The notes beneath the pieces were generated by a model that had not been told where the DNA came from, ran no database searches, and worked only from the letters and a program-made list of their open reading frames with translations. The translations under genes and the position numbers were made by a program. Source: a virus (lineage: Duplodnaviria; Caudoviricetes). From it: a stretch of DNA of 34,783 nucleotides. Positions 1-34,783 of this stretch are shown in pieces; the first letter of the stretch is position 1; every line of letters begins with the position of its first letter. Location: positions 1 to 34,783 of the IMG/VR virus record IMGVR_UViG_3300030372_003297; one strand, written 5' to 3'.

Positions 1-1414
1 TTCTGATAACAAAATGAACTTCAGTGTAGATGGTTCAACTCGCTCTGTAATTACCTCAACGGGGCTTGGCATCGGCACTACGGCTCCGTCTGTTGAGCTT
101 GACGTTTCAGGAACAATAAATTCTACGACAGCTTACAACATCGCCAGCAATGAAATTATAGATTACGAGAGTCTGGGTGGAGGCGAGTTCAAGTTAAGAC
201 TAGGCCAGAACACTGGTACGACTTTAAATTACACTGGATTATTTGCTAGAGGAACAGAGGTTGTAACTCTTGACGGAGCTAATTCGCGGGTCGGCATCGG
301 CACTACGGCTCCGACAAATGCAAAACTGGTAATCAACAACTCCAGTACATCTTCTCCGGTGACGAGTTTAGAGTTGATGGGAGGGAGTATAGCTGACGGG
401 GGTGGTACGGGCATATTCTTAAAAGCCTCAAGCTCAAGTACTGCTGACAGGTTTGGAGCAAGGATAAACTCTTTAAGAGAGGCTGGAGGAAATGGAGCAG
501 CATCTTTAGTTTTTAGCACTGACACAAGTTCTGCTTTGTCCGAAAGATTGAGGATTGATTCCAATGGAGCCTTTGGAATTGGTGGAGCTAACTACGGAAC
601 TTCAGGTCAAGTCCTCACCAGTAACGGTAGCGGTTCTGCACCAAGCTGGCAGGATGCTTCTGGTGGCGGTGGAGGAGGAGACGTAAGTAAGGTCGGCACT
701 CCTGCAAGCGGTCAAGTGGGATATTGGACAGGTGATGGAACTTTAGCTGGAGAGAATGATTTATTCTGGGATGCAACTAATAATCGTTTGGGCATCGGAA
801 CTGCGGTTCCGTCCGGTACATTGCATTTAAGAGACACAACAACTAAAATTTACATACAATCTAATGACGGCAATGACGCAAGTGTTGTGTTTGGGGATGC
901 GTCGGATGCGAGCAGGGGGCAGATAAAATACACATCTTCAGATGAGATGATATTTCTTGTTAATAATTTATCTGAAAAACTACGTATTAACAGTAATGGT
1001 GCTTGGAGTTTTGATGGAGGTTCTTCTTTTGGTCTTAGTGGAATGGATTATCTATTCTCTGACGGCAACGGCTCTACGCCCTATTGGGATGATGGATTTG
1101 GTGAATCTGATTCTCGTTTAAAAGAAAACGTAAAAGAGTTTAAGGCTTTAGATTCAATCAACAAACTTCGCCCAGTTGAGTTTGACTGGAATGATAAGGC
1201 GAAAAAAGAGGGGCATGACTTTGGATTAATTGCTCAAGAAGTTGAGCCTGTTCTGCCAAACATTATTAGGGAGTGCAAACGTACGGGTTACAAGAAACTG
1301 GATTATGAAGGAATGGTTCCTTTCCTTGTGCAATCCGTTAAAGAATTAACTGAGGAGAATAAAGCTCTCCGTGAAAGATTAGATGCGATTGAACAGAAGG
1401 TTCAGTCACTCTGA
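1..1414 (+). CDS. Tail fibre/spike, C-terminal part, with intramolecular chaperone (peptidase S74-like) domain; 5'-truncated by window
   Basis: Frame is open upstream of ATG 14; repeated GIGTTAP/GIGTAVP modules; C-terminal SDSRLKENV...W...GLIAQEVE...DY...LVQSVKEL and coiled coil. Confidence 0.9.
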   Translation, partial: SDNKMNFSVDGSTRSVITSTGLGIGTTAPSVELDVSGTINSTTAYNIASNEIIDYESLGGGEFKLRLGQNTGTTLNYTGLFARGTEVVTLDGANSRVGIGTTAPTNAKLVINNSSTSSPVTSLELMGGSIADGGGTGIFLKASSSSTADRFGARINSLREAGGNGAASLVFSTDTSSALSERLRIDSNGAFGIGGANYGTSGQVLTSNGSGSAPSWQDASGGGGGGDVSKVGTPASGQVGYWTGDGTLAGENDLFWDATNNRLGIGTAVPSGTLHLRDTTTKIYIQSNDGNDASVVFGDASDASRGQIKYTSSDEMIFLVNNLSEKLRINSNGAWSFDGGSSFGLSGMDYLFSDGNGSTPYWDDGFGESDSRLKENVKEFKALDSINKLRPVEFDWNDKAKKEGHDFGLIAQEVEPVLPNIIRECKRTGYKKLDYEGMVPFLVQSVKELTEENKALRERLDAIEQKVQSL

Positions 1415-1438
1415 AAACAACAATAATAAATAAATACT

Positions 1439-1783
1439 ATGCCAAATACCTATAACTGGACTCGTTTAGAGCCTCTTGTAAAAACTGAGGAAGTAAATGG
1501 TTCCGAGCAAAAAGTAGTAATCACTCTCGTTGCGGGACTCACCGCCCAATCCGATGACGGTTACAGTTCATATATGGACAGTGCAATCAACTGCCCGTTA
1601 GACCCAGACAACTTTATTCCTTTTGATGATCTCCCAGAATCTTGGGCAGTCGATAAAGCTAATTCGGTTGCCGAGGCTGACGGCTGGAAAGATTCGCTGG
1701 ACAAACAAATTGAAGCAGCAAAGGCGCGACCATTGCCAGCCAAGTTCCCTTGGCAACAGGCAAGTGAAGCACCTTCAGAATAA
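1439..1783 (+). CDS. Probable tail fibre assembly/accessory protein
   Basis: Follows the fibre gene; YNW start, FIPFDDL..W and terminal PW resemble small fibre-associated proteins. Confidence 0.55.
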   Translation: MPNTYNWTRLEPLVKTEEVNGSEQKVVITLVAGLTAQSDDGYSSYMDSAINCPLDPDNFIPFDDLPESWAVDKANSVAEADGWKDSLDKQIEAAKARPLPAKFPWQQASEAPSE

Positions 1784-1809
1784 CCTTTAGATAAATCGGG
1801 TGGAGTAAA

Positions 1810-1968
1810 ATGGAAGATTTAGAATGGTTAAAAATATTTGGAGTGAACGGTGGTGTGTTTGCCACTGTATCCCTCTCCGATTTGGAGGTCATTCTAAAAA
1901 TAGTAATGCTTCTCCTTACTTGCGTTTGGACAGGCATTAAAATCATTAAACTCATAAAAGAAGAATGA
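1810..1968 (+). CDS. Small membrane protein (holin/antiholin-like), 52 aa, not in ORF track
   Basis: MEDLEWLKIFGVNGGVFATVSLSDLEVILKIVMLLLTCVWTGIKIIKLIKEE; GGAG RBS; ATGA overlap with next gene. Confidence 0.7.
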   Translation: MEDLEWLKIFGVNGGVFATVSLSDLEVILKIVMLLLTCVWTGIKIIKLIKEE

Positions 1969-2168
1969 AAGAAAAACTAAAGAGTAGAAAGCTATGGATG
2001 GCCATTGGTGGTCTTTTGACTGTAGCTGCAACTGAATGGCTGAACTTGTCACCAGAGCTAACTGAACAGGTGGTTAGTGCCGTAATCATAATCGTACCTG
2101 CGTACATCGGAGGTCAGGGCATAGTAGATGCGATGAAAGAATACGCCTCTAATGGCAAGAAGAAATGA
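1965..2168 (+). CDS. Holin
   Basis: KLKSRKLW N-terminus, two hydrophobic segments, YI.GQG.VD, basic C-terminus. Confidence 0.75.
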   Translation: MKEKLKSRKLWMAIGGLLTVAATEWLNLSPELTEQVVSAVIIIVPAYIGGQGIVDAMKEYASNGKKK

Positions 2169-2407
2169 TAGTTGAAGCTCTCAAAGGCTTGGCCGCGTTA
2201 CCACGGCTGATAGACGCGGTTGAGTCTTTGGGGGATATTGCAAGAGCGCAGATGGCTCAGAAAAGAAAAGATGATAAAGACGAAATGGTTGACGATCTTA
2301 TTGCTAATGCTAGGGAACGTAGGGTGCGTCAGCGTGAAGTTGAACGGATTTCAGGAGATAACGGAGAGAAATGCTGTGGGTTTTGCGAATGCTGTAGAAA
2401 CAGATGA
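2165..2407 (+). CDS. Hypothetical protein, possible i-spanin-like partner
   Basis: ATGA-coupled to holin; overlaps the lipoprotein ORF in another frame. Confidence 0.45.
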   Translation: MIVEALKGLAALPRLIDAVESLGDIARAQMAQKRKDDKDEMVDDLIANARERRVRQREVERISGDNGEKCCGFCECCRNR

Positions 2408-2480
2408 GGGAGCGGAATTTATAAGAGAGCTTGGAAAATACATTAACCAACTGGAACAACAAATAGAGGCAGGACAATGA
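2271..2480 (+). CDS. Lipoprotein, possible o-spanin
   Basis: From ATG 2271: MIKTKWLTILLLMLGNVG-C (basic, hydrophobic, lipobox Cys); coupled to 2477. Confidence 0.65.
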   Translation: MIKTKWLTILLLMLGNVGCVSVKLNGFQEITERNAVGFANAVETDEGAEFIRELGKYINQLEQQIEAGQ

Positions 2481-3211
2481 CTTTAACCGAACTGGCAGAT
2501 CAGGTTACGACTAAATTGAGCGATACCGACTCCGCTTCAGTTGCGACCTGCAAGAAATTTATCAATAACCGCTACCGTATGCTGTGGGATTCGGGCCTGT
2601 GGACTAACTCACTGGGGGTTGTAACCAAATCTGTAGCAGCAGAGGACGAAACTCTTACTTTGTCCGGTGATCCTACTATCTTTTATTACCCCAGTTCCAC
2701 AACTGTTGCAGCAACAGCCCCCAGATTACAGTTTGTGGTGGCAACAAAGTTTACTGAGACAGGAAAAGAAGACGGGATAGAGGTTGTTGGTTCTAACTGG
2801 ATGCAATTCTTCCAGCTAGACCCTAACATTTGGGAGAACACAAGTTCTCGTCGGGCTAATCCTACCAACTTCACTCCATTGCCCCCTGATGCCAGCGGTA
2901 ACTGCCGCATTAAACCCCTTCCCACACCCAAAAACGCAGGGACACTGTATGCGCTGGGCAAATTAAAGTTTACTGAACTGGGTGACTCGGATTCTCCGGT
3001 GATTCTAGGGGCTGACAATGTGTTATTAGCCTATGCAGAGGGCGATATGCTGGAGAGGTCAATGCAGTACCAGAAAGCACAGGCTAAATTTACTGAAGCA
3101 ACGACATTACTACAGATTTGCAGGGACTTAGACAATGTTCAGCCAGCAAAGGTAAACCGGATAATTCCTGAAGTACCGGATCACTGGCAAACACAGGATT
3201 TTGTTAACTAA
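2477..3211 (+). CDS. Head-tail adaptor / tail tubular protein A-like
   Basis: MTLTEL...INN.Y N-terminus, ..PLPTP.. strand, helical C-terminus; precedes nozzle gene. Confidence 0.65.
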   Translation: MTLTELADQVTTKLSDTDSASVATCKKFINNRYRMLWDSGLWTNSLGVVTKSVAAEDETLTLSGDPTIFYYPSSTTVAATAPRLQFVVATKFTETGKEDGIEVVGSNWMQFFQLDPNIWENTSSRRANPTNFTPLPPDASGNCRIKPLPTPKNAGTLYALGKLKFTELGDSDSPVILGADNVLLAYAEGDMLERSMQYQKAQAKFTEATTLLQICRDLDNVQPAKVNRIIPEVPDHWQTQDFVN

Positions 3212-5040
3212 TGCCAGTTATAGCCAACAACTCCTTAGATGACTCGCTGCTCCTAGACGGGAACAACAGTTTTGTTGGTGGTCAGGTTAGTGCTCCCCGC
3301 GCAAATCTTGTTCCGCAGGATGCTTATGCTGAAGGCAAGAACATTGACCTTGATGAGTTTGGAAATGCTGTAACTCGTAGGGGTGCAAGTCTTGCAGCGG
3401 GGTATTTAGTGTGGAATGAGGTTAATGTTAACTGGGAAAGTGAGAATGCGGTATGGGAGGGGTTAGTCGCGCCAATAACTTCATTGGGTTATTTTGACAC
3501 TGGCAGCACTGAGTACATAGTAGTTGCTGATGGGTCTAATTACTTAAAAGCAATCACTGAAAACGGCAGCTTTACTCTTCTTACTGGAGCAACTTATGCG
3601 TCTGGAGCCACCATAAGGTTTGCCCAACTAAATAACCGCTTTTATTACACTGATGAAACCAACAATTTAAGGTACGTTGAAGGCTCAACTGATCCGGTCA
3701 CTGCCCAGACTATTACTGCTGGAAAGATTACCGGAATAAACATTACTGAGGGTGGATCAGGCTATACCAGCCCACCTACTGTTACTATTGATGCCCCTTC
3801 TTCCGGTGTGACTGCTACAGGCACAGCAGTGCTGGGGTATGATGGCAGTGTGGTTAGCGTGACAATGACCAATGAGGGTAGCGGGTACAATAAAGATAAC
3901 CCGCCTTCTGTCACTTTCTCTACTTCAAGTGGAACTGATGCAACTGGGACAGTTAGAATATCTCAAACCCCTAGTCAGCCTAAGTTTATTGCTTCTCACA
4001 CTAATAGACTTTTCTGCACTAGCGCAGACTCTACTGTGCCCTCTGATTTGCTTTATGTTAGCGGGATATTAGATGGTGATGCGTGGGATTTAGCTGGAGA
4101 CAATTTAAGAATAGGAAATGACCGAGACCCTATAACTGCATTAATGCCAGCCCAGAACTTTGACCTAATTGTGTTTAAGGAAAGGAGCATTTATAAGGTT
4201 AACTGTGATCCGACTAAAGAAGTTCATCAATGGGACATTAAATTAATTAATAACCGGACAGGTTGTGTGGCAGACGGAACAGTACAGCAGGTTGGTGCGG
4301 ATATTATGTTCCTGTCGCGTGACGGTGTTCGTTCTTTGCAGTCTATTCAAGCAGGTACAGAGACAGATATTTCTTTGCCTATTAGCCGCAATATAAATGA
4401 TTACATTGGCCGGATTAATCAGGCTCAAGTTAGTAAATGTACCGCAGCATATTGGAGGAACCGTTACATGCTTTCTGTTCCATTGGACTCAGCCACCAAC
4501 CCTGACACGGTGCTTTGTTACAACCTAATGGCGGGAGCTTGGTGTGGATTCTGGACAGGCTGGGAGGCTAGAGATTTTGTTATTACTGCGTTTAGCGGTC
4601 AGTTAAAGCTGAACATAGGAACGCAGAATGGAGAGCTTTACACTTGGGACGACACAACTCCAGAAGCGGATACGACCATAGCTGATTATAAAGACGGCAA
4701 TAACACCTATGAATCTTACATAACAACCAGAGCATACACTTATGGAGAAACGTGGGGTGATAAGATTGGTTACTCTTCTCAGTTTAACTTTGGAAATATC
4801 CACACTGACGCAGTTACCGGAGATATAACTTTATTTAAAGACCTGTCGTCATCCGGTAGTTCGCTGGATTCAAGTTTGTCCTTAACTGGCAGCACCAACC
4901 TGATCCGAAAAGGTTACAACACTTTGTCAAAAGGCAGGTTTGACCAGATGCAATTTAAAGTAAAAGCAGACGGAGGAAGGCTTTCCCTGCACACCATCCA
5001 AACCAGTGCGTTTGGTCAACCTATTGATCCGCAGAAATGA
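3211..5040 (+). CDS. Tail nozzle / tubular protein B (P22 gp10-like)
   Basis: 609 aa, beta-rich; GCVA..TVQQVG.DIMFLS.DGVRSL; inserted GSGYTSPPTVTI domain; synteny. Confidence 0.7.
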   Translation: MPVIANNSLDDSLLLDGNNSFVGGQVSAPRANLVPQDAYAEGKNIDLDEFGNAVTRRGASLAAGYLVWNEVNVNWESENAVWEGLVAPITSLGYFDTGSTEYIVVADGSNYLKAITENGSFTLLTGATYASGATIRFAQLNNRFYYTDETNNLRYVEGSTDPVTAQTITAGKITGINITEGGSGYTSPPTVTIDAPSSGVTATGTAVLGYDGSVVSVTMTNEGSGYNKDNPPSVTFSTSSGTDATGTVRISQTPSQPKFIASHTNRLFCTSADSTVPSDLLYVSGILDGDAWDLAGDNLRIGNDRDPITALMPAQNFDLIVFKERSIYKVNCDPTKEVHQWDIKLINNRTGCVADGTVQQVGADIMFLSRDGVRSLQSIQAGTETDISLPISRNINDYIGRINQAQVSKCTAAYWRNRYMLSVPLDSATNPDTVLCYNLMAGAWCGFWTGWEARDFVITAFSGQLKLNIGTQNGELYTWDDTTPEADTTIADYKDGNNTYESYITTRAYTYGETWGDKIGYSSQFNFGNIHTDAVTGDITLFKDLSSSGSSLDSSLSLTGSTNLIRKGYNTLSKGRFDQMQFKVKADGGRLSLHTIQTSAFGQPIDPQK

Positions 5041-5447
5041 ACTCACTGAACCTAATGACATTGGCAATCGGGCAGCTTTTTCATAAGCACCTAGACCATT
5101 GTAAGGATTGGAAACCTGCCACTTTGTTGAGGTGGGTGGAATGGTTCGTCGTCAAAAAGAGGTACTGGACAGTGGTAAGAGACGGAGAAATTGCCGGAGC
5201 AGTTTTAATACGGTTTGTTGACAGTCCTGAAGATTGCAAGTCAAACTACATAGATACTGGTGGCAGAATTTGTTTTGTAGATGCTGCTGTAGCAAAGGGA
5301 GACGGAGTGCTGAAGGAACTTTATACAAAGATGTTTAATGATATGGGCCATAAAGCTGACTCAATGGTTTGGGTTAGGCCAAAACATAACGACAAAATAA
5401 TTAGTGTTCCAATGGAGCAAGCAAAAAGAAGATTAATAAAGGAATAG
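5037..5447 (+). CDS. Hypothetical protein (GNAT-like fold possible; T7 gp13 position)
   Basis: Size and position between nozzle and ejection proteins. Confidence 0.45.
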   Translation: MNSLNLMTLAIGQLFHKHLDHCKDWKPATLLRWVEWFVVKKRYWTVVRDGEIAGAVLIRFVDSPEDCKSNYIDTGGRICFVDAAVAKGDGVLKELYTKMFNDMGHKADSMVWVRPKHNDKIISVPMEQAKRRLIKE

Positions 5448-5451
5448 AATT

Positions 5452-7635
5452 ATGGGCAAATCATCAGCACCTCCAGCACCAACACCACCCTCTCCTGCCG
5501 ACATAGCTGCGGCTAATACTGAGTCAGCACAGGCTATGATGGAACTGCAACGGGCAATGCAGTTTGGTGACGAGGTAATGAAGCAGGGCTATATGAGGGA
5601 GAGTCTTGGGGTTCCTACAGGAGCAACCCCAGTTTATTCCTCTGAAACCGTAAAAACTACTGGCCCAAAAGAAATTTACCAGCAAGACCGTAAGGATGTT
5701 GACGGAGATGAATTACCTGAAAACGAATATAAACTTTTTACTGTAGACCCAAATGGAAACCTTCAGTTTGTTAAAGGGGTAAATAAGCCATCTTGGGCCA
5801 GTCAATATAAAGGAAAACCTTGGTACACTTTAAGGGATGACGGGCGAAATTTGCCTTCTTCGGGTAATCAAACAGTAAATCAAGATGTAAAGACTTTAAC
5901 TGGCTATAAAAATGCAGACGGCACAATTACTGAAGCATATCAATATTTTAAATTAGATGAAGACGGCTCAAGAGTAGCGGTAGATAGAGATGAAGCAATT
6001 CAAGCAGACTTTGCAGGAATGTCTGACATTGATTTGGCAAGAAAACAATTTGAGTTTGAGCAGGAAACTTCCCCTGAAAAAACTCGGTTTTTACTAGACC
6101 AACTTGAACAGTTCGGGCCGGAGGCAGCTAGGATTGGGCGTGATGTTCTGCAAAGAACAGACCCAACCGGATTTGCTGCGCGTGAACTGCTTGGAGAACT
6201 GGCACAGGCATACGAGCCGTCACCAGTGCCAGATGCTCCAACAATGCAGGAGGCAGGAGATGCACCTACGGCTGAGAGAATAGATGCACCCCCAACCCTT
6301 TCAGAAGTTGCTTATACTCCAGAGTACCAGAGGGCAGGTGAGTTAGGTGATCTTGGTAGAGTGCAAGCAGCACCACAGTTTGCCGAGCTTGACACTACTG
6401 GCCCAACTCTCGGACGGGCTGGGGAAATGGATGCTCTGGAAAGAACGCAAGCAGCACCTAGTCTTGAAAGGTTACAGGATATTCCTGAATTAACCGCTGA
6501 CCCAACTTCAATGGCCGGAAGAAGGTTTGCTGAACAACAGTACATTGATCGGGCACAAGATGGTCGCACTTCTCAGTTAATGGCAGAGGAGGCAAGAAGA
6601 GTTGCTAGAGGCAGAGCAGCAGCAACCGGAAACATTTTTGGAGGCGGGGCAGCTATAGAAGAGGCTCGCACAGTAAGGCAAGCTGAAGATGCAGGACAAC
6701 GTCAGGCTTTATCTGACTTAATTGGATTCCTGCAATCAGGGCAAAGTGCTGGAGACTATGAGTCTCGCCTTGCCCAACAGAATCTAGCCAACCGCCTAAC
6801 GGGCATCCAGCAGAGAACAGGAGCGGAACAAGCAGAGTTTGGAATGGGTCAGCAGGTTACAGAACAGCGCAATGTTGCTGCAATGCAGGAACGTGCTGAC
6901 CAACTGGCCGCGCTTGGGCAGCGTAATCAGGCCGAACAACAGGAGTTCCAAAACCTACAAGCCGCACTTGACCAGCAGAACCAAGTGAGAGCGCAACAAT
7001 TCGGGGCAGACATACAAGCCACCGAGTTTAACACGCAACAAAGAATGCGTGAGCGAGCAGATGAGTTGGCAGCTATGGCTCAACGTAATCAGGCTGAAGA
7101 GTCTGAGTACCAGAACCTGCTTCAGGGCTTGCAGCAACAACAGAACGCCAGAACCGCAGGGTTCGGTATGCAACAACAAGCAGTTGCTCAAAGGAATCAA
7201 GCTGCCGAGTCTGACTTTGCTAAACAGCAATCGGCACTGGCTCAACGTAATCAAGCCAGACAACAATCCTTTGCTAATGCAATGCAGAGAACTGCTACGC
7301 AGCAACAGATGCAACAACAACAGATGGCTAACTTGCAGAGCTTTAGCGGGTTAGCCCCTGTCAGCCAGCAGTTTGGTGGAATGGCTGGAGCGGGACAGGG
7401 TATGGCAACTACCTTCAACCCAATCCAATATCAACCTACCAGCGCACAATCCTTATTGCAGGGACAACAGCAGTTGCAGAGCAACCTGTTTGGCACTCAA
7501 TCACAGAACTGGCAGACGCAAGCAAACATTGCTGCTCAACCGAGTGGATTTGGTCAGATACTAGGAACAGTGGCAGGATCGTTTGCTGGAGGTGTGGGAC
7601 AGAAAGCCGGAGCAAAATGGTTCCCAGGAGGCTAA
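5452..7635 (+). CDS. Putative internal virion/ejection protein, Gln/Ala-rich repeats
   Basis: MGKSSAPPAP start, QRNQA repeats, Gly-rich hydrophobic C-terminus. Confidence 0.65.
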   Translation: MGKSSAPPAPTPPSPADIAAANTESAQAMMELQRAMQFGDEVMKQGYMRESLGVPTGATPVYSSETVKTTGPKEIYQQDRKDVDGDELPENEYKLFTVDPNGNLQFVKGVNKPSWASQYKGKPWYTLRDDGRNLPSSGNQTVNQDVKTLTGYKNADGTITEAYQYFKLDEDGSRVAVDRDEAIQADFAGMSDIDLARKQFEFEQETSPEKTRFLLDQLEQFGPEAARIGRDVLQRTDPTGFAARELLGELAQAYEPSPVPDAPTMQEAGDAPTAERIDAPPTLSEVAYTPEYQRAGELGDLGRVQAAPQFAELDTTGPTLGRAGEMDALERTQAAPSLERLQDIPELTADPTSMAGRRFAEQQYIDRAQDGRTSQLMAEEARRVARGRAAATGNIFGGGAAIEEARTVRQAEDAGQRQALSDLIGFLQSGQSAGDYESRLAQQNLANRLTGIQQRTGAEQAEFGMGQQVTEQRNVAAMQERADQLAALGQRNQAEQQEFQNLQAALDQQNQVRAQQFGADIQATEFNTQQRMRERADELAAMAQRNQAEESEYQNLLQGLQQQQNARTAGFGMQQQAVAQRNQAAESDFAKQQSALAQRNQARQQSFANAMQRTATQQQMQQQQMANLQSFSGLAPVSQQFGGMAGAGQGMATTFNPIQYQPTSAQSLLQGQQQLQSNLFGTQSQNWQTQANIAAQPSGFGQILGTVAGSFAGGVGQKAGAKWFPGG

Positions 7636-7676
7636 TGTAATATTAAACGCGTGATTAAAATACAGGAGAATAGATT

Positions 7677-9380
7677 ATGGCAAACTTTTGGGCAGGAGTA
7701 GGACAAGGCTTTTCACAAGGCTTTGAAAAGTCTTGGGACGCTGCGGCAAGACGCAGTGAGCGCAGGGAAGACAGGGAGCAAGCGTTGAAAGACAGGCAAG
7801 ACGCTTGGGATAGAGAGGATAAATTAAGACAAAAGGTGGCAGACTTGCGTGATAGAGAGATAAGGGCAGCGTTAATGGCCCGAAACCCTGAAGTCGTTAC
7901 TAAAGCTGCCATGAATGTGGGAGGGTTTCCCATGAAAAGCGATGATCCTAATGCGGGTGAACTTGGATACCGCTCCCTAGACCCTACAGTGGCAAAGGGA
8001 GTGGAACTTTACGCGGCAGGGGAAGCAGCAAAAACCATAGCAGCAGAAAGAGCGGCAGAAAAAGCTGCGGAAAGAAGTCTTCAAAACGCTCTGACTTTGC
8101 AAAAGGAGAAACATAAACAAGATATAACAAAACAACAAACCCCTACCGCAGCACAGACTAGCGAGATTGAGGGTGTTCGTCAGTTAGCTAAATTTAAATA
8201 TGACAAGGCTGACGAACTCACAAGGAAGAGATTTTTTGAGGGTGTAGATATACCCACCGCTGACCCAGCGGTTTTAAAACACATAACCGAGAGACTTGAT
8301 TTTTTTACAAAGAATTCGGAAAAATATAATGAGAGTTATTACACTGCAAAACAGGTTGGCAAGGATATAGATAAATTTAGGAAGCAAATAGCAGAAATTA
8401 ATAACTTACAAAGCCAAGGTAAAGAGGTTCCAAAAGACCTGTTAGATAACAACATACAGTTAGGCGATACGCTTACATACCTTCATTCAACCAGATCGGT
8501 TCTTCCTGCGGGAGTCGCTGAATTAATAGGTAACGCTCCGAAAAGACCTAACAGCACTGTGTTAAGAGATGTAACCCGATCACATGAAATAGCATTACTT
8601 GCAGAAGAATTAGCAGGAGATGTGAATTTCTTAAAGGACAGGATTGGTGAAGAAAAAATGCAAAAGACAATAGGTATAATTGATAACCCGTATGAAAGCA
8701 TAAAAAACCAACTATTTAAAATGGGGGTCACTTTAAGCGAAAAAGAAGATGAAGCTATGCGGAGGCTTAAACAAAAAGCCCAAGCATTACAGAATAGAAC
8801 ATTAAGACTACGGTCTGGTTTAGCTGTTACTGAAAGTGAAATGCAAAGGTTTATTAAGGAGTTTGGATCACCTGACCGTGCTGATTACTTTAGGTCTTTA
8901 GATGCCTTTGCTGCTAATGTACGCGGTGAATCAAGAAAAGCCTTACAGGCACAAATGGATGCTGGGTACATATTTAACAAGTCTTTAAGAGACAAAATCG
9001 GTTTTGATTCCGCGCCTCAAAGGAAAGAAAGTTCTGCTGGTGAGAAACCCGCATCTGGTCAGCAGTCAAATCTTACTCCAAGACAGGCCGAGCTTTTTGA
9101 AAAGCTAAATAACACTCCAGAAGCAGACAGAAGATTGTGGAATACAAAGCAACGGGATTTGTTTAAAGAGCTTCAACGTAAAATTAAGGGCACAACTGAA
9201 GTAAAGCCAGCGAATCAAAAGCCTTTGTCTCCTGGGTTTTTACCGGAACCTCAAGAGTTAAGTGATGAATACAAGAGAGACTTAGATTATCTGGAGCAAA
9301 AAGCTAAATCTGGAAAACCTTTAAGCACCATGGAAGAGACTTATCTAAGGCAACTACGCCACATGGCAGGAGAAAAATAA
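7677..9380 (+). CDS. Putative internal virion/ejection protein
   Basis: F..G..QGF..GF amphipathic N-terminus; RSGLAVTESE..RF motif; AGGAG RBS. Confidence 0.6.
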   Translation: MANFWAGVGQGFSQGFEKSWDAAARRSERREDREQALKDRQDAWDREDKLRQKVADLRDREIRAALMARNPEVVTKAAMNVGGFPMKSDDPNAGELGYRSLDPTVAKGVELYAAGEAAKTIAAERAAEKAAERSLQNALTLQKEKHKQDITKQQTPTAAQTSEIEGVRQLAKFKYDKADELTRKRFFEGVDIPTADPAVLKHITERLDFFTKNSEKYNESYYTAKQVGKDIDKFRKQIAEINNLQSQGKEVPKDLLDNNIQLGDTLTYLHSTRSVLPAGVAELIGNAPKRPNSTVLRDVTRSHEIALLAEELAGDVNFLKDRIGEEKMQKTIGIIDNPYESIKNQLFKMGVTLSEKEDEAMRRLKQKAQALQNRTLRLRSGLAVTESEMQRFIKEFGSPDRADYFRSLDAFAANVRGESRKALQAQMDAGYIFNKSLRDKIGFDSAPQRKESSAGEKPASGQQSNLTPRQAELFEKLNNTPEADRRLWNTKQRDLFKELQRKIKGTTEVKPANQKPLSPGFLPEPQELSDEYKRDLDYLEQKAKSGKPLSTMEETYLRQLRHMAGEK

Positions 9381-9381
9381 G

Positions 9382-12300
9382 ATGGCCAACCAATGGACAG
9401 ACAAAGACGAAGAAGGGCTAAACCTCCTTATGAATCAGGCTTTCCCTGAAAAAACTGATTCAGGCAAAGAAGAATATTATTTTCCTTCTACTGGGCAAAA
9501 CAGACCCCCTTCAGGTTTTGATCCAGATAGAGAGGCTTATTATGGGCCTTTAGAAGAGTCTATTCCTGACAAAGAACTAGCCTTAAAAAAAGCAAAGAAA
9601 GTTACAGATGCAAGACCACCAGAAGCGGTAAAAGCTGAAATAGAAAAAGTAGCTGAAGAATTTAGGAAAGCATACAACAAAACATCCTCGCGCAATTTGT
9701 TAACGGGAGGCCCGACAGCACAAGCTCACATGAGAGCGGCTGAAGGACTAAAGAAGTATAATTATCTCATTCCTGAAAACATGCCCCTTGAGGAAGCCTT
9801 TAGATTAGCAGGAAAAACGTCCCAAGGAAAAACCCTACAAAACATTAGAGATAGATACGACAGTTTGAGAACTGGTGTTGAAGATGTTCGCACTTCACTG
9901 CTTTCAAAAGCTGAAAGAACTCAATCAAGCCTAGTAAACCAAAAAGATAGAGAAGCATTTCTACGAAGCCTTCCTGGTATAGATAAAGTTGCTTGGGATG
10001 ATGATTTAGGAAGTTTTATTGTGCGACGAAATGGACGTTACGGATTAACTGACGAGAAAGGGGCAAGTATTGGGGATGTTTTAGATGTAACTGGCCCAGC
10101 CCTTGACGCGCTACTTACCGTAGGAACGATTGAGGGAGGGCCGTTAGCTCCAGTGGCAAAGGCAGGGGTCAAAAAGGGGGCAAAGAAAGCGATTACCACA
10201 GTAAGAAATTGGTTAGACAAAATAACAAAGACTACAACCAAGAAAGCCGCAGCCACCGGAGGCATGGAGGGTGGTTTACAGTTTGGGAGAGAGCGGTTAT
10301 CCCAAGAAATACTTCTTCCTGAAGACGCTCCTAAAGCCAGCACAAAAGAATTGGGTTACGATGCTTTTGAAACTGCTTTAATGAGCGGGATATTTCAAGG
10401 AGGCACAGATAAACTGGCAAAAACTGCAAAAGGAACAGTTCGCAAACTTGCTGCTGATAAAACCGACGATATTGCTTTAAAGGGGGCTAGGGCTAGAGAA
10501 CAGCTTCAAATGACAGGGCTTACTAAAGGTGAGGCAGACACTTCTTTAGCAAGAGCAGAGGCTACTCTTTCAAAAATGCCTTTTTCAAACATCAAAGATA
10601 AATACATTGAGCTTTACGAGCAAGTAGCAGATTTCGCTCAAAAAAATACTGAAGGCAGAAAAACATTAGAAGACATTAACGACCATTTGGATGAAATTGT
10701 AAGCCCTTTTGCTAAACAGGAAGCTAGGTTAACAAAAGCCCAAGCTGATGCTGCTACTGCTGCCAGCGCATTAACAAAGAGCCAGACAAAACTAAAAGAA
10801 GGAGCTTTAGACGAGTTACAAAAAGAAGCTGAAAGAAGTTCTGAAAAACTTATTAGAGGAAACGTCATTCCAGAGATTAGAGAGACTCTTACTCAACGAC
10901 TAACAAAGGAGGCCGATCTTGCTACGGCAAGGATAGATCAAAACCCTGCAATGTTTTTTAATGATTTATCTGAAGCGGCTATCAAGAGAAGGGAGGATTT
11001 TCAGAACAAAAGTGCAGAATTATACGATAAGGTCAGGGAGTTTCCCGCTTCTCAAGAGCCAATCTTTGACACTAGCTTAATGAAGGAACAGCTTGAAACC
11101 TTAAAGCGCGGTTTGCGCGACGAAAAAGGTGAGGTAATTTCAGGGCTTTCTCCACAAGATATGTCAGTAGTTGACCAAATACTAAAAGCTGGAGACAAAC
11201 AAAGCCTTGATGATTTAGTAGCTTTTAAACAAATGATCTACAACTCAATCGGAAACGATATAATGTTTAAAGGTCTGGATGACAAATTAAAGCGCGACAT
11301 CGGAAAAGCAACCACTGACCTTATTAACGATCAAGCAGAAGAAGGTGGTGAAGGGTTTGCCAAGGCTTTGAAGGAAGCAAACAATTATTACAGTCAAAAC
11401 GTAAACAAGTTTTACAATGCAGGGGCAAAGCAACTTTTTCTTGATGAAACCAAGCGCACAGGAGGTTATTTAGATTCCCTTGCTAAAGATGTTTACGACT
11501 CTGGGGTAGAGTCCCAGATGTATAAGAACCTCAAGGAAATGTTGGGCGGTAATACCGAGGAAATGAACCGCGTAAACAACGCTCTTTTTGGTTATCTCAT
11601 AGGGAAATCTGTTAAAAGTAATAAGGTAGACCTTGATTCACTACTAAAATCACTTGAATCAATGGATGGGGTTGATCCTGGTGGAGTGGTAGCCGAGTTA
11701 GGATTTGACGCGGCTGCACTTAAAGAGGCAAGAAAAGTTGTTGATGGTTTTAACGGGAGCAAAGAAATAGATATTGATTTAGTTGGGGAAATGTTTCAGG
11801 CGGGAGCCGCCCCCCGCGCCACTGGACAAGCAATAGATGTTTCAAAATATTTAAAAATAGGTGCAGCGCAAAACGATAAAGTTGCCGATGAATTAATAAC
11901 TGTTTTTGGAGGTAAACCAAGCGTTCCTAAAGCTATGCGGGAGGCTCTTGAAGAAGTTGAAGGGGCCAAGGCAGCAAAGTTATCGGCTGACGAGGCAGTA
12001 GCAGCAGAGCAGAAGGCTATGAATGCGATTGCTAATGATGACTATTTTTCTGCCCTCCGATCAAAAGAGTTAACGGGCGCGGAAAGTCATAAAAACGTGT
12101 TTGGAAAAGTTTTTAAGTATCAAGCACTAGCCCCGAACAAACTTAAAAGCGTAGTAAAAAACTTGGAAGCTGCCGCATCCAAAGAAGGCATTGAGGGGGA
12201 AACTGCAAAGCAATTACTCAAGGATATTAGAATAGAGGTTTTAAATGATTTATTTAATGTAACCTCAAGAACTCCTGACATTTTAGTTGGAGGCAAAGCC

Positions 12301-12867
12301 ATAGAACGAATGGCCGAAGGCAAGTTGGCTAATGTCGTTGATCCTTATAGTTTTGTCCGGCTTTTAAAAGGCGATAAAGAATACTCCGATTATCTGAAAA
12401 ACGTACTAGGCAGCGAGTATAGCACGGTTGAGTCGTTATCTGACGCATTAATGCCAACTGCTAGGCGTGACGCTATGACGCACGGACTTGGATCGTTAAC
12501 AGGAAAAACAACTTACGCCCAATTTGCACAAACCTCTTCAGATGACGCTTTAAAACTTGGCACTCAAGTAGCTAGAACATTTTTAATGTCTACCTACCTT
12601 AAAGGAGGTGTTGGCGTGACAAAATACCTTGGAGATGAAGCTATTCAAGATACTGCTAAAAAAATTCAGTCCTTTCTCATCAACCCGTCAGTGGAAAAAA
12701 TTGCAAAAAGCATACAACTAATGGGCAGACCAGCCGCAGTGGAAGTGTACCGCACACTTCAAGCTCAATACGGTGCTGGCGATGCAGATGAAATTTGGAA
12801 AGAAATAAACGAACTGGCAGACCAGTATGAGCCAGAGTTTCATGGAGAGATAGAACAGGAAGACTAA
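9382..12867 (+). CDS. Large putative internal virion/ejection protein
   Basis: 1161 aa, helical, last gene of the structural operon. Confidence 0.6.
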   Translation: MANQWTDKDEEGLNLLMNQAFPEKTDSGKEEYYFPSTGQNRPPSGFDPDREAYYGPLEESIPDKELALKKAKKVTDARPPEAVKAEIEKVAEEFRKAYNKTSSRNLLTGGPTAQAHMRAAEGLKKYNYLIPENMPLEEAFRLAGKTSQGKTLQNIRDRYDSLRTGVEDVRTSLLSKAERTQSSLVNQKDREAFLRSLPGIDKVAWDDDLGSFIVRRNGRYGLTDEKGASIGDVLDVTGPALDALLTVGTIEGGPLAPVAKAGVKKGAKKAITTVRNWLDKITKTTTKKAAATGGMEGGLQFGRERLSQEILLPEDAPKASTKELGYDAFETALMSGIFQGGTDKLAKTAKGTVRKLAADKTDDIALKGARAREQLQMTGLTKGEADTSLARAEATLSKMPFSNIKDKYIELYEQVADFAQKNTEGRKTLEDINDHLDEIVSPFAKQEARLTKAQADAATAASALTKSQTKLKEGALDELQKEAERSSEKLIRGNVIPEIRETLTQRLTKEADLATARIDQNPAMFFNDLSEAAIKRREDFQNKSAELYDKVREFPASQEPIFDTSLMKEQLETLKRGLRDEKGEVISGLSPQDMSVVDQILKAGDKQSLDDLVAFKQMIYNSIGNDIMFKGLDDKLKRDIGKATTDLINDQAEEGGEGFAKALKEANNYYSQNVNKFYNAGAKQLFLDETKRTGGYLDSLAKDVYDSGVESQMYKNLKEMLGGNTEEMNRVNNALFGYLIGKSVKSNKVDLDSLLKSLESMDGVDPGGVVAELGFDAAALKEARKVVDGFNGSKEIDIDLVGEMFQAGAAPRATGQAIDVSKYLKIGAAQNDKVADELITVFGGKPSVPKAMREALEEVEGAKAAKLSADEAVAAEQKAMNAIANDDYFSALRSKELTGAESHKNVFGKVFKYQALAPNKLKSVVKNLEAAASKEGIEGETAKQLLKDIRIEVLNDLFNVTSRTPDILVGGKAIERMAEGKLANVVDPYSFVRLLKGDKEYSDYLKNVLGSEYSTVESLSDALMPTARRDAMTHGLGSLTGKTTYAQFAQTSSDDALKLGTQVARTFLMSTYLKGGVGVTKYLGDEAIQDTAKKIQSFLINPSVEKIAKSIQLMGRPAAVEVYRTLQAQYGAGDADEIWKEINELADQYEPEFHGEIEQED

Positions 12868-13118
12868 TCCCGACCAATAATGAACCTACACATATCCACA
12901 AAAGTCCTCTCCTTGGCCTTGGGACGCGCTTTGCGCTCTATTTGCAGCACAGCGTCCTCTACAGCCCTACGGACGAATGTAGAGCGTGACATGCCGCATC
13001 TCTTGGCTAGGTCGGCAAATTGCTCGGCTTCCTTGGCGTTTAGCCGCAGAGAAATGAAGACATCTTGGAGTTCTGATTTTTTAACGCGGGGGCGACCCCT
13101 TCTAGCCTTGGCTTTCAT
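12864..13118 (-). CDS. Ribbon-helix-helix DNA-binding protein with GRP (AT-hook-like) N-terminus
   Basis: RRGRPR; ISLRLNAKEAEQFADLAKRCGMSRSTFVRRAV. Confidence 0.8.
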   Translation of the reverse strand: MKAKARRGRPRVKKSELQDVFISLRLNAKEAEQFADLAKRCGMSRSTFVRRAVEDAVLQIERKARPKAKERTFVDMCRFIIGRD

Positions 13119-13133
13119 GTCAGGAAATTACTG

Positions 13134-13152
13134 ACAATGTGACACGTTAAAC
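13134..13152 (+). promoter_or_regulatory. Motif A copy (ACAWTGTGACACNTTAAAC)
   Basis: acaatgtgacacgttaaac; near-identical copies at 23215, 28470, 32099. Confidence 0.7.
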
Positions 13153-13180
13153 AAGTAAAATCTTTTCGGGTGGAGGGATT

Positions 13181-13924
13181 ATTAAAGCAAAATGGGAAAA
13201 ATTTGTAGCGTTCGGTGACGCGCACGGGGATATGGCTTGCCGAGAGTCCATTTCGGCTCTGGAAAAGCATATCAAAGACTTCAAACCGGATCACCGCATC
13301 TGTCTGGGCGATATGTTTGACCTACGCGCATTACGCAAAGGCATAGGGCGGGAGGAAAGCGATGCTTACGACGATTTGGTTAGCGACATGACCGCTGGGT
13401 ATATGTGGCTGGATCGTCTCAAACCAACAGTATTCTTAAACGGGAACCATGAACATAGATTATACCGCGTTGCGGAAGAGGCAGCGAACGGCCTCGTTCG
13501 CGAGTACGCCAAAGATGGGGTTAAAAAATTGGAAACGCATTTACGCAAAATGGGTTGCAAAGTCTATCCGTACCATTACGACGAGGGAGTCCACGCTCTC
13601 GGAAAAGTTAGGTTCGTCCACGGATACGTAGCCTCCATTAACGCTGTGAAGGTAACATCTGAAGTGTACTCTCCTCCTGGGGGTGCAACCTTGATGGGGC
13701 ATCTCCACAGGATTGAAGCAATCCACGCGGTGCGGCATGGTGGAGCACAGGGATACTCCGGCGGGTGTCTCGCCGACATCCCTCGGCTCCATTACGCCGC
13801 TCATCGGCACGCAACAATGAGGTGGGCAAACGGGTGGCTCTATGGGGTGATAAACACAGCCAAGGGAGGAGGGTTTAAAGTATGGCAAGCCGAAAAGATA
13901 GACGGTCAGTGGATGCATCCCTAA
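13181..13924 (+). CDS. Calcineurin-like metallophosphoesterase; true start upstream of ATG 13232
   Basis: GDAHG (upstream of the ATG), LGDMFD, GNHE, HG, GHLH motifs; start placed at ATT after GGAGG. Confidence 0.85.
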   Translation: MKAKWEKFVAFGDAHGDMACRESISALEKHIKDFKPDHRICLGDMFDLRALRKGIGREESDAYDDLVSDMTAGYMWLDRLKPTVFLNGNHEHRLYRVAEEAANGLVREYAKDGVKKLETHLRKMGCKVYPYHYDEGVHALGKVRFVHGYVASINAVKVTSEVYSPPGGATLMGHLHRIEAIHAVRHGGAQGYSGGCLADIPRLHYAAHRHATMRWANGWLYGVINTAKGGGFKVWQAEKIDGQWMHP

Positions 13925-14172
13925 AGTCCCGCGACAAAGAATTAGCGGCATGGGCGAGAGCAATGGCCGATGCGCGGGAGGGGCTGGATAAGATTCCCAA
14001 GGGTTGGTATCACATAGACGATCTTGCTAAGAAATTGGGCATGTGCAGAGGCTCACTTACCCCGCATCTAAGGAGGCTTGTTAACGCAAAAAAAGCTGAA
14101 AGAAAAACCTTTTATATTTGCCGAGGGAAAGACGGGCGAAGATACAAAAAAATGCACTGGAAATTGCTGTGA
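13882..14172 (+). CDS. Winged-HTH DNA-binding protein
   Basis: IDDLAKKLGMCRGSLTPHLRRLV. Confidence 0.65.
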   Translation: MASRKDRRSVDASLKSRDKELAAWARAMADAREGLDKIPKGWYHIDDLAKKLGMCRGSLTPHLRRLVNAKKAERKTFYICRGKDGRRYKKMHWKLL

Positions 14173-14408
14173 AAAAGATACCCAAAAGTTACATCAATAG
14201 GCGTTGCTCCATTACTTGGGACGATCCCACTGGGCACATCGGCTCGGAGCTTTCAGAAGTGGGTTTGGCGGAGTGTACTTCGGAGGGAATTTTAGTTGCA
14301 ATGGACGATGAGAAATTGATCTTGCAAACCAGTATTTATACTGGCTCAAAGTGCGGTGACTATACTTGCATTCACCGCGCACTTGTTAAGCAAGTTAGGA
14401 ACATATAG
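14169..14408 (+). CDS. Hypothetical protein (small beta-barrel, ITW.DP family)
   Basis: GTG 14169 overlaps the upstream stop (GTGA). Confidence 0.6.
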   Translation: MKKIPKSYINRRCSITWDDPTGHIGSELSEVGLAECTSEGILVAMDDEKLILQTSIYTGSKCGDYTCIHRALVKQVRNI

Positions 14409-14430
14409 GCACTAAACGGAATCAAGCCGC

Positions 14431-14700
14431 GTCCAAATTTGTCCAAATCAGATTTTTGATTTCAGAATAATTCAGTATATCAATGCTCCCATTAACTGTG
14501 GAGTTTGTTCCGGAAACTAGCGCTCTATCCAACTGAGCTACGGGCGCAATCTGTAAAATAACCCTGTTTTTGTGGGCCTATAATGTGCTTTACGGGGTAA
14601 TACCCTGTGTCCATAATGAGGCTCCTAACGGTACTAAAAGGCACTGTCAGGAATGAGTTTGTCCAAATTTGTCCAAATCTTTTGTCCAAATTTGTCCAAC
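14431..14700. mobile_element. attP: arm-type repeats flanking a tRNA-derived core
   Basis: GTCCAA(A) direct repeats at 14431, 14441, 14661, 14671, 14684, 14694 around a tRNA fragment, directly upstream of the integrase. Confidence 0.85.
14507..14547 (-). tRNA. 5' half of tRNA-Arg(CCG) (fragment; attP homology block)
   Basis: Minus strand GCGCCCG TA GCTC AGTTGGATA GAGC G CTAGT TTCCGGA AC, then no T-arm or 3' acceptor strand. Confidence 0.9.
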
Positions 14701-14725
14701 AGAATAATAATGAAAGCACAAGACT

Positions 14726-16048
14726 ATGAGAGAACCAAAAATATCTGATGAGGTGGGTAAGGACGGAAGGCATTATGTTCTTTGTTATGTTAGAGAGGGC
14801 AACGAAAGGAAACGCAAGCAGTTTCGGTATTTTCCCGACGACAAAAACAGCTATAAATTGGCCCGTCAACAGGCCGAAGAATTAAAGGCCCAATGGCTTA
14901 AAGACAAGCAGAATAATTCCGATAAAATCGGGGGAGAACTGGCCTCTCTTTCCATCACCGATCAAGCCCTGCTCGTTGAGGCGTTAAAGATCAGCAAAGA
15001 GGCTGGTGTAAGTATCTACGATGCGGTGCGTGACGGAACTAAAACCCGCATTGTCAGCGAGCAGGATGTTAGTGAGTTATGGGATTTGTTTTTTAGCGAT
15101 TACGAAAACGGTCACAATGGCTCAGAGCGCGTTTTCATAAAACCACGGGCCGCTACTACGGTTAGGGCTGTGAATTGCACTGGCCGATACTTCAAGGATC
15201 ACTTCAGGGGTAAAACCTTGGGCGAGATGACCACTGACTCGGTTAAGGCTTTTATTTTTAAAAACGAGGGACATGACCACCACCGCAAAACAAAATCAGA
15301 ACTCTCTTCCTTCTTTACATGGTGCAAGGACAATAAATTCTCTGACCATAACCCTTGCACAGAAATAAAATTAACTGACCCAAAGGGCCGAGAGAAAAAG
15401 AAGGTTACTAGCTGCCTGAACGCCGATCAATCCGCTCAATTTATGCGGATAGTTTTAGAGGATGAACCAAGGTTAGCACCCTACTTTGCACTCCAACTCT
15501 TTGGCGGCTTACGAGCGGGTGAGGTTAACGGTCAAAGGCCCATTAAGAAAAAAGGAAACATTACAACACCAGGAATGGTTGGGATTACTTGGGATGAAAT
15601 ATTTCTAACAAATAAAACTCCAGTGATGCTGATTCCCTCCGGCAAAAACCTGAAGGATAGAAAGAACAACATCCACCCCACCCTCCTTGCTTGGCTCAAG
15701 TTGGGCGGAGACTTGTACCCCGACTTTGGCAGACCGAAACTAAAGACTGGCCAGCAGCGTCACAAGAAAGGGGATAGAGCCATTGACAAGCGAGCAGCCG
15801 ATATTCGTAGACGCGCTAACCTCAAGGGGATTCGCGGCATAGACGCGGAATTAGATTGGGATTCTAACCTACTACGGCACACCTACGGCACAATGCACTA
15901 CGCTGCTTACGGGAATAAAGCAGACACAATAATGCTCATGGGAAACTCTGAGCAAACCTTTGATAAGCATTATGATTCTCAAATCTTTGAAGAAGAAGCC
16001 CTTAAATTTTGGGAACTTACGCCCGATAAGGTAAAAAAACTTAAATAA
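14726..16048 (+). CDS. int: Tyrosine recombinase/integrase
   Basis: LFGGLRAGE (Arg I), NLLRHTYG (Arg II), MGNS, terminal KHY; adjacent attP. Confidence 0.93.
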   Translation: MREPKISDEVGKDGRHYVLCYVREGNERKRKQFRYFPDDKNSYKLARQQAEELKAQWLKDKQNNSDKIGGELASLSITDQALLVEALKISKEAGVSIYDAVRDGTKTRIVSEQDVSELWDLFFSDYENGHNGSERVFIKPRAATTVRAVNCTGRYFKDHFRGKTLGEMTTDSVKAFIFKNEGHDHHRKTKSELSSFFTWCKDNKFSDHNPCTEIKLTDPKGREKKKVTSCLNADQSAQFMRIVLEDEPRLAPYFALQLFGGLRAGEVNGQRPIKKKGNITTPGMVGITWDEIFLTNKTPVMLIPSGKNLKDRKNNIHPTLLAWLKLGGDLYPDFGRPKLKTGQQRHKKGDRAIDKRAADIRRRANLKGIRGIDAELDWDSNLLRHTYGTMHYAAYGNKADTIMLMGNSEQTFDKHYDSQIFEEEALKFWELTPDKVKKLK

Positions 16049-16125
16049 AACACTTGCAGAGATTTATACAATAAATTACACCAAAAAAACCCAAAGCGTA
16101 TTACCCTTTATAAAAGACGTAATTT

Positions 16126-16851
16126 ATGCCTGAAAAAATTAATATTTCATTAAACGAGGAAGAAGCTAAGTGTTTTGCTGACGAATTTGGCAATAACCCC
16201 GAATTGCTTTTAAATGAATACAAACAGAGATCAAAATTTCCTTTCTCAGCAAAGGTAATAATCTGCTGTTTAGGTGTTGCTTTGACTGCTGTTTGGTTTG
16301 CGAAGAATAATCAGGTTAAGGCTTTGCAAAAAGGGAGTACTGACTTTTGTGCGCAGGAAATCAGCCATAGTAAGATAATAGCCGAGTTGAATAAGGAGGT
16401 TGGGGAGTTGCGTGACTTGCTGGTGAGACCTGTTAGTATTGATATAGCTGGATTAGCCGACAAGCTAAGACCGAAAAATTACTGGGCTGTGCGGCATAAG
16501 ACTACAGGTTCAACGAGATTGCATCGCTTGATCGCCGCCAAATCGGAAGGTTCAGGATTTCGTTTTGGTGTAAAAGAGCTAGAGATTGCATTGAATGAAG
16601 GTGCTGATCTTAATGTTAATCGCTATCGCGTAGACGGAAGCAACTGGATTGTGGGTGATGCTACGGGCCAAACTCCGTTGATGAAAATGATAATGTATCG
16701 GAGGTGGGATATGGTAGAATACGTTTTAGAACATCACATGGACAAGGTGGACAAGTCTGCATGCAACTGGAATGGCAAAACCGCAGCCGATTATGTTTTG
16801 CAGTTCGGCGGGGTCGGCAAGAACGAACTATACGCTATGCTAAAGGATTAA
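16126..16851 (+). CDS. Membrane-anchored ankyrin-repeat protein
   Basis: TM VIICCLGVALTAVWFA; coiled coil; GADLN, GQTPLM, NGKTAADY. Confidence 0.75.
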   Translation: MPEKINISLNEEEAKCFADEFGNNPELLLNEYKQRSKFPFSAKVIICCLGVALTAVWFAKNNQVKALQKGSTDFCAQEISHSKIIAELNKEVGELRDLLVRPVSIDIAGLADKLRPKNYWAVRHKTTGSTRLHRLIAAKSEGSGFRFGVKELEIALNEGADLNVNRYRVDGSNWIVGDATGQTPLMKMIMYRRWDMVEYVLEHHMDKVDKSACNWNGKTAADYVLQFGGVGKNELYAMLKD

Positions 16852-16914
16852 TAGATAATAACCTTAATTTTAACATTTAATCCTTTTACTTTCTGGTTGC
16901 ACTAGGCAACCTCC

Positions 16915-17109
16915 GTGCTTCACATGCCAAGAGACCCTGACAAAATGAAACTCGTTAGTTGCTTTGTGACTAAAGAGTTTAAAAGAAAATTAGAAAAAGA
17001 AGCAAAGCGGCTCGGCATTTCAGTTAGCGATCTAGTGCGTCTAAACTTAAAAAAGCACATGGGAACCGATGATAATATTGGATCTCAGAAGAAGTCTTCA
17101 AAGCGGTAA
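16915..17109 (+). CDS. CopG/Arc-like ribbon-helix-helix regulator (start may be ATG 16924)
   Basis: LVSCFVTKEFKRKLEKEAKRLGISVSDLVR. Confidence 0.8.
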   Translation: MLHMPRDPDKMKLVSCFVTKEFKRKLEKEAKRLGISVSDLVRLNLKKHMGTDDNIGSQKKSSKR

Positions 17110-17153
17110 ATAAACTGCGAATTTCTCAAAATAACTTTGGGTAGCCCACACGG

Positions 17154-17195
17154 GGGTAATACACTTTTTATTACTGCAAAGGGTAATACACTTTT
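17154..17195 (+). repeat. 15-bp direct repeat GGGTAATACACTTTT x2 (motif B, operator-like)
   Basis: Copies 17154-17168 and 17181-17195; core also at 14595 and 16098 (reverse). Confidence 0.75.
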
Positions 17196-17340
17196 AAAAA
17201 CAATCCCGCGCTCCAAGTTGTCAGTAATGTGTAATTAGTTTTTGACGCTGAAGGGAACATAGCGGAGCGAAGTGGACTAAAAAGGAACAGGGTAAAGAAA
17301 CCTGTTGCTGCTAGAATTAAAACTAATGTAAAGGAAAAGA

Positions 17341-17517
17341 ATGTATCTCACCTACGACGATTTAGCTGAAAGGTTCAAGGTAACGAAGCGTTACCTGCGT
17401 AAGCTAGTTAAGGAAAATAAAATTAGAAGCGTTCGGCTTGGGCGATCAAGAAGGTTCCGACTTGTAGATGTAGAGGAATTTGAAAAGAAATTACTGTGCG
17501 AGACGACGATGAATTAA
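17341..17517 (+). CDS. Excisionase-like HTH protein, 58 aa, not in ORF track
   Basis: MYLTYDDLAERFKVTKRYLRKLVKENKIRSVRLGRSRRFRLVDVEEF; AAGGA RBS. Confidence 0.85.
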   Translation: MYLTYDDLAERFKVTKRYLRKLVKENKIRSVRLGRSRRFRLVDVEEFEKKLLCETTMN

Positions 17518-17813
17518 AAGTCCTGCGCTCACGTGAAACGCAATACGGCATTGAACTGGACGCAATGATGAACAAGGCACAGGTAGCTGATCTGTTGGGG
17601 GTGTGTATAAGGAGCGTTGAATTGTATGTTCAGAATGGATGGCTGGATTGTTACAAATTGGGAGATCATCAAAGGAGTCGCGTGGTTTTTAGCCCCAAGC
17701 AGGTAGACGAATTTTTGTTCAACAAATTAAAGAGGAAAAAACTAAAGCAAGACCGTGCCAAAGGACTACCTCCCAATCCAACTTATTGCCCTGCCCGTTC
17801 CGAGAGTAGGTAA
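17496..17813 (+). CDS. Second excisionase-like HTH protein
   Basis: MNKAQVADLLGVCIRSVELYVQNGWLDCYKLG...F...VDEFL. Confidence 0.8.
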   Translation: MRDDDELKVLRSRETQYGIELDAMMNKAQVADLLGVCIRSVELYVQNGWLDCYKLGDHQRSRVVFSPKQVDEFLFNKLKRKKLKQDRAKGLPPNPTYCPARSESR

Positions 17814-17994
17814 ATGTGGAATTTGTGACATGGAACAAACAGTTATAGTGTCAGCCGATAACAGCACGCGCAGCTATATATGCGTAGATTGTTTCAATGA
17901 AGCAATGAGGCTTGAAAGATATTTATGTGTAAACGGGCCGAAGGTTGGAATCCGCCATCCCTTCCCAAACGAAATACCATTTAACAGAGATTAA
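17755..17994 (+). CDS. Small zinc-finger protein
   Basis: CGIC...CVDC. Confidence 0.55.
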   Translation: MPKDYLPIQLIALPVPRVGKCGICDMEQTVIVSADNSTRSYICVDCFNEAMRLERYLCVNGPKVGIRHPFPNEIPFNRD

Positions 17995-17997
17995 ATT

Positions 17998-18585
17998 ATG
18001 AAAGAAAATATTGAAGAACCTAAAAACCGATCAAGCCTAGCAAAGGCTTTATCGCAATTTCAGTCAAAATGCCAACCTGCCAGAAAGAATAAAGACCAAT
18101 CTTTTTACAAAGACAAAAAAACAGGGAACCCCTCAAAGTACGCAGACATAAACGCTATTATTGAGGCTACAAAGGAGCCACTTACTAATGCAGGGTTAGC
18201 TTTTACAGTTGTTCCTGATTTTACCATAGAAAAACTAAAGTCAGTTCGCATCATAACTCATGCCGATGGAAGGGTGGAGACGGTTGAAAAAGAAGAGGCA
18301 AAAGTGTTTGAGTTTACCAGAGCAATTTTAATGTGCGGTGACACATGGATTGAGGGCAAGCAAACAATAAAAACAGGAGCAAAATCCCCTGAAGACCCGC
18401 AAGCAGTTGGGGGAGGAATGACTTTTAACAGAAGGTATATGCAACAGTGCATGCTAAACACCATGCTTGCTGATAAAGAAGACGACGACGCTGAAAAACT
18501 TCAAAACCGACCCGACAAACAAGAATCTCCGAGAAAGGCCGTAAAAGCCAGAGTCCCTGCCAAAGCGGAAAGTGAAATGCTGTGA
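17998..18585 (+). CDS. erf: ERF-family ssDNA annealing protein
   Basis: SKYADI..I, GLAF, PQAVGGGMTFNRRY, EDDDA. Confidence 0.85.
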   Translation: MKENIEEPKNRSSLAKALSQFQSKCQPARKNKDQSFYKDKKTGNPSKYADINAIIEATKEPLTNAGLAFTVVPDFTIEKLKSVRIITHADGRVETVEKEEAKVFEFTRAILMCGDTWIEGKQTIKTGAKSPEDPQAVGGGMTFNRRYMQQCMLNTMLADKEDDDAEKLQNRPDKQESPRKAVKARVPAKAESEML

Positions 18586-18848
18586 GTGAGAGGGGTGATT
18601 CACCTTCCGCGTCTGCTATGGAGCAGATCGCGCTGTGTCCTGCTAGCCATCAGGCACAGCGTGGTCTGCCCGAAAATACCAGCAAAGCCGCGCATCGGGG
18701 AACCATGATTCACCTGCTACTTGAGCTTAATAAAAAAGATTTTGAGTGCGCTATTGAGTTGGCGGCAAAGCGCGACGAACTCATTGACCAGATATTTCCC
18801 ACTGGCCGAAAGATGACAATGAAGGAGCAACGGTTATGGCTGAAATAA
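18582..18848 (+). CDS. Cas4/DUF2800-like PD-(D/E)XK nuclease, N-terminal part
   Basis: SASAM...CPAS...A.RGT.IH...E.RLW. Confidence 0.75.
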   Translation: MSERGDSPSASAMEQIALCPASHQAQRGLPENTSKAAHRGTMIHLLLELNKKDFECAIELAAKRDELIDQIFPTGRKMTMKEQRLWLK

Positions 18849-19198
18849 GGTTTTCAGGCCAAGCTGATCACATTGTAACACAAGGTGATGTAGGCTTAAT
18901 AATGGACTACAAGACAGGGACATTTCCTGTGACCCCTGCTAGTCAAAACCTTCAGCTGATGGCTTTAGCAGTGCTGCTGAAGGCTAATAAACCAAAGCTG
19001 ACCACAATCTATGCTGCAATCCTCCAGCCCACTTACGAGCCGGAGTTGGTTTGTTATGACGAAGACGCACTAGCAGATGCTCGGGAGCATATTATAAGCC
19101 TTTTAAAAAAGGCAAACGCGGAAGATGCACCGCGCATTGGAGGCGATAAACAATGTCATTTCTGCAAAGCAAAGGAGGACTGCGATGAAGCACCTTGA
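18836..19198 (+). CDS. Cas4/DUF2800-like PD-(D/E)XK nuclease, C-terminal part
   Basis: GQAD, DYKTG, QL..LA, C..C.....C; own AAGGAG RBS. Confidence 0.8.
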   Translation: MAEIRFSGQADHIVTQGDVGLIMDYKTGTFPVTPASQNLQLMALAVLLKANKPKLTTIYAAILQPTYEPELVCYDEDALADAREHIISLLKKANAEDAPRIGGDKQCHFCKAKEDCDEAP

Positions 19199-19299
19199 TG
19201 AAACTTGGGAGGAGTTTTGTCTGCGCTCAAAGCGAATAATTTTAGTCGGCATAGCAAGAGGATGGATTTACCCAGAATTACATAACCAAAAAAACAAAC

Positions 19300-19614
19300 A
19301 TGGAACCCAAAAAAACGAAAAAAATCGGAAAAGGAACAATCTTCTTCAACCACAACGCATCGGAGAAAGCACCGAGGTACAAAGCAAGGATAGAGATGGA
19401 TGAAGGAGGGGTTTATGAAATCCCGCTATGGTTCAACGGCACTGCGGGCCAAGAAGGATTTAGGATCGGACTAAACATTGAAGAAGTCCTTAACCCTCAA
19501 TCAAGAACCCAAAAGCCAATTAGCGCAGAGGAAGCTAAAGAAGGTTTTGATAAGGTACGCGCTCAAATGGCCGAAGGGGAACCCCCGAAGGAAGAGGATG
19601 ACGTTCCGTTTTAA
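19300..19614 (+). CDS. Probable ssDNA-binding protein
   Basis: GTIFFN...P.Y, acidic EEDDVPF tail; follows ERF and nuclease. Confidence 0.65.
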   Translation: MEPKKTKKIGKGTIFFNHNASEKAPRYKARIEMDEGGVYEIPLWFNGTAGQEGFRIGLNIEEVLNPQSRTQKPISAEEAKEGFDKVRAQMAEGEPPKEEDDVPF

Positions 19615-19623
19615 TTATTAATT

Positions 19624-19697
19624 AGACCAGCGCATTGCCCTACATCGGTACACCTCCTTGGCATCCAGTACCACCGCAGTGCGTCTGGTCTGTTTTT
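19624..19697 (+). other. Long intergenic hairpin with CCTCCTT in the inner loop; possible terminator or structured RNA
   Basis: agaccag-cgcattgc pairs with gcagtgcg-t-ctggtct; inner ggtac/gtacc; followed by GTTTTT. Confidence 0.55.
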
Positions 19698-19699
19698 AA

Positions 19700-20395
19700 A
19701 TGAATGAACAACGAACACACATCGACCTCTTCAGCGGGATCGGAGGATTCGCCCTTGCAGCCAATGCTGCTGGGTTTAGAACCAGTGTGTTCTGCGAGCA
19801 AGACGACTACTGTGCCAAAGTTCTCCGAAGACACTGGCCGAACGTCCCGATTATCCCAGACGTTAAAGAGTTTGACGGAACAAGATGGAAAGGGGCCGAC
19901 CTGCTCACAGGAGGATTTCCCTGTCAGCCATTTTCAAACGCAGGTCTCAAGCTCGGAAAAGAGGACAATGACCGTTACCTCTGGCCGGAAATGTTCCGTG
20001 TTATTAAGGAAGCAAGACCCCGTTTCGTCCTTGCTGAAAATGTTACTCCACTCATTCGCTTGGCAATCGACGAAGTGCTTTCTGACTTGGGAAGCGAAGG
20101 GTACACCACAGGGACAGTTGTACTTCCAGCTTGTGCCCTCAACGCCCCCCACCGACGACCAAGGTGTTGGATTCTGGCCCACTCCAACAGCGAACGAGGA
20201 TGCGGCTGGAAGCGTGAACGGAAATATGCAGCCGATGCTGGGGAACCATCCGGCAGTCCGGAACTCCGGCAATGGGACACTGAACCCGCTGTGGGTAGAG
20301 TGGCTCATGGGATACCCCACAGGACACACAGACTTAAAGCCCTTGGAAACTCCATAGTGCCACAAGTGGCTTATGAAATCTTAAAACTAATATGA
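19700..20395 (+). CDS. DNA (cytosine-5) methyltransferase, alpha-type polypeptide (motifs I-VIII, X)
   Basis: DLFSGIGG, GGFPCQPFS, ENV, H.R.R, LGNSIVP; no TRD or motif IX in frame. Confidence 0.92.
   Translation: MNEQRTHIDLFSGIGGFALAANAAGFRTSVFCEQDDYCAKVLRRHWPNVPIIPDVKEFDGTRWKGADLLTGGFPCQPFSNAGLKLGKEDNDRYLWPEMFRVIKEARPRFVLAENVTPLIRLAIDEVLSDLGSEGYTTGTVVLPACALNAPHRRPRCWILAHSNSERGCGWKRERKYAADAGEPSGSPELRQWDTEPAVGRVAHGIPHRTHRLKALGNSIVPQVAYEILKLI
19704..20357 (+). CDS. Nested +1-frame ORF: MTase beta-type polypeptide (TRD and motif IX)
   Basis: WPTPTA and LNPLWVEWLMGYP; start ATG 19704 or 19968. Confidence 0.75.
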   Translation: MNNEHTSTSSAGSEDSPLQPMLLGLEPVCSASKTTTVPKFSEDTGRTSRLSQTLKSLTEQDGKGPTCSQEDFPVSHFQTQVSSSEKRTMTVTSGRKCSVLLRKQDPVSSLLKMLLHSFAWQSTKCFLTWEAKGTPQGQLYFQLVPSTPPTDDQGVGFWPTPTANEDAAGSVNGNMQPMLGNHPAVRNSGNGTLNPLWVEWLMGYPTGHTDLKPLETP

Positions 20396-20745
20396 AAATG
20401 AAAACTGAATTGAAGCCCGAAGACGAAGAAATGATGCGACAGATTGTAGAGCTAGTTTCCGAGCAAACGTACATCCCCGTTAAAGACATCCTGGGGAAGT
20501 CGCGCCGAGAAGATCGGGTGGACGCTCGTCACCTAGCATGGTTCTTCACGGTCAAGCACAGCGGTCTGCCGCTAATAGTCGTAGCTAAATATTTCCAAGT
20601 TCAACACTCGGCCATTGTTTATGCGCTGAAGAATGTTGCTTACCGCGTGTTGCTTCACAAAAACAAAAAAATGGAGCGTGACATGCGTTTTATAGCGAGA
20701 GAGTTGAAGTGTCCCGAAATAACAGAAGAGTTGGAGGTCGTTTGA
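20392..20745 (+). CDS. DnaA C-terminal (domain IV)-like HTH protein
   Basis: ILGKSR....DARHLAWF...L..VAKYF...HSAIVYA. Confidence 0.8.
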   Translation: MKMKTELKPEDEEMMRQIVELVSEQTYIPVKDILGKSRREDRVDARHLAWFFTVKHSGLPLIVVAKYFQVQHSAIVYALKNVAYRVLLHKNKKMERDMRFIARELKCPEITEELEVV

Positions 20746-21041
20746 GTGCCGATCCGAATAGAGATAGAAGAGAGAGTTCCGAGCCTAAATCTGCTCTTTG
20801 GATTGAACCCGTGGAGTCGGAAGAAGTTGAAGGAGAAAACTTTCGTCGCAGTCGCATCCGCATTACGAGCCGAAGGGTCAGACTGCTCGACCCAGATAAC
20901 CTCTGCATCAAATACATTATTGACGCGCTGCGCTACTGCAAAGTCATCAAAGACGACACAACGAAAGAAATTGAAGTCTACATCAAGCAAGAAAAAGTCA
21001 AGAAGCGCAAAGAAGAGAAAACGATCATTGAAGTAGAATGA
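20742..21041 (+). CDS. RusA-like Holliday junction resolvase, catalytic part (start TTG 20742 or GTG 20709)
   Basis: RLLDPDNL..K..IDAL....IKDD. Confidence 0.75.
   Translation: MSADPNRDRRESSEPKSALWIEPVESEEVEGENFRRSRIRITSRRVRLLDPDNLCIKYIIDALRYCKVIKDDTTKEIEVYIKQEKVKKRKEEKTIIEVE
20746..21036 (+). CDS. Overlapping ORF with RusA-like N-terminal strand and helix
   Basis: IRIEIEERVPSLN......W.RKKLK; GGAGGT RBS 7 nt upstream. Confidence 0.6.
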   Translation: MPIRIEIEERVPSLNLLFGLNPWSRKKLKEKTFVAVASALRAEGSDCSTQITSASNTLLTRCATAKSSKTTQRKKLKSTSSKKKSRSAKKRKRSLK

Positions 21042-21048
21042 AACCAAT

Positions 21049-21243
21049 TTGCACAAATCGGGAACAATTGAGCAATGGGAAAGAATAGCACGGAAAGTAG
21101 TTGCAATGCCGGACAAGGAGGTCAGTCGGAGCGAAGTGGACACTGTGCTGATCGGGATAACCCAAAGCAAAGACCGCTGGTTAATAGCAACGCTCCAAGA
21201 AAAGCGAAAACGAGCGTGGACTGCTACAGCGACGAAACGATAA
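21049..21243 (+). CDS. Hypothetical protein
   Basis: Helical-looking ORF filling the operon gap. Confidence 0.4.
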   Translation: MHKSGTIEQWERIARKVVAMPDKEVSRSEVDTVLIGITQSKDRWLIATLQEKRKRAWTATATKR

Positions 21244-21371
21244 ACGCCCGAAATGAAGGATGGGAAAGTGGGTACAAGATGGGCCGAGAGCAAATGATTA
21301 GTTTTTATGAATCCAAAATCTCCAGTTTAAAAAAGGAACTTAAACACTTTAGGGAGTTAGCCAAGAGATGA
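21216..21371 (+). CDS. Hypothetical protein (start uncertain)
   Basis: EGWESGY..G motif and coiled coil; ATGA-coupled to 21368. Confidence 0.45.
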   Translation: MDCYSDETINARNEGWESGYKMGREQMISFYESKISSLKKELKHFRELAKR

Positions 21372-21550
21372 ATCTGATAAACCGCACTAAAGCTAAACAA
21401 TACATTTTGAACAAGGCTCACAAAATGGGCCGGACAAAGTTTAGCCAAGTTTCAATGAAAGAAATGGAGCCAAAAATGCAAGCCGCACTAGACCGTTGGC
21501 TAAACGACTACCTGCACAGGCTCCCCAGTTTGGGAAAAACAATAAAATGA
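21368..21550 (+). CDS. Small basic protein, possible truncated histone fold
   Basis: LINRTKAKQYI...QVS...long helix...GKTIK; GGAG RBS; coupled on both sides. Confidence 0.55.
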   Translation: MNLINRTKAKQYILNKAHKMGRTKFSQVSMKEMEPKMQAALDRWLNDYLHRLPSLGKTIK

Positions 21551-21786
21551 TAAACCAACTACTAAACCAAGAGGTGCGGGTCAAAATAGGCTCATACACG
21601 GGCCAAACAGGAGTTGTCCAAAAGGTTTTCGCCGATGGCGAGAGCTTTTTAGTGAAACTTTCAAACGGCAAAGAGGTCATATTGCAAGATGTGTTTGTAG
21701 AGGAAATCCAAGAGCGCAGTAGCTACCCTAAAACACCTCAAAGTCTTGGGCCTGTGGCTAATTCAGTAGCCAAAAGCACGTTATGA
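21547..21786 (+). CDS. KOW-motif protein
   Basis: VRVKIGSYTGQTGVVQKV. Confidence 0.65.
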   Translation: MINQLLNQEVRVKIGSYTGQTGVVQKVFADGESFLVKLSNGKEVILQDVFVEEIQERSSYPKTPQSLGPVANSVAKSTL

Positions 21787-21872
21787 AAGACGGCACGCTG
21801 GGCCTAGTGTTTGAGTTTATGGTAGTAGCACTAATGCTGTACCTAATTTCCCGTTTACTGAGGTTTGTTTAA
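21783..21872 (+). CDS. 29-aa single-TM peptide, not in ORF track
   Basis: MKDGTLGLVFEFMVVALMLYLISRLLRFV; start and stop overlap both neighbours. Confidence 0.55.
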   Translation: MKDGTLGLVFEFMVVALMLYLISRLLRFV

Positions 21873-22345
21873 TGAAAGACCAAGAGACAGCAGAGCGCGA
21901 TCATGCGCGTTTTATAGAGCATCTGGACGCAAGCAATCCGGCGGTGTTTCAGTGTGCCAAATTCTTTTATGACAAGGGGATTCAGGTTGCTATTACCCCG
22001 ATGAGCAAGTCAAAGGACTACAATGACCGCCTAAACCACACTGACGACGGGGATTTGTATATCCAGCAAAGAATAGAAGTAAAAGGACTCTCCAGAGACT
22101 TCACAGATGGCTCAGATTGGCCTTTTGACGACTTTATAGTGTGTGCAGCGCATTCTTATGACCGAGCGAAGCCAAAGCCCTATGCGTACATGATTTTAAA
22201 CAAAAATCGCACCCACGTTGCCATAATTTACGGCAAAACCCGCCCTCATTGGAACACTCAATTTATAAAAGACAGTAGATATGAAGATGTAACCCAAAAA
22301 CTTTATCTATGCCCGATTAAACAAGTTGATTTTAGACAATTATGA
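21872..22345 (+). CDS. Putative PD-(D/E)XK nuclease-fold protein
   Basis: DDGDL....RIEVK. Confidence 0.55.
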   Translation: MKDQETAERDHARFIEHLDASNPAVFQCAKFFYDKGIQVAITPMSKSKDYNDRLNHTDDGDLYIQQRIEVKGLSRDFTDGSDWPFDDFIVCAAHSYDRAKPKPYAYMILNKNRTHVAIIYGKTRPHWNTQFIKDSRYEDVTQKLYLCPIKQVDFRQL

Positions 22346-23073
22346 AAGAAGACAAAGACCGACTATTTCAGTTTCCATTCTATCCGGCTGACTTCCTGGT
22401 AAGCACCATGCTAATGAGTCCGGCGGAGGTTGGAGCTTACATGAGACTGCTCTGTCACTCATGGATTGAAGACGGAATCCCATACAAAAGTAAGTCGTAT
22501 TTGGCCCGTTTGGCTGGCATATCTCCATCAAAGTTGGATCAAATCCTGTCAAAATTCTATGTGGATGATGAAAACCGTGTTCGGCATGTTCGGCTTGAGA
22601 CGGAACGAAAAAAGGTGGTGGAGCTACGCGAAAAGCGCGTAAAAGCAGGAAGAATTGGAGGCAATGCTAACAAGCAACGCTTAACGATTGCTTTAGCAAA
22701 AGAGAAGCAAGTGCAAAGCACCGCTAAACCTAACAAAACAAAACAAAACAAAACAGAACAAAGCCCCCCTATATCCCCCCGTGATTTTGAAACCAAAACT
22801 CTCTCCACAGCCGACCGGATCGGAATGGAAAAATCTCTTGTCCTAATCAGCGAAGAAATCAAAACCATTCTGAACAAGGCTGGAAGGAATGCCATGCAAG
22901 AAATCATTAGCTGGGGTAGCCCCGATGATCAGCAAAGGCTCAAGGGCTTGCGGGCGAGGGAGCGTGAAATCAAATCTCAGCTTATGGGCTTTGCCCCGCG
23001 CAAGCGCGAGACCCCCATCCATCAAGGGATGCAAGAGCTTGCCAGCGAGATAGCTGAAGAGTTAAGGTTATGA
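22342..23073 (+). CDS. DUF1376/YdaU-family replication initiator-like protein
   Basis: FPFYPADFL..T..MS..EVGAY.RLL..SW; AGRIGG; low-complexity linker. Confidence 0.8.
   Translation: MKEDKDRLFQFPFYPADFLVSTMLMSPAEVGAYMRLLCHSWIEDGIPYKSKSYLARLAGISPSKLDQILSKFYVDDENRVRHVRLETERKKVVELREKRVKAGRIGGNANKQRLTIALAKEKQVQSTAKPNKTKQNKTEQSPPISPRDFETKTLSTADRIGMEKSLVLISEEIKTILNKAGRNAMQEIISWGSPDDQQRLKGLRAREREIKSQLMGFAPRKRETPIHQGMQELASEIAEELRL
22726..22780 (+). repeat. (AAAAC)n tract plus CCCCCTATATCCCCCC inside the initiator gene; candidate origin
   Basis: aaacctaacaaaacaaaacaaaacaaaacagaacaaa. Confidence 0.45.
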
Positions 23074-23214
23074 CGCGGGCGGGAAGTGTACTGCTGATTT
23101 TAGCAATGCTGGGCTTGACCACTTTAACTTGCCCCGAACCCGCGTTTCCCCTTTCTCACCCTTCACACAATGCCCCTTTGCTGGCCCGTAAAGGGGTGCT
23201 GACGGGCTTTTGTA

Positions 23215-23233
23215 GTTTAAAGTGTCACAATGT
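23215..23233 (-). promoter_or_regulatory. Motif A copy
   Basis: Minus strand acattgtgacactttaaac. Confidence 0.65.
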
Positions 23234-23265
23234 ACCTTAGAAGCGTTAGAAGGCGTTTAAGGGCT

Positions 23266-23300
23266 AAAAAGAAAGGGCCGCCAGCTTTCGCCAGCGACCC
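23266..23300 (-). terminator. Intrinsic terminator of the minus-strand operon
   Basis: GGGUCGCUGGC-GAAA-GCUGGCGGCCC-UUUCUUUUU; wobble pairs form only on this strand. Confidence 0.85.
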
Positions 23301-23335
23301 GACTAGGACATTCCCCCAGGAACGGGGGAAAGGGG

Positions 23336-23629
23336 TTAATCTTTTAGGGGTTTCTTTCTTCTCCAATTAAGTTTGGGCATTTTTTTCTCAGCATCCTCAA
23401 TAGTGGTATCAAACTCCACTTCGCCATAAATGTTTTCCACGTTATAGGCCGAAATAAAATTGTCCGGCCTCCCGCAGATACCGTCCCAGTCCAGCACATA
23501 AAGAAAACCGTCATGGTATCCGATTTGTGCTACAGGGCTTTCAGAAATATCAATTCCGGTTGCTTCACTGTACCAAAGCAAACGGTTTGCTTTGGTTTTC
23601 ATATAAGTTTTTGCGTCTTGTGTTTTCAT
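23336..23629 (-). CDS. Hypothetical early protein
   Basis: ORF in operon with A-rich leader. Confidence 0.6.
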   Translation of the reverse strand: MKTQDAKTYMKTKANRLLWYSEATGIDISESPVAQIGYHDGFLYVLDWDGICGRPDNFISAYNVENIYGEVEFDTTIEDAEKKMPKLNWRRKKPLKD

Positions 23630-23668
23630 AAGTTTATTTTAATTGGTTTTTGGTTTGGGTTAAAGGGG

Positions 23669-24226
23669 TTAATACAGCAATTCGCTTGCGTAGCCGGAAA
23701 AGTATTGACCGCGTACGCATCCGGCCATGTCTTGCCATGTCTGAAAATGGAATTGATCCGGAAATTTTCGGATATATTCCACGCGGTCTTTAACGTCATA
23801 GCAATCCCGCCAAACGGTATCTGCCTCTTCACTTTCAAGCTCCGAAAAGTGTCCCTCATCAATCACGGGGTAATCTTCCAAAGCGCAAGCAATTTCAGCC
23901 GCCACTTCTAAATGCTTTGCCGCGTTTTTATGAATAGCAATCCATTCAATCCAGCCGCAAGCCCAATGGCCTTCTCGGACTATTGTCCAAGGCTCAACCT
24001 TGCCGCTATCATCTCCCCAAGTTAATTCGCCGCTATACTCTGGAGAAATTTTCTCCATGGCTTTGACCGCGCAAGCGAAATTGCTACGCTCCAAAGCGTC
24101 TGAGTCTCTATTCTGACCGACAAAAACATAGTGATTCTGCCATTCCGTGCCCCCATAGCTATCGGGCCGTGTCCATTTTTGTAGGTATCGCAAGGTGTTT
24201 TCTTCTAAATGTTCTAAAGGCTTCAT
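23669..24226 (-). CDS. Hypothetical acidic early protein
   Basis: RDSDALERSNF, HWACGWIEW, LEDYPVIDE. Confidence 0.75.
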   Translation of the reverse strand: MKPLEHLEENTLRYLQKWTRPDSYGGTEWQNHYVFVGQNRDSDALERSNFACAVKAMEKISPEYSGELTWGDDSGKVEPWTIVREGHWACGWIEWIAIHKNAAKHLEVAAEIACALEDYPVIDEGHFSELESEEADTVWRDCYDVKDRVEYIRKFPDQFHFQTWQDMAGCVRGQYFSGYASELLY

Positions 24227-24238
24227 AATTCTAATAGT

Positions 24239-24424
24239 TTAGTTTTGTTCCTGGTGAAAGATTCTTTGCCCCGTGGGGCTGGTAATATGGTAAATGCTCC
24301 GCGTGCGGGGGTCATACGCGCATAGCTCGCCGCGCCGGATTGAATAGCCGGACTCCACGCAACGGCTAATAAATCGCGCCTTGATAATCCGTGCGTCCGA
24401 GACGGTTTTGAATCGGGTAATCAT
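24239..24424 (-). CDS. Small hypothetical early protein
   Basis: ARF.SRC.E.G..I.RGE; fills operon. Confidence 0.6.
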   Translation of the reverse strand: MITRFKTVSDARIIKARFISRCVESGYSIRRGELCAYDPRTRSIYHITSPTGQRIFHQEQN

Positions 24425-24426
24425 GG

Positions 24427-24876
24427 TTAGTTGATCCGGTATGCAAAATAATTTGCGTTGTTATCTTCTAACTCCTCGCCGTCATAATGGCTCAAGAAAT
24501 GACCTCGCCCGTCTGCTGATATTGCGCCGTCAATGAAAGAATCCATACCTTCGCCCGCCTCAATTAAAGCAATTAAAGCGTCATTGGCGGATTCGCACCT
24601 GTCGCCGCGTAGCGCGTCAATATCTTCTCCCGTTAAGCCTTGCGGCGCATGGTCAGCAATGAACCAGCCCTGAAAAGCCCAGACAGATTCTCGGATATTA
24701 TCGGCGCAAGCCTTATCGCACTCCTCATCCGTGCCAATGGCATATTCAGCGCCGTCACAGTCAAAGACTTGCAAACCGTAATGGTCATAATTTTCTGGGG
24801 TTATATCCTCAACAGGAGTTGAGGTGATTTCTGATAGAATTGCGGAATAATCCGCGCTTGTTTGTGTAGTTTTCAT
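24427..24876 (-). CDS. Highly acidic early protein (possible DNA mimic/anti-restriction)
   Basis: D/E-rich, nearly Lys-free; DGRGHFLSHYDGEE. Confidence 0.65.
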   Translation of the reverse strand: MKTTQTSADYSAILSEITSTPVEDITPENYDHYGLQVFDCDGAEYAIGTDEECDKACADNIRESVWAFQGWFIADHAPQGLTGEDIDALRGDRCESANDALIALIEAGEGMDSFIDGAISADGRGHFLSHYDGEELEDNNANYFAYRIN

Positions 24877-24980
24877 ATCCTAGTATTTTTTCCCCATAGG
24901 GGCGTGTTGGTAGCACGTTGCCGGATTGTTCTGTCCTAGTCAGTCCGGCTCCCTATGGATTTACCTGACTAGGTTTGTGC

Positions 24981-25034
24981 TTAATCACACAATGCAACCA
25001 CCAGGAATGCTGGTGGCTGTAGTTGTAGGATTAA
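24981..25034 (-). repeat. Conserved intergenic hairpin 1
   Basis: TTAATCACACAA...TTGTAGGATTAA closing a CCACCAG/CTGGTGG stem. Confidence 0.75.
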
Positions 25035-25576
25035 TCTCGGGTAGGCATTAAAATTCCTTTCCCGCCTGTTGTCTTTTCTTCAATGATTAAAGGGCGGCTG
25101 GCATCTAGTTTGCCCGCCGGATTTGTTTCAATTTGCAATGTAACGCAATCATTGGGGCAACCTATGGCTTGGGCTAACTCATAAAGAAATTTGGCATTAA
25201 AGCTAATTGTTTGATAATCCCCGCCGCCAGTATTTTGGGGAACAACATTTTGCCAGAAAGGATATTTTAAATCTGTTCTTAATGGGTAAACTTCCCCGTT
25301 AGGCATCATAGCCGCACCATTTAAGCCAATTGTGCTTTCTTTAGCCTTTTTGGCTTGTTTCCTTGCCTCAATCAATGCCTTGGGAGTCATTAGCTTTTGA
25401 CCGTCCAATTGATCTTCCTCAGCTATCTCAATGGGTACAATTGCCATCCGGCGGCCATCAGTGGCAACGGCATTGTTTTGACCGTCTTTGGATTCAATCA
25501 AAATTGATTGCAACGGCTCACGTGTTTCATCTTTTGAAACTACTTTCTCTAACTTACAGTTTTTTGGTATTTTCAT
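25031..25576 (-). CDS. DNA polymerase III beta-clamp-like protein (half size)
   Basis: SKDETR..L, VATDGRRM, YP.W..VVP, FNAKFL, ILMP.R. Confidence 0.8.
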   Translation of the reverse strand: MKIPKNCKLEKVVSKDETREPLQSILIESKDGQNNAVATDGRRMAIVPIEIAEEDQLDGQKLMTPKALIEARKQAKKAKESTIGLNGAAMMPNGEVYPLRTDLKYPFWQNVVPQNTGGGDYQTISFNAKFLYELAQAIGCPNDCVTLQIETNPAGKLDASRPLIIEEKTTGGKGILMPTRD

Positions 25577-25606
25577 TGGTTTATCCTAGTTTTGTTTTGT
25601 TTTTGG

Positions 25607-25915
25607 TTAAATTGTTAACTCAGCAACTTTATCTTCGCCGATCCATTCTTTAAATTTGTTTGGGGTCATGGACATGACAAACCCTTGTGAGTCTTCAACT
25701 AAGATTAGTTCAGGTAAATCTAGATTAAAATGTTCTAGCTCTTCATAGGTTAAATCAAATCTGACCGCCCAAATTCCATGCCCATCTTCTTGGCAGCAAA
25801 TCACTTCACCATCGCCATCAAGGGAAATTTCATACAAATATGGGGTAATGGGGTTCTCAAGTTCAAACTTTCCAGCTTGGCTTACAATATCCTGATAGTA
25901 TTTTAATGCTTTCAT
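25607..25915 (-). CDS. Hypothetical acidic early protein
   Basis: GKFE.E...YLY..SLDG, EDSQGFV. Confidence 0.7.
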   Translation of the reverse strand: MKALKYYQDIVSQAGKFELENPITPYLYEISLDGDGEVICCQEDGHGIWAVRFDLTYEELEHFNLDLPELILVEDSQGFVMSMTPNKFKEWIGEDKVAELTI

Positions 25916-25934
25916 TGTCCTAGTTTTGGTTTTT

Positions 25935-25986
25935 ATTAATCACACAAGTCCGCCTTCCCAATGGAAAAGCAGATTGTAAGATTAAT
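25935..25986 (-). repeat. Conserved intergenic hairpin 2
   Basis: ATTAATCACACAA...TTGTAAGATTAAT with a different inner stem. Confidence 0.75.
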
Positions 25987-26185
25987 AATCTGAAATAGAA
26001 TTTACACTGTTTATAACATCCCAAACAAGCTGGTTTCCTTTTTCAATATCTCCGCAACCAAGCTCTTCTCTCTCATGCGGAGTGGTAATGTCAGCGGGTG
26101 TACATTCAGGAAATGCATCAGGATAATAAGTGCCGTTTTGGTCATGTTGCTTTATGCGTTTTTTAATCTGTAGAGTGTTTAACAT
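25982..26185 (-). CDS. Hypothetical early protein
   Basis: First ORF of operon, ACTAGGA leader. Confidence 0.6.
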   Translation of the reverse strand: MLNTLQIKKRIKQHDQNGTYYPDAFPECTPADITTPHEREELGCGDIEKGNQLVWDVINSVNSISDY

Positions 26186-26234
26186 AGTCCTAGTCTTTCA
26201 TTAACCGGCTGAGTCATTCCAACCGGCTCAGATC

Positions 26235-26263
26235 AAAGTCTCATGGATTTCCTTTCCCGTCAA
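26235..26263 (-). promoter_or_regulatory. Candidate sigma70 promoter for the early operon
   Basis: TTGACG-17 nt-GACTTT with extended TG. Confidence 0.45.
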
Positions 26264-26372
26264 TATCTTTTTCGTCATTAATTGTGTCACGTTATTAACA
26301 GCAATTAATGATTAATTGAATAATTGGCTTTTCCTTCCCGTCCTTAGATACTAAAACTCCTTTGCTTTTATT

Positions 26373-26828
26373 ATGTCAATTAAGGTAGTAAAACCCGTTT
26401 CAAAGAAGCTCGCCAAGCCAAAGACAGGTCGCAAGCCAATTGCCTTGAAACTAACAGATGAGCAGCTTGACGAGGCTAAACAGGCTTTGAGCGTGGGATT
26501 CCCTCAAGGTAGGATTGCAAGTCTCCTGGGGATTAGTGAGGCAGCATTTAGCCGGATGCTGAATAGGAACAAGGGTGATAATGAATTGGCTATATCCCTT
26601 TCTCTGGCTAAAGAGAAAGGTAAAAAGAATCTATTAGGATTAATAGACAAACACGCGCAGAAGAATTGGCAAGCTGCAGCATGGCTGCTGGAACGGTGCA
26701 ACGGTTCACAGTTCGCACAGCGAACCCAAACCGGATCAAGTCCACAAGTGACAGTAAACTTGCAAAATGTCATGGCCGCGCAAGCGAAACGTCCGGCAGA
26801 AAGCGTCAACAAGGCTAAAGACGTTTGA
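26373..26828 (+). CDS. terS: Terminase small subunit
   Basis: N-terminal HTH, NWQAAAWLLER; precedes TerL. Confidence 0.8.
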   Translation: MSIKVVKPVSKKLAKPKTGRKPIALKLTDEQLDEAKQALSVGFPQGRIASLLGISEAAFSRMLNRNKGDNELAISLSLAKEKGKKNLLGLIDKHAQKNWQAAAWLLERCNGSQFAQRTQTGSSPQVTVNLQNVMAAQAKRPAESVNKAKDV

Positions 26829-26893
26829 TAATAGCTCTGTTATTGTGGGTTATTCTAGTTTAGCGCGGTAGTTTGAGAAACTAGCGGTCAATC

Positions 26894-28435
26894 ATGCCAG
26901 CCAAATCTCCAAAGCCAAATCCGGAAGACCACGCCGACCCCAGGACCCCCACGGTCAGTAAGGTTGCTTCTGCACCCCCCTCTCCAAAACAGCCCAAAAC
27001 AAAAAGACTTACAGCGAAGCAGAAGAAAGAACTGGAGCAGAGCAAGACCTATGACTTGCAATGGTTTCCTGAGCGTTGGTTAGGCGAGCAGCCGTATGGC
27101 TGGCAGTTTGATGTGTTGAAGGCATTGAACTACAAGGAGAGTCGGGTGGCTTTGAAAGCGGCCAATGGATCGGGCAAGACGAGCATGGTAGCCGCAGCGG
27201 CTGTGGTTTGGCATGTGGTGAACTTTCCGGAGAGTCTGTGTGTTTGTACTGCTGGAGTGTTTAGGCAGGTTGAGGGCGCGTTATGGCCCGCTATCAGGCG
27301 GTTTACAAGTCAGTTGACAAATGGCGATGGATTTGAGGTGACACAAAGTGGTTTAAGGTTTGTGAATGGGGCTAGGGCGATTGGGTTTAGTGCGAGTGAC
27401 GCGCATAAGGCGGAGGGTTGGCACAGGCAGGGGCCGACAGATAATCTGATGTTTATTGTGGATGAAGCGAAGGGCATTCAGGACGAGAAGATTTTCCATG
27501 CGGTAGAGAGATGTCAGCCTAGTCGGTTACTGATGATGAGCAGTCCTGGGGCTGCTAGTGGATTCTTTTATGAAGCTTTTACCAAGCAAAGAGACAGGTG
27601 GGACACATTTACGGTGACGGCGTTTGATTGCCCGCATTTGACCAAGGATTGGATTGACGAACAGGTGAGGACGTATGGGGAGAAGAGTCCTTTGATCCGG
27701 TCTATGATTTATGGGGAATTTGTTGATGACAGTGATGAAGGTGTGGTTTTGAGTCTGCGTGAACTTGAGGAATCCTTACAAAGCCCCCCGAAAAGAGGGG
27801 AGGGGTTGAATGTGGCTTTTGTGGATTTTGCTGCTGGAGGAGATGAAACGGTGTTTTGTTTGCGGAAAGGCAATGAAATTACGGAGATGGAGACTTGGAA
27901 GGAAAGAGACACCAACAAGACCATTGGCAAACTGATTAATTTATTTGACCGCCACGGGTTAGTGGCTGACGAGATATACGGGGATGAAGGCGGGATGGGC
28001 TTACCGTTGTGTGATGCGTTAATGGACGCGGGTTATGACATACACAGGGTTAATTTCGGAGGTAAACCGTTTGATGCAAGGTATCAGAATCGGGGTGCGG
28101 AGATGTGGCACACTGGTGCGAGGGCAATAGCTAATAAGGAAGTGATCTTGCCTGATGACAAGAAACTCCATCAACAGCTTGTGTCAAGACGGGTGGAGGT
28201 AAGTCGGCAAGGCAAGCTGGGCCTTGAACCGAAAGACAAGATGAAATTGAGGGGGTTAGCCAGTCCGGACAGGGCTGACGCAGTGTTGGGGGCTATTAGT
28301 TGTGGGGGCGGTGTGGGGGGTAGTTGGGAGAAATATGATGCTTTAAGCCGCCCCACCCTTGAGCAGTTGTACGACGAAGCCGGAGCTATGGCCGAGTATG
28401 ATGCTGTCCCAGACGGGATGTTCACAGGGTATTAA
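26894..28435 (+). CDS. terL: Terminase large subunit
   Basis: AANGSGKT, FIVDEA, SSPG, VDFAAGGD, SPDRADA. Confidence 0.93.
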   Translation: MPAKSPKPNPEDHADPRTPTVSKVASAPPSPKQPKTKRLTAKQKKELEQSKTYDLQWFPERWLGEQPYGWQFDVLKALNYKESRVALKAANGSGKTSMVAAAAVVWHVVNFPESLCVCTAGVFRQVEGALWPAIRRFTSQLTNGDGFEVTQSGLRFVNGARAIGFSASDAHKAEGWHRQGPTDNLMFIVDEAKGIQDEKIFHAVERCQPSRLLMMSSPGAASGFFYEAFTKQRDRWDTFTVTAFDCPHLTKDWIDEQVRTYGEKSPLIRSMIYGEFVDDSDEGVVLSLRELEESLQSPPKRGEGLNVAFVDFAAGGDETVFCLRKGNEITEMETWKERDTNKTIGKLINLFDRHGLVADEIYGDEGGMGLPLCDALMDAGYDIHRVNFGGKPFDARYQNRGAEMWHTGARAIANKEVILPDDKKLHQQLVSRRVEVSRQGKLGLEPKDKMKLRGLASPDRADAVLGAISCGGGVGGSWEKYDALSRPTLEQLYDEAGAMAEYDAVPDGMFTGY

Positions 28436-28469
28436 GCTCATAAAAATAAAATCGTATATCCGGCTATTG

Positions 28470-28488
28470 CATTAATGTGTCACATTGT
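28470..28488 (-). promoter_or_regulatory. Motif A copy upstream of the portal operon
   Basis: Minus strand acaatgtgacacattaatg. Confidence 0.6.
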
Positions 28489-28607
28489 GGTAAAGGGCTT
28501 TTAGTGTGTGACGTTGTGTTGGGTGCGGAGATCGCATCAACGGCAGTCTTGGTGAGATACATCTTCAATGCGCCGCATGAATCAGAGTTACGCACTTAAA
28601 GGATTTT

Positions 28608-28706
28608 ATGGGTAAAGTTAACAAATACGGACATACCAAGCCGACCAAGGAAGACAAGAAGGATAAGGCGGCTAAACGGGGGCGAAATCGTAAACGGGGT
28701 AGATAA
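28608..28706 (+). CDS. 32-aa basic peptide, not in ORF track
   Basis: MGKVNKYGHTKPTKEDKKDKAAKRGRNRKRGR; AAGGA RBS; TAATG coupling. Confidence 0.6.
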   Translation: MGKVNKYGHTKPTKEDKKDKAAKRGRNRKRGR

Positions 28707-28828
28707 TGCCTTTTAAAAGCAAAAGGCAACGGAGGTGGATGTACGCTAATAAGCCTAAAATGGCAAAGGATTGGGAGAAAGAAACTCCCAAGGGCAAGAA
28801 ACTTCCGGAGCGTAAAAAGTCTAAATGA
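28706..28828 (+). CDS. 40-aa basic phage protein (MPFKS..Q.RW type), not in ORF track
   Basis: MPFKSKRQRRWMYANKPKMAKDWEKETPKGKKLPERKKSK; ATGA overlap with portal. Confidence 0.75.
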   Translation: MPFKSKRQRRWMYANKPKMAKDWEKETPKGKKLPERKKSK

Positions 28829-30729
28829 GCCAACACCTTTATAGCCTGATTATTGACGATATTAAAAGCCGCTCCCGTTGGGAGCAAAGGCAGAGTCTTT
28901 GGTATCGTATGCGTAATGACGGGTTACGCCGGAAAGTAAAGCCTTGGCCTAACGCGGCTGACATGCACTTCCCTTTGGTGGACACCACTATTAGCAAGCT
29001 TAAGCCAGCTTTCTTTCAGCAAGCTATGGGGTTGGATGTGCTGGCTACTTTTGTGCCTATGCGAAGTCAACTAGCCGGATTCACTTCCGCAGCCGAGCAT
29101 TGGTTTTCTTATAAGCTCCATGAAAAGAGTAACTATTCCACTGAAGTAATGAGTTGGATTGACCATATGCTCGTCAGTGGTCACGGGGTTATTAAAACCA
29201 TCTGGAATCCCGACAAGAAACAGGTGGAGTTTCAGGCCGTTGATCCCATGCACATTATTGTGCCGCCTTGGACAAAGGAAATCAGTGGGGCAGACCGGAT
29301 TACTCAAGTAATTCCGATGAGCTTGGAAAGCTATAAGCGAGCAGGAATTTATGACACAAGCGACAAGGTAATAAAACAGATTGTCGGTAATCAGGAAGAA
29401 GACGCGGGTATCAGTAATGAATTAAAAGACAACAAACTTAACCGTGAAGGATTAACTTTCTCCCCTGAAAAAGATCAGGTGGTGGTGTGGGAAGTGTACC
29501 AGCACAACGAGGATGGTGAGTGGGAAATGGAATGTTTCTCTCCGCAAGCTCCCGATGTGAAGTTGCGCGATTCCATGAAGGTTCCCTACGACCACGGACT
29601 ACCGCCCTTTTCTTCTGCCAAATATGAGATTACTGATGGTGGCTGGTTTTCTCCGCGTGGAGTGTGCGAAATGCTTGGCAACTTTGAAGCGTCCCTGAAC
29701 AAGACTTGGAATGAAAAGATGGATGCGTCCACTTTATTTAACAAGCCCCTGTTTAGAGCCGAAAGAGATTTACCTAATTCAGTTAACCTACGCCTTAATC
29801 CTGGGCAAATCCTTCCTTTTGGAATTGCCCCAGTTCAAATGCCCAACACGCCAATGGACTTTGATAAGGACATGATGCAAACGCAGTCGATTGCCGAACA
29901 GCGCGTAACGGTTCCCGATTACGGAATCATGGCTGACAGAGATCGCCGCACGGCCACGGAGATTGAGTCGATAAATGCTCAATCCCAACAAAACATGGAC
30001 TTACGTTTGCGTCTCTTCCGTCAGGCGTTGGGTGATTGTTTCCGTCAGGCATGGAGTTTGTTGCTTCAGTTTGACAAGCAGGATTTACAGTATCGGTACT
30101 TGGAAGATTCTTTAACGCTTGATCCGGTTGCTTTGCATGAAGATTACCAACTGGAACCACGGGGAGGCATGGACATGGTAAGTAAAGCCATGCTTCTGAA
30201 TAAAGCTATTCAGCGTAAGCAACTGTTTATGAATAGTCCGTGGATTAATCAGGTTGAATTGGACAAAAGCATTTTGGAACTGGAAGACCCCTCTCTTGTT
30301 CCCCGACTGGTTCAAGACCCGAACCAGAAAGAAGGTGACGAGGTTATTGCCGAGAAGAAATTAATACCTGCCCTGCTGGTAGGTGAACAAATTCCGGTGC
30401 AGCAAGGTATTGATGCGCGGGTACGCATTGGTGTGCTGATGCAGTTCCTTGAGAGATCAGCCCAAAGCGGGACTATGATTAGCCCACAGGGACAACAAGC
30501 CTTTAGCGCAAGGTTAGGTGAACTTTTAAATGCCTATGAACAGGTGGACACAAATAACGCACGGGCATTAAGAAAAGATGTTGAAGGATTTTTGGTACAA
30601 CTCGGCTTCATGCCTTCCAAGGAGGAACAGGAACAAATGGAAGTGGCGGCGATCACAGGACAGATGCCAGCCCCCGAAGCGCAAATGGTGGAGCAAACTG
30701 AAGCGGTGGTACAGCAGGGAGACGTTTAA
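28825..30729 (+). CDS. Portal protein
   Basis: 634 aa after TerL; G.GVIKT.W, RTATEI motifs of P22/N4-like portals. Confidence 0.85.
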   Translation: MSQHLYSLIIDDIKSRSRWEQRQSLWYRMRNDGLRRKVKPWPNAADMHFPLVDTTISKLKPAFFQQAMGLDVLATFVPMRSQLAGFTSAAEHWFSYKLHEKSNYSTEVMSWIDHMLVSGHGVIKTIWNPDKKQVEFQAVDPMHIIVPPWTKEISGADRITQVIPMSLESYKRAGIYDTSDKVIKQIVGNQEEDAGISNELKDNKLNREGLTFSPEKDQVVVWEVYQHNEDGEWEMECFSPQAPDVKLRDSMKVPYDHGLPPFSSAKYEITDGGWFSPRGVCEMLGNFEASLNKTWNEKMDASTLFNKPLFRAERDLPNSVNLRLNPGQILPFGIAPVQMPNTPMDFDKDMMQTQSIAEQRVTVPDYGIMADRDRRTATEIESINAQSQQNMDLRLRLFRQALGDCFRQAWSLLLQFDKQDLQYRYLEDSLTLDPVALHEDYQLEPRGGMDMVSKAMLLNKAIQRKQLFMNSPWINQVELDKSILELEDPSLVPRLVQDPNQKEGDEVIAEKKLIPALLVGEQIPVQQGIDARVRIGVLMQFLERSAQSGTMISPQGQQAFSARLGELLNAYEQVDTNNARALRKDVEGFLVQLGFMPSKEEQEQMEVAAITGQMPAPEAQMVEQTEAVVQQGDV

Positions 30730-31094
30730 TGGAAAGACTTATTAGATTTGTCAGGGTTGCTTGGAAACTTTCAGGGCACATGCCTTGGATAGATGAAGCG
30801 GAGTGGGAGGCTGAAGATGTTGCCACCCTACGTCAGTTTCTTGTGTCTAAGTCCGGACGCAAGTTGCGGAGGATTTTATTGAACATGGTGCTGCGACAAA
30901 ACGCGGCTGTGGTATCACAACGTGACACCAACCAATTAAAATTTGAAGCAGGGTACGCCAACGGAATGCGTACCACGGTTCATACACTGGAGGCATTGGC
31001 CCGTGATATTGAACCGGAAGAAGATTTACCATCGGACGTATTCGGGGTCGGACGTGCGATGAGTGAAGACCCCACAGCACGGCGTGTGTTCTGA
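30729..31094 (+). CDS. Hypothetical head-region protein
   Basis: FL.S.SG..L...G...G pattern between portal and scaffold. Confidence 0.6.
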   Translation: MERLIRFVRVAWKLSGHMPWIDEAEWEAEDVATLRQFLVSKSGRKLRRILLNMVLRQNAAVVSQRDTNQLKFEAGYANGMRTTVHTLEALARDIEPEEDLPSDVFGVGRAMSEDPTARRVF

Positions 31095-31140
31095 TTGCAA
31101 ACACGCGACGAGGATTAAGCAATCAATAGGGAAGCACTGA

Positions 31141-32088
31141 ATGTCAGAAGAATCCGGCGAAGTAACCGCCGAACAACTATTGGCCGCTGCCTCGCAGTAT
31201 GATGCTGCGATGGATGCGGGGGAACAACCGAGCATGGTTATTGATTCTCCAGAGGAGAATGAGTACCCAGCAGTGGAAGAACCTGAAGCTGAGAGTAAGC
31301 CGGAGGAAACTCCACCGGAACCCGAAGCAGTCAGTGCGGATAAAGAACCTGATAGTTCTTTGACAGAACAGGAAGAGGCGAAAGCCCCTTCTCCGAAAGA
31401 CAAAAGCAAGTACGCCAAGAACCGTGAACGCTTGAATAAAACTTGGGCCGAAGCCAATGAGGTGAAGGAACAAAACAAGCGGGATCGGCAAGCCATTGAA
31501 CAGGCACAAGCGGAACTGGAGAAACAGCGGCAACAACTTGCCGCGACACAAGGATACCGCGACGAGCATGGTCATACGGCCAAGGACTACGAGGAAGCAG
31601 CAAAAGGGTTTAGGGATGAAGGCGAAACCAAACTGGCTGAAGCGGCTGACAGGAAAGTTGAAGAACTTTCCCAAAAGCAAAATCAGGCAGTGAAGCAAGC
31701 CAACGAAGCTAAACACTGGGAAACCTTTGAAGCAAAACGCCAGGAATTAATGCTCAAACATCCCGACCTACAAAAGTCTGACTCCGAGTTAACCAAGCGA
31801 GCGAACGCGCTGCTGCAAGCACATCCTCAAGTGGCAAATATGCCCGATGGATTACAGGCAGCAGTTAATGGCGCGGTTATGCAGATGGAAGCGGAGAAAG
31901 GGAAAAACGCATCTACTGAACTGTCAGAATTACGGGAACGATACAACAAATTGGAAAAGAAATTGTCAGTTACAGGCGGGTTCACAGCGGGTAAAGCCGA
32001 TGGTGAGAAAGGATTTGATGACATGAGCGATGAAGAGCAAACGCAGTATTTAATGCGAGCCGCATCAGCGCATGACGATAGTCTTTAG
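31141..32088 (+). CDS. Scaffolding protein
   Basis: Acidic Pro-rich N-terminus, coiled coils, DMSDEE C-terminus; precedes capsid. Confidence 0.75.
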   Translation: MSEESGEVTAEQLLAAASQYDAAMDAGEQPSMVIDSPEENEYPAVEEPEAESKPEETPPEPEAVSADKEPDSSLTEQEEAKAPSPKDKSKYAKNRERLNKTWAEANEVKEQNKRDRQAIEQAQAELEKQRQQLAATQGYRDEHGHTAKDYEEAAKGFRDEGETKLAEAADRKVEELSQKQNQAVKQANEAKHWETFEAKRQELMLKHPDLQKSDSELTKRANALLQAHPQVANMPDGLQAAVNGAVMQMEAEKGKNASTELSELRERYNKLEKKLSVTGGFTAGKADGEKGFDDMSDEEQTQYLMRAASAHDDSL

Positions 32089-32098
32089 CCATTGCATC

Positions 32099-32117
32099 AC
32101 ATTGTGACACGTTAAAC
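32099..32117 (+). promoter_or_regulatory. Motif A copy directly upstream of the capsid RBS
   Basis: acattgtgacacgttaaac. Confidence 0.7.
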
Positions 32118-32139
32118 TGACAGAAAGGAAAACAGGCTT

Positions 32140-33198
32140 ATGCCAACGACAACCACAACTCTATCCAACCAGTATCAGAACTATTTCAGCAAGAAATTGC
32201 TGTCCTACGCTGTTCAGGCATTGGTTATGGATCAGTTCGCCGAAAAGGCTCCCCTTCCTGCGAAGGCGGGTCATAAGGCAATTACCATGTTCCGTTTCGG
32301 AGCACCTTCTACTTCAGATATTGAAAATCTGACTGAAGGCACTGCCCCTAGTGGAACTCGCAACCTCTCACTCGCTAAGATTGAGAAGTCACTATCCCAA
32401 CGCGGTCAGGTCATTAAATTGACTGACATCCTTACCGCTACAGACTTGTTCAACAGCTTACAGCAGTCGATCAAGACTAACGGTGAAGATGCTGCCCTAG
32501 ACATGGACACCATCACTCGCAACACAGTGGTTGGTTCTAATGTTGCTGGCACAGCAAAAGAGAATGGAGACGGAAACGCACTGGACAACAGCGACTCGCT
32601 CACTGAGCAGTATGCTGACGGTGGTTCTGACTACTCCACTTTTGATGCTGCCACTGGCACTGACACGGTTATGTCTGCTTCAGCAATTCTGGATGCAGTT
32701 ACCAAGCTGAAAGTGAATCGCGCACAACCCGCTAAAGGTGGAATGTACGCCGCACTTACCAGCCCACAGGTGTTAAGTGACATCATGCAAATCAGTGAGT
32801 GGTTGAACGCCAGTCAGTACAGCAATGTAGAAGAACTCTACAAGGGCGAAGTAGGCTCGCTGTATGGTTGTAAGTTCATTACCACCACTAACGGATGGTC
32901 TTCGGTCTACTCGTCTGCTGACGATGACCGTTTTGCCTACTCCAATAGCGGCTCAAAAGACCGCGCAGCCGGAGCAAACATCTACGCCACGCTCTTTGTT
33001 GGGCAACAGGCTTACGGTGTGCCTGAATTGGCCAGTCAGTCTCCATTCAGCCCGAAGGTGATTATCACCGATCAAGCTGACAAGACCGACCCGCTCAATC
33101 AGCTAACCACTGCCGGAATAAAGATGTTCTGGACTGCGTTACGACTGAATTGCAACTACTACTCAATCATGCGTAGTAAGAGCAACTCAACAGCTTAA
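32140..33198 (+). CDS. Major capsid protein, N4-gp56 family
   Basis: LTEGTAP, Q.G..I.LTD, GEVGSLYG.KF, DPLNQ....G.K. Confidence 0.9.
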   Translation: MPTTTTTLSNQYQNYFSKKLLSYAVQALVMDQFAEKAPLPAKAGHKAITMFRFGAPSTSDIENLTEGTAPSGTRNLSLAKIEKSLSQRGQVIKLTDILTATDLFNSLQQSIKTNGEDAALDMDTITRNTVVGSNVAGTAKENGDGNALDNSDSLTEQYADGGSDYSTFDAATGTDTVMSASAILDAVTKLKVNRAQPAKGGMYAALTSPQVLSDIMQISEWLNASQYSNVEELYKGEVGSLYGCKFITTTNGWSSVYSSADDDRFAYSNSGSKDRAAGANIYATLFVGQQAYGVPELASQSPFSPKVIITDQADKTDPLNQLTTAGIKMFWTALRLNCNYYSIMRSKSNSTA

Positions 33199-33212
33199 CA
33201 ACTAATCAAGTT

Positions 33213-33617
33213 ATGAAACCTAAAGGTGGAGTAACCCTTATTATTGCCGTGGGAGGGGGGAAACCCCCTCACCACGGTCATTCCAATAGAAAGAAAAAAG
33301 GTTGCGAAATGATTAAAATTCCAATGGAGGCATTAGTCTCTGACGACGAAGCAGGTGAAGGAGTTTCTCCTGAAGTGGGTGACATGGTGGGTTTAAGCTC
33401 AGTAGAGGGTGAAGTTAAAAAGATTGGCGACGATGGCAGTGTCCACGTTGAACTCCAATCAGCTAACGGCCAACCCGTTGAGTACGTGAGCCATGATGCC
33501 AAGGAGCATGACGAGAAAAAAGCTGACGCTGAAGAGGTGCAAGCCGACGAGATGGAAGCTGAAGAATCCATGCTGCGAGCAATGGCAGAGGAAGAAGACG
33601 AAAAGGCAGGTTATTAA
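33213..33617 (+). CDS. Hypothetical acidic protein (start may be ATG 33309)
   Basis: PEVGD.V...VEGEV; ORF after capsid. Confidence 0.6.
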   Translation: MKPKGGVTLIIAVGGGKPPHHGHSNRKKKGCEMIKIPMEALVSDDEAGEGVSPEVGDMVGLSSVEGEVKKIGDDGSVHVELQSANGQPVEYVSHDAKEHDEKKADAEEVQADEMEAEESMLRAMAEEEDEKAGY

Positions 33618-33884
33618 ATGCCCATTTACTCTTTTGCTTCAGAGGACGGAACGACGATTGAAGAAGTAGTGTCATCAGGCACTAAAAGCATTTGCCGTGA
33701 CGGAGTTACCTACAAGCGCAGTATTGCCAGTGAAGGTTTCTCTGTTCCTGGGCAAGTCAGGATTCCGACACAGGCAGAACAGGTTAAGGACGGATATTAC
33801 AAATTAGAGCAAAGTAAAGGTTCACAGTTTTTAAAGAACTCAACCTTTACTACAAAACAAATTAAGAAGGCTTGGGGGTTTTAG
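33618..33884 (+). CDS. FmdB-like small protein lacking the zinc Cys residues
   Basis: MPIYSF...G...E start. Confidence 0.55.
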   Translation: MPIYSFASEDGTTIEEVVSSGTKSICRDGVTYKRSIASEGFSVPGQVRIPTQAEQVKDGYYKLEQSKGSQFLKNSTFTTKQIKKAWGF

Positions 33885-33887
33885 GTT

Positions 33888-34783
33888 ATGGCTACGCTAA
33901 CGGGAAGAACTATTGCATCAAGTTACACTGAGTTACTCAAGACAACGAGTGCCAGTGGAGTAACAGGTTCACTGGATACAGTACAGGATGGTGACGCAAC
34001 TAATTCTGCGCTACAGATCAGTACCGCTGGCGTTAAATCTACAGGCACACTTGCGTCTACTGGTATCACCACTCTATCTGCTGACTTACGTTTGGAAGAT
34101 GATGCTGGCGGGGAGTATATTGGTATTGGTACTCCTTCAGCCGTCACCAGCTACACGGTCACTTTACCTGCTGCGGTAGGTTCAAGTGGTCAGGCTTTAA
34201 GGACTTCAGATTCTTCCGGCACACTGGAATGGTTCACACCGGAAGTCGGAGACATTACTGCTGTTACCGCTGGGACAAACCTTAATGGAGGTGGATCAAG
34301 TGGTGATGTTACTCTTAATCTGGACACTACCATTACTGGTCTATCCAGCGTAACCTCCACAGCTTTTGTTGGAGGACTGACCGGAGACGTTACTGGTAAT
34401 GTTACGGGCAACGTCACGGGAAATGTAACCGGAGACGTAACTGGTGATGTGACAGGAGATGTTACTGGCAATCTTACTGGAAATGTTACAGGCAACGTAA
34501 CTGGAGATTTAACCGGAAATGTTACGGCAACATCTGTTTTAGCTAATGGTGTTACCGCAACTACTCAATCGTCAGGAGATAATTCTACAAAGGTTGCTAC
34601 TACTGCGTATGTTGATTCACAGGTAACTGCGGAGGATTTAGATTTTCAGGGAGACAGTGGAACAGGGTCAGTAGATTTAGACTCACAATCTTTGGACGTT
34701 GCGGGTGGAACGAATATTACCACAGCAGCATCCAGCCAAACTTTAACAGTAAATCTTGATTCTACTTTAACAGGATTATCCAG
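33888..34783 (+). CDS. Tail fibre, N-terminal part; runs off the window, not in ORF track
   Basis: MATLTGRTIASSYTELLK...TLPAAVGSSGQAL.T..SG.L.W, (G-D/N-V/L-T)n, NSTKVATTAYV. Confidence 0.88.
   Translation, partial: MATLTGRTIASSYTELLKTTSASGVTGSLDTVQDGDATNSALQISTAGVKSTGTLASTGITTLSADLRLEDDAGGEYIGIGTPSAVTSYTVTLPAAVGSSGQALRTSDSSGTLEWFTPEVGDITAVTAGTNLNGGGSSGDVTLNLDTTITGLSSVTSTAFVGGLTGDVTGNVTGNVTGNVTGDVTGDVTGDVTGNLTGNVTGNVTGDLTGNVTATSVLANGVTATTQSSGDNSTKVATTAYVDSQVTAEDLDFQGDSGTGSVDLDSQSLDVAGGTNITTAASSQTLTVNLDSTLTGLS
34373..34530 (+). repeat. 12-bp-period coding repeat (G-N/D-V/L-T)n
   Basis: GLTGDVTGNVTGNVTGNVTGDVTGDVTGDVTGNLTGNVTGNVTGDLTGNVT. Confidence 0.85.

Follow-up and report, generated by a model that had tools for sequence, protein, structure and literature searches.

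A covarying RNA switch, repeated start boxes and a complementary 3' element in a phage cassette operon: a candidate antisense circuit

The DNA analysed here is the 34,783-nt stretch of IMG/VR virus record IMGVR_UViG_3300030372_003297 (Duplodnaviria; Caudoviricetes), called the window below. It carries a minus-strand operon in which a covarying RNA switch and short boxes at the first start codons are complementary to a sequence at the operon's 3' end. On balance, we lean towards a mechanism by which a stable 3'-end RNA pairs with the switch and the boxes and shuts the operon after a first burst. The original prediction had proposed a 3'-derived antisense RNA that shuts off several early genes; seed-box covariation and a motif that does not match an anti-Shine-Dalgarno (anti-SD) sequence partly support this, but it had overlooked the internal switch, which sequence comparison suggests is the best-supported target of the 3' seed.

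Operon organization and start boxes

In this temperate marine phage, shuffled cassettes form an array that makes up the minus-strand operon (26185-23336). From its promoter to its last genes the operon comprises the following features:

26235..26263, minus strand: predicted sigma-70-type promoter of putative function (-35 TTGACG at 26263-26258, 17-nt spacer, weak -10 at 26240-26235)
26188..26194, minus strand: start box 1 (ACUAGGA), 2 nt before ATG 26185, preceded by a leader hairpin and unchanged in 9 of 9 leaders
25982..26185, minus strand: cassette gene 1, 67 aa, no family, ATG 26185
25918..25924, minus strand: start box 2, 2 nt before ATG 25915, preceded by a strong intergenic hairpin
25607..25915, minus strand: cassette gene 2, 102 aa, no family, ATG 25915
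25584..25590, minus strand: start box 3, 7 nt before ATG 25576
25031..25576, minus strand: cassette gene 3, 181 aa, sliding-clamp (beta subunit central domain)-like, ATG 25576
24878..24884, minus strand: start box 4, 1 nt before ATG 24876, 3' strand of helix P1 in the OFF fold
24427..24876, minus strand: predicted switch-controlled gene, 149 aa, ATG 24876
23336..24424, minus strand: three unboxed cassette genes (61, 185 and 97 aa) downstream of the switch gene

The TTGAC of the operon promoter is unchanged in 9 of 9 aligned leaders. Cassette gene 3 resembles Pfam PF02767 (E 1.7e-5, below the cut-off) as well as phrog_947 (E 1.4e-10) and phrog_3007 (E 4.5e-11). The slot of the switch-controlled gene holds 8 different families over 20 loci, among them ArdA in L220.

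ACTAGGA had been reported before four minus-strand starts and is indeed found there, at 2, 2, 7 and 1 nt from ATGs 26185, 25915, 25576 and 24876, respectively. The window holds 7 copies in total. Five are on the minus strand (26194-26188, 25924-25918, 25590-25584, 24940-24934 and 24884-24878) and two on the plus strand, at 23302-23308, which is the complement when read on the operon strand, and at 7560, within a late coding sequence. Shuffled windows hold 2.97 copies on average, and 7 were reached in 1 of 100 shuffles. By a post hoc estimate, the 583 intergenic nt of the operon would be expected to contain TCCTAGT about 0.03 times; CTAG itself is only mildly rare (0.79 of expected, rank 18 of 256). 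Boxes precede 4 of 44 window starts, and in a partly circular ranking by seed binding the four boxed starts take ranks 1-4 of 45.

Across the loci compared, boxes stand before 46 of the 59 genes that end with the switch gene and before none past it (0/75 plus 0/22, i.e. 0/97). The boxed genes of this set belong to 20 unrelated families; an ArdA antirestriction gene is among them, as is a clamp-like gene. Packing is tight downstream, where the distance from the preceding stop to the start is at most 15 nt for 56 of 75 genes, versus 3 of 33 boxed genes. Read-through of TAG or mini-ORFs at the boxes were considered and rejected, as the TAG in the box has no constant frame relative to the ATG.

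Box position and the host ribosome

It had been asked whether the motif simply matches the anti-SD of the host. The phage starts argue against this: unboxed genes of these phages use canonical SD words (33 of 109 starts, versus 7.3 in shuffled sequence), and the spacing of the boxes is mostly too short, with 34 of 48 ending at most 4 nt before the ATG and 10 of 48 ending 6-7 nt before it. The fixed 5-10 nt spacing and genome-wide use that would point to an altered anti-SD are absent, as judged from phage starts. The comparison with the 16S 3' end is indirect because the host was not found. A search for cultured relatives gave no close one; capsid matches reach about 26-30% and there is no DNA match. 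L229, the sole match in a genome contig, is a 4-kb contig of a MAG labelled Rickettsiales, which we regard as possibly mis-binned and left unused.

An RNA switch before the middle gene

The fifth minus-strand ACTAGGA listed in the original prediction is present (24940-24934), but its role as the loop of a conserved RNA switch (24973-24878) had been overlooked. A second complement, CCUAGUCAG, had gone unreported, and it makes the fifth copy part of this switch:

24965..24973, minus strand: switch strand S = CCUAGUCAG, the second complement, pairing with either the loop box or start box 4
24894..24958, minus strand: three-way junction (P2 24958-24951/24901-24894, P3 24949-24944/24925-24920, P4 24917-24903)
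24934..24943, minus strand: loop box in the P3 loop, with no start codon after it, pairing with S

Judged from the alignments, S has two alternative partners, the loop box or the box over the next start, and both pairings covary together with the junction between them. The OFF fold is the predicted minimum-energy fold in 20 of 20 close homologues. Among 27 homologues, 12 of 22 switch pairs and 11 of 16 P2-P4 pairs are changed on both sides, in an alignment fitted to the OFF fold; the helix between S and the loop box, to which the alignment was not fitted, is paired in 99.2% of cells, and 4 of its 9 pairs differ on both sides. In L248, S lies over the AUG and the codons that follow it, not over an upstream box.

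The S:loop helix ends at most 1 nt from P3 in 25 of 27 homologues, and a gap of 0-1 nt with an A-rich remainder of 8-10 nt occurs in 20 of 20, a spacing that could suit a predicted H-type pseudoknot. By an estimate with an assumed penalty, such a pseudoknot would lie at -0.7 to +6.0 kcal/mol against the OFF fold. Without the pseudoknot, the OFF fold beats the plain S:loop hairpin by 0.9-13.4 kcal/mol unaided. Box A7 is the same in 26 of 27 loop boxes, and is mostly left unpaired by S and paired by the seed; the one locus that has lost it is L242, in which no 3' seed turned up. The element does not look like a metabolite riboswitch or self-cleaving ribozyme, having no Rfam match and a freely substituted P2-P4 region. 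At gathering score, Rfam gave 0 matches in the window, L242, L243, L247 and L248. A search with the switch model of 31 loci with a terL 61-65% identical, many of which have little upstream DNA, matched only L265.

The 3' element

The complement of the boxes lies at the far end of the operon and is flanked by two hairpins:

23311..23330, minus strand: hairpin 1, likely protective, its sequence replaced in divergent relatives
23301..23310, minus strand: seed UGUCCUAGUC, complement of the boxes, between the two hairpins
23266..23300, minus strand: hairpin 2 (stem 23300-23275), with GAAA loop and U tract, intrinsic-terminator-like

The earlier statement that UGUCCUAGUC lies single-stranded between the hairpin at 23330-23311 and the terminator hairpin is borne out by a 79-nt fold (z -3.52). 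The predicted unpaired fraction of the seed is about 0.91 in a 75-nt RNA and only 0.45 with 36 nt more upstream, because GAUUA at 23341-23337 then pairs with the seed. In an alignment of 17 sequences, hairpin 2 is paired in 100% of cells, and 3 of its 11 pairs differ on both sides. Placement at the operon 3' end was found in the window, where nothing follows the terminator, but in 12 of 17 distinct copies a further gene start lies beyond a weak U tract. G-U pairs and GNRA/UUCG loops place the structures on the operon strand, at the RNA level.

In the folding models the seed is kept single-stranded in three different frames, including a linker between unrelated hairpins (L247-249 and L309) and a hairpin loop in a separate hairpin about 20 nt before the terminator (L243 and L245). 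In a read-through transcript it could pair with a downstream CUGGG in 11 of 17 copies; the seed is present without CUGGG in the window, L001, L097, L187, L198, L191, L243, L245 and L247-249. No conserved promoter precedes the 3' element, the upstream DNA consisting of the ends of many different genes. We infer a processed sRNA of about 70 nt from this element. The two RNA data sets from the same sample yielded no contigs over 23000-26500, a result that counts neither for nor against such an RNA. An Rfam match to BjrC68 (27 bits versus 39) was set aside as a generic terminator match.

Covariation of seed and boxes among relatives

Covariation between box and complement had been named as a check. 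It is clearest for the loop box of the switch and weaker for the start boxes. The loop box and the 3' seed can form 10-12 nt of complementary sequence, and the two, compared in 21 loci, change together over 0.9-3 kb. Position 1 is A-U in 16 loci, G-C in 4 and mismatched in 1 (20/21 paired); position 8 is U-A in 13, C-G in 4 and mismatched in 4 (17/21 paired). Cognate pairs of loop box and seed beat permuted ones (0/20000 with all 21 loci, P 0.002 with 9, 0.042 with 4 hand-picked representatives), relatedness being uncontrolled. The long-range changes perhaps represent 2-4 independent events. The start boxes follow the seed weakly (permutation P ~0.05, 21 loci): they held A at position 1 where the seed changed, and in the divergent group 9 of 11 mismatch the seed there, leaving 6-8 bp.

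In 21 of 27 switch loci, the loop box is flanked by S on one side and the 3' seed on the other, and 4 more loci are incomplete. L228 and L242 have the switch and no 3' seed in the DNA examined, and L188 has seed and boxes without the switch. L005, L009, L010, L014 and L018 are unrelated arrays with repeated start motifs and no exposed complement; none of 15 other arrays, some of them incomplete, that were searched for such a design with a different seed combines a repeated start motif with an exposed complement. Most of 119 matches in one search were unrelated, as were 10 of the 15 new matches examined from another.

Proposed mechanism

Based on these data, we hypothesize that in the ON state S would pair with the loop box, as a predicted H-type pseudoknot on P3 or as a co-transcriptional hairpin, and free the start. 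The 3' RNA would build up only once RNA polymerase has crossed the operon; it may then bind the loop box via 1-4 extra nt that S leaves uncovered and push S over to the start box, giving the OFF state. Lost translational coupling or polarity would then silence the tightly packed downstream genes, which lack boxes, and this would also lower the supply of 3' RNA. The upstream genes, being initiated independently, would be masked directly through boxes of 7-10 nt. The output would be a self-limiting pulse of host-takeover proteins that needs no protein regulator, and any cassette could join the circuit by landing behind a box.

A wider version, possible though we hold it only tentatively, would turn the circuit of this hypervariable operon into a plug-in control bus made of RNA. 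The switch would be a pseudoknotted, natural toehold that reads the operon's own 3'-end RNA, and a new cassette would fall under the common timer once recombined behind a 7-nt box. Present in a lysogen or during co-infection, the RNA would also silence anti-defence genes carried in by related phages, and seed changes would delimit immunity groups. An argument from RNA-only immunity was dropped because the genome codes for two RHH and one or two HTH proteins.

Alternative explanations

The most serious alternative, though an unlikely one, is that the switch is self-contained (a kinetic timer, or responsive to a protein or ligand), with start boxes that are repeated ribosome-binding or recombination junctions and a 3' seed that is a relic or has a local role. 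It would account for the unrelated arrays whose start motifs repeat without an exposed complement, for other junction motifs that repeat in the 3' half of the same array, for start boxes that kept A at position 1 despite the seed change, for the possible local seed-CUGGG pairing, and for L228 and L242. However, the seed survives where CUGGG is missing and in three unrelated frames, it tracks the loop box over kilobases, and P2-P4 are almost devoid of fixed bases, unlike a ligand pocket. The same covariation would also fit a reverse polarity as in P4 CI, in which the junction of about 65 nt is excised as a small RNA whose loop box acts on S and on the 3' element, controlling termination or the last gene. 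The loop box is flanked by upstream and downstream complements, like CI between seqA and seqC (PMC4825925), the junction resembles C4 in size and in its three helices (PMC5320573), the loop-box pairing can extend 2 nt into the terminator stem, and a gene follows the weak U tract in most copies. This appears improbable, since it leaves the boxes at 48 start codons unexplained, the complement of L243 and L245 sits in its separate hairpin loop, no gene follows the terminator in the window, and the alignment shows neither a GG/GGW start of P2 nor a 3' CCA.

Two further explanations carry still less weight. A full-length mRNA may fold its 3' end back onto its own boxes, so that pairing takes place in cis with no separate small RNA; the lack of a conserved promoter and a built-in 1:1 supply would agree with this. 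We consider it quite improbable, as one seed cannot cover 3-7 boxes simultaneously, the seed is more exposed without upstream sequence, and the 5' hairpin resembles the protection of a free RNA. Least probable is a box that serves as a protein site (the target of a GGA-binding protein like CsrA/Rsm, or an operator in the DNA around CTAG) or as SD for an unusual host 16S end. The box does contain GGA and a palindromic CTAG core, and AGGA could be a weak SD in the 10 boxes with 6-7 nt spacing. Nevertheless, no CsrA was found in a search of the phage genome, canonical SD words are enriched at unboxed genes, no start lies behind the loop box, the folds are of the RNA type with the complements all on one RNA strand, and a change at position 1 is accompanied by changes in its partners.

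Comparison with known systems

A likeness to P1 C4 or P4 CI RNAs with different sequence had been suggested. The difference in sequence agrees with the lack of any Rfam match (for C4, RF01695, none at E<=10 in 23000-27000), and the predicted circuit would work like OppZ/CarZ combined with C4/CI, but it is a member of neither. No description of the element was found in the literature; supplements of comparative-genomics RNA motif catalogues could hold one. Published systems are compared here as described in the available sections of the papers cited.

OppZ and CarZ of Vibrio cholerae are operon 3'-end RNAs that pair with their own transcript and block translation (PMC7398697), a negative feedback without a transcription factor, with polarity on downstream genes and with RNase E/Hfq shown by experiment (PMC7398697). 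Likewise, the 3' element shares the operon terminator (a further gene follows in 12/17 copies) and its seed is complementary to translation-start regions of the same operon. OppZ/CarZ belong to chromosomal metabolic operons, and OppZ regulates one transcript via a direct site (PMC7398697). In contrast, the phage operon has 3-7 repeated boxes, a dedicated covarying switch as putative relay and exchangeable cassettes.

C4 of P1/P7 is a 77-nt three-stem RNA with loops a' and b' and an RNase P cut at GGW (PMC5320573, PMC2864571). This short phage RNA is cut out of a longer transcript and uses a single-stranded stretch to occlude ribosome-binding sites (PMC5320573, PMC2864571), as is predicted here. 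However, the present 3' element consists of two hairpins with a single seed, only one loop of the switch junction carries a box, and GGW is missing at the P2 5' end of the switch alignment. P4 CI causes premature termination in the leader, and Gifsy-1 IsrK binds one strand, shifts a two-state mRNA structure and turns translation on (PMC4825925). Complements up- and downstream in one transcript are shared with both (PMC4825925), and the CI-type arrangement, a small RNA between two complements of its own transcript, is shown by the loop box in 21/27 switch loci. Unlike in CI/IsrK, the effector is predicted to be encoded 0.9-3 kb downstream and to turn translation OFF, and there is no sequence relation.

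Start Associated Sequences (SAS) of Cluster K mycobacteriophages are 13 bp long, spread over a genome arm, and contain AGGAG (PMC3203893). They too are oriented non-SD repeats a few nt before the ATGs of unrelated non-structural genes, with one opposite-orientation copy in several genomes and a partner described as unknown (PMC3203893); the available text reports no switch or covarying complement (PMC3203893). PeSLs of T4-like phages are promoter/terminator composites that act as recombination points and for which these sections give no antisense partner (PMC4122927, PMC2839356); like them, the boxes are repeated intergenic regulatory motifs between shuffled early genes.

Biological meaning

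Phage early operons that swap host-takeover genes need control that is independent of the occupant of a slot, and boxes, one switch and one 3' complement would be a sequence-encoded solution. If the proposed circuit is true, autoregulation by 3'-end RNA, shown for Vibrio operons, extends to phages, and a natural RNA-triggered strand-displacement switch is added. The seed-box design further offers a way to test the SAS repeats of mycobacteriophages, which have long lacked an explanation; in several cases one copy lies on the opposite strand.

Phage and operon setting

The window is an entire virus record (34,783 bases, completeness 92%) from a sample labelled marine metagenome. It encodes portal, terminase, major capsid protein, tail proteins, tyrosine integrase, Erf, exonuclease, C5 methylase and a DUF1376 protein; this gene content points most probably to a temperate tailed phage. 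Almost every gene lies on the plus strand. The operon studied here is on the minus strand, diverging from the small terminase gene and converging on the DUF1376 gene. TTGAC at 26263 is conserved in 9/9 leaders of this operon, which suggests a promoter for the host polymerase; from this motif and the gene content, the operon may be regarded as early.

26185–23336, minus: seven-gene operon
24973–24878, minus: switch RNA (strand S, helices P1–P4, loop box, start box)
23330–23266, minus: 3′ element (hairpin 1, seed, hairpin 2/terminator)
24224–24234, 23627–23640, 23657–23672 and 23333–23339, minus: other junction motifs

No CI-type repressor was matched among the scanned window ORFs, although the phage bears an integrase; two ribbon-helix-helix proteins and one HTH_17 protein are encoded (12864–13118, minus; 16915–17109, plus; 17341–17517, plus). 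A PD-(D/E)XK exonuclease (phrog_69, DUF2800) occurs in two pieces, as ORFs of 88 and 120 aa (18582–19198, plus). TCGA is strongly avoided across the whole window (0.13 of expected), suggesting a host restriction site, and the phage C5 methylase is encoded at 19700–20395. A 241-aa gene 3′ of the integrase (16126–16851, plus), whose product combines a membrane-like stretch with weak ankyrin matches, is a possible moron.

Boxes, complements and cassettes

The coordinates and spacings of the ACTAGGA boxes and their complement in the original prediction were all correct on recheck. By count alone the excess of boxes is only modest (7 copies in the window vs 2.97 expected; 1/100 shuffles as high). 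Five copies share one strand inside 1.3 kb, four of them directly before ATGs, and a complement (the seed) is located in the 3′ end of the same operon. The box previously counted as a fifth lies in the P3 loop of the switch, and a second complement, CCUAGUCAG at 24973–24965 (strand S), had been overlooked. By predicted seed binding, the four boxed starts take ranks 1–4 among 45 window starts (−14.3 to −11.0, next −8.0 kcal/mol), a ranking that is partly circular; for gene 24876 the target region used did not include S. The loop box is predicted to bind the seed at about −13 kcal/mol net of opening costs.

Protein and pattern searches gave 33 distinct family loci, of which 30 were analysed (L139, L206 and L208, with almost no operon DNA, were dropped). 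They contain 196 genes in 78 families, arranged as an array of shuffled cassettes. With a box ≤18 nt from the gene start as definition, 46/59 genes up to and including the one behind the switch are boxed, compared to 0/75 between switch and 3′ element, 0/22 past the 3′ element and 2/40 unplaced genes. The box is found on 20 gene families, and 8 families occupy the slot behind the switch across 20 loci. Pfam matches exist for five boxed families: ArdA (L220, E 6e-36), beta-clamp central domain, DUF7227, DUF7249 and DUF1419. Downstream genes start ≤15 nt from the previous stop in 56/75 cases, boxed genes in 3/33.

The 3′ cassettes of this phage family are marked by other junction motifs: TTAGAATTATG, AAAATAA(A/C)CTTATG, and TTAACCC at stops. 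TTAGAATTATG differs from a boxed start by two changes and cannot pair with the seed. On one contig (L025/L265), boxes and a switch truncated at the contig edge adjoin a different packaging module (terL 63–64%, terS 19%); the regulatory operon has therefore moved between phage groups.

Two simpler readings of the boxes were considered. As a Shine-Dalgarno sequence the box is rejected on the evidence of the phage sequences: 34/48 boxes end ≤4 nt before the ATG, too near, as originally proposed, and canonical Shine-Dalgarno 5-mers occur at 33/109 distinct unboxed starts (shuffled mean 7.3, maximum 16) and at 5/39 boxed starts (3.2 shuffled). The box could also be a mere repeated start motif. Such motifs are common in arrays of this kind, and five unrelated arrays have them while lacking an exposed complement, so repetition alone proves nothing. 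These phages (L005, L009, L010, L014, L018) carry small-gene cassettes beside packaging genes, each with its own motif, and share gene families.

The switch

Minimum-energy folding gives, for 20/20 close homologues, a three-way junction (P2, P3, P4) closed by P1, in which S pairs with the start box. A plain S:loop hairpin is less stable by 0.9–13.4 kcal/mol and is predicted to form first in the growing transcript. A covariance model recovered six distinct divergent switches beside terminases 68–79% identical, and pattern search recovered more. Over 27 sequences, in an alignment fitted to the closed fold, 12/22 pairs of this fold changed on both sides and 98.3% of cells are paired (0/500 shuffles reach this). 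The S:loop helix, to which the alignment was not fitted, has 4/9 pairs changed on both sides and 99.2% of cells paired (18 cells; shuffles 0/500 on cells, 19/500 on pairs). In L248 the start box is shifted onto the first codons, and S therefore covers the AUG. The S:loop helix ends ≤1 nt from P3 in 25/27 and is followed by an A-rich strand of 8–10 nt, a geometry that fits an H-type pseudoknot; the energy of this predicted pseudoknot relative to the closed fold (−0.7 to +6.0 kcal/mol) is a rough estimate using an assumed penalty. A two-state switch is well supported, and we regard it as very probably a real cis-regulatory RNA. One or two extra hairpins lie 5′ of it (24977–25035, minus, and relatives); in L219, L220 and L225 one hairpin arm holds a box-like CUAGGA.

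The 3′ element and its probable pairing with boxes

Hairpin 2 shows covariation across 17 distinct close copies (3/11 pairs, 100% paired). The loops are of GNRA type in 16, with UUCG in two variants of hairpin 1, and folds of the opposite strand are 7–17 kcal/mol less stable. UCCUAG is invariant even where the search pattern left it free; in L247–249 and L309 hairpin 1 is replaced and the seed kept, and in L243/L245 it occupies the loop of a 13-bp hairpin ahead of a terminator. Since the upstream DNA consists of the ends of many different genes, a 3′ RNA would have to derive from the operon transcript. Counting against a simple picture, another gene start follows in 12/17 copies, and in 11/17 the seed can pair with CUGGG in the read-through form; seed exposure is 0.45–0.97 terminated and 0.29–0.93 read-through (24 copies). 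No 3′ element was found in the DNA examined for L228 and L242. A AAUCCUAG stretch within the last operon gene of L228 (7472–7481) may be chance and was left out of seed counts.

Covariation between boxes and their complement, proposed as a check, holds for the loop box, with few independent events, and less well for the start boxes. Both parts are present in 21/27 loci; four of the others are truncated (including L232, whose 3′ element lies further along the same contig, in L139), and two are L228 and L242, the latter having the sole loop box without A7. Pairing spans 7–12 nt. Position 1 is A-U in 16, G-C in 4 and C-C in 1; at position 8 there are 13 U-A pairs, 4 C-G pairs (the window and L184; L243 and L245) and 4 mismatches. 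The mean energy is −17.7 kcal/mol for cognate pairs and −15.9 for permuted ones (0/20000 permutations as good); with nine or four hand-picked representatives, P is 0.002 or 0.042, respectively. Start boxes pair with the seed in 43/49 at position 8 and 40/49 at position 1 (P ~0.05, 21 loci), and 9/11 in the divergent group are mismatched at position 1. L188, identical to L184 at 99.96% over 2,657 bp, differs in its 5′ part, where the switch is absent.

Proposed mechanism

The structures, complementarity, covariation and box placement are direct observations. Based on these, we hypothesize that a stable RNA from the operon 3′ end would bind boxes in trans and take the switch from ON to OFF, and that polarity would extend the effect to downstream genes. 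Seed-box pairing in some direction is probable; towards the full feedback model we lean only slightly.

Such a circuit would work like a combination of OppZ/CarZ (PMC7398697) and phage antisense control of the C4/CI type (PMC5320573, PMC4825925, PMC2864571). Its start boxes are similar to SAS repeats (PMC3203893), and the array has a parallel in PeSL regions (PMC4122927, PMC2839356). The circuit RNAs match no Rfam family and do not qualify as C4 members. No description was found in the literature searched, and the circuit is apparently undescribed so far. We conclude that this phage RNA circuit is real and conserved; it may serve as a timer or an immunity factor.
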